Origin: Nitrosopumilus sp.
GTDB lineage: Archaea; Thermoproteota; Nitrososphaeria; Nitrososphaerales; Nitrosopumilaceae
Length of the DNA stretch: 64,000 nucleotides
Direction of reading: 5' to 3'
Assembly (NCBI GenBank): GCA_965218695.1
Contig: OZ244651.1
Location: forward strand, 1,952,001 to 2,016,000
The translations under genes were made by a program, and so were the position numbers. This document shows, one piece after another, positions 1 to 64,000 of the stretch (the stretch's first letter is position 1; each line of letters opens with the position of its first letter). The notes under the pieces were generated by a model. It was not told the origin of the DNA and did not search any database. It saw only the letters and a program-made list of their open reading frames with translations.

Positions 1-482
1 TTGCGCCCAAGGTCTATGCTTGGAGAGTCTGTTCCGACCAAGTTGACTTTCTTTGATGCAAGATATCTGGCAGCCGATGCGTCCAGTCCGGGATTACGCG
101 TGAAATAGCTTTTGTCCTCCAGATTCTTCTGCCACCCAGTAAAAAAGAAGACTGACGAGTCGTCGGGAATCACTCCGTTCTCCTTTTCAAAAAGCATGAT
201 GTCTGCCTCTGTTATGGCAGAGTCAGCGTCCCTTGGAAGTTTGAGGAGAATTCCCTTCCTCCCAATCAGCCTGTCAAGCGGGATTTGGTGGATTGCAAGG
301 CCGTCGGATGCAAAGTGGTACGGTGCATCAATGTGTGTACCTGTGTGGGAGCTTAGGAACAGCAGTTCAAGGTTGTACCCGTCGTCTTCGATGTCAGACC
401 ACTGTATCAACTGTGGCCCGGGGGATCCTGGAAAGACGGGCAGGGTAGGAGATATGGCAAGCGTAAGATCTATTGGTTTCAT
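1..482 (-). CDS. Cyclase family (kynurenine formamidase-like) metal-dependent hydrolase, 3' end outside window
   Basis: Manual translation from ATG at 482: MKPIDLTLAIS..FPGSP..SHTGTHIDAPYHF..VGTDSPSID; HxGTHxDxPxH motif. Confidence 0.85.
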   Translation of the reverse strand, partial: MKPIDLTLAISPTLPVFPGSPGPQLIQWSDIEDDGYNLELLFLSSHTGTHIDAPYHFASDGLAIHQIPLDRLIGRKGILLKLPRDADSAITEADIMLFEKENGVIPDDSSVFFFTGWQKNLEDKSYFTRNPGLDASAARYLASKKVNLVGTDSPSIDLGR

Positions 483-946
483 ACCAACGTGATGGAATGG
501 CAGTTTATCAGTTTTTCAGTATGCTCACAGGATTGCAATTTATCAGATAAATGTTTCCGGGTCTGTTGCCCTCGGACGGTTTGGCTGTGTTTTTTGGATG
601 GAGGGTATGGATTTGTTCCCGCATGTATGTCGCAGTATTCTTCATAGTCTTGCGCGGCATTCCGGATTAAAAAATATCTGGCGATGGGCACGATCTGTGC
701 GTGTGTTTCAAAATATCAACGCCGTCCTGTTTCTTCAGAGTGATGCTCCCAATTCCAAAAAAGATTTCGGCATTCGGCATTTTAAAAAAATTATTGTGCG
801 GGCAGGGGGATCACATCAGACGGCGGATCGCAATAAATCATCGGTGTTGGCGTAAGGCCGTCTGCCAAAAAATAGGCGTAAAATTTGTGCAGGTGTGTAA
901 ACCGGTACGTTGAACAAATAACACTAGTTTCGTATCCGGCATACTG

Positions 947-2302
947 AACTTTGTTTCCTAATTATTCCCAACCACGCCCAACATGTCCAGAATTAGGCCA
1001 GATCAGCTGAATTTGAACATAATATCAAACATTTTCAATAGAAAACTGCATTGATCAGAGAGGTGTGCAGACAGTCAGGTTACAGCCATGACTGAAAACA
1101 CATCCTCTCCAGACAAAACGGGCACGCATGAGGCTAAAAAATCTTTCAAATCCGGAAAACGCCGGTTCCAATACGATGACCGCAGGTACATAGACCGCGG
1201 CCAGCTGTGGACGCTCCAGATAAGCCCGGAGATCCTGACTCAGGGAGTCGAGAAGCTAAACTGCGGGAAGGTCGGCCGCCCGTACGTATTTTCAAACGCG
1301 TGCTTTGCAGCAGCATCCCTGTTCAGAAACGCCACCGGCATAAGGTACAGGCAGCTCCAGGGCGTGGCAGAGACGATAGTCGGCAGGGAAGACGCGCCCA
1401 CGTATTCGGTGTTCCAGAAGAGGATGACCAGGTTGGGCTGCACTGTTGCAGATAATGATGATGGCAGCGGCACGGCTTCTGCGTGGTTCTCAGACGGCAA
1501 CACCAGAGCAGAGATCAAGCTGTTTGCCTTCGACTCCACTGGACTCAAGCCCACAAACCGCGGCGACTGGATGACAAAAAAGTGGGGGACCAGGCGGGGC
1601 TTCATAAAGCTGCACGTCGGGGTGGATGCCAAAACCAAAAAGATCTACGCCGTGGCCATAACCGACGACAAGTGCGGGGACTCTCCGCAGTTTGAGGAAC
1701 TGGTGGGGCAGGCCCTTGCAAATGCAAAAAAATCCCCAAACGTAGAGACTTCTGCAAGCACCAAGACGGCAGCCGACGGCGCGTACGACACCAAGAAGAT
1801 CCGCAGGTACTGCGACGAACAGGGAATCGAGCCGCTGATTCCCGTCCGCATTGACTTTGCCGGAAAGGCAGACGGGTGCATGCCCCGCAAGGAGGCAGGA
1901 TTCAGGCAGCTGGGTGGCATGGACTGCATGGACAAGACGGCAGGACTCAAGTTTGCAGGCCTCACGCGCGAACAAAAGAGGGAATTCCAGAAGGCGTGGC
2001 GCAGGGAGTCCGGGTACAACGACCGGTGGTCAGTCGAGATTGTATTTTCCACGTTCAAGCGGGTGTTGGGCGAGTGCATAAGCGCGCGCAAGTGGGAGAA
2101 CGTCAAGGCCGAGATATACGGAAAAGTGCAGCTGTACAACCAGATGATCGATACTGCGATCGACGGCGGGTACGGCACGCCAAGGATCGTGCAAGTCTAC
2201 AAGCCCGGTCCAAAAACTGCAAGGGATGAGGGGGCAAGACGATGACATAGACAGAATTGCACAGACTGGTATCTGTGTCGAGAGTAATTAGGAAACAAAG
2301 TT
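947..2302 (+). mobile_element. IS5-family (IS903-like) insertion sequence
   Basis: Perfect 18-bp TIR AACTTTGTTTCCTAATTA (947-964 / 2285-2302); 8-bp TSD GCATACTG (939-946, 2303-2310). Confidence 0.92.
1088..2245 (+). CDS. IS5-family DDE transposase
   Basis: DSTGLK, KLHVGVD, ADGAYD, YNDRWSVE motifs. Confidence 0.92.
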   Translation: MTENTSSPDKTGTHEAKKSFKSGKRRFQYDDRRYIDRGQLWTLQISPEILTQGVEKLNCGKVGRPYVFSNACFAAASLFRNATGIRYRQLQGVAETIVGREDAPTYSVFQKRMTRLGCTVADNDDGSGTASAWFSDGNTRAEIKLFAFDSTGLKPTNRGDWMTKKWGTRRGFIKLHVGVDAKTKKIYAVAITDDKCGDSPQFEELVGQALANAKKSPNVETSASTKTAADGAYDTKKIRRYCDEQGIEPLIPVRIDFAGKADGCMPRKEAGFRQLGGMDCMDKTAGLKFAGLTREQKREFQKAWRRESGYNDRWSVEIVFSTFKRVLGECISARKWENVKAEIYGKVQLYNQMIDTAIDGGYGTPRIVQVYKPGPKTARDEGARR

Positions 2303-2346
2303 GCATACTGTGAAAGGTTAAATACTCTTTGGGGGGGAAAACTCTT

Positions 2347-2604
2347 GTGCCAACTGCATATGTTCTATTGAATTCTGATTTGGGATCCGATGAGTCGGTA
2401 ATCAACGAGGTAAAGCAGGTTCTAGTCAGCGAGGAGCTTGAGCACGAGGTTCAGGGGGTCTATGGGGTCTACGACATAGTTCTGAAGATAGCCTCTGAGG
2501 ACGGAGAGAAGCTGCGCGCAGTCATTACCAATAGGATCAGGAAGATCGGCAAGGTTCAGTCGACGCTGACCATGATGGTAATAGAAGAACAGGAGAACCT
2601 ATAG
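2347..2604 (+). CDS. Lrp/AsnC ligand-binding domain protein
   Basis: AYVLLN..GVYGVYDIVLKI..IRKI..VQSTLTM; GTG start inferred. Confidence 0.85.
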   Translation: MPTAYVLLNSDLGSDESVINEVKQVLVSEELEHEVQGVYGVYDIVLKIASEDGEKLRAVITNRIRKIGKVQSTLTMMVIEEQENL

Positions 2605-3748
2605 TCTTCTTAGCGCATCGGCCACTTCAAGTATCTGCGACTCGGTGTTGAAGAAATGAGGTGATGCCCGTACGGTTCCAGTATTCATTACACCTCTGAC
2701 TGCCAGTATAATGTTCTGTTTTTGCAGCCGGGTCACGACATCGCGTGGGTCAATCCCGGATATGTTGAAGGATACAATGCTGGTTCTCTTCTCCTCACTT
2801 TCAGGCCCGTACAGCGTGACGTTTGGGATGCGGGCCAGCTCGTCACGGAGCAGTGTTGAGAGGTTCCGGTTCCTTTCACAAATGTTGTCCATGCCAAACT
2901 TTTTCAGATATCTGGCAGACGATTCAAGCCCGACTGCTCCAGCATAGTTTCTAAACCCTATCTGAAACCTGTCGGAGAGTTCCTTAAAGGCAGGGTCTGT
3001 CTCATCGTAGTGCGGAACAGACGCTCTGCTGACGGTTGCAGGCTCAAGCAGATGGTTTAAATCCCGGCTACAGTAAAACACACCAATGTCCATCGGGCCA
3101 CAGAGCCACTTGGAACCGTTAAAGGACATAAAGTCGCACCCGATCTTGGAGACATCGACATCGTCCAGGCACCCTACGGTCTGGGCACCGTCAATGAGGA
3201 AAGGAGCCCTTCCATGGATTATTCGTCCGGCTTCCCGTACTGGGAGTATTGAGCCTATGTTGTACAGGGCATGGCTGAGGGTCACAAGCCCGGTATTTTC
3301 GTCCAGCATGGTTTCCAGATCATCAAGGTCAAAGAAACCGTTCTGGTCTACTGAAAGGCTTCTAATCTCGGTTCTGTCGCCAAGTCTGATCCACGGATGC
3401 AGGTTGGATTGATGCTCGTGAAGCATTTGACGCATTATCATATTGGAGCCTGCACCGAGCGGGAGCCTGTCTGCCACTATGTTGATTCCCTCAGTAGTGC
3501 TCCGAGTAAAAACCACCTCCTCAGGTCTGCAGGAGATTATCTGTGAGATGGTTTGTTTTGCACTAAAGCTTCTCAGTGACAAACGACAGGGACTCTTTTG
3601 AGTCAGGGCCGACGGAGTTGTATGATATTAGAAACTCCTTCATGGCATCTATGCTCTGGGATGGCATGGTGGAGGCAGAGGCACTATTCAGATAAATCTT
3701 TTCAGAGTCTGGAAAGTCGCCGGAGATGTCCCTTGATGCAAAGTTCAT
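2599..3748 (-). pseudogene. Cysteine desulfurase / class V aminotransferase, frameshifted near 3563
   Basis: N-terminal IYLNSAS piece (3563-3748) and main body with DGAQ, SKWLCGP, RASPHFFN (2599-3582) are in different frames. Confidence 0.8.
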
Positions 3749-3771
3749 TATTATATCTGTGGAATGCTAGT

Positions 3772-4365
3772 GTGGTGTTGGATAAAAGTCCTAGACAGGT
3801 CTCTGAGAGTCCGTCATCTGTCATGGAGGAGCTTGGCAGATGCATGCCCGGGGTAGTGCTCTGCTCGGAGCCGTTTGACAAGATGGAATTTCTTGACATG
3901 ATGATCGGGTGTATCAGATATCCGGTGGTCTTTGTAGACATGGATCTGCTTTACACGGGATATGTCGAGTCAGGTATGATTCACAGAAGGAGCGATGTGA
4001 TGATATTTCACCCCGGCAGACAGGACTGGGTGACGGAGTTTTCCAAGATAGTCTCGGCAGCATCTAGGGAGAGAACCCTCGTAGTCATAGACTCGCTTAA
4101 CGGGATACACGGCACGTTTGATGATATAGAATCGGCCGGATTTGTCAACTCCTGCATAATGCTGCTTGCCTCACTTGGAAGGCAGGCAGGCTCTCCGGTC
4201 ATAGTTACGGCAAGGGCAAGAGCAAGGAACAATCGGGGATGGGTTCTATCCCCAGGAGGAAGGCAGATTATCAGATCAAGGGATGCAGGCTACTACCTTC
4301 TCAAGAGGGTGGACGACAAGCTTATGTTGGAGCAGGTCCGAAGGGATAAAGTCGATCAGCCATAA
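3772..4365 (+). CDS. Hypothetical protein with RecA/ATPase-like fold features
   Basis: FVDMDLLYTGY and LVVIDSLNG (Walker-B-like); start uncertain. Confidence 0.6.
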   Translation: MVLDKSPRQVSESPSSVMEELGRCMPGVVLCSEPFDKMEFLDMMIGCIRYPVVFVDMDLLYTGYVESGMIHRRSDVMIFHPGRQDWVTEFSKIVSAASRERTLVVIDSLNGIHGTFDDIESAGFVNSCIMLLASLGRQAGSPVIVTARARARNNRGWVLSPGGRQIIRSRDAGYYLLKRVDDKLMLEQVRRDKVDQP

Positions 4366-4373
4366 TGCGATCG

Positions 4374-4411
4374 GTTTCAAACGCCGTTATAAAGTTTCAA
4401 ACGCCGTTATA
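4374..4411. repeat. 18-bp direct repeat, 20-bp period, upstream of ferredoxin
   Basis: GTTTCAAACGCCGTTATA at 4374-4391 and 4394-4411. Confidence 0.9.
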
Positions 4412-4465
4412 GCCAGATTTTTTTAGGTAAGTTATATTAAGTACAAATCCAGATTCAATTTCGAT

Positions 4466-4765
4466 ATGCCAGTAGGAATTATTCCGGACATCAGCGAACA
4501 GATGTGCATTGGATGCGCATTGTGTGTAGAGATCTGCACCACATTGGGACCAGATGTACTTAGGGTAAAACCAGTTGAAGGCTGGAAGAGGGGTAAGGCA
4601 TTTGTCTTCTACCCAGAAAGATGTATCTCTGACGGTGCATGCATAGGTGTATGCCCGACAAAGGCAATTTTCTGGATGAGGCCGATAGACTTTACCGTAG
4701 GACAACCAGTTCCACTCTACAAGGACTCAGTCTTCGTCAAAGGTTGGACTGAACTGATCGATTAG
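4466..4765 (+). CDS. 4Fe-4S dicluster ferredoxin
   Basis: CIGCALCVEIC and CISDGACIGVCP. Confidence 0.92.
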   Translation: MPVGIIPDISEQMCIGCALCVEICTTLGPDVLRVKPVEGWKRGKAFVFYPERCISDGACIGVCPTKAIFWMRPIDFTVGQPVPLYKDSVFVKGWTELID

Positions 4766-4837
4766 ATTTGTTCAACCATTTTAATTTCTTTTTTGCTTTT
4801 TAGAGTGTCAATGGGTGTACCTTGCCCTCAACAGTGT

Positions 4838-5983
4838 TTATTTTCCAAATCCAAGCCTTGATGCCCAACGGCTCTTGGGCCGAGACGGCTTTCTTGAGAG
4901 ATTGGCAAGCATATCATATGTGATGGTAAATCCGGCGCCCACCAGAGTAGCATCCTTCCCGTAGATCTCCCTGTCAGGCACGAACTCGTCGGCCAGGCTC
5001 CTGATCTTCCGGGTCTTGAGATCAAACAACCGAATTCTCGTGCCGTCCTCCAGCTGGATTATTGCATCGCCGCTAAGGCCCTGGATTGAGAACTTTTCAA
5101 AGAACCGTATCAGGCCGCCGCGCCGCAGTTCTATTACCGAGTCGTATGTGAGCTTGCCCCCATAGAACAATACCTCCCGTGCAGAGATTCTTACGTCATC
5201 CTCCACGTTTAAGACTATTACCGTATCAGCCTCGAGGGATACTGTGTTTACAACGTTTTCTGCTATGATCTTTCCCTTCGGGGCCGATATGCGTGTACGG
5301 TGTTCTCGGGTCTGGTATACCCCGACTCTTCCTTCTGCGTCATCAACCCTGTATTTTCTGCCAAAGATGTTTCCCACTACTGCGTTTCCATCATCAACGG
5401 TAAGCCAGGCACCGTTTTCAATCTTGTACTTGTTTTCCAGCGGATCTATGAATCTGAAATCACCGCGGATCAGATGTATGTGAGTCCGGTATTCCTCCGT
5501 CCATGATGGGCTTGTGATGTTGCCCTGCATGATGACAGGCCCGTCATAGGTAAGGGATCCGGCCATAAAGTTGCCCTTTATTGACAGGGCGCCTGATACC
5601 TTCCTTTCAAGCTCAATCTCGCCAAGCGTCTTTGAGCCAAACAGTCTTGTTGCAGTCACTCCGGTCCTGTTGAGCGCTGCGACCCACTCTTCTGCAGTCT
5701 TCATCTCCTTGAAGATCTGTTGTCCCAGAATCTGATTCCTTCTTCTGGCATCAGTATCTACGTCCTCTGCATACACCTTGGTGTTTTTTATCTTTTCAAG
5801 ATCCGTATCGGGGTACTTTTTGCCTATCTTGAGATCCTCGTATGCCTGCTTGATCTTGATAAACTGTTCGTTTTCGCCGCCTCGGTCCGAGTGGAATTGG
5901 AGAGCTAGGCGTCGAAATGCGTCCCTGATCTCTTTTTGTGTGGATCCCTCCGCAATTCCCAGTATGTCATAGTTGTTCTTCAT
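4838..5983 (-). CDS. J-domain (DnaJ-like) protein with uncharacterised C-terminal region
   Basis: YDILGI..EIRDAFRRLALQFHSD..FIKIKQAYEDL. Confidence 0.8.
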   Translation of the reverse strand: MKNNYDILGIAEGSTQKEIRDAFRRLALQFHSDRGGENEQFIKIKQAYEDLKIGKKYPDTDLEKIKNTKVYAEDVDTDARRRNQILGQQIFKEMKTAEEWVAALNRTGVTATRLFGSKTLGEIELERKVSGALSIKGNFMAGSLTYDGPVIMQGNITSPSWTEEYRTHIHLIRGDFRFIDPLENKYKIENGAWLTVDDGNAVVGNIFGRKYRVDDAEGRVGVYQTREHRTRISAPKGKIIAENVVNTVSLEADTVIVLNVEDDVRISAREVLFYGGKLTYDSVIELRRGGLIRFFEKFSIQGLSGDAIIQLEDGTRIRLFDLKTRKIRSLADEFVPDREIYGKDATLVGAGFTITYDMLANLSRKPSRPKSRWASRLGFGK

Positions 5984-6263
5984 GTCATGCCAACAGAATT
6001 AGTGTGTGGGGTTTCCCTACTTTTAGGTTATCAGGGCCCGGGGGAGAACTGAAGCTGTGGTGTTTCCTGCCAGACATTCCTGCAGCCTGATCCCAGAAGG
6101 AGAATTCCTCTGAAAGGTATCATTGTAAGGACCGCCAAATCCTCAATGTTAAGAAATGTGCAGGACTTGTAAGTGCCGATCATTGACATTGCAAAGCATT
6201 AGTCTTAGCTGGCTGGACTCCTCTAACTATGCTGTAAACATGACATCCATGCTGGAGCGGGCC

Positions 6264-6887
6264 TTATTTTTTGGATCTTGCAAGCGCCGTTGCAGCAACG
6301 GCAATGCCTATTACCCCAAGAACGATGCCGGCATAGCCGATCATCTGCGCAGATTCCATGTCTGTGACAGACTGTTTGAGATCCTCAACGTCGGCTGCAA
6401 GTGCGTCATGATCCACACGTAGCAGATTTAATGTAAGGTCTAGGGGTTGGGGAAATTCTATCTGGGTGCGGTCGTTCACCTTTGGCGGATGCATGGACAG
6501 GCTGATAGGGGTGCCGTGTATTTGCCCTAGAATGTTTGCCTGATAGAATCCTGATACTGTCGGGGTTACAAATGCATAGTACTTGCCAGGTACGTTGTGG
6601 GCAGCTGCAAGCGGGAGTATGATGTCGTTATCCTTGAAGATCAGTTGAATCTTGATGTCCTTTCTCAGTCCATCTATGCCATTTTGAAACACCTGCTCTT
6701 CAAGTTCCAGACCGGGCTCAAGCGGGCTTACATAAAACTCAATGCCGTTTGCTTCGCCGGAGACGACAGGCTCATTCAACCAGCCGATCTCAACTCTGTA
6801 CTCTCCGACAGAATCTACCGTATGTGCGTATGCAGTCCCAAACAATCCCGGGACGACAAGCAGGAGAACCAGATATTGAGATCTCAA
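6264..6887 (-). CDS. Secreted, C-terminally membrane-anchored hypothetical protein
   Basis: Signal peptide ending AYA-H, C-terminal TM helix. Confidence 0.75.
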   Translation of the reverse strand: MRSQYLVLLLVVPGLFGTAYAHTVDSVGEYRVEIGWLNEPVVSGEANGIEFYVSPLEPGLELEEQVFQNGIDGLRKDIKIQLIFKDNDIILPLAAAHNVPGKYYAFVTPTVSGFYQANILGQIHGTPISLSMHPPKVNDRTQIEFPQPLDLTLNLLRVDHDALAADVEDLKQSVTDMESAQMIGYAGIVLGVIGIAVAATALARSKK

Positions 6888-7130
6888 TAATTACACGGCG
6901 CGGCAGAGAATAAAGAATGTTTGGAGTTTTTGGGTGTTGTACCATATTTCATGTCTGCGTGTGATGGATTTTCAGATTGGCATACCTGCAAAGTCTGCCG
7001 AGAATGCCTATAGAACAGAAATCAAGGGGTGTGTTTTGATCATTGATGGTCTGGAGAACCGGTTCTGCATCCAACATGTAATTCCAGGCCAGGTGGTTTG
7101 TATTACTAAATGGTGACTGGGGTTAAGGGA

Positions 7131-8477
7131 TCAACTGGTCTTTGCAGACTTGATGCGGGTCAGTTCCTCTTCAAAGAAGAACTTGTCACCAGATATAGGC
7201 TTTAGGTCGTCAAGCCAGATTGCATCTGCATCATACTTTGCAAAGAATGGGTTGCGTGTCCAGTCAGGATTCCTGCCCTGTAGGAATCTCAGAACCAGTA
7301 GCTTCTCACCATTAATCTCTGTGGTTCCCACTACCTGTACCTTACCAGGTGTTGCAGACATGCTTGGTCCACGAACCGTCCTTCCCAACCCGCTTACAGC
7401 AGAGTACGCCTTGCTGAATATCTCGTATGCTCTTACCAGAGGGACACCAAAGTAGTGCTGGGCACCGGTATCTCGGACTACAAACATGTAGTATGGAATA
7501 CAGCCCATCTGAACCTGCGTTCTCCACATCTCGGCCCACATATCTGCATCATCGTTAATGTGGGCAAGTAACGGTGACTGCGTCCTGATTTGGGCACCAG
7601 TCTTTCTGACCTCTTGAACTGCTGCTTTCAGGGAACCAGTCGACATCTCGTTGAGGTGGTTAAAGTGGGCCATGATTGCCAAATGCAGTCCGCTGTCAGT
7701 AATCCTACTAAACGTCTCCAACATCTCTTGGGAATCTACATCGGTAAGAAACTTGTACGGCCAGTAGGATAATGCCTTTGTTCCAATCCGGATAGTCTTG
7801 AGATTTGGAAGTTTGGATTCTATAAGCGCATCAACGTATTTTGCAAACATCTTTGCCCGCATGATCATTGGATCGCCTCCCGTGAAGAGCACATCAGTAA
7901 TCTCTGGATGTTCTGAGACATACTGTACCAATTGTTCACCTTCCTGCATGGCAAACTTCATCTCATCCATTCCTACAAACTGCGGCCACCTAAAGCAGAA
8001 GCTGCAGTATGCGTGACATGTCTGGCTCTGACTTGGGAAGAACAGACAGGTCTCCTTGTATTTGTGCTGCATCCCAAACAGCTTGGTTCCGTCCCGGAGC
8101 GTTGGAACGTTGAGCTCCATCTGACCTGCCGGATGGGGATTCAGCTTCAGACGAATATCATTTGCAACGGCGGCAATCTCTTTTTTATCAGAATTATTCT
8201 TTAATGCAGTCTCCATCATGGTGTAATGCTCCGGTTTAAGCATCCCCTTCTGAGGAAATGTCAGGACGAACATGGGATCGTTGGGAATGTTGTTCCAGTC
8301 AATCAGTTGTTCTACGACGTAGTTGTTTGCCTTGAAGGGCAGAACGTTTCCCACCACCTCCATCTCAAATTTGGCCTCCTCGGTCATCTCTTCAATCTGT
8401 GGAAGCTTGTGAAAATTGGACAGCGTGTATGACTTTAGTGAAGGTCTACTGTTCCAGACAGACTCTTGATACGTCAT
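7131..8477 (-). CDS. KamA-family radical SAM protein (lysine 2,3-aminomutase-like)
   Basis: HKY, CHAYCSFCFR (CxxxCxxC), LFTGGDP, IRIGTK, HFNH, PYYMF. Confidence 0.88.
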   Translation of the reverse strand: MTYQESVWNSRPSLKSYTLSNFHKLPQIEEMTEEAKFEMEVVGNVLPFKANNYVVEQLIDWNNIPNDPMFVLTFPQKGMLKPEHYTMMETALKNNSDKKEIAAVANDIRLKLNPHPAGQMELNVPTLRDGTKLFGMQHKYKETCLFFPSQSQTCHAYCSFCFRWPQFVGMDEMKFAMQEGEQLVQYVSEHPEITDVLFTGGDPMIMRAKMFAKYVDALIESKLPNLKTIRIGTKALSYWPYKFLTDVDSQEMLETFSRITDSGLHLAIMAHFNHLNEMSTGSLKAAVQEVRKTGAQIRTQSPLLAHINDDADMWAEMWRTQVQMGCIPYYMFVVRDTGAQHYFGVPLVRAYEIFSKAYSAVSGLGRTVRGPSMSATPGKVQVVGTTEINGEKLLVLRFLQGRNPDWTRNPFFAKYDADAIWLDDLKPISGDKFFFEEELTRIKSAKTS

Positions 8478-8577
8478 GCGCTGTGTAAGAGTCCTTTAAT
8501 TTTAAATGTATGGTTTTATGATGATTATGGTTCCTATCGAATGGTTCCTTTTGTAATTGAAATGGATGGTTCTGAAC

Positions 8578-8659
8578 AGAAGTTTGCAGTAGTTTTGTAC
8601 GTAATATATAAAGAAGTTTGCAGTAGTTTTGTACGTAATATATAAAGAAGTTTGCAGTA
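8578..8659 (+). repeat. 34-bp tandem repeat (2.4 copies) containing a TATA-like box
   Basis: AGAAGTTTGCAGTAGTTTTGTACGTAATATATAA at 8578 and 8612, partial copy at 8646. Confidence 0.92.
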
Positions 8660-9776
8660 ATGAAAATATGATCAAGGAAAAAAATCTACGCGATCAGAAT
8701 CCGTGGTGGAAAGGAGGAAGAGAAATTTCCAAGGATAAAAAAATCAAGGAATGGAAAAGGGTCGAGATAAAATACGAGCCCGGACTCAGGCATATGATCA
8801 GACGTGATTTCGAATCAGATAACACGGTTGTTTATACATTACATGGACCAAGACAGGTTGGTAAAACGACACTTGTTAAATTACAGATCAAGGATTTTCT
8901 GGAAAAGGGAATAAACCCATGGAACATCCTGTATTATTCACTCGACTTGGTCAAAACACCAGAAGGTATTGTTGAGATAATTGAACTGTATCTGAAACTT
9001 AGTGCCCGACAAAGAAAAGACAAGCGTTATTATTTATTTTTGGATGAGGCCTCATCAATCACCGGCTGGCAAAATGGGATCAAATGGTTGGTAGATTCAG
9101 ACAAGTTAATCAATTGCACAATAATGGTTACAGGCTCACAGGCCATTAATATTAAAAATGTAACGGAAAAGATACTTGGGCGAAAAGGAGTAATCGATGG
9201 CAATTATAACAAAATTCTACCTCCCATGAAGTTTGTAGAATACGCATCGTTGTTAAATCAGGACATAAAGGAGCTGATTGGACAGAATAATTTGTTCAGA
9301 TACGAGAATAGAAGGCGTGTTCTAAAAAAATTATTCGCAGGAGAGATGGATGAAAAACTGGATAGACTACGTACGTATCAAAACGAAACCGATGAGTTGC
9401 TTGGGGAATACATGTTGACGGGTGGAATTCCAAAAATAATTGATGGAAAAATTAAAACAAATACCATTCAGGAGAGTGTCTATACGACTTATCTGCGCGG
9501 CATTACAGGACAATGGAGTAAACTGTCAAAGAATGAAAAATTGTTAAAGCGGTTTGGAGCTTCCATGATCAAAATCCAGGGCAGTCATGTTTCGTGGAAC
9601 AGTCTTGCAAAAAATGCCGCACTGGGAAATTCAATCACGGCGATAGATTATGCAACCACTTTGAAGAATATGCTTGTCCTGTTAGATATACCTCGATATT
9701 GTGACAAACAGAAGGCATTAATGAACATCAAGGATAAAAAGTTCTATTTTCATGATCCGTTCTTTTTGCATATTTT

Positions 9777-11302
9777 GTAAGTGTTCACGTCGTGCCTAAT
9801 TCAGTTCACTCTTGGGTAAATTTTGTGCAAACCACAGATCCAAATAGGATGGTAATCCAAACCCGATGTGAAAAGCCAGGCTGAACTCAAAAAGATGTAC
9901 ACGGATCTCAAGACTGAGAACATCAAGCTCAAGCAGACGATTGAGATGCAAGGGCAGATAATTGAGGAATTGAATCTGGCAGTTGCTGATCTTAAGCGCA
10001 GGCTGGTGCGGCATGACAATTACAACACCCCGTCATCACAAAAAAGGGGGCCCGGATGGCCTGACACAAAGGGAAAAGGCGACGAAAAGAATGCCTACAA
10101 TAAATCCACAAAAGCCTCCCGGGATCAAAAGGACCGCGTGGATGCGGCCGGCAGCGGGAAGTCGCGCGGGGGGCAAAAAGGCCACATGGGCCGCACCCGC
10201 AAGCCAAAACCCACCGAGTTTGAGGAACACACCCCGGAGGCCTGCCCCGAATGCGGCTCGGGTAGCCTTTCCATAGTGCAGTCAGAAAAACGCGACATTA
10301 CCAGGGTGGAGCGCACGATAAAGGTCATCACCACGCGCCACACCATAAACACGTGTCGCTGCTCCTGCGGTCTGGTGGACATCAAGCCCGAGACCGGCCT
10401 TCCAGACAAGGGCAGCTACGATCCGAGCATAACGACTGATGTTGCAGACGATTACGTGTGTCGCATGCCGTTTAGGATGATCGCAGACCGCATGTCGCGG
10501 TACGGAATTACACTCTCCTCGGGCACGGCGCACAACATAATGCGCAGGCTGGGAACGTCGCTGGGCGCCCCTGCGGCAGCCATTGCCGCCATGATACGCA
10601 AGGCCAAGATACTGCACGCCGACGAGACATCGATTCACCTAAACGGCCGCAACGTCTGGGTGTGGATACTGCACGATCCGCTGACCGGGCACGCGCTGTA
10701 CGTGATACGGGACAGCCGGGGGGCAAAGGTTCTGAAAGAAGCGCTTGGGGGTTGGGACGGCACGTTAGTGTGCGACGGCTGGACGGCGTACGGAAAATAC
10801 CGCGTCCAGCGCTGCTGGTCGCACATAATACGCGAGGCCAGGGACATCTGCAACCGCAATCCGGACTGCCCAGGCGCGCGCAACGTCCTGAAGCACCTGC
10901 GCATAATCTATGATTATGCCAGAAGGGCAAGCAGGAAACGCTCGCGCTCTCTCCGGGACAACGCGTCTGCCATGCTGACGTCATGCATCGAAAAGATCGT
11001 TGCAAGGTACGCCGACGATCCAATATTGGAAAAATTCATGGTCAAGATCAGCAATGCTGGCAGCGACCTGTTCCGGTTCGTGCTGAACCCAAAGATCCCG
11101 CCTACAAACAATGCTGCAGAACGCGGGTTGCGCGAGATAGTCGTGCACAGAAAAATACGGGGCAGCATAAGGGCAGAGGAGACGATGACGTGGATGGCGA
11201 ATTTCTTTTCATGTGTAATGACATGGAAAAACAAGAAATTGGATTACTTGGCGGAGATTGCAAAATACGCCTAAAAATGAGTTAAACCACGTGAACACTT
11301 AC
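9777..11302 (+). mobile_element. IS66-family insertion sequence (single-ORF type)
   Basis: 14-bp TIR GTAAGTGTTCACGT; 8-bp TSD CATATTTT (9769-9776, 11303-11310). Confidence 0.93.
9868..11274 (+). CDS. IS66-family transposase
   Basis: Coiled coil, GGQKGH, CPECG zinc finger, HADET, VCDGW, QRCWSH, PTNNAAERGLR. Confidence 0.93.
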   Translation: MKSQAELKKMYTDLKTENIKLKQTIEMQGQIIEELNLAVADLKRRLVRHDNYNTPSSQKRGPGWPDTKGKGDEKNAYNKSTKASRDQKDRVDAAGSGKSRGGQKGHMGRTRKPKPTEFEEHTPEACPECGSGSLSIVQSEKRDITRVERTIKVITTRHTINTCRCSCGLVDIKPETGLPDKGSYDPSITTDVADDYVCRMPFRMIADRMSRYGITLSSGTAHNIMRRLGTSLGAPAAAIAAMIRKAKILHADETSIHLNGRNVWVWILHDPLTGHALYVIRDSRGAKVLKEALGGWDGTLVCDGWTAYGKYRVQRCWSHIIREARDICNRNPDCPGARNVLKHLRIIYDYARRASRKRSRSLRDNASAMLTSCIEKIVARYADDPILEKFMVKISNAGSDLFRFVLNPKIPPTNNAAERGLREIVVHRKIRGSIRAEETMTWMANFFSCVMTWKNKKLDYLAEIAKYA

Positions 11303-12032
11303 CATATTTTTAATGGATGGTCAAGCCCAAATGCCAATTTTGAGACTGCGCTAGCATATCTTGAGAATGAGGTCAATCAAAGTAAGATTGTAGAGGGTGT
11401 TGTCGGGGATCACTTGGTCAGATTCGCGTTTGCAACCAGTAAGAAAAAGCAGACATTTGACTACCATAATCACGTATTCTACTGGAAGGATGGCAGAAAC
11501 AGAGAGGTGGATTTTGTTTTATACAACGGGAGCGATGTCGAGGTTCCCATTGAGATAAAATACAGAAACAAGATCAATCACAAGGAACTGGCACCTTTGG
11601 TGAATTTTCTTGACCGTACAGGGAACAATGCAGGAATAGTAGTCTCAAGGTCAACATGGGATGTAAGGATGGATTACGTGATTATCCCTGCATCCATATT
11701 TTTATTGTTGATATGATAATTCTAGGTTTGTTTTTTACTGTGCTTCTGGAAATATCCTGAAAGGGTTAGGCCGATATAATTCCCGGTTGCAGAAATCGGC
11801 CAAGAATTTCTGCCAATCCGCCGGACAGGTGTCAGACAGGGAGTAACTTTCTGTTCAGGCATGCAGTCGACAATACCAGATACGCCGGGCCGCCTCCAAA
11901 ACCAGGCATGCTGTTTGCAGAACCTGCATGCCCGAGAGTAGGGTGCATGCCAGTCATGGATTTTAACAAAATTATAATACGTCCCGACACCTGTTGTAAG
12001 GGGTATGACTCCAAATGGAACCGTGATTAATC

Positions 12033-13760
12033 ATGGCTGAGGAACTAGCGCAGGTGCCGATAGGCGAGTTTGAGGCCGCATCACGCCTGCTGACTACATC
12101 AGAATCATTGCAGATATCATTCATCATTATGATTCTTGGAATAGCCGGGATTACCATAGGGTACAGAAAGTTTTCATTCTGGGTTATGTCACGAAGATTC
12201 TACTACCAGAGACCACACATCTCAAGATTTGTAAGGAGGGCCGTCCTGCCGTTCTTTGCCATTGCGCTGATTACGGTAATCAATGCCCACATACAGGTTG
12301 ACATCCTGTCAGATGACGTGATCAGTAGTGAGGACATACAGGCACAGGAGATATTTGCAAAGATTCTCAACACATTCAACATCATAGTAATCGGATACAC
12401 CGTGGCGCATCTGATTCCAATCATCCTAACCAAGCGTGAAAAATCAATCCAAGAGAAGAGTGATTTTGATGCCTGGTTCGATATGAGGGGGTTCGTGGAT
12501 GATACAGAAGATCTCTTTCACAGGCTGTACAAGTGGGTTCCGCCAAAGATCAGGCCCGAGGAGATCGAAGAGGAAGAGTTTACGGAGTTACTCAAGACTG
12601 AGGAGGGAGTCAGACGCCTAGAGGAATTTCGTACCACAAAGGGAACCCCGATCGGAGGGTATGAGAAACTAACCAAGGAGCCCTTCGAGGAATGGAAAAA
12701 GTCAGAGCGTGTAAAGTACGACAAGTACTATCAGAACTGCATCACAGGAGAGAACCAGTCCGGCAGGAAACTAAATCCAAGTGCAAGGCCCGAGGAGATA
12801 TTTCCAATCGATACGTGGAGAGAGGAGAAGAGGACATACGGGTATGCGCCGATTATTCCAAGTTCCCGTCCTCCGGGGTACACAAGAAAGAAGAAAAAAG
12901 ATATGCCCAGGTCCACAAAGCAGATACTTCCGGTGGGAATATTTGTGGCAATAATTCTGGGAGTCATGGCATGGTGGGGAGTCGATCTGTTTGTGCTTGC
13001 CACTGCGACCGGCGGTTTTTCAATCGGTCTGGGACTGGCGTTGCAGGAGACCATGCAGAATTATTTTGCATACATTATGATCAGGAAGGACAAGATCTTT
13101 ACGGAAGGAGACAGGGTACAGCTGGAGACTGGATACAACGGATACGTGCACAAGATTACCCCCAGGGTCACGTACATCAGGGACGCTTTGCACGAGTCAA
13201 TCGCGGTCATACCAACCAGGCAGCTGGTTACTGCACAGATCATAAACTACACCAAAGATAACAAGCTTGTTCCGGCCGTGGTAAAGGTGGGAGTGTCATA
13301 TCTGAACGACCCCAAACAGGTCGCATCAATACTAACCAAGGTTGGAAAAAGAGGGATGACGGAGATCATCGATGGCAAGAAAAGGCACTTGGTAAGACAG
13401 AGCAGGTGTCCTTATCTGGACAAAAACATGCCAAGCTGCGGCTGCGACACTAATCTCCATGTGGATCTGACGCAGCCCGTGGTCAGATTTGACAGTTTTA
13501 ATGATTCGTCGCTTGATTTTTCGATGTGGTTGTGGGTCAGAGATTACGGCGCACAGTTCAAGACAAAGACTGACCTGAGAATGATGATATACGAAGAGTT
13601 CAAGAGGTACGATATCAGGATTCCGTGGCCGATACGGACAATATACCAGGGAGACGAGAACAGGGAGAGTGAGGAGATTGCCAAGCACGAACAGGCCAGA
13701 AAGAAAGTGATTGACGAATATGGTATCGGGGATATCGGGCGAGGCGGAGAGGACGAATAA
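12033..13760 (+). CDS. MscS-family mechanosensitive ion channel
   Basis: TM helices, GLGLALQETMQNYFA, FTEGDRV, GVSY, FNDSSLDF, IRIPWP. Confidence 0.88.
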   Translation: MAEELAQVPIGEFEAASRLLTTSESLQISFIIMILGIAGITIGYRKFSFWVMSRRFYYQRPHISRFVRRAVLPFFAIALITVINAHIQVDILSDDVISSEDIQAQEIFAKILNTFNIIVIGYTVAHLIPIILTKREKSIQEKSDFDAWFDMRGFVDDTEDLFHRLYKWVPPKIRPEEIEEEEFTELLKTEEGVRRLEEFRTTKGTPIGGYEKLTKEPFEEWKKSERVKYDKYYQNCITGENQSGRKLNPSARPEEIFPIDTWREEKRTYGYAPIIPSSRPPGYTRKKKKDMPRSTKQILPVGIFVAIILGVMAWWGVDLFVLATATGGFSIGLGLALQETMQNYFAYIMIRKDKIFTEGDRVQLETGYNGYVHKITPRVTYIRDALHESIAVIPTRQLVTAQIINYTKDNKLVPAVVKVGVSYLNDPKQVASILTKVGKRGMTEIIDGKKRHLVRQSRCPYLDKNMPSCGCDTNLHVDLTQPVVRFDSFNDSSLDFSMWLWVRDYGAQFKTKTDLRMMIYEEFKRYDIRIPWPIRTIYQGDENRESEEIAKHEQARKKVIDEYGIGDIGRGGEDE

Positions 13761-13818
13761 ATGGTCCTAGGCGTTATTCCTCTCAAAACTTAAGAGACCC
13801 ATCAATACAGGTCATTTG

Positions 13819-14700
13819 ATGAATGCCTCAGTAATTGCAGGAGCGGCATCAGAGGGTCTGGCAGAAAAGATTGCAGAGAGGCTGGATGCAGACCTGGTAA
13901 GAACCAGTACCAAGGTGTTTCCAGACGGCGAGACCAGGATAACGCTGGACGGTACGGTATCAGAGGGAATGACAGTTGTGGTACAGTCAGCATATCCGCC
14001 GGTTGATACAAACCTGATTGCAGCACTGTCGCTGATCTCAAAGGCAAGCCAAAAGTCGGACAATGTGGTTGCCGTGATTCCGTACATGGGATATGCAAGA
14101 CAGGACAGGGAGTTTTTGCCGGGGGAGATAGTCACGATAAAGATGCTGGGCAGGTTATTTGAGGGTGCCGGTGCTTCAAGGATCATCACCGTTGACATTC
14201 ACAGTATGGTGGGACTGGGACACCTTGGCAGGGCAGACAATGTAAGTGCAATTCCAGGCCTTGCGCGGTACTTTGGCGGTTTGAAGTTAAAGGAGCCCAT
14301 GGCCGTATCGCCGGATCAAGGCGGACTGGACAGGGTAGAGGAGTTTGCAGGAATAATGGGGATTCCGTGGACGGTTCTGGAAAAGTCAAGGGACAGGAAG
14401 ACGGGCAGGGTGCGGATCAACACAGGCACGGCAGAGGAGGTCAGTGACAGGGATCTCATACTGGTTGATGACATGATAAGTACGGGCGGAAGCATAATCA
14501 AGGCAGCGCAGTTCCTAAAGAGGAACAAGTGCAGGAGAATGTTTGTTGCGTGTACGCATGCGCTCCTGATAAATGACGCATACAAAAGGATAAGGCAGGC
14601 AGGTGTGTCAAGGATTGTCAGCACAAACACCATCCCCGGAAGGACATCGGCAGTTGATGTCTCAGACGTGATCGCAAATGCAATAGCTGCCAGGACATAG
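13819..14700 (+). CDS. prs: Ribose-phosphate pyrophosphokinase
   Basis: FPDGE, PYMGYARQD, VSPDQGG, VDDMISTGGS. Confidence 0.95.
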   Translation: MNASVIAGAASEGLAEKIAERLDADLVRTSTKVFPDGETRITLDGTVSEGMTVVVQSAYPPVDTNLIAALSLISKASQKSDNVVAVIPYMGYARQDREFLPGEIVTIKMLGRLFEGAGASRIITVDIHSMVGLGHLGRADNVSAIPGLARYFGGLKLKEPMAVSPDQGGLDRVEEFAGIMGIPWTVLEKSRDRKTGRVRINTGTAEEVSDRDLILVDDMISTGGSIIKAAQFLKRNKCRRMFVACTHALLINDAYKRIRQAGVSRIVSTNTIPGRTSAVDVSDVIANAIAART

Positions 14701-14733
14701 GCATAAAAGCCTAAGAAGAGCAGTTTTGATGAA

Positions 14734-15633
14734 ATGAGATTTGTATTCCTTGGAACGTCTGCTGCCCAACCCACCAGAAGGAGGGGACTGTCATGCCTGT
14801 GCTTGGAGAGGGAGGGGGAGATTTTGATGTTTGACGCGGGAGAGTCTGCACAGAATGCCTACATGCGGGCGGGTCTTGGATGGAACAAAAAGATGAAGGT
14901 GTTCATAACGCATATGCACGGGGACCACTGTGTGGGGGTTCTGGGGCTGCTGCAGACAATGTCGATGCAGAAGAGAACCACGCCCCTGGAGATATTTGGG
15001 CCAGATGGGATAGAGGAGTTTATTGCAGCAAACATCAGGATGCTGAACTTTGGTCTGTCGTTTCCGGTTATGATCGAGACTGTCAGGGAAGGGAAGGTTC
15101 TTGACGGTTCGGGGTATGTCATCAGGGCGTGCAGGGCAAAGCATTCCGTTGTCACCTTCTCGTACCTGTTTGAGGAAAAAGACAAGCCGGGCAGGTTTAA
15201 TGCGGCAGAGGCCAAAAAGTTGAAGATACCGGAGGGGCCGCTTTGGGGAAGGCTGCAGGACGGCAACGAGGTTACGGTGAACGGACAGGTAATAAAACCG
15301 GAACAGGTGCTCGGAAAGAACCGTCCGGGCACAAAGATAGGAATCTCAGGGGATACGAGGCCCACGCAGGAGTTGGAGAGATTCTTTGGGGGGTGCGACT
15401 ATCTTGTGTTCGATTCGACATTTCTGGACGAACATGGGGAACGGGCGCACAAGACATTGCATTCCACCGCGGGAGAGGCAGCGATGCTGGGGAGGAGTGC
15501 GGGGGTAAAGAACCTGGTGATGACGCACTTTTCTGCAAGATACAAAGACGAGTCAGGACATCTGGCAGAAGCGTCCAAGATTCATGGCTCGGTGATAGCC
15601 GCAAGGGATCTTCTGGAGATTGAGATCAGATGA
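14734..15633 (+). CDS. rnz: Ribonuclease Z
   Basis: FLGTS, THMHGDH, SGDTRP, HST, THFSARY. Confidence 0.95.
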
Positions 15634-16349
15634 GTTTTGAGGGAATGCAGGACAGGATCCGGTCGGTCAAGAGGATAGTGTTTGTGACAGGCGCCGGGGT
15701 CTCGCAGGAGAGTGGTATCCCCACATTCAGGGGAAAGGACGGGTTGTGGAGGAGGTACGATGTCATGAAGCTTGCAACGATTGATGCATTTTATGAGGAT
15801 CCCGTGCTGGTATGGGAGTGGTACAATGAGAGAAGGAAGGGAATTCTTGCCGCAAAGCCAAACCCGGGACATGTAGCCATTGCCGAGTTGGAGAGGTATG
15901 TCGATGTACGTGTCCTTACACAGAACATAGATGGGTTGCATCAGAGGGCCGGAAGCTCGCACGTCTCGGAGCTGCATGGGAGCATTGTAAGGGTCAGGTG
16001 TGTCTCATGCGGTGAAGGCGGGGAGAGGACAGGTGAGTTTGCCAAGGTTCCCCCAATGTGCGGCTGCGGTGGCATGCTCCGGCCCGATGTGGTGTGGTTT
16101 GGAGAACCGCTGCCGCAGGACGTATGGGGGGAGGCCATCAGGCAGGCAGGCAGGTGTGATGTAATGGTGGTTGCAGGCACGTCCCTTGAGGTCTCCCCGG
16201 CAAACACGCTGCCATACCATGCACGGCGGGGCGGCGCTGCCATAATAGAGGTAAATCCGGCAGAAACTTGCATGTCGTCATACATGGATCACACCGCAAG
16301 GGGGACGTGTGCAGGCATCCTTCCGGGATTGGTATCGTTGTTCAGATAA
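15630..16349 (+). CDS. cobB: NAD-dependent protein deacylase (Sir2 family)
   Basis: [38 protein letters not shown]. Confidence 0.93.
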
Positions 16350-16410
16350 GGTCAGGCAGCATATACTCCAGGGAGAAAATATTCGTAAATAATACGGCAT
16401 AAAATCATAA

Positions 16411-16794
16411 TTATGGCGGGGTGTCCTCGAATTCACCATCGGCGGAGTTCTGCGGTCCCTGGATGGCATCCTCGATGAACTTAAGTGGATTGATGTTTGA
16501 GAGCACGTCGGCGGTAGTGTCCTTTGAGGACTCACCCACTTCATGCAGTGTGCCGGAGACCTGCTGGCCGGTGTTGCTGATTTCCTCAGTTATGGCACTG
16601 CCTGCCATGTCAAACGAGTCATCTAGTCGCTCCTGTAGGGAGTCAGTCGTTCTGTCGCCGAGACTGTTTATGTCGTCTGTCAAGGCGTCATTTATGACGG
16701 CGGTGGTGGAAGGGAAGATGTTGCCGATCTCGTTGTAGAATATCAGACCGCCCAGTATCACAATACCTGCAATTATGCCCAGTTTTATCAGCAT
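16411..16794 (-). CDS. Hypothetical protein with N-terminal TM helix
   Basis: 127-aa ORF; hydrophobic N-terminus, acidic remainder. Confidence 0.65.
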   Translation of the reverse strand: MLIKLGIIAGIVILGGLIFYNEIGNIFPSTTAVINDALTDDINSLGDRTTDSLQERLDDSFDMAGSAITEEISNTGQQVSGTLHEVGESSKDTTADVLSNINPLKFIEDAIQGPQNSADGEFEDTPP

Positions 16795-16864
16795 TGAAAG
16801 AATCTCATGAATTAACGATTTTACAGTAAAACTAAAAAAAATACTCGGAGATGATTGAATTTTA

Positions 16865-17269
16865 TTAACTAATCATGCCAGATGCCATCCAGGCTGTAAT
16901 CCTGTCAATGTCCCGGGATGTTATGGTTACAGTGATTGGCCCCAGTGGGGATTCTGAGGCACTCTCACAGATTGCAACCTTGCCAGCAAGTGCCGCCTGC
17001 CTGTTGAGGTAGAACCAGGTGGAGTCATCCTGCGTGTTTCCCAAAAGACGTCGCCTGTATGTACCCTGCGACTGTCCTGCCTGAATCGTCTTACAGATCT
17101 GTTCAAGGGACTGCAGGTTGACAGACTCTGCACTGACGCAAGATGCATCAAGCTGCGTTGTAGAGTATGGGAATATTTCGGATACTGCCTGCATGACCTT
17201 TTGGGGATCCTCAGACGGGTTTATCCTGGCAGACATCCGTATCAGACAATCCAGAACGGGGGTCTTCAT
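16865..17269 (-). CDS. DUF54/UPF0201 RNA-binding-like protein
   Basis: INPSEDPQKV..FP, FYLNRQAA..G, ESPLGPI. Confidence 0.85.
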   Translation of the reverse strand: MKTPVLDCLIRMSARINPSEDPQKVMQAVSEIFPYSTTQLDASCVSAESVNLQSLEQICKTIQAGQSQGTYRRRLLGNTQDDSTWFYLNRQAALAGKVAICESASESPLGPITVTITSRDIDRITAWMASGMIS

Positions 17270-17811
17270 GTCCAGCCCCGGATGACCCGGAGGGCATCTG
17301 CAATCAATGTCTCCTTTGACACGCCTATGTTTGACAGGGTATAGTCAGAGAGTACGATGGAATTGCTGATGCCTACGTTGAGTTCACGGCCATCCCGCTC
17401 GTCAAAGTGCTGCCTTGTCTGGGGATCGTCTGATCTTGCCCTCTTTTGCAGAAAACCAAATCGGACATCCGTTGAGGCGTGTACTGCCAGCAGCTTTACT
17501 TTGCCAAATTTCTGGAGTACGGCTACCTCGTCGTTGGATCTTACCCCGTCAACCAGTACGACATCAGATGCAGACGACTCGATCTTGGGCCTTATCAGTT
17601 CGGCTACGGCACCCGAACCGCCGTCTTCTCTGAGTTCAAGCATAAGTCTTCCAAGGTTTGTCCGGGTAGGCTCAAGACCGCGTCGGGTCGCCTCGTCCCT
17701 TACGGCATCACCCATGCTCAGTGCCTCATATCCCTCCGTCTTCAACCCGTCTACAATGGTGGTCTTTCCGGCACCTGGCATTCCAGTCAGACACACGATC
17801 AGTTTTGACAA
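17266..17811 (-). CDS. UPF0200 nucleotide kinase (dephospho-CoA kinase-like)
   Basis: GMPGAGKT, MGDAVR, VDGVRS, RSDDP. Confidence 0.85.
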   Translation of the reverse strand: MSKLIVCLTGMPGAGKTTIVDGLKTEGYEALSMGDAVRDEATRRGLEPTRTNLGRLMLELREDGGSGAVAELIRPKIESSASDVVLVDGVRSNDEVAVLQKFGKVKLLAVHASTDVRFGFLQKRARSDDPQTRQHFDERDGRELNVGISNSIVLSDYTLSNIGVSKETLIADALRVIRGWT

Positions 17812-18180
17812 TGTGTAGGATTGGCAGAGCTGGTATATTGAAGTTGGGAGATATCATTATAGTAAGTTCCTCCCGGAGATGGAGTTGTGAGAACCTTCGT
17901 GGCAGTCCAGATATCAGACACGGGCATAATTGACTGGATAGGAAGAATCCGGTCAGAAATTGGGGCAGGTCACAGGCATGTAAGGCCGGAGAATCTTCAT
18001 TTTACGCTACAGTTCCTAGGAGAGATCCCAGAGGACGTCCTTGGAGAAGTAATCAGGGCCGTCGAAGGCATCAGGTTTTTGGGGTTTGACGTGTCGCTAA
18101 TGGGGATCGGTGCGTTTCCCAGTGCAAGACGCCCAAGGGCGGTATGGGTGGGCACAGACAGTGCAGGAGGCGACATGCTA

Positions 18181-19274
18181 TAGTGACGCGCAAAAGTTTT
18201 GACAAATTCTGCCCGAAAACTATGTAGATCCGTGGTCCTTGAACGCAGCATGGACGAAACAAAACAGGAAGAACTCGAAAAGGCGTACAAAAAGGAAAAA
18301 GACGGCAGGGTGCGTGTCAGAATGCTTGCAGTGCACATGGTACACGTGCGCAAGATGAGCATAAGCGATGCCGCAGACATTCTCTTGCAGGCTGACCGGT
18401 GGGTATACCGCTGGATGCGCAGATACGAGGAAGGAGGCCTCGAAGGCCTCCGGGATCTTCCCAGATCCGGCAGGCCGCCCAAGATTTCGCCGGAAGCGAT
18501 GGACGGCATACTGGACAAGGTAGTGGACCGGTTCAAGACCACTCCTGCCGAACTGCAGCAGGTCATACACAGGGAAACGGGAACAAAGATGCACAGAACG
18601 AATATCAGGAAAATCATGCAAAAATACGGCCTGTCTCCCAAGGGGTCGCAAAGGATCCACATCAACAGGGCCACCAAAACGGCCGTAAAAGCTGGCAATA
18701 TCGCCTCAAAAAGAGAATTTCACGCCTAGAAAAGGACGATTTTGTCCCAGTCGTGGAAGACGAGGCGTTCTTCATACACGACGTAAAATCGGGTCGCAAG
18801 TATTGGTCGCCTGTGGGGGTGCCAATAACCGTGCCATACACTGGAAGCCACAAAAGAATCGCCGTGTACGGTTCAGTCACGACCGATGGCAGGCAGTTCT
18901 TCAGGACTGCCAGCGGGTTTAACGCGCCCACATTTGTTGCGTACCTCAAGGCCCTGCAGAGGCATTTTGGGAAGGTGGCCGTCATGGTGGACAGGGCGTC
19001 CCCGCACCGCGCAAAAGCCGTCCGGACGCTGCTGCGCGAGAACAAGAACATCAAGATCATATACCTGCCAAAAGGCTCGCCGTATCTCAACGCCGTGGAA
19101 GAATGCTGGCACCAAGGAAAACGGAACCTGCTTGTCTCAGAATACTACAAAACCTTCTTGGACATGCACAGTGCCGTCTCCCAGTATTATCGAACTGCAA
19201 GATTCAATCTGGATTTGTTCAAATTCCTTAACAGAAAAGCCGAATTATTTTGCAGGAACTTTTGATCGCCACTA
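18181..19274 (+). mobile_element. IS630-family insertion sequence
   Basis: Imperfect TIR TAGTGACGCGCAAAAGTT / TAGTGGCGATCAAAAGTT; TA duplication at 18179-80 and 19275-76. Confidence 0.9.
18250..19265 (+). CDS. IS630 transposase in two ORFs (HTH part to 18729; DDE part in the -1 frame to 19265)
   Basis: WMRRYEEGGLEGL..PRSGRP; EDEA, VDRASPH, YLPKGSPYLNAVEECW. Confidence 0.85.
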
Positions 19275-19518
19275 TAGTAGGGCTGTCAGGTAAGGTGCAA
19301 GAAGCACTTGAACCGTTAGGGCTGTCTCCGGACAAGCCGTTTAGACCACACCTGACTATATTTAGAATTAAAAAGAAGGCAGATGATATGACAGAGGAGT
19401 TGAAGAGGTATGAGGGAGTGTGTCTCGGGACACAGAGGATAGAGAGCATCAGGCTCAAGAAGAGCGTGCTGGAACCGGACGGTCCGACTTATTCGGATCT
19501 GGCAGTAGTGGGTGCCGT

Positions 19519-20847
19519 ATGAAGGAGATCATCTCTGAGGTTGCCAAAAGGTCAGTTCCCTCAGGGGAGGAGAGCCAAGAGATGGATGGTATTGCAGACA
19601 GGGTGTTTGCCATGGTACAAAAGACGATCGAGGGGTTTCCAGATGTTGTCGGACTGGAGTTTGGCGGGTCGTTTGCAAAGGGGACATGGCTGCCACTAGA
19701 TGCAGATGTGGACATATTCATCAGGTTCAAAGAGTCCGTTACGGACAGTGAGTTTGAACGAATCTCAATGACGGTGGGCTTTGAGGCCCTGAAGGATTAT
19801 TCCCCGTATGTCAGATACTCTGAGCACCCGTATGTGGAGGCCAGGGTTGGCGGGACAAAAATCAATGTGGTGCCATGTTATGACGTGGAGGCAGGAAGGT
19901 GGAGGAGTGCTGCAGACAGATCCACGTTCCATACCAAGTTCATGAAGGACGCGCTGAGTGCGGAGATGAAAAACGAGGTCAGGATTCTAAAGATGTTTCT
20001 AAAGGCAAATAGGATCTATGGTGCGGAGATAGCCAGGCAAGGCCTAAGCGGGTATCTGACGGAGGTGCTGGTGCTGGAGTTTGGCAGTTTTGAGGGCGTG
20101 GTAAGGGCCGTTTCGGAGATTGAGGAGGGGCAGGTTATTGGAAAGGCGTCAAGGAGTTTTGACAGTCCGGTAGTGATAGTGGATCCGATTGACGGGGACA
20201 GGAATCTGGCTGCGGCAATCTCCGGTGAGAATCTTGGAAGGCTGGTGATGTCGTGCAGGGCCTTCATGGAGAGACCCTCGCAGAAATTCTTTGAGAGCAG
20301 GGTGCCGGTGGCATCAGAGAAGTACTGGAAGAACATACTGGTAGTAGGATTTGAAGCCGAGGCAAGGGGTTCGGACATACTATGGGGACAGATAAAGAGA
20401 GCCGCATCCTCGCTGTCAACGCAGTTGGGACAGAGCGGATTCAGGGTGCTGAGAAGCAAAGCCCATACCGATGGGCAGGGAGAGGTGTGTCTATTCTTTT
20501 TGCTTGAGTCGCCAAGCATTTCGCAGGTGTATGCAAAGGAGGGACCAGAGTTTTTCAGAAGGGATGGTTCGGACAGGTTCGTCCAGAAACACCTCAAGGA
20601 TTCGGAGTTTGTGTGGGTTGGGGACGGAAGGATCAATGCGTTCAAGACAAGAAGTCATACGGAGGCAGAGGCATTCATGGGGGATCTGTTGGAGAACAGT
20701 CTCAAGACCTGTGTGCCGCAGGGCCTTCAGCAGGATTTCAGTCGCGGCTTCTGGATCAGAATGGGCGATAAGGACGTGGACAAATCAATTAAAGAGGCTG
20801 CAGGGGAATTGATCGCGACTGACGATGCACTCCTTTATTTCAATTGA
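19519..20847 (+). CDS. cca: CCA-adding tRNA nucleotidyltransferase (archaeal class I)
   Basis: GGSFAKGTWL..DVDIF, YSEHPY, VVPCY, SAADRS, DPIDGDRN. Confidence 0.93.
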   Translation: MKEIISEVAKRSVPSGEESQEMDGIADRVFAMVQKTIEGFPDVVGLEFGGSFAKGTWLPLDADVDIFIRFKESVTDSEFERISMTVGFEALKDYSPYVRYSEHPYVEARVGGTKINVVPCYDVEAGRWRSAADRSTFHTKFMKDALSAEMKNEVRILKMFLKANRIYGAEIARQGLSGYLTEVLVLEFGSFEGVVRAVSEIEEGQVIGKASRSFDSPVVIVDPIDGDRNLAAAISGENLGRLVMSCRAFMERPSQKFFESRVPVASEKYWKNILVVGFEAEARGSDILWGQIKRAASSLSTQLGQSGFRVLRSKAHTDGQGEVCLFFLLESPSISQVYAKEGPEFFRRDGSDRFVQKHLKDSEFVWVGDGRINAFKTRSHTEAEAFMGDLLENSLKTCVPQGLQQDFSRGFWIRMGDKDVDKSIKEAAGELIATDDALLYFN

Positions 20848-21583
20848 AAAGTTTGCAGACAAGCCCTACTCGGGCATTCTGGGGTATCCAAAGGCCACCA
20901 GACGCCAGCTGAATGCAAGGATCAGGGAGCTTGAAAGACTTCGGGTAGGCACAATCGCACTGTCAGGTCCCACCATGCTTGGAAAGCTTGCGGTTCTGGG
21001 GAAGGGATACGCAGGGGTGGTGGTACTTGCAAGAAGGGACGGGCTGCAAGTGGCCCTGAAGATCAGAAGAACTGATTCCCAGAGAAGCAGCATGAAGGAC
21101 GAGGCCGTACTGCTGGGACTGGCAAACTCCATAGGCGTCGGGCCAGAGAGGCTGGCTGTAAGCAGAAATTTTTTGATCATGGAGTTTATCGAGGGAGTTA
21201 TGATAGGCCAGTGGGTGGGCTCGCTGAAGGGTGCAGGTAGCGTAAAGAGGCTCAAGGGGACAATCAGGAAGATTCTGGGAGAATGCTACAGGTTGGACAG
21301 GATAGGAGTTGACCACGGCGAGCTGAGCAACATCACCAAGCATGTCATAGTCGGAGAGGCAGGCCCGGTCCTGATTGATTTTGAGAGTTCAAGCGCCGAC
21401 AGGAGGCCGTCAAATGTCACATCCATAACCCAGGCAATCTACATCGGCTCGGGAATTGCAAAGAAGGTGCAAAGGATCTATAGAAACCCGTCCAAGGAGG
21501 AGATTATCACGGCGCTAAGGAAGTACAAGCGTGAAGGGACGCAGGAGAGTTTTGACGGACTCCTCAAAGTGTTGAAACTGTAG
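20825..21583 (+). CDS. RIO-like Ser/Thr protein kinase
   Basis: LGKGYAGVV, VALKI, DHGELS, LIDFESS. Confidence 0.8.
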   Translation: MHSFISIEKFADKPYSGILGYPKATRRQLNARIRELERLRVGTIALSGPTMLGKLAVLGKGYAGVVVLARRDGLQVALKIRRTDSQRSSMKDEAVLLGLANSIGVGPERLAVSRNFLIMEFIEGVMIGQWVGSLKGAGSVKRLKGTIRKILGECYRLDRIGVDHGELSNITKHVIVGEAGPVLIDFESSSADRRPSNVTSITQAIYIGSGIAKKVQRIYRNPSKEEIITALRKYKREGTQESFDGLLKVLKL

Positions 21584-21742
21584 TGGCGGGTCTGACGCAG
21601 ACAGGATCTTTGCCGGTGTGACTTTTGGGAGTGGGATTGCCGGGTTCCTGCGCCGTGGCCGCCATTGAGTAGTAGTTATTCAACCCACACACGGAAGCAA
21701 GATCCAAACGAGCTGCCAGAATGGGAACGTGTTAGGGTTGCA

Positions 21743-21819
21743 TGGTGGGATCGGCAGGATTTGAACCTGCGACCACTAGTCCCCCAGACTAGTATCATAC
21801 CAAGCTAGACGACGATCCC
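21743..21819 (-). tRNA. tRNA-Pro(GGG), CCA encoded
   Basis: GGGATCG acceptor stem, anticodon arm CTAGT-CTGGGGG-ACTAG, T-loop GTTCAAATC, 3' ACCA. Confidence 0.95.
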
Positions 21820-21872
21820 TGTATGGAGGCAGCAGGTGAAATTATTAAATCGTCGTATTATACACAGAACAC

Positions 21873-22079
21873 ATGAAGATCTGCAATGTCTGCAACAGGG
21901 TGTCTGCCACAGATGAGGACCACACAGACTGCATCCAGATGAGGAGGGTCGAGTTGGAAGATGACGATTTCAAGAACAGTATTCCAGAAAAGATGGACAT
22001 GATCGGGAACCCGCAGGATCTGGGCGTCGAGATCAGGGCTGTTCTAGAACACCTTGCAAGAGAAAAGACAGAAGACTAG
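21873..22079 (+). CDS. Small hypothetical protein, possible Zn-binding
   Basis: CxxC..HxxC; AT-rich promoter-like sequence upstream. Confidence 0.65.
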   Translation: MKICNVCNRVSATDEDHTDCIQMRRVELEDDDFKNSIPEKMDMIGNPQDLGVEIRAVLEHLAREKTED

Positions 22080-22816
22080 CGTTCCTGTGTCGTGGGCCTT
22101 ATCAGAACCTCGTTTACATTGACGTAAGGGGGAGCACTTACCGCATACAGAATTGCCTCTGCTATGTCCTTGGCGCGCAGCGACTGCATCTTTTTTGCCT
22201 TCTCCACAAATCCCTGCAGGGACTCGTCAGTAATGGTGTCGTTGAGCTCCGTATCCACAACCCCGGGTTCGATGCTGGTAACCCTGATGCCCAGGCGTGT
22301 GCTGAACTCCTGCCTCAGTCCCTCGCTTAAGGCGGTAACTGCATGCTTTGTAGCACAGTAGACGCTTCCTGATGGAAAGACTATCCTACCTGCCACCGAG
22401 GAGAGGTTTACAATGTGCCCGGATTTTTTCTCCTTCATGTGAGAGATTACTGCAGCAGTGCAGTACAGCACGCCCTTGATGTTCACGTCAACCATCTGAT
22501 CCCATTCATCCACCTTGAGGTTCTTGAAGAAGCTCAGTGGCATCAGCCCTGCATTGTTTACAAGTATGTCAATGGAGCCCCATCTCTCCAGGACCGCCTT
22601 GGCAAAGTCCTCACACTCGGATCTTTTTGTCACGTCCAGTTTTTGATAGAATGCTTGGCCGCCGCCGGCAGAGATCTTTTCTGCAAGGTCTGCCAGCCTA
22701 TCAACCCTCCTGGCACCTATGGCAACCTTGGCACCTGCCTCAGACAGTGCAAGGGCAGTCGCAAGCCCTATGCCGCTGCTTGCACCCGTCACAATTGCAA
22801 CCTTGTCTTTAATCAT
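22076..22816 (-). CDS. SDR family oxidoreductase
   Basis: TGASSGIG, NNAG, YCATK. Confidence 0.92.
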   Translation of the reverse strand: MIKDKVAIVTGASSGIGLATALALSEAGAKVAIGARRVDRLADLAEKISAGGGQAFYQKLDVTKRSECEDFAKAVLERWGSIDILVNNAGLMPLSFFKNLKVDEWDQMVDVNIKGVLYCTAAVISHMKEKKSGHIVNLSSVAGRIVFPSGSVYCATKHAVTALSEGLRQEFSTRLGIRVTSIEPGVVDTELNDTITDESLQGFVEKAKKMQSLRAKDIAEAILYAVSAPPYVNVNEVLIRPTTQER

Positions 22817-22910
22817 CTAGATTCACAGTCTCCAGACATCGTAAAAATGTTTATACACTAGATCCGCAGGCCACTGGTAACTTTATTAGAAGAAAAGAAT
22901 AACGTGTCAT

Positions 22911-23132
22911 GTGAAGGCTGAAAAGTGTGCCTATTGCGGTGATATGATAGACATGCCGTTCCACTGTAACTACTGCAAGGATCCGTTTTGTGCAGAACAC
23001 CGGCTCCCAGAAGAGCACAGGTGTGTCAGACTCAGTCAAATCAGAGCAAACCGGTTTGGGGAGAAGAAGGTCATTCGGGACGGCGGACCAAACAAACCAA
23101 GCATCTTCAAGCGCATGTTCGGACGATCCTAG
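22911..23132 (+). CDS. AN1-type zinc finger protein
   Basis: CAYC..PFHCNYC..FCAEHRLPEEHRC. Confidence 0.88.
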   Translation: MKAEKCAYCGDMIDMPFHCNYCKDPFCAEHRLPEEHRCVRLSQIRANRFGEKKVIRDGGPNKPSIFKRMFGRS

Positions 23133-23134
23133 AA

Positions 23135-23419
23135 TCAGTACGGAGTCTTGTCAGGAGATATCTTTGCCCTCTTGCCCTGGTATAGCAGTGCCACGGCAAG
23201 TGCAAACATTACAAGGGCCGTAAGCGGAAAGTTCTGTGGTTCCGGCAGGATAAACCAGTAGTATACGCCGAACCCTATCAAGACTGCCGCCTGAGTCCAC
23301 AGCTTTGCCCACTTAGGTGCCCTTACCAGCCTGCTTGCACCCTCGACTATGAATATCCCAATCACTGGATAGATGGTATAGAACAAAAAGTCAACAACGT
23401 CGACTCCTGTATGGGACAT
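23135..23419 (-). CDS. Small membrane protein
   Basis: Three hydrophobic helices. Confidence 0.7.
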   Translation of the reverse strand: MSHTGVDVVDFLFYTIYPVIGIFIVEGASRLVRAPKWAKLWTQAAVLIGFGVYYWFILPEPQNFPLTALVMFALAVALLYQGKRAKISPDKTPY

Positions 23420-23449
23420 ACCATATCAAGAACAGGGCATAATTTCTAT

Positions 23450-24007
23450 CTAGTCTTCCCAGCGGACCTTGGCTGCGACATTCTTTACAATCAAGGCCTG
23501 GGCGTTCTCGTATGGGATCGTTGCAATGTCTTCTGCCTCAAACGGGCCGTACATCTCAAGGTCTGCACCGACGATCTTGTCAACCTTTTGCAGGAGTCGG
23601 ACTACGACCATTCTTGTCTTGTGGTTCGTGGTAATGGATTCAAGAAGCTTGGATCTTCCGTTGATGGTACTCAAGAGGATCATCTCCATTCTCTCCTTTT
23701 GCTCCTCCCCAGAGTCCAAAATGAACTTTTCCTCGTCTAGGAGACGGTCTGTCACAACGTCTGCGGATCTTGATATCTTGTCAAGCCTGGTTCGTATCAG
23801 CAGGGTGATCAGCTCCGTTGCAGTCTGTATCATGGTGTCTTTAATCTGGCCCTCCACGCCATCGTACTCCTGCCTATTCAAATTCCCCATAAAGTCAGAC
23901 AGGTTACGATAGAAGTCCGGGGCAACCTCCAGCAGGGAGTCGTTTTCTATCTCCCGCTGAACCATGTGGTGGAGGGAGCCGATATCTAACTTGTTTGATT
24001 CTGACAT
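23450..24007 (-). CDS. GINS complex subunit
   Basis: Helical N-terminus RLDKI..LLDEE; C-terminal VGADLEMYGPF..DIATIPYENA. Confidence 0.8.
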   Translation of the reverse strand: MSESNKLDIGSLHHMVQREIENDSLLEVAPDFYRNLSDFMGNLNRQEYDGVEGQIKDTMIQTATELITLLIRTRLDKISRSADVVTDRLLDEEKFILDSGEEQKERMEMILLSTINGRSKLLESITTNHKTRMVVVRLLQKVDKIVGADLEMYGPFEAEDIATIPYENAQALIVKNVAAKVRWED

Positions 24008-24048
24008 TTCCTACCTAATCCTTAAATGATAGTCTTATTTGTGTTTGA

Positions 24049-25518
24049 TTGAAGCAGTTGCCCTATAAAGTAAGTCACGGAAAAGCAGTTAGGATTGCGT
24101 ACTCACCTGATGAGATTTTTGCCATAATCGAACACGAACAAATAAAGTTCATTGATCTCCAGTTTACCGGACTGACCGGCCACTTTCACCACACCACAAT
24201 CCCAGCTAGCACATTTACCCCGGATCAGATGAGGGACGGACTCCCAAAACTGGACGGATCCTCCATTGTGGGATTTACAAGCATAGACGATTCGGACCTT
24301 CTTCTAAAACCGGATCCCAACACGTTTGCAATAATTCCATGGATGACAGAGCACAAGACGGCAAGGATGCTCTGCGATATCTACTGGGGAGTGAACAGGG
24401 GAAGACTGTCAAGGGATCCCAGGGGGATTGCCCAAAAGGCCGAGGAATACGTCAAGACGCAGGGATTTGAGTACAGTACGTGGGGTCCGGAGGTGGAGTT
24501 CTTTGTGTTTGATAAGGTGCGCTGGGATGTCCTGACGCCGTACAAGGGACAGTCCTATTCCATTGAATCAAGGGAGGCGCCATGGAACCAAGAGGGGGAT
24601 GGATACCCCATGGGGCTCCAAGAGGGGTATTACCCAAGTACGCCGTCTGACACCCTTATGCTATACAGGAACGAGTGTGTGGATATTCTCCAGAAAAACT
24701 TTGGGATCCTGTGCGACAACCATCACCACGAAGTGGCCACAGCCGGGCAGTGTGAGATTGACATCAGGTACGATCTTTTGACAAACTCGGCAGATGCTGC
24801 ACAGTCATACAAGTACGTCATTAGAAACGTGGCCACAAAACATCACAAGGTTGCAACCATGATGCCAAAGCCGCTTGCAATGGATTCTGGTTCTGGCATG
24901 CATGTAAATGTCAGCCTCTGGAATGGAAAGAAGAACATGTTTTTTGATCCTGATGATGAGATCGAACTCAGTCAGACTGGAAGATACTTTTGCGGAGGGA
25001 TAATCAACCATGCCAAGGCTCTCTCGGCAATATGCAACCCTACGACCAACTCATATCACAGACTGGTTCCAGGGTATGAGGCGCCGGCATACATTGCATG
25101 GAGTTCTGGAAACCGTTCTGCAATTGTGAGGGTTCCAAAACACCTTACAGGAACAAAATACGCATACCTGAAGAGGTTGGAGTTCCGGGCGCCGGATCCC
25201 TCATCCAATCCGTACCTGGTGTTTGCCGCAGTCACTGCAGCCGGGATGGACGGGTTGAAGAAGAAGACTGAGCCTGGAGACATGGTTCACGAGGACATCT
25301 TCAACATGACAAAGTCGGACAGAAGCCGGAAGGGAATTGAAATGCTTCCAGGGAATCTGGGAGAGGCGCTTGACGAGCTGGAAAGCGACAAAAAGTTCCT
25401 CAGTCCGATATTTACCAACGATGTAATTGACAAGGTAGTGGAACTGGAGAGAAGGGATCAGCGGGAGATATCCATCAGACCGCACCCTCACGAGTTCTAC
25501 ATGTATTTTGATGTCTAG
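24049..25518 (+). CDS. glnA: Glutamine synthetase type I
   Basis: DGSSI, GPEVEFF, HHEVATAGQCEI, GSGMH, RLVPGYEAP, RLEFRAPD. Confidence 0.96.
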   Translation: MKQLPYKVSHGKAVRIAYSPDEIFAIIEHEQIKFIDLQFTGLTGHFHHTTIPASTFTPDQMRDGLPKLDGSSIVGFTSIDDSDLLLKPDPNTFAIIPWMTEHKTARMLCDIYWGVNRGRLSRDPRGIAQKAEEYVKTQGFEYSTWGPEVEFFVFDKVRWDVLTPYKGQSYSIESREAPWNQEGDGYPMGLQEGYYPSTPSDTLMLYRNECVDILQKNFGILCDNHHHEVATAGQCEIDIRYDLLTNSADAAQSYKYVIRNVATKHHKVATMMPKPLAMDSGSGMHVNVSLWNGKKNMFFDPDDEIELSQTGRYFCGGIINHAKALSAICNPTTNSYHRLVPGYEAPAYIAWSSGNRSAIVRVPKHLTGTKYAYLKRLEFRAPDPSSNPYLVFAAVTAAGMDGLKKKTEPGDMVHEDIFNMTKSDRSRKGIEMLPGNLGEALDELESDKKFLSPIFTNDVIDKVVELERRDQREISIRPHPHEFYMYFDV

Positions 25519-25787
25519 ACTTGGCCTGCAACATTCATGATGAGGAACAGTGAGGTTCCCATCAGGACAAACCCGCATCCAAGAAGAATGGGTTTCTTAT
25601 TCCAGGATAACGTGGCCCTGTAAAGCAGGAATCCGCCTCCAAGCCCTATAAACAGCACAAAGACCCCGTAGATGACGATGTCAAAACTTGTGTCGGTAAT
25701 CAACGGATAAAAGAATCCGGCAAGCAGCGTAAAGAATATGATCAGATAGATGTACTTGAGGCTCGCCAGAATGGATGACTTGTTCAT
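25515..25787 (-). CDS. Small membrane protein
   Basis: Three TM helices. Confidence 0.7.
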   Translation of the reverse strand: MNKSSILASLKYIYLIIFFTLLAGFFYPLITDTSFDIVIYGVFVLFIGLGGGFLLYRATLSWNKKPILLGCGFVLMGTSLFLIMNVAGQV

Positions 25788-25829
25788 TGTTATGTTCGGT
25801 ATGTAACTAAAGATTAAAGGGTTTCAGGC

Positions 25830-27527
25830 CTACATCATGCCGCCCATGTCAGGCATTCCACCCATGCCGGGAGGCATTCCACCCATGCCGGGAGGCATTC
25901 CACCTTCGCCTCCGGGTGGTCCGCCTGCGGATTTTTGTGTTGCAATTACATCATCAATTCTAAGAATCATGCAGGCAGCCTCAGAGGAAGCCGAGACGAT
26001 TTGGAGTTTTACCACAAGCGGTTCGATAATGTCGCTATTCTTCATATTGGATATCTTTCCCTTCATCACGTTAATTCCGGTCCACTTTTCGCCCCTTTGT
26101 TGTTTTGAACGTAGAAGGGTTATGGTGTTTATCGGATCCATTCCGGCATTCTCTGCTAGCGTCAGCGGAATTGATTCCAAGGCGTCTGCAAATTTCTCGG
26201 CGGCCAGCTGTTCTCTTCCTTCCAGTGTCTTTGCCCAACCCCTGAGTTTTGTTGCTGCAAACGTTTCAGGGGCGCCTCCGCCTGCAACGATAAATGGGCT
26301 CTGTATTACATCCTTTACAACCATGAGTGCGTCATTAATAGAGCGTGCGACCTCGTCTACCACTCTTTGTGAGCCTCCCCGGAGAAGTATGGTAACGGAT
26401 TTTGGATGCTTGCATCCCTCCACAAACACCCACCGGTCCTCTTCGATCTTTCTCTCTTCTACCAGTTCTGCGGTTCCAAGATCCTTCTCAAAGAGGTCGT
26501 CCAGATTTGTAACCACTCTGGCACCTGTTGCCTTTGCAAGTTTGCTAAGATCACTTTCCTTGATTCGCCTGACGGCAATCACGCCGGCCTTGGCAAGATA
26601 GTGCTGCGCCATGTCGTCAATCCCCTTTTGGCACAAAACCACGTTTGCCCCGGAACCGATAACCTTGTCAATCATGTTCTTTAGCATACGGTTCTCCTCG
26701 TCAAGGAATGATTTGAGCTGCTGAGGGTTTGAGATGTTAATCTTTGCATCAGTCTCGGTCTTGTTGATCTCCAAGGCGGTGTTGATTAGTGCAATCTTGG
26801 CCTCATCTATCTTCTTTGGCATGCCGCCGTGGACGATCTCCTTGTCAAGCACGATTCCCTGTACCACTGCAGAGTCCTTGATCGAGCCGCCGGCCTTCTT
26901 CTCCACCTTTATATCATCAACATCGATGTTGTGGGTGTCGTCTTCCTTCTCAACCACGGACAAGGTGGAGTCCACTACCATGTCGGCAAGCTGGTCTGAA
27001 TCTTTTCTGACAAGCTTGGTCTGCATTGCGGTCTTTGCTATCTTTGTCAAGATGGTCTTGTCACTTACGGAGACAGCAGTTGCAATGCTTTCCAGAAACT
27101 CCTTGGCCATCTTTCCTGCCTTTCGATATCCGTCAACTATGATTGTGGGATGTACGTTCTGGTCTATCAGTGATTCTGCGTTTTCAAGCAGGGCTCCTGC
27201 AAGAACCACAGCAGAAGTGGTGCCGTCGCCTACCTCGTTGTCGGTGGTCTTTGAAATTTCAACAAGCATCTTGGCTGCAGGGTGCTGGACATCAATCTCC
27301 TTAAGAATTGTAGCCCCGTCATTTGTAATGGTAACGTCTCCCAGAGAGTCCACCAGCATCTTGTCCATGCCACGCGGACCCAGACTTGTATGAATAATCT
27401 CTGCAATTATCTTGGATGCGGCAATGTTGTTCTTTTGTGCATCCTTGCCTTTTGTCTCAGAACTGCCCTCTTTTAACAGAACCACAGGCATGGTTCCCTT
27501 TGAAGTTGCCTGTATCGCCATATCCAA
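25830..27527 (-). CDS. Thermosome (group II chaperonin) subunit
   Basis: LGPRGMDKM, TNDGATIL, GDGTTS, GGM-repeat tail. Confidence 0.96.
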   Translation of the reverse strand: MDMAIQATSKGTMPVVLLKEGSSETKGKDAQKNNIAASKIIAEIIHTSLGPRGMDKMLVDSLGDVTITNDGATILKEIDVQHPAAKMLVEISKTTDNEVGDGTTSAVVLAGALLENAESLIDQNVHPTIIVDGYRKAGKMAKEFLESIATAVSVSDKTILTKIAKTAMQTKLVRKDSDQLADMVVDSTLSVVEKEDDTHNIDVDDIKVEKKAGGSIKDSAVVQGIVLDKEIVHGGMPKKIDEAKIALINTALEINKTETDAKINISNPQQLKSFLDEENRMLKNMIDKVIGSGANVVLCQKGIDDMAQHYLAKAGVIAVRRIKESDLSKLAKATGARVVTNLDDLFEKDLGTAELVEERKIEEDRWVFVEGCKHPKSVTILLRGGSQRVVDEVARSINDALMVVKDVIQSPFIVAGGGAPETFAATKLRGWAKTLEGREQLAAEKFADALESIPLTLAENAGMDPINTITLLRSKQQRGEKWTGINVMKGKISNMKNSDIIEPLVVKLQIVSASSEAACMILRIDDVIATQKSAGGPPGGEGGMPPGMGGMPPGMGGMPDMGGMM

Positions 27528-27607
27528 TCGGTCATAGAATCCCTTATTATATTTTAAGATCGGCTACGGGTACGCACTCAGGTCCCTTATAAACACAGAC
27601 ATAATTC

Positions 27608-29076
27608 CAGTAGATGGAAATGTATCTAATTACACATGCCCGACACTGCCTTTACCAGACCCATGATTAACAGCTAACCGTCCACAAATACAGAAGATCA
27701 TTCCAGTCGATGATCCTGTGCACATTCCATTGGCACCTAGGCACCGGTTGCTGCATGTTCGCGCAGCCTTGCAGCCGGTACTTGCATACGAATGCGTCAA
27801 GAAATGCAAGTCATGTGGGGGGTTTGGTCAGACCTAACTCTCTCATGAACCTGAGAAACAGTCTGAGCATCTTCTTGAGCGTCATGTGCACGCCGGGACA
27901 CAAGGTTTGGAGTAGATGGCGAACCAGTGCCCAGGCGTTGTAAATGAATATCGGGAAGAACAGCAGCAGCATCCGCACCGACTCGTTCCTGCTCGTGGTG
28001 CGGGGCCTGAGGGACTCGTAATCCTTGTACGCAGTCTCCACTCCCCAGCGGAGGCGGTACTGTTCTGCGAATCCGTGCGCGCCTGTCAGGCCGTCAGACT
28101 CAAACCCCAGCACCTGCGGCACCGTGGCGTTGGTGGCAAGCGTAAAGTGCCCGTTCTCTCTCTTTTGGATTATCAGCGTAAACTCGGCAGTGCTGCGTCC
28201 TGAATCTATGGAATGCCGCGACGCTGCCTCCCTGCTGCCGTCCTCGAACTCCTTTACGGCTTTTTTGACGCCCTTGGTCTTGATTGCAGGCACCATAAAC
28301 GGAATCCTTCACGCTTGAGCATGTCCATGATGTCCACAGAAAAGAACTCCCTGTCTATCTTTAGTGATTTGATCCTCATTCCCTGCTTTCTGCAGTCTGC
28401 TATCAATCCCGAGACCACCTCGAGACTTGTATCTCCCCTTCTTACCAGCCTTGCGGCCAGAAATGCCCTGGAATCTGCCGCGATGCAGTTTGCAGTAGCC
28501 AGACAGTTAAAGTTGTACGTTCCCTTTTTTGGTTTTGACTTTATGGTGTTGACGATCCTTCGGAACCTGTCGTACCTGCAGACCAGATGCTTGTCGATTG
28601 CGACATCCACCGGCTCCCTGAACATGCCGTGCCGCCTCATCCTGCGCACGGTACGGTCTGTCACCGCCTGGCACCGCTTCAGCATGTGGTCGTACCTGAC
28701 ATGGCGTATCCGGTCAAGCAGCCACGTGCCCGTAGGAATGCCGGTCCCGCCGTCCGGGTCGCTAGAGTGTGCAGTCTCTGCGTATTCGGCGTGCCTGCAC
28801 ATGCCAAACACGCGTTCAAAAAAATCAATCGGGCCATACAGGGCGTTGTACCTGTCTGAGAATTTGATCTGCAACAGGGAAAACAGCACGGGGCCGATGA
28901 TCTTAAATGCAGATTCGGCGGACTGTATTTGGAGCGATTGCTTGTTTTTCATTTGGTCGTGTTAGACTTGCGTCCTCCATTTTTAACACCCAGAGTCTAA
29001 TGATGATGAACGCGTGGTGATCATGAGGAACGCGGCAAAATTAGACGATCCTGAAAAAACACATTTCTATCTACTG
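27608..29076 (-). mobile_element. ISH3-family insertion sequence
   Basis: TIR CAGTAGATGGAAATGT / CAGTAGATAGAAATGT (15/16); 5-bp TSD AATTC (27603-07, 29077-81). Confidence 0.88.
27811..28952 (-). pseudogene. ISH3-like DDE transposase, frameshifted near 28297
   Basis: VAIDKH and IDREFF in 28254-28952; YRLRWGVETAYK..PRTTSRN in 27811-28296. Confidence 0.82.
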
Positions 29077-29200
29077 AATTCATTGCAAATTCGTGCCTAG
29101 AATTGTATTGGACCTGAGTGCGCACGGCTACGGTAAGTCGGAGTCATACACGAGTCCATAGAACCAAGAGTGTCGGTTCTAACAACGCAATCACATCAGT

Positions 29201-30878
29201 AGATCCTATGCAGAATGCGCCTGACGCGGCAAACCATAAAATCACGTCCGAACTGCGCTGGGCATGGCCGTATCTGAAAATCCCACCTGCCACATATTTT
29301 ACAAATTCGTCTTGTTCGTCCATGTGAAAAATCTAGTTTCCAAGAATGAAAAGCAAGACATGTCCGGCGGATGTGCGGCATCTGTCCACCAGAGCGGCAG
29401 ATTGTTTCATGGTGAATTGGAGGGGGAGATTCATGCGAATCCGAATGCTATGCGCGGCATTTTTGCACTGCTGCATCTTTTACTCCGTCCAAGCGGCTCA
29501 TGCCGCCCTGCCTCAGAGGCGCGCCCTTTCTTCTGCCAGCCTCTTGAGAAGGTCCGCGTCCCTGAGTTTTATTTCGTCCCACATCAGATCCTGGTTTACC
29601 ATTCCTGCAATCGCGTTGAGCTCGTCGTTGTACTCCTCTTCGGTGCCGTCGTACGGGTCAGTCAGCCTCTTGTACTGCTTCAGGTTCTCCCTATGACGTG
29701 CTCTATGGCCACCCGGGAACTGTTTACCCTCTTGTTGTAGGCGCGCTGCTTCTTTGTCAGGCCACCTGTCTTCTTGTCGGCACCAGGCTTTTTCTTGTAC
29801 GGGTGCCTGATGTGCCATCCGGGATATTCCTCCCTTGTCCCCTGGTAGCCCTTGTCGGTCAGGACATAGGGCTTTTCCTTTTCGGGCACGTCCTTCTGGC
29901 CCATCCTTGCAGTGATGATTCCAAGGTTTGGCGGATCCTCGTTGAGCAGGGTCTTGTCGTGGACGCTGCCCGGAACGGTCTTGCTTATCGCAACTATCAC
30001 GCGGCGCTTGTTGATCACGATGTTGGTGTTGTACGTGTGCGCCTTCTTCTTGCCAGAGTACGTCTTTTTGCGCCTCTCCTTGTCCGCGGATCTTCTGACC
30101 CGGTTGTGCGTGCCGTCCACCATCAGTTCTCCTCCCCTCCTGCCGGGTATTATCTTCTTGCTCTCCTCAAACGTCCTGGCCTTTTGTGCAGCCTCGCTGA
30201 TTTTGCGCGGCGCCGTGCCTGTCTCGCCTAGCAGCCGGGTCATCAGGGGAAGATACCTGGAGACGGTGGCCTGGTCAACGCCAAGCATCGTGGCCAGGGC
30301 TTCCTGCGGTATGCTCAGCCTTGACCGAAACAGCCACAGCAGGTACGCGTGCCTCAGGGGCAGGATGCGCCTGCTTCCGGAGTTTTTTGATCTGCTCCCA
30401 ACTTCCCAAAAGAGCGCAGTCTCCCCGTTCCGCTCCAAAAGCTCCTTGAGGCGGTTCAGCGTGTGGTCAAACCTTTCCGGGGTGCGCAGCGTCATGGCGT
30501 GCAGGAATTCAGGATATTTTATGATGTCGTCAAGAAACCTAGACGTGATGGTCCAGTGGTCAGTCAGGCGTTCCTTGAGGGCCTCGCCCTTCTGCCTGTC
30601 TGTCCTGCGTGCCTCCCTGAGGGCCCTGATCCTCTGCCTGTGGAGTTCTCCTGATTCCCTGAGCGACTCGTTTTCCTGCCGTATTCTCTGCACGATCGGT
30701 TCTGCCAGCATTGCCATCACGGTGTGGCGTAAAGACCACCGATCTTAATGTTTCGGTTGCCGTTCCTGGATTGGCATGTTTTACGGTTCTGTGAATATTC
30801 GACTGCATGTGGTGCTGCATGTAGGAATAACCCAGTTTAATTCAGTTTTTTAGGTCAGGCACATTCTGCATGAGATCT
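29201..30878 (-). mobile_element. IS5-family (ISL2/IS112-like) insertion sequence
   Basis: 25-bp imperfect TIR AGATCCTATGCAGAATGCGCCTGAC / AGATCTCATGCAGAATGTGCCTGAC; 3-bp TSD AGT. Confidence 0.87.
29513..30720 (-). pseudogene. DDE_Tnp_4-type transposase, frameshifted near 29685
   Basis: VDGT, YSGKKKAH, GSVHD, DKGYQG, RVAIEHVIGR; the expected LKQYKRL continues in another frame. Confidence 0.82.
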
Positions 30879-31430
30879 AGTATCCACGTTATATCGCGCA
30901 TACCTGTCAATCCCAGAACAGGCCTATGAGACCATGCCGGTCCGTAGCGTCCAATGTCTGGTCTGACACATGTGCTGATCCTGTATGTCAGGCGTATTAT
31001 CTGATCAAACACGCCACGCAACACCCCGTAATTTAAAAAATAACACGGTTAAAGTGATAAAAATTTTCAAAACTGTTGATAATTTAGTTGATTTAAGATA
31101 CAGATCGTCTTATAATGAAAAATACTTCAGCCGCTCATCGGAGGCAATGCTTGATGGGCCGGATCTTCAGAACGTGTGATGGGAGAACAAACAAATTCCC
31201 AAATAAAAAACAAGGTTGGGTACGGTGCGCTTCTCTCATTCTGCCACTTCGAAATTTATTAAAGGGGATGCAGGCCCTCGCGTTTCTGGCAATCCCATCC
31301 CACGATAGAATATTGCAGGAATTACCATGTATCAAAAAATGTATAGTTTAAAAATGAAAAATTTGTTTGGTGGGCTGTTTGATCTTTGTCGTGGGGGCAG
31401 GTTCCAAACCACGACCGCCCTGCAGTCACT

Positions 31431-32355
31431 CTACAGGTCGAGGGATTCCTTGAGGCCCTTGTACCTGTTTCTAATGGTAACCTCGGTGACGTTTGCCGCC
31501 TCGGCAATGTTGTGCTGTGTCTGGTTCTCGCCGTTCTTCACGCAGGACAGGTATAATGCAGCCGCTGCAAGTCCCATTGGATCCTTGCCTGCAGAGATCT
31601 CATTCTCCTGGGCCTGTCTTAGAACCGTGACTGCGTACCTCTTTGTCTTTTCTGCGATGCCGATTCTGCTTGCAATTCTTGCGACGCATTGGATCGAGTT
31701 GGTGACAGACATCCTCAGATCAAGCTCCTTGACAAGTAGCCTGTAGCATCGGGCAATGTCCTTCTTCTTAATGTTTGCAGCCTGTTCCACATCCTTGAGA
31801 TTTCTAGGGGTCCCCGTATCACGGCACGAGGCATACAATGAGGATGCCATCAGTGTTGATATGGAGCGGCCCCGGACAAGGCCCTTCTCAATAGCCTTTC
31901 TGTAAATGTATGCTGCCTTTTCAATCACGGCATCAGAGATTACAAGTTTGTCCTTGAGTCGATTCAGCTCGCCAAACGCCTGTCTAAAGTTCCGATCAAC
32001 GGGCTCCTGTACATGGCTTCTGCTGTCCCATGTTCTCAGCCTCTCAATTGGTGTTTCTCATAGTAGCCGAAAGCGGCCTGCCTGAGGCATCCTTGTTAAT
32101 GGGGTTGATTATGGTTGCTAGTCCCATGTCATGCATTGTCAGTGAGGTTGGTGCGCCGGTTCTTGCCCGGTCGCCGTGCTCATCTGATACAAATGATCGC
32201 CATTCTGGACCTGTTTCCTGCAGTTTTTCGGTGATTACAAACCCGCACCGGGGACAGAATGTCTCCCCTGATTCATTGTCTGTGACCAGTTTTTCCCCTG
32301 CACATCTGGGACAAACCATCGCCGCCTTAATTGACATAGTTGTTTCTAGAGTCAT
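31431..32355 (-). pseudogene. tfb: Transcription initiation factor IIB paralogue, frameshifted near 32049
   Basis: Zn ribbon CPRC..CPRCG, GPEWRSF, RARTGAP; one extra A (ACC AAT TGA instead of ACC ATT GAG AGG CTG AGA ACA TGG); cyclin repeats with GKDP, VTEVTIRNRYK. Confidence 0.85.
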
Positions 32356-32482
32356 GAATTTTGTACTATTTATGAATCAACGGGACTTTTGTAGGGGGGG
32401 TGTCTCATGCCAGACTGCATGCATTCGGAGTTCTGCGCCAGACAGGATAATAGTCATAACGGAGTAACGCGGGTTAAGAGGC

Positions 32483-33415
32483 ATGAACCTGTTCTGGATT
32501 ATACCGCTGCTGGCAGCATTCCTGGTACTAGTCTCAGATGCACACGCCAGTACCGAAACCATGAATGTGGAGGGCGGTATAGAAGTCAAGATTACGCATC
32601 CTGGTGAGATTGTCGCGGGCAGAGAGGGAATAGTCTCCATCTTGGTAAGGAACAACGGATGGGAGGACAAGCAGGACATCTCGTTTGTCTTTTCACTGCC
32701 TGATGTTCCGTCGATCACCGTGGAACCGTCAGAGGGGATCACCATAGACAGACTCGCACAGGGTGGATCGTACGGCAAAAACGTCCGCCTGCAGGTTGCA
32801 GAGGAGACAAGGCCCGGCGTCTACTTTCTAAATATGAGGTACACGCACGTCCTTGTTGCAAACAACGAGACGCCGCAGGATCCATTCATTCAGGACATAG
32901 CAATCCCGATCACCATAAAGGAGGATGCAAGGGTGACAGTCATCACAAAGACGCCCGAGTCGATCTTTGCAAATGCCCAGTTTCCAATCGAGGTGGAGGT
33001 TTTCTCAGAGGACATAGACATTACAGATGTCAGGATTAGAATGGTTCCCCCCGAAGATATCGAGTTTCTGGGCGAGACGCTTTACGCGTTCTCAAGGATT
33101 GAAAGGGATACGCCCGTTGGAGTAACCGCACAGATAATTACGCCTGCAGCCGTGGACACGGAGCGCAGGATTCCGTTTGGAATTGTTGTAGAGTATACAG
33201 ACGACGTCGGAGCCGAAAAAGCCGACTCGCAGACAGTCTCCCTAGTTTTAAGGCCCAGAACATTCATGGAGCTTACCGGTGATGGCGGAATCTGGGTTGG
33301 TGATTTTTTTATTGCGCCGTATGTCAGTATTGGGACGATCATAGGAATACCTGCAGGCACAATAATGACACTGTTGATAAAAAGAAGAAATACGGGCAAA
33401 AAGCACGGTTCCTAA
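32483..33415 (+). CDS. Secreted Ig-like / S-layer-type protein with C-terminal TM anchor
   Basis: Signal peptide, beta-rich domains, TM followed by basic tail. Confidence 0.7.
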   Translation: MNLFWIIPLLAAFLVLVSDAHASTETMNVEGGIEVKITHPGEIVAGREGIVSILVRNNGWEDKQDISFVFSLPDVPSITVEPSEGITIDRLAQGGSYGKNVRLQVAEETRPGVYFLNMRYTHVLVANNETPQDPFIQDIAIPITIKEDARVTVITKTPESIFANAQFPIEVEVFSEDIDITDVRIRMVPPEDIEFLGETLYAFSRIERDTPVGVTAQIITPAAVDTERRIPFGIVVEYTDDVGAEKADSQTVSLVLRPRTFMELTGDGGIWVGDFFIAPYVSIGTIIGIPAGTIMTLLIKRRNTGKKHGS

Positions 33416-33711
33416 GATTTCAGCATGTCTGTGATCGCCTGAATGTACCTTTCATTGTACCTATTGTACATCTGGATTTTGCCTTGGGCCAAGGCCATTG
33501 CGCCTGGCCTGCTGTTGATATGTGCTCCTACCACCCTCTGCTCATCCAGAATTCGCTCAAGATGGTCCCTTGTACATGATTCAAGTTGTGCAAGCAGGCC
33601 TGCAAGCTCCCTCTCAAGAATATCCCGGGTGTCGGGAATCTCCGGAGGCCATGCGCCAATAATCTCCTTGACGGTAATCCTCCCAAACACCTTTTTGTCC
33701 AGTTCCAACAA
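33412..33711 (-). CDS. Hypothetical protein
   Basis: 99-aa ORF, INSRPGAMALAQ. Confidence 0.65.
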   Translation of the reverse strand: MLELDKKVFGRITVKEIIGAWPPEIPDTRDILERELAGLLAQLESCTRDHLERILDEQRVVGAHINSRPGAMALAQGKIQMYNRYNERYIQAITDMLKS

Positions 33712-33766
33712 CAGGCAGGATCACACCCTGCCATTATAAACCGAGTCTGCGTGTACGGCTTCCGGG

Positions 33767-33997
33767 TCAGGCACGCTCGCCCAGAAAATGAACGGTGCTG
33801 TCTGTCACTATAACTGTCCTGTCCTTTGGTACCCTGTACAGCTTTTTTGTGTCGTTGGGAAGTTGGATAATAACCTTGGAAAACGGATCCTTTATCGACT
33901 TGTACAGGACGCTCCTGTCGCCTACTGACTGTGACCAATGTGTGCCCTGTACGAATGATATCGACTGAAATCTCACAACATGATACGAGTAGACCAT
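33767..33997 (-). CDS. Hypothetical protein
   Basis: 76-aa ORF with ATG start. Confidence 0.6.
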   Translation of the reverse strand: MVYSYHVVRFQSISFVQGTHWSQSVGDRSVLYKSIKDPFSKVIIQLPNDTKKLYRVPKDRTVIVTDSTVHFLGERA

Positions 33998-34048
33998 TCC
34001 TGATTAGGTAGTAGCGGCGTTACGGATAAAGGATCTTCCAATCAAGGC

Positions 34049-35581
34049 GTATGAATTCACCTGTCCTTCCTGTCACAAAAAAATGATCATACTGATCCAT
34101 ATGCTGGTAATACACATCCCTGTCCATGGGGAACCCACGGCACATGAACAGGGAACAGCTGGAGAGGGAACTGGCTGAGGAAAGGAAGAAAAATGCCATG
34201 CTCGAGTCCAAGATTGAAGAGGTGCTTGCCAAGATCGAACGTCTTGAAAGGGCCTTGGGGTACAGCGAGCGCATCATGACATACTATACAAACCCCAACA
34301 CGCCGCCCTCATCTGAATCCCTGGAATGGAAGGCCCAGAAGAGGGAGCGGGCAAAAAAACAGGAAAAGGGAGACAAAGCCAAGCGCGGGGGAAGAGATGG
34401 ACACGTGGGGGCGTCGCGCCCCCGCGACCCGGAAAGGACCGTATCCCACAGGTTCGGGCGCAGGAAGTCGGGCAGGAGACGGGTGCCGGTACTCCCGGAA
34501 TGCGGGTGCGGCGGCGGCCGGATGGCGATTGGCAGTCCGCGCGTGCGGGACATCACGGACATCATGGTGACTGCGTGCGAGACGCGGCACCGCGTGGAGA
34601 CTGCAATATGCGGCTCATGCGGCCGCAGGGAAGATGCCCCAAACGACCTGCCGCGGCGGGGCAACTTCGGCAAGGGACTGGTCGGGCTCGTCTCAGAACT
34701 GCGCGCGGCACGGGTGCCGCTCAAGGGAATCTCGGTCGCGGTGCGCTCCATAACGGACATTGAGCTTGCAGGATCCACTGTCAACAACATCATGGCGCGC
34801 GTCGGGGACGCCTCGGGCCACGAGGCAGGCAGGATCCTCGGGGAAGTGGAGGCTTCTGACTGTGCCGGGTTTGACGAGACCAGCTGGCGAAACGACGGCC
34901 AGAGGGTGCACGCAAACGTGGCACAGTCGGGCAAAAATATCGCAATAAACATCAGCCAGAGCAGGGCCACGCTCATGCTCGATGCCATGGACAAATTTGA
35001 CGGGGTGGCGATAACTGACGGGTACAACGGGTATGACAGGTTTGACAAGGGCGGCATGCACCAGTCGTGCTGGGCGCACGACCTCCGGCAGACAAGACAC
35101 CTGGCAGAAAAATACTGTGCCGTGCCTCCCAAGACCAAACGCGTCCGGCGGCGGCGGCAGCTCCACGAGGACCACAAGTGGGTGTTTGAGAGGGCAAAAC
35201 TGCTGGCCGCGCAGGAGGCGCACTCGCCACATCTGCGGCATGCGATGAACCGCACCATGCAGGACGTGCTTGACCGGTATCGCGATGCAGGTGGTGGTAA
35301 CGATGACGACATGCAAAAGGTGCTGGACAAGCTTGAGAGGCACCTGCACCGCATGTTTGCGTTCCTGGAGCATCCAGGTGTCGACCCTACAAACAACGCC
35401 GGCGAGAGGGCACTGCGCTATCTGGTGGTGTTCCGCAAGATAAGCGGGCAGACCAAGGGTGGACCCAAGTCCATGAAGCGTCTTGCAGATTTTGTTACAT
35501 GCGTCCTCACGTGGAGGGCACATGGCAAGAGCGTGGCCGAAGAAGTTGGTCGACTGATATAAGGGGCAGGTGAACTCATAC
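34049..35581 (+). mobile_element. IS66-family insertion sequence (distinct from the 9777 element)
   Basis: TIR GTATGAATTCACCTG / GTATGAGTTCACCTG; 8-bp TSD ATCAAGGC (34041-48, 35582-89). Confidence 0.92.
34126..35562 (+). CDS. IS66-family transposase
   Basis: NPNTPPSS, GGRDGH, FDETSW, ITDGY, QSCWAH, PTNNAGERALR. Confidence 0.92.
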   Translation: MGNPRHMNREQLERELAEERKKNAMLESKIEEVLAKIERLERALGYSERIMTYYTNPNTPPSSESLEWKAQKRERAKKQEKGDKAKRGGRDGHVGASRPRDPERTVSHRFGRRKSGRRRVPVLPECGCGGGRMAIGSPRVRDITDIMVTACETRHRVETAICGSCGRREDAPNDLPRRGNFGKGLVGLVSELRAARVPLKGISVAVRSITDIELAGSTVNNIMARVGDASGHEAGRILGEVEASDCAGFDETSWRNDGQRVHANVAQSGKNIAINISQSRATLMLDAMDKFDGVAITDGYNGYDRFDKGGMHQSCWAHDLRQTRHLAEKYCAVPPKTKRVRRRRQLHEDHKWVFERAKLLAAQEAHSPHLRHAMNRTMQDVLDRYRDAGGGNDDDMQKVLDKLERHLHRMFAFLEHPGVDPTNNAGERALRYLVVFRKISGQTKGGPKSMKRLADFVTCVLTWRAHGKSVAEEVGRLI

Positions 35582-35806
35582 ATCAAGGCTGCGTGCAAGA
35601 GTAGTTCTGCAGCAGCACAACAAACAGTTGCACAGGTATGGTTCCAAGACGTTTTGGGTTGCGCCGCTAGCAGAGACGTGCCATGACACATCCGGTCATG
35701 TTTGTGGCGTTCTGTGACCATTTCGTTGCCCGAACCGTCGGGTTGTGGGCAAAAACGCAGAATATTCAGGATAGGGTTTTATAGTTTAGCGTATCCTCGA
35801 TACTAA

Positions 35807-35998
35807 ATGGTTCTCAAATTGAGATGTGAGGAGTACGGTTTTGAATGTCCATTTGCCATAGATGGTGAGGAAACGTTGGAAACGATCGGTAGACTAAGGA
35901 AACATTTTGACGATGTTCACGGTATCGACTATACCATAGAGGCAGTAACGCAGATGATTTCAAACCGGGGATATTCACTACAATCAATAAAAAAGTAA
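35807..35998 (+). CDS. DUF1059-like small metal-binding protein
   Basis: LRCEEYGFECPF..HFDDVHG. Confidence 0.78.
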   Translation: MVLKLRCEEYGFECPFAIDGEETLETIGRLRKHFDDVHGIDYTIEAVTQMISNRGYSLQSIKK

Positions 35999-36379
35999 GA
36001 GTCCGATGCGGCCAGAAGGATCGTAACAGGCGTCCACTTGGTGCGGATCCATTCTCAACAGGGTTGTTTTTTGAGCCATATTTCAATCCCGTCTGATTGT
36101 ACGCATACCATCATGATGGTCAGGTGTGTTGAAAAAGGGATACGGGCCAAGGCATGTCTTTCTCACATGTAGAAGAGATCACAGTCCCACGCGGATAGTT
36201 GTTAGTATGCGCGTTTGTATTTTCAAACAGGTCAATGTTTATTACATTGTAGATATATCAAATATTGCATCCGTACTTGTTGCAAGGGAACAGGAATTTT
36301 TTGCATGCAGGAGCATGTTTTAGCACTAAAATTACCTGTAAGATATTCCTTTTATTCTAAAAACGCCAATATAAGGTGA

Positions 36380-37294
36380 GTGATAATAGGGTATTCAGAT
36401 AATTTTGAAGGCAGGTGCGAAATTGATACCTGCCAAACCCAGCCCACCATAACAGATTCTGAGAGAGGAGAGGTTGTGTGCGGGGGATGCGGGACAATCC
36501 TAGAGCAGAGTATGTCTGACATGTCGCATGAGGTGGGTGGCCACGGTGCAGACGAGTACATGAAACAGACAAGGACCGGACCCTCTACATCACTGACGAT
36601 GTACGACAGGGGGTTGTCAACGGTAATTGGCAGCAACAAGGATTCTGCTGGAAACATCCTGTCCAACGAGACAAAATACGAGTTTAGTAGGTTGCGGACA
36701 TGGGATCAGAGAAGCAGGTCAAGAAGGACTGCCGCACTGAGTAAGGCGTTTACTCTGCTTCACGGAATGAAGACAAAGCTTGGAATCCCGGTCAATGCTG
36801 TGGAGTACTCGGCATACATCTACAGAAAGGCAGTCGCCGCAAAGCTTACCAGAGGAAGGACGATGGCATCGCTGGTTGCAGCGTCCCTGTATGCAGGATG
36901 CAGGGCCAACAACATTCCAAGAACGCTTGACGATATCGCAGATGCCGGGAATGTGGAGAGAAGGATACTTTCGCGGGATCTGAGAACCCTGATCAGGACG
37001 CTTGGTCTAAACCTGAACCAGTATGATACAACGTCGTTTATCTCAAAGATTTCAAACAACATGAAACTCAAGGAGAAGACAAAGAGGGATGCGTTTGAAA
37101 TACTCAAGCGGTGCGAGAAGGAACGGATCACGGCGGGAAAGCATCCTGTGGCACAGGCCGCAGCCTCGCTGTACATTTCGTGTATTATGAACGGAGAAAA
37201 GATCAGTCAGAAAAGGTTTGCAGCAGAGGCCGGGGTAAGTGACGTCACGATAAGAAACAGAATCATCCTTATCAAAAAGACCCTAGATGTCTAA
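36380..37294 (+). CDS. tfb: Transcription initiation factor IIB paralogue (intact)
   Basis: Zn ribbon, RTGP, RLRTWD, GKHP, GVSDVTIRNR. Confidence 0.88.
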   Translation: MIIGYSDNFEGRCEIDTCQTQPTITDSERGEVVCGGCGTILEQSMSDMSHEVGGHGADEYMKQTRTGPSTSLTMYDRGLSTVIGSNKDSAGNILSNETKYEFSRLRTWDQRSRSRRTAALSKAFTLLHGMKTKLGIPVNAVEYSAYIYRKAVAAKLTRGRTMASLVAASLYAGCRANNIPRTLDDIADAGNVERRILSRDLRTLIRTLGLNLNQYDTTSFISKISNNMKLKEKTKRDAFEILKRCEKERITAGKHPVAQAAASLYISCIMNGEKISQKRFAAEAGVSDVTIRNRIILIKKTLDV

Positions 37295-37335
37295 AGGTCG
37301 ATGCCGGAAGCGGCACGCAATCATGAGGGGGTGTA

Positions 37336-37554
37336 TCATTTGTAAAAGCTGGGTTCCTGATCCCTCTTTTGTTTTGGAAGATCATCCATAACTGCCTGGA
37401 TCACCTCGTCGTGGTTGTATGTCAGGTGTCTAAGAAATTTTGCCGATTCGTATGCACGGGCCTTGTCATCACCGGACAGTATCTCCGGGCTGCACAGCGC
37501 AGCCATCATAAAGTCACATTGTGAACACGGCTCAAAGTCAAGATAGATCTTCAT
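37336..37554 (-). CDS. Small hypothetical protein
   Basis: 72-aa ORF with CxxC and HxxxxH. Confidence 0.6.
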   Translation of the reverse strand: MKIYLDFEPCSQCDFMMAALCSPEILSGDDKARAYESAKFLRHLTYNHDEVIQAVMDDLPKQKRDQEPSFYK

Positions 37555-37694
37555 TATATCATATCGCCGTCATCCTCAGTATTTAGATTGTTGTATGGCG
37601 CATCAGACTGTCTGGAGACGCACCCTCTGCAGTCGGAAGGGGGGGGGTGTGGCTCCTGGCAAGCATGGGGAAATTGCCGCATATTTTAGAACGT

Positions 37695-39827
37695 CTAGGA
37701 GGCAACAGGTACCACCTTTCTTTCTGGATCCACCGTGTACACAGCATCCACCAGATCCTGTTGTGTAATCCGGATGTCTTTAATGCCCGGGTGCTCGCCG
37801 CCTACGTGTCTTCTCAGGGCTGCAATCGAGGCCCTGTTGGCCACTGCGGCAATCTCGGCTCCAGAGAATCCGTCTGTCAGAACCACAATGCTGGCAATAT
37901 TGGCATCGTCTGCAAGGGGTTTTTTCCGGGTGTGGATTTCAAGGATATGGCGCCTTCCTTCGGCGTCAGGCACGGGCACCCTGATTATCCTGTCAAACCG
38001 GCCAGGTCTTAACAGGGCCTCATCTATGATATCCAGCCGGTTTGTCGCGCCCACCACCAGTACGTTGTGAAGTTCTTCAAGTCCGTCAATCTCGGTCAGG
38101 ATCTGGGAGACTACGTTCTCTGTAACGTGTGAGCCAGAGCCATCGCTTCCCCTTCGCGGAACAAGCGCATCGATCTCATCAAGAAAGATGATACATGGTG
38201 CTGCCTGCCGCGCCTTTCTAAAGATCTCCCGTACACCTTTCTCAGACTCGCCAACCCATTTTGAAAGCAGTTCCGGGCCCTTAATGCTGATAAAGTTGGA
38301 CTCGGTCATGCGGGCAAGGGCCTTTGCAATCAGGGTCTTGCCGGTTCCAGGCGGGCCGTGCAGCAGTATTCCGTGCGGAGGCGTTGCGTCAACATACTCA
38401 AAGGCCTCCTTGTACCGGACAGGCCACTCAACTGCCTCGCGCAGTTCATCCTTTAGCTGATTCAGGCCTCCCACATCGTCCCATGTCACATCTGGAATAC
38501 GGGCTTGGACCTCCCGCAGGGCACTGGGACCGATCTCCTTTAAGGCATCCTCAAAATCCTTGTCTGTAATTCGTATGTTCTGAAGAATCTCTGGGGAGAC
38601 CTCGTCCTCGTCAAGATCAATCTCAGGAAGAACCCTGCGCAGGGATCTCATCGCGGCTTCCTTGGAGAGCATCTGCAAGTCGGCTCCCACAAACCCGTGT
38701 GTGATTCGGGAGAGATGCTTAAAGTCCACGTCTTTGTCAATTGGCATTCCGCGCGTGTGAATTGAGAGTATCTCTAGCCTTCCATTTTCATCCGGAATGC
38801 CGATCTCGATCTCCCGGTCAAATCTTCCCGGCCTCCTGAGTGCGGGATCGATTGAGTCCGGTCTGTTGGTGGCAGCAATTACCACAACCTTCCCCCTAGA
38901 CTTGATTCCATCCATCAATGTCAGAAGTTGGGAGACAATTCTCTTTTCAACCTCGCCGGATACGTCGTCCCTCTTTGGCGCAATCGAGTCGATCTCATCA
39001 ATGAAGATAATGCATGGGGAGTCTGCCTCGGCATCTGCAAAGATCTTGCGGATTCTCTCCTCACTCTCTCCATAATGGCTTCCCATTATCTCAGGGCCGC
39101 TAATCGAGATAAAACGGGCGTTGGTCTCACCGGCTACTGCCTTTGCAATCAGGGTCTTGCCTGTTCCAGGTGGACCATAAAGAAGGACGCCTCTTGGAGC
39201 ATCCACGCCGATCTTCTTAAAGAGTTCAGGGTGTCTCATCGGCAGTTCGACTGTCTCACGGATCTTCTGAACCTCGTTCTTCAACCCACCAAGTTCATCA
39301 TATGTAATCCTTGAAACCGAAGCATCCACGGTCTTGGTCATGGTTCCAAGACGAAACACGGTACTTTCCGTAACAAGGACCGGCCTGACGGGTCTTGTCC
39401 CGGTCACTATGAACTGTACGCGATCCCCCATCTTTGTATTCAGGGATACCGAGTCTCCCGTGGCAAACACGTGGTTGAGATAGTTATGGGTCATAAACTC
39501 CTGCAGTCCCTCGACTGCGACCTTCTCTGTCGGGGACAGGACGATCTGCTCGGCGTTGGCCGCCTCCACTGATCTCAGCGTGACTCTGTCCCCTATACCT
39601 GCGCCCAGGTTTTGTCTTGTAACACCGTCAATCTTGATGATTCCCTCGCCGTACTCTTCGGGGGCTCCCGGCCAGAGCTTGACATGAGTCTTCCTGTTGC
39701 ACGTCAGCTCCAAGATTTGGCCGGTGCTCCACTCTTGCTCCTCAATGACCCGAGGGTCAACAATTGCCCTCCCTCGTCCAACATGCAACAAGGGAATCTC
39801 ACCTATCTTTAATGTGGTTTCGTTCAT
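37695..39827 (-). CDS. cdc48: CDC48/VCP family AAA ATPase
   Basis: Two [11 protein letters not shown] modules, RPGRFD; ATG at 39827. Confidence 0.94.
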
Positions 39828-39852
39828 ACCATTGCCCCAAAAAAGGGGGGGG

Positions 39853-40338
39853 TTATTCCACCTCCACCTTGGTGCCGGTTGGTTTCTCTGAAACCAACCC
39901 AAACACGAGCTGCAGGATCCCGTTCTTGTAAGAGGCCTTTGCAGAGTTCTCATCGATCCTGCGTTTTATGGGAACCCTAGCATGGTATCTCGTCTTATCG
40001 CGGGCAGCAGAGATATCCACTACTTTGTTGTCGACTACGATCTGGATGTCGTTCTTCTCAACTCCGGGTATCTCGGCAATGAGTTTCACCGTGTTGTTCT
40101 TCTCGTCAACGATCGTGTCCACGACCGGCTCCCTTGCATTACCTTGGCCGGGTGCCTCTTGGCCTGTCCCGCACTCCCTTAGAACGGGTCTTCCGTTGGG
40201 TCCGATACTCAGGGTATAACCATACCAGTACGGCCCGGTTTCAGAGTTGCCTCTGTTTCCTTCAAAGATGTCGTCCGTGTCAAAAAAGGATCCAGACATT
40301 CTTCTGAAGGCTCTATTGATCTCATTATCAAAGAACAC
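39853..40338 (-). CDS. hsp20: Small heat shock protein Hsp20
   Basis: [32 protein letters not shown]. Confidence 0.9.
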
Positions 40339-40354
40339 GTCATATTCACCTATC

Positions 40355-40376
40355 TAATGTAATATATATTACATTA
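40355..40376. promoter_or_regulatory. Perfect 22-bp palindrome, candidate operator of hsp20-cdc48
   Basis: TAATGTAATATATATTACATTA equals its own reverse complement. Confidence 0.65.
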
Positions 40377-40498
40377 TATAATTTTTACTATGTTATATGG
40401 AAATGTTTGACAGTACATAATCTTATTTATAAACAAGTGAAGAACCAGAGTGATTAATTACACAAACTAATTATAAATGACATGGTGGAATAACCGTC

Positions 40499-41155
40499 AT
40501 GAGGACATCAGTACCCGATGCAGTAAGGGAGATCATTACCAGAAACCGTTCCATCTACGACTGTATGAGGATGGATCTGATAAACTACACGGCCCTTGCA
40601 GTAAGGATACGGCCCGAGGTTGAGAGGATTTTGGGAAACGTAGTAAATCTCAACACAGTGGTAGTTGCAATCAAGAGATATGCAGACTCTTTTGATCTCA
40701 GAGAAGAGGTGAGAGACGAGCCGGTTCTAAAGAATGCGCGACTGGTCCTAACAGGCGGAATCATGGATGTCAGGTTCTCAGCAAAGGAATCAGATGGGAT
40801 GGATCCGGCCGACATCCTAGACAAGTTCTCCAAGGTGACTAGCAATTATGAGTTCTTCAGGGTGAGCGACTCTTTCCGGTTTCTTGCCGAGGACATGGAT
40901 GATGTCAGGCGGATCTTTGAGAATGTGCCGGGAACCAAGGACATGTTCAATACCGGTCTTGTAAAGATCAGGATCATAATTCCAGAGGCCAGAGGCCAGT
41001 CAGGTGCAGTTTCGTACGTTGCAGAGGTGTTGCATAGAAACGGAATCGAGCTTGTAAATGCATTCTTCAGTCAGGATAGCATCACCGTCATTCTAAGGGA
41101 GAGTGACGCGCCAAGGGCATATGACATACTGCATTCAGACATCACAGGCGACTGA
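40499..41155 (+). CDS. ACT-domain-containing protein
   Basis: DLINYTALA N-terminus; C-terminal ACT-like segment. Confidence 0.75.
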   Translation: MRTSVPDAVREIITRNRSIYDCMRMDLINYTALAVRIRPEVERILGNVVNLNTVVVAIKRYADSFDLREEVRDEPVLKNARLVLTGGIMDVRFSAKESDGMDPADILDKFSKVTSNYEFFRVSDSFRFLAEDMDDVRRIFENVPGTKDMFNTGLVKIRIIIPEARGQSGAVSYVAEVLHRNGIELVNAFFSQDSITVILRESDAPRAYDILHSDITGD

Positions 41156-41168
41156 CAGTATTATATTT

Positions 41169-42536
41169 ATGGCATATGCCAATAGAAAATCGAGATTGGT
41201 TAAAAAGAAGAACATAGTTGTGGTAGGAGGCGGTTTTGCGGGTGTAAAATGCGCCAAGCAGTTAGAATCCGAGTTTGGAGACGATCCGGAGATCAGCCTG
41301 ATAATGATAAGCGAGGACAACTATCTGCTGTTTACGCCGATGCTGCCCCAAGTGGCGTCAGGGGCAATCGAGACGAGGCACATTGTCACGCCCATCAGAG
41401 CCATATGCAAGAAGACAAAGTTCTACAAGGGAAGGATCAAGAGTATCGACCCGTATGGAAAGAGGGTTACGTTGTGGGGGACTGTTGACAGGAGAAGTGT
41501 ATCAATCCATTATGAGTTTCTGGTGCTTGCCCTAGGCAGCGAGACCAATTTTTTCGGGATGGCGGATGTGGAAAAGAACGCATTCAGCATGAGAACGCTG
41601 AATGACGCAGTCATGTTGAGGAACAGGGCAATTGACATGCTTGAACAGGCAGAGAATGAGACGAACCCAATCCTTCGAAGGGGTTTTTTGCATTTTGTTA
41701 TTGTAGGCGCCGGTTTTGCGGGAATAGAGACGGCAGGCGAACTCATGGGGCTCCTGCGGGATGCAAGAAAGCATTACCCAACAATCCACAAAGAGGATCT
41801 CAAGGTAACGGTGGTGGAGGTGGCCTCTGCCATACTGCCGGAATTCGACCAAAAACTGGCCCAATACGCAAAGGAGAAGCTCATGGAGGGTGGGATTGAC
41901 ATAAGGCTGAACACGGCTGTAACCAGTTTTGATGGAAACGAGGTCACGTTGAAGCCCGCAAAGACAGACGATGAGGACGACATGGGGGGAATCATAACAA
42001 AGACTATGATCTGGACTGCGGGGGTGACGCCGGTAAACACAATCAAGAGATCAATGTTTAAGACCGAGAGGGGAAAGATCATAGTGAACGACTATCTGGA
42101 GGCGGAAGGGTTCCCAGGGGTCTTTGCGATTGGGGACTGCGCCGGATTTACAGACCCGAATACAAAAAGACATCTCCCACCTACCGCGCAGGTCGCAGAA
42201 TCCCAGGCAAAGACTGCAGCAAAGAACCTAAAGGCCATAATTAAAAACGCCCAAAAGGAAAAATTTGTCTTCAGGAACAGGGGGCAGATGGCAATTATTG
42301 GAAAGCGATCCGGCATCGCCCGTCTTAGAGGGATAAATTTTACAGGTTTTCTGGCATGGGCTATATGGAATAATGTGTATCTGTCAAAGGTCGCTACCGT
42401 GGACAAGAGGACCAGAATAGCCATCGACTGGATAGTAGATCTAATCTTTGACAGGGATGTGGCCCAGCTTAAACTGATGAAGCGTGATGTCGAAAAAGAG
42501 TACAGGGCCGTCGATGACGTCGATGATGTCTGGTAG
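41169..42536 (+). CDS. Type II NADH dehydrogenase-like FAD oxidoreductase
   Basis: GGGFAG, FTPML, GAGFAGIE, WTAG, FAIGD, PPTAQ. Confidence 0.88.
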   Translation: MAYANRKSRLVKKKNIVVVGGGFAGVKCAKQLESEFGDDPEISLIMISEDNYLLFTPMLPQVASGAIETRHIVTPIRAICKKTKFYKGRIKSIDPYGKRVTLWGTVDRRSVSIHYEFLVLALGSETNFFGMADVEKNAFSMRTLNDAVMLRNRAIDMLEQAENETNPILRRGFLHFVIVGAGFAGIETAGELMGLLRDARKHYPTIHKEDLKVTVVEVASAILPEFDQKLAQYAKEKLMEGGIDIRLNTAVTSFDGNEVTLKPAKTDDEDDMGGIITKTMIWTAGVTPVNTIKRSMFKTERGKIIVNDYLEAEGFPGVFAIGDCAGFTDPNTKRHLPPTAQVAESQAKTAAKNLKAIIKNAQKEKFVFRNRGQMAIIGKRSGIARLRGINFTGFLAWAIWNNVYLSKVATVDKRTRIAIDWIVDLIFDRDVAQLKLMKRDVEKEYRAVDDVDDVW

Positions 42537-42557
42537 TACAGGTTCGTAATGGTGCAG

Positions 42558-44123
42558 TCACGGTTTGGCGTTCTGGCCAGATGGCAGAATACGCAGGTGG
42601 GGGTTTTTCTTCAGGCCGTATATGAGAGTCACGGGTGCTGCAACATACATGCCCACGTTTAACAGAATTACGCCAATTCCATACCCTATCATCTCTGCCT
42701 CCGAGTCAATGCCGGCGTGGTTGAGAAGTGGCAGTGTCGCGAGGAGTGGGGTAATTGCCAGCCTGACGGCCTCTTTGAATACGGGATTCTGACGCTCCAT
42801 GTCAGCTATTGCAGGCGAGAATGAATAGTACAGTTGGTTGAACCCCGTCATGAATGCAGAGCCGGATGCCGTTGCGAGCACCGTGTTGTCACGCAGCTCA
42901 CGCAGTTGCTGAATCTGGGGCGCAAACTCAGAACCAATTGTTGCAGTTGCAATTAGGCACCCGCCGCCATCAAATCCCGGTCGATCCTCTGCCGGTATGG
43001 GTGACTCAGAGAGGATCTCAAAGGAGTCTAGGGTGTTCTGAAACGCCGAGAGTTGTGAACCAAAGTCCTCTATTCCGTTGGCATAGGTGATGGTATAGAT
43101 GTTGTCAGCGCCATAAACCACAACCTCTTGGAATCTTGTGTCAAATTCTGCGCCGTCAGCAGTGGATGCGCCGTCAGCGACGGTCACGTACGCAAAATGG
43201 TCGTTAAGGGTAAGGACCTCCCGTGAGACGATGTCTATTGTTCCCGCAGCCGCGATCTCATCAATCCGTAAAGAGGTCTCAGTAAAGATGTCATCGGTGG
43301 TCCTCTGGTTGGTGCTCTCTATTATTATGGAGATGAAGGGGGTCAGGGTGCCGGTCTTGGGCCCCACCGCGACCACGTTGGGGACGCCCCCGCCTGCGTT
43401 TGGAGGCTCCTGCAAGAGCCAACCGCCGGGCGCGTTGAAGGCAAACTGGTATTCTTGGCTTTCAAATCTCTGACTACCCGATGTTGGAGTCGTAGAGGAA
43501 GTGGGGGGGGAGTCTGTGCGTTCGGGTTCTGGCAGTTCAAGAAGATCCCAGACGTCGAAACGATCCACTATGTCTATTTTTGTTATTCTCACCTTCCCCG
43601 GATCTAGGGGGGCGTCTCTGTTTCCGGTGGGGGCGGCGGCAATAAGATCCAGAGTCTGGAAGCTTTCCTCGGTTACAATCCGTCCAAACACGGTATATTG
43701 TTCATCAAGAAAGGTAGAGTCCTGATGGACTATGAAGAATTGTGAGCCGGCACTGTTTGGATCAGTTGCTCTTGCCATGGACACGATTCCGCGGTTGTGT
43801 TTTATGGTGTTAAACTCGGCATCTACGTTGTCTGCTGGGCCTCCCTGACCCCAGGTTGAAGGATCGCCGCTTATTGTGTTGGGATCCCCTCCCTGAATCA
43901 TAAAGCCGGGAATTATTCTATGAAAGATGGTTCCGTCATAGAATTCGGTTTCTGCTAGTCTTACAAAATTCTCAACGTGGTCTGGTGCATCGTCCGGAAA
44001 GAACTCCAAGGTTATATCCCCAAGATCGGTCTCAATTACAGCCAAGGTTTCGGATTGTGCATGTGCCTGAACACTAGACAGTATGAGAAGGAGTGGCACG
44101 AAAAATAACAATAATTTATTCAA
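42558..44123 (-). CDS. Secreted cyclophilin-type peptidylprolyl isomerase with C-terminal CFI-box-CTERM-like domain
   Basis: FHRIIPGFMIQGGDP, SAGSQFF, YTVFG; GGGCLIATA..LRELRD..YY followed by TM; start inferred. Confidence 0.88.
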   Translation of the reverse strand: MNKLLLFFVPLLLILSSVQAHAQSETLAVIETDLGDITLEFFPDDAPDHVENFVRLAETEFYDGTIFHRIIPGFMIQGGDPNTISGDPSTWGQGGPADNVDAEFNTIKHNRGIVSMARATDPNSAGSQFFIVHQDSTFLDEQYTVFGRIVTEESFQTLDLIAAAPTGNRDAPLDPGKVRITKIDIVDRFDVWDLLELPEPERTDSPPTSSTTPTSGSQRFESQEYQFAFNAPGGWLLQEPPNAGGGVPNVVAVGPKTGTLTPFISIIIESTNQRTTDDIFTETSLRIDEIAAAGTIDIVSREVLTLNDHFAYVTVADGASTADGAEFDTRFQEVVVYGADNIYTITYANGIEDFGSQLSAFQNTLDSFEILSESPIPAEDRPGFDGGGCLIATATIGSEFAPQIQQLRELRDNTVLATASGSAFMTGFNQLYYSFSPAIADMERQNPVFKEAVRLAITPLLATLPLLNHAGIDSEAEMIGYGIGVILLNVGMYVAAPVTLIYGLKKNPHLRILPSGQNAKP

Positions 44124-44228
44124 TGGTGTTATCGCATAATTCCTACTTAAAAGTTGTAACAGCCGGCGCATGCGTTCCTGCAACCACGCAAGCTAATAGT
44201 ATTTAACAAAGACGTCTGGGTTAGCAGT

Positions 44229-44720
44229 ATGCAGCCAGACGAGAGGATTCAGGCACATTTGGTCTCGGTTTGGAGGGAATCCAAAAAGTTTCTTTCGATT
44301 GGGGGCAGGGAAGGGATGTTGGTACTTACGGACAGGCATCTAATGTTTATCCATAAAACGGAGGCAAAGATAAACTGGTGGAGGGCCATAACCCAGAGAC
44401 AGGTGATTAACTTTATCAGATCAAGGAATACGATGATCCGGCACGATGGTTATGATGAGGAGGAGTTGATGGACGATCTTGAAAATGAGAAGAACGTGGA
44501 GGTTGCCTTTGACGACATATCTGCCATAGAGTACGAGGAGAAGGTTTGGGGCAGCGTGCTACAGTTGGAATATGAAAAGGGCGGAAAACGTGAGAGCCAC
44601 CAATACACCATAGCCCAAGACTGGGTAAAGTACCCGGCCAAGGAGCCTACAAAGTACATGAAGGTGGACTGGGGGCCCTTTGTACAATATATTAAGGAAC
44701 GGCAGAGGTTTACAAGATAA
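44229..44720 (+). CDS. Hypothetical protein (PH/GRAM-like)
   Basis: GMLVLTDRHLMF motif. Confidence 0.65.
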   Translation: MQPDERIQAHLVSVWRESKKFLSIGGREGMLVLTDRHLMFIHKTEAKINWWRAITQRQVINFIRSRNTMIRHDGYDEEELMDDLENEKNVEVAFDDISAIEYEEKVWGSVLQLEYEKGGKRESHQYTIAQDWVKYPAKEPTKYMKVDWGPFVQYIKERQRFTR

Positions 44721-44722
44721 GA

Positions 44723-45445
44723 TTGGGAAGGGTGTTTGCCGTCGGCGTCGGTCCTGGCTCTCCAATGTATGTGACCGGGGTCGTAAGGGATATCGTGTTG
44801 AGGTGTGATGTGGTGGTTGGCTACAGATACACGCTAAAGACCATAGAGGATCTACTTCGTGGAAAGGAGGTTCATGAGATTACCATGGGAAACCAGGAGG
44901 AGGTGTATCACGGCGTTCTGCAGGAGCTTGGTGATAGGGTGTTGGTGATTCCATTTACAGGAGATGTGAATTTTTCAGAGTCAGAGGTGGTCGACAGGTT
45001 GGTGGAGATCTTCGGTGCGGTGGAGATCGTCCCTGGCATTAGTTCAATCCAAGTTGCAGCTTCCAGGGCGCAGGTTCCCCTTGACAAGTCCAAGGTAATC
45101 ACGATGCATGTAACTGCCCCGATCGAAGACAAGAAGGCAGAGATGAAGGAGGCGTTAGGCGGGGGCCTTAATGTCATCGTGGTTCCAAGGCCGTGGCCCA
45201 GACAGCCTGACAAGCATTTCATGCCCTCGGAGATAGCCGGATATCTCAGGGAGTCCGGCTTTGACACCGGGAGAATGACGGTGCATGTCTATGAGGCATT
45301 GACTACCCCCGATGAGACCAGTTTTAGTGGGATGGTGAGGGAATTGGAGGGGAGGGAATTTTCAGACATGTCTGTAATGGTGTTCAGCCAGACAAAACCC
45401 GACTCGTATATCAATTATAGGTGGCAGTGGGAGGAGAGTCGGTAA
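44723..45445 (+). CDS. cbiE: Cobalamin-biosynthesis tetrapyrrole methyltransferase (CbiE-like)
   Basis: VGVGPG, TGD, IVPGISSIQ. Confidence 0.8.
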   Translation: MGRVFAVGVGPGSPMYVTGVVRDIVLRCDVVVGYRYTLKTIEDLLRGKEVHEITMGNQEEVYHGVLQELGDRVLVIPFTGDVNFSESEVVDRLVEIFGAVEIVPGISSIQVAASRAQVPLDKSKVITMHVTAPIEDKKAEMKEALGGGLNVIVVPRPWPRQPDKHFMPSEIAGYLRESGFDTGRMTVHVYEALTTPDETSFSGMVRELEGREFSDMSVMVFSQTKPDSYINYRWQWEESR

Positions 45446-45489
45446 TCCAGGCATGCCCAAAGCAGGGTGTTGTGTGCAGGCAGTCATGA

Positions 45490-46026
45490 TCAGTACAGTG
45501 GGGCACGAAGGCCGTCCTCTGCAACCAAGGTTATCAGGGCGTATTCGATGTATGCTCCTGCCAGAAGCAGCCCCAAGGCAGCCCCAATCTCTATCAGTGT
45601 CAGTTTAAGGTGTTTGGAAAGGCCGGTTCTCTTAACGATCGCCAGTATTAGAATAAAGCTTCTGGATACTCCAAGGGTGTATGCAACCACCTCCATCAGC
45701 CCAAACGGGGTAAGAAACAGTATGGACAGCGGGGAGACTCCTGCAAGTTGGGGGGTTGTGGAGGCGATTGCTGCAAAAGCAAATCCGGTGGACCATGCAG
45801 AGAACATTCCCCAGCCCAGCCCAAACCCGGGAATAAACATGGGCAGGGCTATGGTTGCATTGTGCTGGAAGATGCCAAACGCATCAATGCCCTCAATAAG
45901 ATCCCTGAATTCGTTCATGAATGTGTCTGCCTCCTCTGGACTTACCACGGTCATTGAGCCAATCTGATATATGGCAACAAAGGCTCCAAGAGATGCAAAA
46001 AATACAATTATCCGGGTACCGTCCAT
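45490..46026 (-). CDS. SpoIIM-family membrane protein
   Basis: IFQHN..MFIPG..PFGLME..AYIE. Confidence 0.75.
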   Translation of the reverse strand: MDGTRIIVFFASLGAFVAIYQIGSMTVVSPEEADTFMNEFRDLIEGIDAFGIFQHNATIALPMFIPGFGLGWGMFSAWSTGFAFAAIASTTPQLAGVSPLSILFLTPFGLMEVVAYTLGVSRSFILILAIVKRTGLSKHLKLTLIEIGAALGLLLAGAYIEYALITLVAEDGLRAPLY

Positions 46027-46186
46027 GTTGGGTTGGTTTTGCGATGGTATTTGAGGGTTGAGAGGTGTTAGTGTTGGGCCACGCATGTGGGGGTTTTCCT
46101 GCTTGGGTTAGTGCTTTTTCATTCTTTTGGCAAACATCAGTGTTGCGGGTGCGCGGCTCTGCATGCAGATTTAATTAAACCAGAGT

Positions 46187-47647
46187 ATGTTTGTTGGTGT
46201 GAATAGGGAGATCGCCTTTGTACTCAACTATGCGTTAAGCAAGGGTGTTCAGATTCACCCAGACGCCTTTAAGATTCTGACAGGGATAGATGGCGGGAGG
46301 CTTGAGAGGATCATCAAGGGAATAGTCAAGGAGAAGGCCAGGCAGGGGCAGTTTCAGATCAACAGGAGTGATTTGGAGGACTATCTTGGAATTAGTGAGG
46401 ATCCGTCGTTGCGGGGGGAGGTCAGGGTACAGTCTGACCCTACAGGCAGTGTTGCCACTGGGGAGGGGGTTAGTGGGTATAATGCCCTGTTTGCCAGTAG
46501 GTTCAACAAGTTAAAACAGATAATCTCCATGAGGCCAGAGGCCAGAATGCTCAAGACGGTTGCAGCAGCCAAGTCCCTTAAATCCGCAAAGCCCGGCGAC
46601 GATATCTATGTCTGTGGTTTGGTGTCTGAAAAGAACGTCAACAGGAATAGGATGGTTTTGGTTTTGGAGGATCCGACCGGAAATATTAGTGTGACGGTGT
46701 ATGACAACGAACTGCAAAAGACTGCAGACACCCTCTTGTCGGATCAGTTTATCATGGTCAGGATCGGTCTGGGGAAAACCGGTTTTGCTATGAGGGATTT
46801 GATCTTTCCAGACATTCCAGACCACGCCCCAAACAAGGCCGAGAGTGATGTTTACGCGGTGTTTCTCTCGGATCTCCATGTAGGAAGTAAGTATTTCATG
46901 GAAGAGGAGTTTGTGCGGTTCGTCTCTTGGCTTTCAAGCCCGGATCCGGTGGCAAGAAAGGTTCGTTTTGTTTTGATTGCCGGGGACATAGTAGACGGTG
47001 TGGGAATATATCCAAACCAAGACAGGGAGTTGGTCTGCCAGACCATTGAAGAACAGCTTGCAATGGTCGAGGGTGTAATAGACAGGATTCCCAAAAACAT
47101 TAAGGTTGTAATCATGCCCGGGAACCACGATCCCGGCAGGAGGGCGCTGCCCCAGCCGGCAATTCCGCAGAAATACAACTCTGGTCTGTGGGAGAGGGAT
47201 AATGTCATAATGGTGGGCAACCCGGCGGTGGTCTCATTAAACGGGGTAAGGGTTCTGATGTTTCACGGGCAAAGTATTGATGATATTGTAAAGACCACGC
47301 CTGGTCTCAGTTACGACAAACCTGCAAAGGTAATGAAGCACCTACTCAAGGCGAGGCATTTAAGTCCAATTTATGGTAGCCAGACGCCGATAGCGCCGGA
47401 GGTGGAGGATTTCATGGTAATAGAGGATGTGCCGGACATATTCCACGCAGGACACGTTCATAGGGCAGAGTTGGATATGTACAGGGGGGTCCTGGTTATC
47501 AATTCCGGTTGTTGGCAGAGACAGACCCCTTTCCAGACCAGTGTTGGAATAACCCCCAACCCATGTATAGCATTCATAGTCAACCTGAAGACGTTTCGGG
47601 TACTCATGAGTGATTATATGAATTCAGATGATGTCGTGGAGGGTTAG
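46187..47647 (+). CDS. polD1: DNA polymerase D small subunit (DP1)
   Basis: OB fold LEDPTG; SDLHVGS, AGDIVDG, PGNHD, FHG, HAGHVH. Confidence 0.93.
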   Translation: MFVGVNREIAFVLNYALSKGVQIHPDAFKILTGIDGGRLERIIKGIVKEKARQGQFQINRSDLEDYLGISEDPSLRGEVRVQSDPTGSVATGEGVSGYNALFASRFNKLKQIISMRPEARMLKTVAAAKSLKSAKPGDDIYVCGLVSEKNVNRNRMVLVLEDPTGNISVTVYDNELQKTADTLLSDQFIMVRIGLGKTGFAMRDLIFPDIPDHAPNKAESDVYAVFLSDLHVGSKYFMEEEFVRFVSWLSSPDPVARKVRFVLIAGDIVDGVGIYPNQDRELVCQTIEEQLAMVEGVIDRIPKNIKVVIMPGNHDPGRRALPQPAIPQKYNSGLWERDNVIMVGNPAVVSLNGVRVLMFHGQSIDDIVKTTPGLSYDKPAKVMKHLLKARHLSPIYGSQTPIAPEVEDFMVIEDVPDIFHAGHVHRAELDMYRGVLVINSGCWQRQTPFQTSVGITPNPCIAFIVNLKTFRVLMSDYMNSDDVVEG

Positions 47648-48835
47648 GTCGTCTTGGAACGCCTTTTTTACCATCTCAGACGAGACCGTAATTTTGTATT
47701 TTTTTGTCCTTCCATGAATTCCTTGGTGGATCAGCCTGCCTGAGATAATCCCAGACAGTTCAATCTCGCTTAACATTTGGGTAATTCGTCTCTGGGTGAG
47801 GTTGTCCCTCCCGACGACCTTGCAGAGGCTCTTGTAGGAGGCGTATATCTCTCCGGTACTTGATCCGTTTGCCTTTATTATTGCCAGAATTAGTAGTTTT
47901 TCGTGTAGTGGGTAGGATCTGAGTGATGCCTCCTCCTTGTTTTCCTCTATTTTTTGGGAGGCCTCCCGGACATTGTCTGCCGTTACGTGGCCGGACTGTC
48001 GCCGTTCTGCAATCTCGCCGGCCACACGAATCAGATCTATCGCCCTTCTAGCATCCCCGTGTTCGCTTCCCGCAAGAGCGGCGCACAGGTTTAGTGCAGA
48101 TTCCTCAACAGATCCGGTCACAAATGCCTTGTTGATTCTCTCCTGAAGGATTTTTTTGATTTGTTCTGTGTTGTAGTTGGGAAAGACGATCTCCTCCTCC
48201 CCCAAGCTGCTGATTACTCTGGGATCCAGTTTCTCTTTAAATGTTAGATCGTTTGAGATGCCTACTATTGTAAGGAACCCCATGCCCAGTCTCTCGTTTG
48301 CCCTGGTAAGTTGGTATAAGATGTCTTTTTTGGTTTTTGTGACTAGTTGTGCTAGGTAGTCAATCTCATCTATTACAAATATTGTGTTAAGTTTATCGTG
48401 GTTAATTTTGTTTAGTAGTCTTTTAAATACCTCGCTAATTGCAAGGCCGGTGATTGGTAGTTCCCGTTCCTCAATACCAAGCTGCCTGCCCATATTTACC
48501 AACAACCCGTAAAGTGTGGTCTCTTCCTTAGCATTGGAGTAGATTAGTTTGATTGGAAAGTTTGATTTTTCTACCCTGTCCTGAATCTTTGATATCACTT
48601 TCTTAACCACCAGTGTTTTGCCGGTGCCTGGTTTGCCATACACCAAGAGGTTTGACGGCCTTGATTGTTTCAGGATTGGGAGTAGTGATTGGGTAACTGT
48701 CTCCTGTTCTGCATCCCTATGAAGAATGGTGTCTGGTATGTATGTGAGGTGGAGTATGTCTCTGTTCTGAATGATCACGTCTCCAGACTCGGCTGCGTCA
48801 AGCAACCTATCTATCGGATCAGACAACCCACACAC
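47624..48835 (-). CDS. cdc6: Orc1/Cdc6 replication initiator
   Basis: GKPGTGKT, IDEID, LDPRVISSL, HGDARRA, C-terminal wHTH GRTK. Confidence 0.95.
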   Translation of the reverse strand: MCGLSDPIDRLLDAAESGDVIIQNRDILHLTYIPDTILHRDAEQETVTQSLLPILKQSRPSNLLVYGKPGTGKTLVVKKVISKIQDRVEKSNFPIKLIYSNAKEETTLYGLLVNMGRQLGIEERELPITGLAISEVFKRLLNKINHDKLNTIFVIDEIDYLAQLVTKTKKDILYQLTRANERLGMGFLTIVGISNDLTFKEKLDPRVISSLGEEEIVFPNYNTEQIKKILQERINKAFVTGSVEESALNLCAALAGSEHGDARRAIDLIRVAGEIAERRQSGHVTADNVREASQKIEENKEEASLRSYPLHEKLLILAIIKANGSSTGEIYASYKSLCKVVGRDNLTQRRITQMLSEIELSGIISGRLIHQGIHGRTKKYKITVSSEMVKKAFQDDLTLHDII

Positions 48836-48839
48836 CTAT

Positions 48840-49280
48840 GTTTCCTGTCAACACCATCTAACCTATCTCCTTTCTGGTTTAGGGTGGAATGGTTATTCTA
48901 GTTAAGTTTGTAATTAATTATTTTTGCTTTAAAAAAAATTAAGAAAAGAGCAGAGTGGAAATACAGGTGTGTGGGTTGCCGTGGGCCTGCAGTTAACATT
49001 GTGTTGGATGTTTGTTAAGAAACACACCAAAAAGGGTGTTTCTGACCCCTTCATTTCCACTCCAGGCGTTAAGATGGGTCTTAACAGGGTTAACATGTGG
49101 TTTCTGACCCCTTCATTTCCACTCCAGTCACAAACAGGGCAGTTTTCCATCAACCACACTCACCAACGCGTTAACAACACCAACCACCCAGAACCCCCTA
49201 GGCAGTCAATGTTAACAAACCAATTCATTAACAAATTTTAAAGGATCCATTAATCTGTTAACGGCAGATCCATATGATCC
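48840..49280. other. Probable chromosomal replication origin (oriC)
   Basis: Directly upstream of cdc6; identical 28-bp ORB repeats GTTTCTGACCCCTTCATTTCCACTCCAG at 49038-65 and 49100-27; inverted ORB-like CAGAGTGGAAATACAGG at 48951; AT-rich tract about 48900-48947. Confidence 0.88.
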
Positions 49281-49281
49281 C

Positions 49282-49662
49282 ATGACAAGGAAACGGATCC
49301 GGATAGACATGGAGGACTCTGACGGGGCCAAATATGACATAAAACTGGAAGGAAACGTCACCCGAGAGAAAATTCTGAAGATCTTTGAGATGATGGATCT
49401 GATGAACATCGAGGAGGAACCAAAAACACCCAACATAGACTCAACGGGATCAAAGATCTGGCACACTGTGGATAAATTCTTCCCTACAGGAAATTTTACC
49501 TCCACAAACATACTTGAAAAGTATGAAGACGAGTTCAACGAACCAATCAAACTAAGCATAATATCCACATACCTATCACGGTTCTCATCAAAAGGGAAGA
49601 TCGGCAGAACCAGAACCGGCCGGGAATGGATCTACCAAACCACAAAGATCACCCAAAAATAG
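49282..49662 (+). CDS. Origin-adjacent protein with predicted C-terminal winged helix
   Basis: FTSTNI..IKLSIISTYLSRF..G.I.R.R.GREWIY resembles a wHTH. Confidence 0.75.
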   Translation: MTRKRIRIDMEDSDGAKYDIKLEGNVTREKILKIFEMMDLMNIEEEPKTPNIDSTGSKIWHTVDKFFPTGNFTSTNILEKYEDEFNEPIKLSIISTYLSRFSSKGKIGRTRTGREWIYQTTKITQK

Positions 49663-49943
49663 GCAACCCCTACCCCACACAAACTTACTGCGGCACTGCA
49701 TTCTGATGGTTGCGTGTGGGTGTTGTGAGATTAAGAGGATCCAAGGCCACAAACCCACACACACCCAAGACCAACACGTTAATGACGATTTATGGTCTTG
49801 GCCGTGTGACGTTTCAACCACACACAACACACGCCCCAAACACACCATTCATGGTCCAAACCAACCCGTTGTGGAACCGGCACACACCCTATTACACGAA
49901 CGCCCTGTTCGTGTTGGAGACATTCTACAGGAACCACCCCACA

Positions 49944-50540
49944 CTATATTTTGATCCTTGTCATACCCTTCTCCGTTATGGAGTACGTGTATGGTTTTGA
50001 TTCCATATTTCTCACCACACATCCCTCATCATACAACCTCTTCATTAACCGTGACGTGTGTTCCCTGCTCTTTTTTAACATGGTTTGTATATCACGTGAC
50101 GTCATTGGGTTATTTGTGATTAAATGCAACACATAATCTGTAGAGTTAAGGTGTTTGTTGGTGGTTTCTGGTAATGTAGCAACCTCTGGGCTGGTTGTGG
50201 TTTCTGGTTGCTGTGGTGGTTGTGTTTTGTTTGGCGTGGTTCTTGTTCCTTCCCCCCCCCAACTGGTGTGTGGCCGCACCGAAACCTGTTCCTGGACACC
50301 ACTTTTTACACCCTGCACACCCAAACCATCCAAACGTATTTTCATGTCTATTATCTGCCTCTCATAATACCTGAGCAGCTCCGAACGTGCGTCATCATCG
50401 GTCTTGTTTTTAGATTTGAAGTGTGCATTGATGATATAATACACATACACGCCCCCCACACCCACCAAAAACGCAACAATCACACTAAGAATCACCCCCA
50501 AATTCGGAATCTCTACCAACATCACAATATCTGCAACCAC
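49944..50540 (-). CDS. Predicted membrane-anchored winged-helix DNA-binding protein
   Basis: N-terminal TM, short coiled coil, P/T/Q linker, wHTH MTSRDIQ..SREHTSRLMKRLYDEG..KPYTYSITEKG. Confidence 0.78.
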   Translation of the reverse strand: MVADIVMLVEIPNLGVILSVIVAFLVGVGGVYVYYIINAHFKSKNKTDDDARSELLRYYERQIIDMKIRLDGLGVQGVKSGVQEQVSVRPHTSWGGEGTRTTPNKTQPPQQPETTTSPEVATLPETTNKHLNSTDYVLHLITNNPMTSRDIQTMLKKSREHTSRLMKRLYDEGCVVRNMESKPYTYSITEKGMTRIKI

Positions 50541-50770
50541 ACTGTGATTTATTGTAACCGAATTAGATGATTTTACATTTTACGTTGACAAATTACACAC
50601 ATGGTCACACCTAACCCCAACAAAACAACCCCAACAACCAGACCATCACAACCTAACCATTTGCCGGATCAGCTTTTCTATCACATCAACCACCTCCTTC
50701 TCCTTTTCTGGTAACACATCACCATCTTTTATCACACTAACCTGATCTGAAATTTGTAAAATCACATCAA
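50479..50770. repeat. Dense array of ATCACA motifs
   Basis: ATCACA at 50479, 50521, 50645, 50680, 50731, 50761; TGTGAT at 50543; GTCACA at 50604. Confidence 0.7.
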
Positions 50771-51008
50771 TGTTATCAGGCACAAGTATGCCCAATCCGC
50801 GCAAAAGCACCACCGTGTAAAATAACGCAACCATCTTGTCTCTTGACTGACCCACCTGTCTATAGTATGCGCCTTTGGTGATTGCAAACTGCGCACGCTG
50901 CAGATCCATCTGATTTGAAATAATTTCAATTTGTCGTTCTGTAAACAAAGATTTTTTAATAATATGACGAATAACGTTGTTAAAACTGGATTGATTAGAA
51001 TCGGCCAT
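50646..51008 (-). CDS. Hypothetical protein, possible HTH
   Basis: SLFTERQIEII..ITKGAYYRQVGQSR. Confidence 0.7.
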   Translation of the reverse strand: MADSNQSSFNNVIRHIIKKSLFTERQIEIISNQMDLQRAQFAITKGAYYRQVGQSRDKMVALFYTVVLLRGLGILVPDNIDVILQISDQVSVIKDGDVLPEKEKEVVDVIEKLIRQMVRL

Positions 51009-51072
51009 AGCTATACAAATCTGTATGCAACACCACAATTAAACTTTAAAGCGTCATCTACAAACCAACCAC

Positions 51073-51837
51073 ATGGCGGGCAGAGTGGAGTCATTCCTAA
51101 GATCCGAACTAAGGGAGAAGGACACACTGCTCTTTGTACTGATAGACTCTGAGACATCAGATCTGGAGGCGTCTGCCAGATTGGCAGTTGATGTGGAGAA
51201 GATCGGAGCATCTGCAATCCTAGTTGGTGGTTCCTCCATTGCAGACCAGATGGGGATGGATGGTGTTGTTGCAGGAATAAAGAAGCGGGTTAAGATTCCC
51301 ATTATACTGTTCCCCGGTAACATAACTGGGGTCGTGCCTAGTGCAGACGCGATCCTGTTCAGCTCACTTATGAATTCTGAAAACCCATACTTTATTACAC
51401 AGGCCCAGGCGTTGGGAGCCCCAACCGTTGCCAGGTTTGGTTTGGAACCGCTACCCACAGCATATCTGGTGATAGGAGATGGAACATCTGCGTGGTTTGT
51501 CGGCTCTGCTCGAGGCATACCGTTTAACAAACCCAAAATAGCCGCCGCGTATGCTCTGGCAGCCAAGTTTCTGGGCATGAGGTTTGTGTACCTTGAGGCA
51601 GGCTCGGGAGCCAAAACCAACGTGACGCCCGAGATGGTCAGGACGGTTAGGATGACGTTCGATGGTTTTTTGATTGTTGGGGGAGGTATCAGAGACGCTG
51701 AAACCGCCAAAAGCTTGGCAAAGGCAGGCGCAGACGCCTTGGTTATTGGAACATTTCTTGAACAGGGCGGCCGTCTGGACAAGCTTCGGGGGATGGTAGA
51801 TGCCATCCAAAGCAGGGCACAACCACACCATGTCTGA
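51073..51837 (+). CDS. Geranylgeranylglyceryl phosphate synthase
   Basis: LVGGS, ILFPG, YLEAGSG, VGGGIR, VIGT. Confidence 0.92.
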   Translation: MAGRVESFLRSELREKDTLLFVLIDSETSDLEASARLAVDVEKIGASAILVGGSSIADQMGMDGVVAGIKKRVKIPIILFPGNITGVVPSADAILFSSLMNSENPYFITQAQALGAPTVARFGLEPLPTAYLVIGDGTSAWFVGSARGIPFNKPKIAAAYALAAKFLGMRFVYLEAGSGAKTNVTPEMVRTVRMTFDGFLIVGGGIRDAETAKSLAKAGADALVIGTFLEQGGRLDKLRGMVDAIQSRAQPHHV

Positions 51838-54800
51838 AAACACATCAATCTCCAGAATCAGGGGCATCCCAATGCCCGAACACTATCGCAAGTACTACTC
51901 GGATCTCTCGACTAGGACATATACAATATTCGAAAAGGCCGCAGAGGCAAAATCCCACCTTGTTGACTCTTCTGGGATGGTAGAACCAAAAATAGCATTT
52001 GATCTGGCTGATCGTGTAGCAAAGATGCACGACATTGACATTGCCGACCCACTCAGGAAGCTGTTGCAAACAAACGGCAAGGAGATGTCGGCACTTATAC
52101 TGTCTGAGAGGATCGCCCTTGGTAAGTACTCACCTCTAGATGCCACCCTTGAAGAGAAACTCGACCTTGCCGTACGCGTGGGCCTTGCAATTGTGACGGA
52201 GGGGGTAACGATTGCTCCCCTTCAAGGAATCAGCGAAGTTACAATTAAGAGAAACAAGGACGGCTCAGAGTACCTGTCGGTATCGATAGCCGGACCAATG
52301 CGTTCTGCGGGGGGAACCGAATCTGCCGTAACAATGTTGATTGCAGACCATGTGCGGAAAAAGGCCGGACTGTCCAAATTTCAGGCCAACTCGTTTGATG
52401 ACGAAACAGGCAGGTTTGTAGAGGAGCTGAGGATATATGAGCGGGAGGCAAGCAGTTTTCAGTTTCATGTGTTGGATCGGGACATCGAGCACGTCATATT
52501 AAACCTGCCAGTAGAACTTGACGGGGTTGACACTGATCCCTTTGAGGTGGTCAACCACAAATCCATGACCCGTATTAAGACTAATCGGGTGAGGGGCGGC
52601 GCCCTGCGCGTGTTAAACGACGGACTGATCGGCAGATCCAAGAAACTCCTTAAAAGAATAGAGCTGTACAAGTTGGATGGCTGGGAATGGCTTAAGGATC
52701 TCGAGGGCGCAGTCCAGACAGACAACAACCAAGAGGGTGCCGCCACAAAAAGAATGCGCGAGGTGATTGCAGGAAGGTCAGTACTGTCAATGTCCAACAA
52801 ACCCGGAGGGTTCCGTCTCAGGTATGGACGCGCCTGCAATACTGGCTTTGCCGCAATCGGGATACACCCTGTAATAGCAGAAATTCTAAACCACGCCATC
52901 GTAGTGGGGACGCAAATCAAAACTGACATTCCTGGAAAGGGAGCAACGGTTGCCTTTGTAGACTCCATTGAGGCTCCGACAGTACTACTCAACAACGGCA
53001 GCGTCGTCAAGATCCGGGATCTGGAGCACGGAACCAAGATAAAAAACGAGATTAAGAGAATACTACACCTTGGAGACATCCTCATATCCTTTGGTGATTT
53101 TCTTGAGAACAACGCACAACTGGTTCCATCCGGGTACGTTGAGGAGTTCTGGACGGAGGAGCTGAGGCACAGGATTGAGGCACAGGATCCTGACCGTCAG
53201 AGCATGATGCAGTTTCTCCTCAGGGCCCCGACCGTACACGAGGCAATAAAGACATCCCTTGAGTGTGGCATATCACTGCACCCCAGTTTCTTGTACTTCT
53301 GGGATCTGATCTCAACCGGGGAACTGAGAGAACTCCTTAAACCTCTGGCATTAGACGAATCCGCAATCCGATACCCCTTGGGAACAAAACGAACTCTTGA
53401 GATGTTGGGGGTACCGCACAGGCTTGACGGGGAGAATGTGGTTTTAGAGGGCACGGAGGCCACAGTGTTCCACCATCTGTTGTTCCAGAAGAAGCCGGAC
53501 GTTGATAGAGATTCGGTTCCTGAGATACTGTCCAATTCTTCAGGAATCCAAATACGGGCCAAATCCTCATGCTCCGTAGGTGTCCGTATAGGGAGGCCTG
53601 AAAAGGCCGCCGCAAGGCAGATGAAGCCTCCAACACACATGCTTTTTCCGGTAGGCGATAAAGGGGGACCCACTAGGGATCTACTTCGGGCCTCAAGAAA
53701 CGGGAACTTCTTTACCAACATCTCTAACAGACGTTGCACCGGATGCGGCCAGCTCTCGATTGGCATCAAGTGCTCTATATGTGGTACCAAGACTGCCGTT
53801 ACATACTACTGCCCAAACTGCAGGAATGTAGTGGACGGCCCGGACTGCCCAAACTGCAAACGTGCGGCTCAGACCCACTCCCATAAGGAGTTTCCGTTGA
53901 AGGCAAGACTGATGCTTGCACAGGAAAGAATGAAGATACGTGCCCGTGAACCCCTCAAGGGTGTCAAGGATTTGATTGGGCAGGATCGAATTGCCGAACC
54001 CATTGAGAAGGGGCTGGCGCGCCAGAGCTTTGGGCTTACCGTCTTCAAGGACGGAACCGTGCGGTTTGACGCCACGAACTCCCCGCTTACCCAATTCAAA
54101 CCATCCTGGGTCGGAACCTCCATTGAGAGGCTGAAAGAACTTGGATACTCCTGTGACGTGGACGGGGAGCCGTTGAGTAGTTCCGACCAGATCCTTGAAC
54201 TCCGTATGCAGGACGTAATACTTCCATACGAAAGTGGAAGCTATCTGGTCTTGGTCACCAAATACATTGACGCCCTCTTTGAGAAATTCTATGAAACCGA
54301 GCCATTCTACAACGTTAAGGATCTGCATGATCTTGTAGGCCATCTGGTGATAGGGCTGGCACCACACACCTCAGTTGGGATAGTGGGGCGCATCATTGGA
54401 TTTACCAGCACCAACGTGTGTTTTGGAACGCCCAACTGGCATTCTGCCAAGAGACGGGACGCTGATGGGGATGCCGACTCTGTCATGTTGTTGACAGACG
54501 CCCTACTCAATTTTTCAAGACTGTTTCTATCTGATCGGATAGGGGGGCTCATGGACGCGCCGCTACTCATCCAGCCCCTAGTTCTGCCCCACGAATCCCA
54601 GCCGCAGGCACACAACCTTGAGGTGATAAGGTCGTTGCCACTGGAATTCTTCGAGTCCACCCTCAAATGTACCCGTGCCTCGGATGTCTCGTCAATAGAG
54701 ATTATAAAGTCCCGCCTGGATACTGAGAGGCAGTTCTGTGATTATTTTTTTACCCACGCCACCTCATCCCTGATTACATCAAAGACGCGTAGTGCCTACT

Positions 54801-55207
54801 CGACTCTTGGATCCATGCTTGACAAGTTTGACATGCAGATAAGAAACGCCGAGTTGATTGATGCCGTGGATACAACCGAGATCGTCTCAAACGTCATATC
54901 CACCCACTTTGTTCCTGACATAGTAGGAAACCTCAGATCGTACGCCAAACAAAAATTCAGATGCACGGCATGTGGGCTTTCGTATCGGCGCGTACCACTT
55001 ACCAAGACATGCCAGTGCGGCAACGAACTGCTTCCCACCATTACAAAAGCCTCAATTGAAAAGTATCTAAAACTTGCAAAGAGGCTGGTTACCACATATG
55101 ATGTGGGCAGGTATCAGAAGGGGAGGATACATGCACTCTCAGACGAGATTGAACTGGTATTTGGGAAGAGCCGTGGGGATCAGTCCCTTCTTACCGATTA
55201 CTCCTAA
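51830..55207 (+). CDS. polD2: DNA polymerase D large subunit (DP2), no intein apparent
   Basis: AGPMRSAGGT, GGFRLRYGR, FKDGTVRFD, AKRRDADGDAD, GGLMDAPL, Cys clusters. Confidence 0.96.
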   Translation: MSENTSISRIRGIPMPEHYRKYYSDLSTRTYTIFEKAAEAKSHLVDSSGMVEPKIAFDLADRVAKMHDIDIADPLRKLLQTNGKEMSALILSERIALGKYSPLDATLEEKLDLAVRVGLAIVTEGVTIAPLQGISEVTIKRNKDGSEYLSVSIAGPMRSAGGTESAVTMLIADHVRKKAGLSKFQANSFDDETGRFVEELRIYEREASSFQFHVLDRDIEHVILNLPVELDGVDTDPFEVVNHKSMTRIKTNRVRGGALRVLNDGLIGRSKKLLKRIELYKLDGWEWLKDLEGAVQTDNNQEGAATKRMREVIAGRSVLSMSNKPGGFRLRYGRACNTGFAAIGIHPVIAEILNHAIVVGTQIKTDIPGKGATVAFVDSIEAPTVLLNNGSVVKIRDLEHGTKIKNEIKRILHLGDILISFGDFLENNAQLVPSGYVEEFWTEELRHRIEAQDPDRQSMMQFLLRAPTVHEAIKTSLECGISLHPSFLYFWDLISTGELRELLKPLALDESAIRYPLGTKRTLEMLGVPHRLDGENVVLEGTEATVFHHLLFQKKPDVDRDSVPEILSNSSGIQIRAKSSCSVGVRIGRPEKAAARQMKPPTHMLFPVGDKGGPTRDLLRASRNGNFFTNISNRRCTGCGQLSIGIKCSICGTKTAVTYYCPNCRNVVDGPDCPNCKRAAQTHSHKEFPLKARLMLAQERMKIRAREPLKGVKDLIGQDRIAEPIEKGLARQSFGLTVFKDGTVRFDATNSPLTQFKPSWVGTSIERLKELGYSCDVDGEPLSSSDQILELRMQDVILPYESGSYLVLVTKYIDALFEKFYETEPFYNVKDLHDLVGHLVIGLAPHTSVGIVGRIIGFTSTNVCFGTPNWHSAKRRDADGDADSVMLLTDALLNFSRLFLSDRIGGLMDAPLLIQPLVLPHESQPQAHNLEVIRSLPLEFFESTLKCTRASDVSSIEIIKSRLDTERQFCDYFFTHATSSLITSKTRSAYSTLGSMLDKFDMQIRNAELIDAVDTTEIVSNVISTHFVPDIVGNLRSYAKQKFRCTACGLSYRRVPLTKTCQCGNELLPTITKASIEKYLKLAKRLVTTYDVGRYQKGRIHALSDEIELVFGKSRGDQSLLTDYS

Positions 55208-55306
55208 CCATGATGATGCTTGGGGTGACTAGGTGTACGTTGTCTGCTCAAAAAACCCGGCTGCTACAACCCCCGTTTACCGGGGACCATTACAACAACT
55301 GCCCGT

Positions 55307-56626
55307 TTATCTCAGCTTGACGTACTCGTAGGCGCCAAGACCGTTGTTAAAACAGAACCTGACCCTCTGATAGTCTCTTCTGAACGCCTTAATCTTTGGG
55401 CGTATCTTCTTTGGATCCTTTCGGTCTATCACTACCTGCTTGATGAATGAGGCAATCTCCTGCATCTGTTCCTTCCTCATTCCGAGGCGGGTGATCTCTG
55501 ATACCCCGAGCCTGATTCCGCCCGGATGGAAGTAGTTTCTCCCCGCCTTTATGTCTCCTGGAATGAGCTGCCTGTTCACTATTATGTTGGCCTTCTCCAA
55601 CTCGGCCTCGACCAACCCCCCATCTGAGTAGTCTAGAACGTTGACTGCAATCTGGTGTGACTCTGTAAAACCCCTGTTCTCACCAAGCACCTTGAGTCCT
55701 GCATTGCTGAGTGATTCTGCAAGCACCCTTGCATTTTTTATAACCTGGTCTGCATACTTTGTCCCAAACTCCAGAGCCTCTGCAAAGGCGACTGCCTTTC
55801 CTGCCATGTTGTTGATGTGATGGCTACTTGTAAGACCCGGGAACACCGTCTTCTTTATGGCCTCCTCATGCATCTTGGAGCCCAAGATCAACCCGCCCTG
55901 GGGCCCAAACAAGGTTTTGTGCGTGCTCATGGTCATGGTGTCTGCACCCTCTCTGAGCGGATCCTGAAACCTGCGGCCGGCTATCAGTCCTGCAACATGG
56001 GCAGCATCATAATTGATGTGGATGTTGTGACTCTTTAGAACATCTGACAGTTCTCTGACCGGGTGTGGAAACAAGAAGAGTGAACCGCCAAACATTGCAA
56101 TCTTTGGAAGGCAACCGTCCTTATCCAACCGCGCGATCTTCTTCTTTGTCTTGTCAACATCAATCGTCATCTCCTCTGCGTCAAATGGATAAAACTCGAT
56201 CTCTAACCCGTGTACCAGCCCCGCGGTCCCTGAATGCTCCCTCTTGCCATGTGATATGTGACCTCCGGCAGGAATGGACGGTGCCAGCATTACATCTCCC
56301 GGATCTGAGTACGCCGAATAGATGGCAAGGTTTGCAATGACGCCTGAGATTGGCCTGACATCTGCAAATTCGGCCCTGTAGAGTTTCTTTGCCAGATCCG
56401 TACACTCTACCTCCACCTCGTCGATGTAGGTGCATCCGGCATAGACCCTCTCCCCGGGCCACCCCTCTGCGTATCTGTTGCCAAAGTCAGAGACCACTGC
56501 CTCCCGTACAGCCGGGCTGGGGACGTTCTCACTTGCAATTAACGGGATCGATTCTTCAAACCACCTGTGGTGCTTCTTTAACTTTGAGAAGATCCTGTTG
56601 TATGACTCCCTGTTCTGGCTTACCAC
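55307..56626 (-). CDS. glyA: Serine hydroxymethyltransferase
   Basis: LIASEN, YAEG, GGHISH, DAAH, STHKTLFGPQGG. Confidence 0.95.
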   Translation of the reverse strand: MVSQNRESYNRIFSKLKKHHRWFEESIPLIASENVPSPAVREAVVSDFGNRYAEGWPGERVYAGCTYIDEVEVECTDLAKKLYRAEFADVRPISGVIANLAIYSAYSDPGDVMLAPSIPAGGHISHGKREHSGTAGLVHGLEIEFYPFDAEEMTIDVDKTKKKIARLDKDGCLPKIAMFGGSLFLFPHPVRELSDVLKSHNIHINYDAAHVAGLIAGRRFQDPLREGADTMTMSTHKTLFGPQGGLILGSKMHEEAIKKTVFPGLTSSHHINNMAGKAVAFAEALEFGTKYADQVIKNARVLAESLSNAGLKVLGENRGFTESHQIAVNVLDYSDGGLVEAELEKANIIVNRQLIPGDIKAGRNYFHPGGIRLGVSEITRLGMRKEQMQEIASFIKQVVIDRKDPKKIRPKIKAFRRDYQRVRFCFNNGLGAYEYVKLR

Positions 56627-56709
56627 ACACGCCCATGTAATGACTCCCAATTTAAAAACACCGTCGCGAGACTGGAATACGGACCACACGTTACGCCTCT
56701 GGCCATAAT

Positions 56710-58041
56710 TTACTTCATTGTCACGAATCCGCCTCCTGTAGGTGCCGGAGGCGGCATGCGCTTGGTTCTGCCCAACCCCATGGTTGTGATGACCACCGAC
56801 GAGAGGATGATAAAGAATATGATCTGCGGATATGCCTCTGCATTGGGCAGGCCTAGGGTTACAGGATATGTGGCAAGTACGGCAGCTGCCAACCCCCTTG
56901 GAATCATCGATGTTGTTACCGCCTTGTCCAGCCTTGAGAACCTCTTTGTCAGGGTAATCCGGACGATTATCGACCGCCCAAGGTAGACTGCCACCGTAAT
57001 CAGAACCCCAAATATGACATACTCTATTTGTCCAAAACTTGCCATCAACCCCACAAACACAAAGAAGAACGATCTTATCAGAAACGTCAGCTGATTGTGC
57101 GTGGGATTGTCCGTCTCGATCTTTGGAAGTTTGAACCTGAGAACCCGAGCAAGATGGCTCTTGTTTCCAAGCATCAGGCCAAACACCAGCGCCGTCAACG
57201 CCCCGGACTCTCCAAACGAGGTTGCAAAGAAGAACAGGACAAACAGAATCCCCAAGGTAAGCATGTAGGCGTGCTGGGCATTTCCAAGCTTCGTGGTTAT
57301 GTACATCCAGGGAATCCCCACACCCAACCCCAAGGCCAGGCCCACTACGATTGCCCTCCCAAACGTATCCTGTATGGTCTGCGGGTCAAACTGTCCTGCA
57401 AGCACGGCCTCAAAGAGGACGAACGCAATTATCGTGGCCAGAATATCAGTCAGTGCCGATTCGAAGCTGAGCATGGACTTTGTCTCCTCTCCAATCTTGA
57501 TGTTCCTGACAAGACCGAAGACTATGACCGAGCTGCTTCCGCCTACGATGGAGCCCAGCAGAATGCTGTCCAGAATGGGCCACGCCAGAATGTAAAAGGC
57601 AGCAGCAGTAATCATGACCACTGACAGGACAAAACCCAGAACCGCCAGAACCACTGAAAAATGCGCAGTCTTGACTACGTGCTTGATGTCAAGATTCAAT
57701 CCCCCGTCAAACATTATGATTATCAGGGCAAGTGCGGCAAAATAAGGCACAATCTGGATGACAGCATCCGGCCCGATTATTCCAAGGACCGGCCCGATCA
57801 ACACCCCGAGGATCATCAGGAATACGACGTCTGGGATTCCCGTCTTCTTGAAGAACGCCTCGCCTGCAACCCCCAGAAGAATCACGACCCCTGCAGTAAG
57901 CAGCAGCACCTCGGCTGAGGCTATCTGTCCGTTCTGGATCGTCAGCGATTCCACCGTACCGCGCAGATCCGCAACCCTGTCTAGGATCATGTCCACACCT
58001 ATGTCTGGCAGTTGGATCCTCTCAACCTGTTCACTTATCAT
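56710..58041 (-). CDS. Cation:proton antiporter (CPA1/NhaP-like)
   Basis: Many TMs, FDGGL, FESALTD, PRGLAAA. Confidence 0.88.
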   Translation of the reverse strand: MISEQVERIQLPDIGVDMILDRVADLRGTVESLTIQNGQIASAEVLLLTAGVVILLGVAGEAFFKKTGIPDVVFLMILGVLIGPVLGIIGPDAVIQIVPYFAALALIIIMFDGGLNLDIKHVVKTAHFSVVLAVLGFVLSVVMITAAAFYILAWPILDSILLGSIVGGSSSVIVFGLVRNIKIGEETKSMLSFESALTDILATIIAFVLFEAVLAGQFDPQTIQDTFGRAIVVGLALGLGVGIPWMYITTKLGNAQHAYMLTLGILFVLFFFATSFGESGALTALVFGLMLGNKSHLARVLRFKLPKIETDNPTHNQLTFLIRSFFFVFVGLMASFGQIEYVIFGVLITVAVYLGRSIIVRITLTKRFSRLDKAVTTSMIPRGLAAAVLATYPVTLGLPNAEAYPQIIFFIILSSVVITTMGLGRTKRMPPPAPTGGGFVTMK

Positions 58042-58210
58042 ACCAAGAACTGTTAGGATTGTAGGATTCAACAGCTGTACCCGCACAGGTGCCGATAAAA
58101 ACCAAACCCCGTTTACGCCAGCATGAATCTGTGCGTGCACCCACAGATCTGTTGCCGGCCCGTCCTGACTGCGATACAGATAAAGTCAACTGCGCCGATG
58201 CACGTGTCAA

Positions 58211-58753
58211 TTGAGCGCTACAGAGACACTGAGGGAGGATCACCGGCAGATTAAACGCCTAGACAGGATCATTATTAGGTGTTATACGGAGCTTTATGCA
58301 GGCAGGGAGATTCCCCTAGCAGACATTGAAAGGATTGCAAAGATAATAGATGACTTTCTAGACTCAATTCACTATTCAAGGGAGGAGGACGCATACTTTC
58401 CGTGTGTTGCAAGCTACGACCGCCTCAAAAACGAGATTAGGGGATTGCTCATAGAACACGAATTCTCTAGGCGCATCGCTGCGAAGATTAAGAAACACCT
58501 CCGGGCTTGGAGGGAAGGAACGGATGCAAGGGAACCTGTGGCAAGATACCTTAAGACATACTCCGTATATCTGGCAGACCACATGGCCAAGGAGGAGGCC
58601 TTCTTTGACAGGGCCGCATCAGAGGTTCTCTCAAAGGAGGAGGAGTACGACATGTATGATCAGTTCAAGTCAGTCATGGCAGTATCAGTTGGCGTGGATG
58701 CGATGATCAGGGAAATAGAATATCTGGAGACGCTGCCCTGGACCCGTAACTAG
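58211..58753 (+). CDS. Hemerythrin-domain protein
   Basis: LREDH, HYSREE..FP, EHE, HMAKEE. Confidence 0.85.
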   Translation: MSATETLREDHRQIKRLDRIIIRCYTELYAGREIPLADIERIAKIIDDFLDSIHYSREEDAYFPCVASYDRLKNEIRGLLIEHEFSRRIAAKIKKHLRAWREGTDAREPVARYLKTYSVYLADHMAKEEAFFDRAASEVLSKEEEYDMYDQFKSVMAVSVGVDAMIREIEYLETLPWTRN

Positions 58754-58790
58754 CGCAAACTCTTTATGGGCTGTTTTGGGACTCGTTCCC

Positions 58791-59306
58791 ATGAAACCCT
58801 TCGTTCTCTGGATGACCGGCCTGCCATGCTCCGGCAAGACCACCATTGTAAAGGATCTGCAAAAGGACATTCCAAACCTTGCAATGCTTGACGGGGACGA
58901 GCTTCGGGAATGGTTCTCCCCCAAGGACTTTTCAAAGGCCGGACGGGACGAACACAACAAGCGGGTTGCGCACCTAGCAAAACTGCTGCTAAAGCACGGG
59001 GTTCCAAGCGTAGTCTCCCTGGTGTCCCCGTACTTAGAGAACAGATCAAGTGCTAGGTCGATTGTGGATGCAGGCAACCAGTTTGCCGAATGCTATGTGA
59101 AATGCTCGCTTGAAAAATGTGAGGAGAGAGATGTCAAGGGTATGTACGCCAAGGCAAGAAGAGGAGAGATCAAAGGGTTTACCGGAATTGATGACCCATA
59201 CGAGGCTCCGGAGAATGCCGACCTCGTAGTTGACACCGAACACGAGCCCCTCTCAGACAGCGCAGACAGGGTAAGAGGCTTTCTCAGTGAGAGAGGCCTG
59301 CTTTGA
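58791..59306 (+). CDS. cysC: Adenylyl-sulfate kinase
   Basis: WMTGLPCSGKTT, LDGD, RDVKGMY, FTGIDDPYE. Confidence 0.94.
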   Translation: MKPFVLWMTGLPCSGKTTIVKDLQKDIPNLAMLDGDELREWFSPKDFSKAGRDEHNKRVAHLAKLLLKHGVPSVVSLVSPYLENRSSARSIVDAGNQFAECYVKCSLEKCEERDVKGMYAKARRGEIKGFTGIDDPYEAPENADLVVDTEHEPLSDSADRVRGFLSERGLL

Positions 59307-60108
59307 AATCCTTTAGAATCCTTTCATGAATTAGTCCGTTTGTAACCAGAATTCCGTTTCGATGCCGCACATCCATGTTGTTGTACGTGATGTCGTTCCC
59401 TGACATGTCAGTCATCCTTCCCCCGGCCTCCAATATGATGCAGTACGATGCCGCAGTGTCCCACTCCTTCATCATGGTAGTGGTGGTAATGTATGCCTCG
59501 GCCAGGCCTGAGCCGATCTTTGCAACCTTTAGCGAGCTGCCAACACTTGTAAAGTTATCAATGCCCAGACTCCCGATAAACGCCTTCTCAGCCGGGGACA
59601 GGTGGTGCCTTGAGCCCACCGCCCTGCACTCTGAGATATCTGAGATGGCAGTAACCGACATCCTCTCCCATGCCCCTTTAGAGCAGTACCTGTATGCGCC
59701 ACACCCCCCCTGTGCCACAAACAAAGCCCCTTCTGCAGGCCAGCTGATCACCCCCAGCACCGGCAGCCCATTCCTTACCAGCGCGATCATCACCGTAAAC
59801 TCGCCGGTCCTGTCGACAAAATCCGAAGTCCCGTCGAGCGGATCCACTATCCAAACCGTATCCTCTGAAAGTCTCTGCGGATCATCTGCATCCTCCTCAG
59901 AAAGTATCACGTGTCCGGTCTGCCTGAGAACCCCCTTGATAACCTCATTGCTTGCAAGATCAGCCTCGGTAACCGGGGAATTATCCGCCTTTGTCGATAC
60001 TGCAAAGTCCCCCCGATAGATCTCCATGATAATGCCCCCTGCCCTGACTGCAGCCTCCACGGCAGCGTCAAGATCCGGGATCCGGTCTGGCAGCGGCAGG
60101 CCTGACAA
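59284..60108 (-). CDS. cysQ: 3'(2'),5'-bisphosphate nucleotidase
   Basis: SPVTEAD, LSEE, VDPLDGT, GSSLK, EWDTAA; start inferred. Confidence 0.88.
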   Translation of the reverse strand: MSGLPLPDRIPDLDAAVEAAVRAGGIIMEIYRGDFAVSTKADNSPVTEADLASNEVIKGVLRQTGHVILSEEDADDPQRLSEDTVWIVDPLDGTSDFVDRTGEFTVMIALVRNGLPVLGVISWPAEGALFVAQGGCGAYRYCSKGAWERMSVTAISDISECRAVGSRHHLSPAEKAFIGSLGIDNFTSVGSSLKVAKIGSGLAEAYITTTTMMKEWDTAASYCIILEAGGRMTDMSGNDITYNNMDVRHRNGILVTNGLIHERILKDFKAGLSH

Positions 60109-60116
60109 GATCTTCC

Positions 60117-60323
60117 CTAGGTCGTCAGTTCCGGTTTTAGCGTCCATACCACTCCCAGCACGATGAACGGAATCGACATGATTCCTATGATGCCAAGTAT
60201 TGTGTTAAACTGAGGTGCCGACACCTCTGGATTGTTGATGATCCACGGCAACGGCAGGGTGATTATCACCCAGATGATCCCCAAAAGTATTATCAGCTTG
60301 ACCTTTGCCTTTCTGTCCTTCAC
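60117..60323 (-). CDS. Small two-TM membrane protein
   Basis: Two hydrophobic helices. Confidence 0.65.
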   Translation of the reverse strand: MKDRKAKVKLIILLGIIWVIITLPLPWIINNPEVSAPQFNTILGIIGIMSIPFIVLGVVWTLKPELTT

Positions 60324-60573
60324 AGCACCTCTAGCACACAAGCTGTATTAAATTCATGTTCATTGGCAGATCTTTTGGAACCCCTATCCCGGGATGCGTC
60401 TGCCAGATCTGCCATCGATTTCCTGCCATTCCGGGCGATCCTGCAACATGCGTGTTATGGCATGTAATTTACACCCCATTACCTAGAAACGAACCCAAAA
60501 CATCCAATAAAGTTATTAAAAAATTGAAATTTATTTAACTAAACCTTAAATAGTTAAAATTCCTATACATGTT

Positions 60574-60698
60574 GATGCCGATGGATGCAACTTCTATCGA
60601 CTAACCCGGCGTAGCCCCGCAGAACAAAAAGGCGCTCAGAGTATCTGACAGCAAGAGGAAATCTCTTAAAGTTCTGCCGTGAAGGGGGTACGCCTCTT
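60574..60698 (+). ncRNA. Structured ncRNA, resembling the HgcC family (from memory)
   Basis: TATA TTAAATA at 60546; helices GGCGTA.CCCC/GGGG.TACGCC and GCAGAAC/GTTCTGC; hairpins TCAGA-GTA-TCTGA and AAGAG-GAAAT-CTCTT. Confidence 0.65.
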
Positions 60699-61125
60699 AT
60701 TTCTTCAAAATGTCTACAGAGACCGCACCGTTTACGTCCCCGTTTGGATCAACAACTATTACCATCTTCCCACCAATTGGAATTGAAACGGTCTTCTGTC
60801 CGTCATAGTCCCAGGTAAAGTACTCTGAGATGCCTGTCTCCTGCAGCGTGCTCCTGAGCCTGAACTCCTCGTGGAAGTCAAGATCCTCCCCGATTAGCAT
60901 TATCGACAGGATCTCCGGACTACTCCCGTTTGGAACGAACCCAAAGACATACTCCCCGCTATCTGCTGTAAACGAGTTGGTGAAGACACCGTTCTTGTAC
61001 AGGCTGGGGTCTGCGAGGGTCGCATGAAACACGGCCTTGCTTTTGTCAGGTGAGTCTAGCGAGCTACCACTTACTATGGCGATTACGGCTATGACTGCCA
61101 GCGGAATTATTATCTTCCTGTCCAT
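60697..61125 (-). CDS. Secreted/membrane-anchored hypothetical protein
   Basis: N-terminal hydrophobic helix, beta-rich domain. Confidence 0.65.
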   Translation of the reverse strand: MDRKIIIPLAVIAVIAIVSGSSLDSPDKSKAVFHATLADPSLYKNGVFTNSFTADSGEYVFGFVPNGSSPEILSIMLIGEDLDFHEEFRLRSTLQETGISEYFTWDYDGQKTVSIPIGGKMVIVVDPNGDVNGAVSVDILKK

Positions 61126-61579
61126 GGGATCAGTCAGGCGCAATATTATAAAAACGAACTTTGAATTGTTACGTGCTTTTACGCCTTGGTGCCGGCCAGA
61201 AATTTATGTGATTCCACACCACGCATCCGGGGTCTCAAACCCAACTGCCCGTTTATAATGGAACGTTGCAGGGAACGCCTTGCCAGATCTTCAAACCGTT
61301 CTGTGCATTTGGGACTCTTCAAAATCGTGGATCTTAGACAAAACTCATCCAACCAATATGCGTCAGATTACCTTATTTGAACAGAGCCGCATTTGGGGTG
61401 GCGTACAGGGCATGCCCCAAATTACTCCCAGAACTGCAGGCCTCATGCCGTGGCATGTCCGTCAGGCCTAGCCGTTCACGTACACCCCCGTGACGCTGCC
61501 CATTCTTGTTAGTGAAATTTTATGTACTGTTAATCAATATTTACACCTGAAATTAAGTACGAACTACACGACCGTGATC

Positions 61580-62227
61580 ATGCCCAGTATGAGCGATAAG
61601 TGGTCAAAGCAACCAAAGCCAAGCATGTCCGATAAGATTAGTGATACCTTAAAACCCAAAGGTCCCCTGAAACCACGGGTTCAGCGCGCAATTGGCAAGC
61701 TACGACTGCAGACAAAGAAATTGGATTCCATGCTTGGTAACCTGCAGGAGCGTGATACAAAACTCTTCAAGAGAATTGTAGAGGCAACGCAAAAACACGA
61801 TGTCCAGACCAGCAGGGTTCTTGGAAACGAGCTGGCCGAGATCAGAAAGGTCACAAAGATTCTAAGCAGTGCCCGAATTGCGCTGGAGCAGATCGAACTG
61901 CGTCTTACTACCTGCCAAGATCTTGGAGACACGGTGGTGGCAATCATGCCAACGATAGGCCTTATGAAAAACCTGAAGACGTCCCTAGGAAAGGTAATGC
62001 CCGGGGCCGAACGGGAGATTGGCCAGATGGCAGACATGCTTGGTGGCTTCATGACTGAGAGTTTTGCAGGCGATGCCACGTTCGGACTTGACGATTCAAC
62101 CAACATCGAATCCGAAAACATCCTCAAGGAGGCTGCCGCCGTTGCTGAAAGTTCTACCAGCCAGATGTTCCCGTCGGTTCCATCCGAAACTGCCGGTAAG
62201 GCAAACTCGCTCAACTCCGAATATTAA
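61580..62227 (+). CDS. CdvB / ESCRT-III (Snf7) paralogue
   Basis: Coiled coil ELAEIRK..ALEQIELRLTT..LGD; ILKEAAAVAE..FPSVP tail. Confidence 0.88.
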   Translation: MPSMSDKWSKQPKPSMSDKISDTLKPKGPLKPRVQRAIGKLRLQTKKLDSMLGNLQERDTKLFKRIVEATQKHDVQTSRVLGNELAEIRKVTKILSSARIALEQIELRLTTCQDLGDTVVAIMPTIGLMKNLKTSLGKVMPGAEREIGQMADMLGGFMTESFAGDATFGLDDSTNIESENILKEAAAVAESSTSQMFPSVPSETAGKANSLNSEY

Positions 62228-62367
62228 ATTCTGTCCGTGCCATACTGGTTCCTCCCGAATGCACAGGCTGGTACCTGTCTGATTTACAGTTCCCAGAATG
62301 GCCGCCCTGGCTGCTCAGGATCGGCACCATCATAAACTTCATATACATTTTCCCAACAACATTGAGC

Positions 62368-62562
62368 ATGGCCTCCAAGGCAATTACGGCAGGTGTGGGA
62401 ATTCCAATGATTGTGGTGGGTGCGTTAATGGCTTGGCTGTGGGCACCTACAAGTGCCGACCTTCAAAACCAGGTAGAGCTTGTGGGAAGCACAATCGGAA
62501 TTTTGGGAGTCGTGTTCTTCATCTCCGGACTCTTCTATTCAAAAGAACCTGTAATGCATTAG
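62368..62562 (+). CDS. Small two-TM membrane protein
   Basis: Two hydrophobic helices. Confidence 0.65.
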   Translation: MASKAITAGVGIPMIVVGALMAWLWAPTSADLQNQVELVGSTIGILGVVFFISGLFYSKEPVMH

Positions 62563-62594
62563 GTACATAACCGAGTAGCCTTCAAACACATTAC

Positions 62595-63308
62595 TTGAAT
62601 GTCAGACTGTCTGAGATATTTACATCCGTTGAAGGCGAAGGCATCCTTTACGGAACAAAGACGTTGTTTGTAAGGCTGGCCGGCTGTCCCTTTACGTGCT
62701 TTTACTGTGATACTCCTGAATCCCTTCCGCTTGACTCGGGCACGGAGCACACTGTTGAGGAGGCCTGCGGCATGATCGACTCAAGCCTGCAGAGAAAGAC
62801 ATTCAAGGTCAACTTTACCGGGGGCGATCCCCTGATACAGCACCAGGCCGTGGCGCTTCTTGCACAGCATGTCCAGAAAAAAAAGATCCCCACCTATCTG
62901 GAGTCATCATGCTTTGATGTAGACAGGTTCAACCACGTTCTGCCATATTTTGACATAATAAAGATTGAGTTCAAGACAAGGGATTCAAATTTTGTAGACC
63001 CGCAACACCATGAACGACTGACCGGCCATGCCATGAAATGCCTTGAGTCGGCTGCTAGAGGAGGCAAGACAACATACGTCAAGGTTGTGGCAAGCTCCAA
63101 GACAGACCCTGGCGACATTGAGGATCTGGCATCTGCAGTCTTTGGGGGTCCGTCCGGACATGCCGTGTCCGGGTTTGTCATCCAGCCAACCTATGGCGTT
63201 TCTGAGCCATTGCTGGAACATCTGCTGGAACTGTACGATGCTGTTGTTCCGTACTATGGGGATGTCCGGATAGTCCCGCAACTGCACAAGTTCATCGGGG
63301 CGCCATAA
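62595..63308 (+). CDS. queE: 7-carboxy-7-deazaguanine synthase
   Basis: EIFTSVEGEG, FVRLAGCPFTCFYCDT, TGGDP, PQLHK. Confidence 0.93.
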   Translation: MNVRLSEIFTSVEGEGILYGTKTLFVRLAGCPFTCFYCDTPESLPLDSGTEHTVEEACGMIDSSLQRKTFKVNFTGGDPLIQHQAVALLAQHVQKKKIPTYLESSCFDVDRFNHVLPYFDIIKIEFKTRDSNFVDPQHHERLTGHAMKCLESAARGGKTTYVKVVASSKTDPGDIEDLASAVFGGPSGHAVSGFVIQPTYGVSEPLLEHLLELYDAVVPYYGDVRIVPQLHKFIGAP

Positions 63309-63493
63309 GGTGCAGATCAGGGCACATAGTGTTTTCTGGGCATGATGCCGGCGGCTACCCCGCGGCATGGACGAACCGCAGGACATGAACACGATACGTG
63401 AGGGCTGCAGGGTAAAACACCGCGCCGTGATGTAGGATAACTGACTGAGGATCCGCTTAGGTTCAAATATCCGACAAATGCCGTACCTGTCAA

Positions 63494-64000
63494 ATGGATC
63501 ATGAACGCGTAAAGAAGCTTATCCGGGAACTGATAATTGAGGTAGGCGAGGATCCGACCCGGGAGGGGCTACGGGAGACTCCCCAGAGGATTGCCAACAT
63601 GTACACTGAGATCTTTGAGGGCTACGACTCTGACTCGGAGCTGTCCGTACAGTTCTCCGAGGACTCTGATACGGTGATTGCACGCGACATTCAGTTCTAC
63701 TCCATGTGCGAACACCACATGCTGCCATTCTACGGAAAGATCCACATAGCGTACTCGCCAAACGGCAGGGTCTTTGGCATATCCAAACTGGTCAAACTGG
63801 TGGAAAAGTACTCAAGGAGGCTGCAGATACAGGAGAGGCTTACAAAGAACATCGCCAACGAACTGTACGGGCAGGGAGTCCGGGGCGTGGTGGTGCTGGT
63901 TGAGGCAGAACACCTGTGCATGAAGATGCGGGGGGTCAGAAACGACGCTGTGCTGCTGTCCTCTGCATTCCGTGGAATCTATGAGAGCCGGGAGGAGAAG
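63494..64000 (+). CDS. folE: GTP cyclohydrolase I, 3' end outside window
   Basis: Manual translation: GEDPTREGLRETPQR, SMCEHHMLPF, GISKL, RRLQIQERLT, HLCMKMRG. Confidence 0.93.
   Translation, partial: MDHERVKKLIRELIIEVGEDPTREGLRETPQRIANMYTEIFEGYDSDSELSVQFSEDSDTVIARDIQFYSMCEHHMLPFYGKIHIAYSPNGRVFGISKLVKLVEKYSRRLQIQERLTKNIANELYGQGVRGVVVLVEAEHLCMKMRGVRNDAVLLSSAFRGIYESREEK

Follow-up and report, generated by a model that had tools for sequence, protein, structure and literature searches.

A trio of small genes for putative DNA-binding proteins conserved beside the replication origin of Nitrosopumilus and related Thermoproteota

In the window, by which we mean the whole 64,000-nucleotide stretch of Nitrosopumilus DNA that was analysed, three small genes (ORF1, ORF2 and ORF3) lie between the cdc6/oriC region and the genes for GGGP synthase (GGGPS) and the PolD large subunit. 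Their presence directly beyond the ORBs agrees with the description given in the first-pass annotation. The genes and features, in window coordinates, are as follows.

47624..48835, minus strand: orc1/cdc6 initiator gene (Pfam Cdc6_lid 1.1e-23, Cdc6_C 4.8e-20), transcribed away from ORF1 with the origin in between
48824..49127: oriC core, ORB-like elements flanking an AT-rich stretch at about 48900-48950
48992..49262: GTTAAC(A) boxes at 48992, 49089, 49170, 49211 and 49257, interspersed among the ORBs and extending over the ORF1 promoter
49282..49662, plus strand: ORF1, 126 aa, N-terminal beta-hairpin and helix followed by a C-terminal winged helix
49291-49404: ORF1 residues 4-41, beta-hairpin and helix, of low confidence in the AF2 model
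49444-49641: ORF1 residues 55-120, winged helix (AF2 model, VIA)
49663..49943: CA-rich spacer, 281 nt between the convergent ORF1 and ORF2
49944..50522, minus strand: ORF2, 192 aa, membrane helix, conserved helix segment, P/T/Q linker and winged helix
49947-50141: ORF2 winged helix (HTH_27 match)
50142-50297: ORF2 residues 76-128, P/T/Q linker (composition)
50313-50393: ORF2 residues 44-70, conserved helix segment
50433-50498: ORF2 residues 9-30, predicted membrane helix (hydropathy)
50521..50685: TGTGAT/ATCACA array, boxes at 50521, 50543, 50645 and 50680, covering the start of ORF2 and the gap towards ORF3
50646..51008, minus strand: ORF3, 120 aa, HTH-like N-terminal part and helical hairpin
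50658-50780: ORF3 C-terminal helical hairpin
50799-50966: ORF3 residues 15-70, three-helix HTH-like part
51012..51027: TATACA-N4-TGTATG palindrome, flanked by the ORF3 start and the TTTAAAG box
51045-51051: TTTAAAG box, shared with GGGPS
51073-51837, plus strand: GGGPS (PcrB 1.4e-52)
51800-55207, plus strand: PolD large subunit, forming with GGGPS a right-hand flank conserved by synteny

The ORBs include two exact 28-nt direct repeats (49038-49065 and 49100-49127), accompanied by inverted elements in the form of a partial copy at 48953-48978 and a further arm at 48824-48845. The cumulative GC skew reached a local maximum at window position 49019. On the other side of ORF1, the spacer region contained 11 CACAC per 300 nt versus 0.86 per kb in the window. 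A 53-aa AbrB/MazE-type gene (PF04014, 34.6 bits) occupied the spacer position in 10 of 13 genus loci and is missing from it in the window. An RNA gene or a binding array was considered for the spacer and rejected, its sequence being unalignable even among the three closest genomes, and in 48700-51200 Rfam matched nothing but a miRNA model at the level of chance (32.5 bits; gathering score 140). Because of this unalignability, the spacer may be read, as yet without proof, as the decayed site of a lost AbrB-type gene.

The AlphaFold model of ORF1 (mean pLDDT 73.7, 14-row alignment) bears out the earlier description of a 126-aa protein with a C-terminal winged helix. Residues 55-120 were modelled confidently (pLDDT about 85-91) as three helices and a beta-hairpin wing that matched solved winged helices. 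When compared by VIA-align with Fur-type and other winged helices, the best Z was 11.6 (rmsd 2.0 over 70 residues), and 61 chains were matched at Z >= 8, with MecI scoring 8.7; Foldseek gave no match at E <= 0.001. The Penicillinase_R profile (PF03965) was matched by 33 of 46 ORF1 family members at E <= 0.1 (best 2.6e-8), and the window protein itself scored 15.3 bits, under the gathering score of 22.6, which places it outside the BlaI/MecI/CopY family as that profile defines it. These repressors are the nearest likeness of the ORF1 winged helix, which according to the aligned ranges is C-terminal in ORF1 whereas that of BlaI is N-terminal. WhiP/Cdt1-like initiators, in contrast to the single winged helix of the ORF1 model, have tandem winged helices.

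For ORF2, the 198-aa frame reported previously is present, but conservation points to the ATG at 50522 (MLVEIP...) as the start, giving a protein of 192 aa; the transmembrane helix, P/T/Q linker and winged helix of that description were all retained as predictions. The Kyte-Doolittle 19-residue maximum of 2.47 fell at residues 9-27, followed by KSKNK. Judged by hydropathy, ORF2 is probably a single-pass protein with one hydrophobic helix of ~20 residues and positive residues on the cytoplasmic side. This helix was found in 14/14 order-level homologues and in 16 of 22 class- or phylum-level ones, with five clearly without it and one below threshold. For the coiled coil of the earlier description, which calls for heptad periodicity over 28 residues or more, a crude test of period-3.5 hydrophobicity gave no signal in the window protein, 63 of 200 shuffles scoring as high, and a weak signal in distant homologues. 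The linker of 53 residues contained 12 T, 7 P, 5 Q and 5 E. The C-terminal domain matched Pfam HTH_27 (PF13463) with 25.7 bits, above the cut-off of 22.2, over residues 134-192 of the 198-aa frame, and its recognition helix was invariant at REH..R..K. PF13463 is also precomputed on most of the listed homologues, which their sources name 'MarR family transcriptional regulator' or 'winged helix DNA-binding protein'. The scores against MarR_2 (22.5, cut-off 27) and MarR (15.7, cut-off 24.6) place ORF2 outside the MarR family proper. MarR proteins carry dimerisation helices, whereas in ORF2 these are missing and the P/T/Q linker precedes the winged helix instead; the likeness to MarR/HTH_27 regulators lies in the C-terminal domain, and the difference in the membrane helix and long linker.

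ORF3, with a conserved MADSNQ start, has the 120 aa ascribed to it earlier, and its AF2 model comprised five helices (pLDDT 85.6). The HTH-like part of the earlier description rests on fold matches by VIA that were all under Z 8, namely 7vim at 6.5 (LuxR-type; rmsd 3.4, 59 aligned), 4ldz at 5.4 and 1rp3 at 5.3 (sigma-28 region 4). The Sigma70_r4 profile was weakly matched by one of 32 family members (E 0.039), Foldseek gave no match at E <= 0.001, and an ESM Atlas lead (0.83) pointed to clusters named 'hypothetical protein' only. Based solely on these weak fold matches, ORF3 might be an HTH protein of the sigma-r4/LuxR-like kind. For all three families, profile searches against PDB sequences yielded nothing below E 0.04 and the NCBIfam scan no score near any cut-off. 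A complex prediction for ORF2 with ORF3 scored 0.00, which is evidence neither way.

The gaps between these genes carry three sets of motifs. All five GTTAAC copies in the window fell within the oriC region, forming the largest cluster among the 158 copies of the genome, and GTTAACA was enriched in the cdc6-ORF1 gap in 10/10 genus loci. Other genomic GTTAAC clusters were considered as origin-like arrays and rejected: one lay inside a tandem protein-coding repeat and two were copies of the TGTTAACTTAGGGTGG repeat. The cdc6-ORF1 gap kept a box array over class and phylum distances. TTAACA or TTCACA boxes allowed 70 of 90 such gaps to be classified and left 20 unclassifiable, with neither box in the gaps of L066 and L183-185, which belong to one family. 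The box variant was concordant with the ORF1 recognition-helix residue at the position of window I93 in 67 of the 70 classifiable loci: 45/47 TTAACA-type loci had a residue other than T, and 22/23 TTCACA-type loci had T (the discordant loci being L035, L192 and L201). At least five box changes were placed on the Cdc6 tree, and an independent-pairs test of box versus residue, with two pairs on well-supported branches and five on all, reached no significance. Because about five evolutionary changes underlie it, the apparent covariation is treated as a lead only.

The TGTGAT/ATCACA array, whose location over the ORF2 5' region had been noted in the first-pass annotation, proved to consist of four boxes and to be the densest 200-nt segment for this hexamer in the 2.46-Mb contig. 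Its columns were invariant in 8/8 aligned genus loci, whose GC contents span 29-48%. Likewise, the 64-nt ORF3-GGGPS gap was almost invariant in eight genus loci. The palindrome in this gap is genome-unique, being the sole copy with at most one mismatch in the 2.63-Mb genome, and the genome-wide search for a regulon of it found 0 further copies. All three motif sets sit on promoters of the trio's own genes. Motifs on self promoters are the pattern of any autoregulated transcription factor, which counts against a special origin role.

The gene order Cdc6-oriC-ORF1-ORF2-ORF3-GGGPS-PolD_L was found in 20/20 order-level loci, in four of which the genome is a single contig whose numbering start separates Cdc6 from the rest. 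At class and phylum level, no more than about 1 kb separated Cdc6 from ORF1 in 23 of 34 loci, with one more across a contig start, and ORF1 was without an adjacent detectable Cdc6 in 10. The linkage to oriC, cdc6 and PolD that the earlier proposal invoked spans the order, the class and a large part of the phylum. Two loci from a single family (L057 and L061) keep ORF2-ORF3 beside GGGPS at 4.5-6.5 kb from oriC, and according to the coordinate tables GGGPS adjoins ORF3 in most ORF3-bearing loci. ORF1 is single copy and near-universal in the class, being present in 136 of 151 genomes (one of them, G164, unpublished) and in 110 of the 111 high-quality ones. Among 201 genomes of the phylum, ORF1 was found in 134, ORF3 in 106 and PolD in 133. 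Most PolD-bearing families of the phylum have ORF1, and nine PolD-lacking families have neither ORF1 nor ORF3, save one weak ORF3 match in one family. The exceptions, among families outside the order (coded f18-f62), are f27 and f29 with PolD and ORF3 and no ORF1, f50 with weak ORF1 matches and no PolD, and f32, f33 and f49 without ORF3. This co-occurrence with PolD tracks phylogeny. Within the genus, ORF1 identity was 77-93% and PolD identity 73-95%, and we rate ORF1 as the more conserved.

Proteins that join DNA to membrane beside an origin exist elsewhere. RacA and Noc of Bacillus combine a DNA-binding domain and a membrane-binding element in one polypeptide and have origin-proximal sites. 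RicO of Staphylococcus aureus, whose function has been shown according to the available text of its preprint (bioRxiv 10.64898/2026.03.06.710092), has an N-terminal, sequence-specific DNA-binding domain and a C-terminal amphipathic helix and works on origin-proximal sites. ORF2, as predicted, likewise joins a DNA-binding domain and a membrane element in one protein; its layout differs from RicO in that the transmembrane helix is N-terminal and the winged helix C-terminal, and its function is only proposed. Origin-proximal cis sites with a site-specific DNA-binding protein, the logic on which the first-pass annotation drew, are described for SegAB and ParABS in the accessible parts of two reviews (PMC7617429, PMC11381335); those parts name no segregation system for this lineage, in agreement with the annotation. 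ParA/SegA-type ATPase matches (PF13614/PF01656) in the genome lay at C1:51.9 kb, 916 kb, 1506 kb, 2044.9 kb and 2196 kb, compared with 2001-2003 kb for the module, so that the nearest CbiA-family/ParA-type match is 42 kb away. No ParB/SegB-type family was among the Pfam/NCBIfam matches of the three proteins.

Another parallel may be UBP, a small non-initiator protein that binds ucm, a short motif in Sulfolobus origins distinct from the ORBs. As the available text of that study has it (PMC12141716), UBP is a beta-rich strand-swapped saddle with hundreds of sites, reported only in Sulfolobales and Desulfurococcales, and its authors ask whether other lineages possess analogous origin proteins. 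The likeness consists in an in-origin motif besides the ORBs and a small non-initiator protein, binding by the trio being predicted. The differences are the saddle fold as against the helical and winged-helix models of ORF3 and ORF1, and the origin linkage of the trio genes, whereas none is described for the UBP gene in that text. PDB-sequence searches with the three family profiles returned no chain named UBP. The one characterised archaeal origin-flanking three-gene cluster is the haloarchaeal oapABC/arvABC, whose products (a small GTPase, a protein with DUF2073 and a Zn-ribbon protein, all lacking DNA-binding domains) act in extracellular vesicle formation, not at the origin (PMC7002104, PMC10927574). 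Pfam scans of the trio detected no GTPase, DUF2073 or DUF2072, indicating that the two clusters are not homologous. From this precedent, as far as those sources go, conserved origin adjacency need not imply origin function. No paper on the three families was found in the freely readable literature that was covered.

The reading we prefer, held with confidence and doubt in about equal measure, is that the trio forms a self-regulated, origin-flanking DNA-binding module in which ORF1 acts on the origin boxes. The three genes would encode small DNA-binding proteins with sequence specificity, an ancient set passed on by vertical descent, each regulating itself via motifs in its own promoter. ORF1, with its small N-terminal domain and BlaI/CopY-like winged helix, would most likely bind the TT(A/C)ACA boxes among the ORBs and in its own promoter, and thereby may modulate origin use and/or the transcription of cdc6 and itself. 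ORF2 would be a single-pass membrane protein with a short N-terminus outside and the lysines after the helix inside, whose cytoplasmic winged helix, on a flexible linker, has the TGTGAT boxes over the ORF2 start as its most likely target. These boxes lie 1.4-1.6 kb from the ORBs; binding of ORF2 to its own promoter would therefore hold origin-proximal DNA at the membrane, as purpose or by-product. ORF3, with an HTH-like head and a helical hairpin, most likely would bind the unique palindrome between ORF3 and GGGPS. The genes, their modelled folds, the membrane helix, the synteny and the conserved, locally unique motifs are what the analysis established, whereas both the pairing of proteins with motifs and any effect on replication are what we infer.

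Other explanations have to be weighed against this module. The trio could be local transcription factors of an ordinary kind whose place beside the origin is incidental, with ORF2 and ORF3 controlling GGGPS, the enzyme for the first committed step in membrane lipid synthesis, and/or polD, and ORF1 controlling cdc6 and itself. The ORF2 membrane helix would then report membrane state or keep the factor inactive until release, as in membrane-tethered factors such as yeast Mga2 or SREBP. We think this explanation doubtful. The near-invariant divergent promoter region shared by ORF3 and GGGPS, with its unique palindrome, favours it, as do the persistence of ORF3 beside GGGPS even where they are apart from oriC (L057, L061), the placing of every motif set on a promoter, the regulator names given to ORF2 homologues and, within the parts of the sources available, the oapABC precedent. 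However, the GTTAAC boxes span the whole origin and not the ORF1 promoter alone, and the cdc6-ORF1 array persists over class and phylum distances. The within-genus conservation of ORF1 relative to PolD and the missing sensor domain of ORF2 outside the membrane also speak against local control. A dedicated origin-membrane anchor, in which ORF2, aided by ORF1 and ORF3, positions or segregates sister origins in the manner of RicO, RacA and Noc, was the proposal of the first-pass annotation, and we consider it unlikely. It came through two of the refuting conditions set in that annotation, those on synteny and on the presence of a TM helix and a wHTH fold. In its favour are oriC linkage across the order and beyond, a membrane helix followed by a flexible linker and a predicted DNA-binding domain in all order-level and most distant homologues, and a candidate box array together with the ORF2 gene near the ORBs. 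The bacterial principle seen with RicO and the silence of the reviews, in the parts accessible, on a segregation system for this lineage also fit. The anchoring and segregation role itself fared less well, with no ParA/SegA-type ATPase nearby, a membrane helix clearly missing in 5/22 distant homologues, ORF2-ORF3 away from oriC in L057 and L061, and a small array of four sites located on the gene's own promoter.

Mobile elements and addiction cassettes typically carry small DNA-binding genes. If the trio were what is left of an integrated mobile element, or of an addiction-type cassette taken up along with the origin, this would account for genes of this kind and for the AbrB/MazE-type gene in the clusters of relatives, and it would suit a proposal, taken from a source available in part, that archaeal origins come from captured extrachromosomal elements. 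We rejected this explanation as highly improbable: the trio is single copy and near-universal in the class with its order kept at phylum distances, no integrase, toxin or repeat borders appeared in the ORF lists, and the composition resembles that of the surroundings except for strand skew. At the opposite extreme, the trio would be a hitherto unrecognised origin apparatus of PolD-bearing Thermoproteota, in which ORF1 serves with Orc1/Cdc6 as a second, box-specific origin-binding factor, a functional counterpart of UBP, and ORF2 fastens the newly replicated origin region to the membrane, positioning or separating origins in these motor-less archaea and coupling replication to membrane growth via GGGPS. 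So extended a role appears improbable to us. On the preferred reading of a self-regulated origin-flanking module, the three proteins are testable candidates for replication helpers or regulators and not proven segregation machinery.

Among archaea, the control of origin firing and the separation of chromosomes are described mainly for Sulfolobus and haloarchaea. Within 2.3 kb, the module combines three uncharacterised families of proteins with three defined DNA motifs, and its conservation reaches from marine ammonia oxidisers as far as remote relatives that have PolD. Should the three proteins prove to be no more than local regulators, they would nonetheless mark out the region from which cdc6, polD and the first gene of lipid synthesis are controlled in nitrifiers of global abundance.

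Three small genes, ORF1 to ORF3 (the trio), lie between cdc6 with its replication origin (oriC) and the genes for GGGP synthase (GGGPS) and the PolD large subunit. The gene order follows the ORF list and Pfam matches.

45490-46086, minus strand: SpoIIM-like membrane protein gene
46187-47647, plus strand: PolD small subunit
47624-48835, minus strand: Orc1/Cdc6, followed by a 446-nt gap to ORF1
49282-49662, plus strand: ORF1, followed by a 281-nt spacer to ORF2
49944-50540 as listed, minus strand: ORF2
50646-51008, minus strand: ORF3
51073-51837, plus strand: GGGP synthase
51800-55207, plus strand: PolD large subunit

A serine hydroxymethyltransferase gene beyond the PolD large subunit is the last gene of this stretch (45.5-56.7 kb). 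Most genus loci, and some distant loci, keep the SpoIIM-like gene next to the PolD small subunit gene; the latter converges with cdc6, and the two ORFs share 24 nt (47624-47647). The cdc6-ORF1 gap is laid out like an archaeal origin, with an AT-rich stretch surrounded by a pair of exact 28-nt direct repeats, a partial copy in inverted orientation and one more inverted arm. The cumulative GC skew has a local maximum at 49019, within a contig-wide skew that is noisy and has its global maximum elsewhere. The single mapped origin of N. maritimus adjoins cdc6, as cited in the available text of a review and of a genome paper's methods.

The first-pass annotation had proposed an origin-tethering or segregation module beside oriC, and the linkage to cdc6 and PolD proved to be conserved. 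The order ORF1-ORF2-ORF3 between Cdc6 and GGGPS was kept in all 20 order-level loci (13 genus genomes plus 7 further families of the order), with ORF3 detected in three of them by a broader profile only; in four, the record ends just past ORF1, and Cdc6 opens the same single-contig genome. ORF2 was present in 38 of 41 relatives searched and in 29/29 high-quality genomes at the order level. The ORF1 family was single-copy in 136 of 151 class genomes, a count that takes in one unpublished genome (G164, used for no other result), and in 110 of the 111 high-quality ones. Named homologues of the ORF1-ORF3 proteins came from Nitrosopumilus and Nitrosarchaeum, which makes the source organism an ammonia oxidiser of Nitrosopumilus type. 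A library of 1.84 billion representatives contained 443 ORF1 clusters at E ≤ 0.001. In other orders and classes, 23 of 34 loci had Cdc6 no more than about 1 kb from ORF1, one had it across the contig start, and in 10 it was not found within 10 kb of ORF1. The full Cdc6-ORF1-ORF2-ORF3-GGGPS-PolD order recurred outside the class in several coded families (e.g. loci L037 and L047, with L046 mirrored); in L057 and L061, ORF2-ORF3 adjoin GGGPS at 4.5-6.5 kb from oriC. Across the phylum sample of 201 genomes, ORF1 occurred in 134, ORF3 in 106 and the PolD large subunit in 133. Nine PolD-less families (f28, f35, f37, f42, f43, f46, f47, f51 and f54) were without ORF1 and ORF3, except for a weak ORF3 match in f28; f27 and f29 had PolD and ORF3 with ORF1 missing, f50 had weak ORF1 matches and no PolD, and f32, f33 and f49 were without ORF3. 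This co-occurrence with PolD tracks phylogeny and is not independent evidence of function.

The winged-helix C-terminus ascribed earlier to ORF1 was recovered in a model from a 14-row alignment (mean pLDDT 73.7), in which residues 55-120 were modelled confidently and residues 4-41 formed a beta-hairpin and helix of low confidence. VIA-align agreed: 61 chains of solved structures scored Z ≥ 8, every one a winged helix, and the best match was a Fur protein (Z 11.6, rmsd 2.0, 70 residues aligned). Foldseek returned no match to the model at E ≤ 0.001. In Pfam, the window ORF1 fell below the Penicillinase_R cut-off (15.3 vs 22.6 bits), and 33 of 46 ORF1 family members matched that family at E ≤ 0.1 (best 2.6e-8). 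For ORF2, the 198-aa frame annotated at first holds a real gene, with a corrected length of 192 aa from the ATG at 50522, since the 13 other rows of the homologue alignment all begin there and the flanking DNA is conserved. Most of its described design also stood: hydropathy placed a membrane helix at residues 9-27, followed by lysines, composition gave a T-, P-, Q- and E-rich low-complexity linker, and the C-terminal wHTH passed the Pfam HTH_27 cut-off, with a strongly conserved recognition helix (R-E-H..R..K invariant in the alignment). The supposed coiled coil is a short conserved segment that gave no signal in a crude heptad test. All 14 order-level homologues have the membrane helix, as do 16 of the 22 from greater distances; of the other six, five clearly lack it and one (L050) perhaps has a truncated start. 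The ORF3 model (32-row alignment, pLDDT 85.6) has five helices, of which helices 1-3 weakly resemble LuxR/GerE and sigma region 4 HTH domains (Z 5.3-6.5); Pfam, NCBIfam, PDB sequences and the Atlas gave no firm family assignment. Elsewhere in the source genome, a 387-aa tandem-repeat ORF (G000:C1:1036379-1037542; L147 1379-2542, minus strand) contains four RGRPRKLTTDTAAKPA units that look AT-hook-like by eye, alongside many PKPKEAPKP units, and a 320-aa ORF adjoins it.

All five GTTAAC copies of the 64-kb window fall within 48992-49262, interleaved with the origin recognition box-like repeats (ORBs), and the final three either coincide with or closely precede a TATA-like box and the start of ORF1. 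The origin is the largest cluster among the 158 copies in the genome. Genome-wide, the hexamer is about 3.6-fold under-represented (~570 copies expected from base composition); a restriction-modification system or a general avoidance of palindromes may lie behind this. GTTAACA was enriched in the cdc6-ORF1 gap relative to the rest of the locus in 10/10 genus loci and was the top enriched 7-mer of the gap in eight of them; beyond the genus, a repeated hexamer appeared again, either TTAACA or TTCACA. The box survey covered 115 loci, 90 of them with Cdc6 adjoining ORF1. Under a rule set before the survey was enlarged (4 or more copies, and two or more for every copy of the other variant), these 90 gaps comprised 47 TTAACA-type, 23 TTCACA-type and 20 unclassified. 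The residue aligned to I93, at the start of the ORF1 recognition helix, was non-T in 45/47 TTAACA-type loci and T in 22/23 TTCACA-type loci, with L035, L192 and L201 discordant. Box type changes at least five times on the Cdc6 tree, giving two independent box/residue pairs on well-supported branches and five on all branches, too few for any sign test to be significant. Family f22 (L066, L183-L185) has T and neither hexamer in the gap; its ORF1 and cdc6 are on the same strand, and this exception could be of use for testing the box hypothesis. Because of the few pairs, the discordant loci and f22, the covariation is treated as a lead, a hint, not established, that ORF1 may read the origin boxes.

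The motif array noted earlier over the 5' region of ORF2 consists of TGTGAT/ATCACA boxes at 50521, 50543, 50645 and 50680, in the ORF3-ORF2 gap and ORF2 start. These boxes are invariant in eight aligned genus loci, with a gap GC of ~28 to 41%, and no other 200-nt window of the 2.46-Mb contig holds the hexamer as densely. Within the genus, the 64-nt gap from ORF3 to GGGPS hardly varies even between genomes far apart in GC content, and its palindrome TATACAAATCTGTATG is the sole genome copy at ≤ 1 mismatch. A TTTAAAG box (in the 50990-51090 region) precedes the GGGPS ATG by 28 nt, a spacing that suggests a transcript with no leader or a very short one, and a putative bidirectional control region common to ORF3 and GGGPS. 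Between ORF1 and ORF2, a 53-aa AbrB/MazE-type gene (PF04014, 34.6 bits; e.g. L015:9198-9359) is present in 10 of 13 genus loci. It is missing in the window (49663-49943) and in the two closest relatives (G002 and G018), replaced by a CA-rich spacer of 260-350 nt that is not alignable among the three, and a query from the relatives' gene did not find it elsewhere in the source genome. By this comparison, a fourth gene of the cluster is lost in the window's lineage. Two element copies 19 kb apart (G000:C1:1567031-1567111 and 1585966-1586046; L148 and L149), each with three TGTTAACTTAGGGTGG repeats at identical spacing, may be duplicated or mobile.

The folds and the promoter-borne motifs point to candidate autoregulated, sequence-specific DNA binders. 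Ordinary local regulators whose origin adjacency is incidental would be one such reading. In genomic arrangement the nearest parallel is haloarchaeal oapABC, three clustered and conserved genes that lie across the origin from orc and divergent from it, as far as the available text describes them (PMC7002104); later work showed that their products drive the formation of vesicles, according to the accessible part of PMC10927574, a direct warning against inferring function from origin adjacency. We nonetheless consider incidental adjacency the less probable reading, since the box array pervades the origin and is kept beside ORF1 over class and phylum distances, which makes an origin-accessory or origin-coupled regulatory role of ORF1 the best single reading. 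The closest functional parallel is UBP with the ucm motif of Sulfolobus origins; UBP has another fold and is narrowly distributed, and the existence of analogues in other lineages is a question raised by its discoverers (available text of PMC12141716).

A dedicated tether or segregation device appears unlikely. Origin-membrane tethers exist in bacteria, as the accessible part of the RicO report indicates (bioRxiv 10.64898/2026.03.06.710092). No ParA/SegA-type gene lies near the trio. A mobile relic is highly improbable, given the trio's great age, its universality and its fixed position. The literature search, with most subscription papers outside its reach, returned no paper on the ORF1, ORF2 or ORF3 families.

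We put at about even the chance that the trio is an origin-flanking, self-regulated module in which ORF1 would act on the origin boxes. By the design of ORF2, whatever DNA it binds would sit at the membrane, and should it bind its own promoter boxes, the DNA held there would be 1.4-1.6 kb from the ORBs. Such placement may serve origin positioning, the coupling of replication genes to membrane lipid synthesis via GGGPS, or mere sequestration of a regulator.
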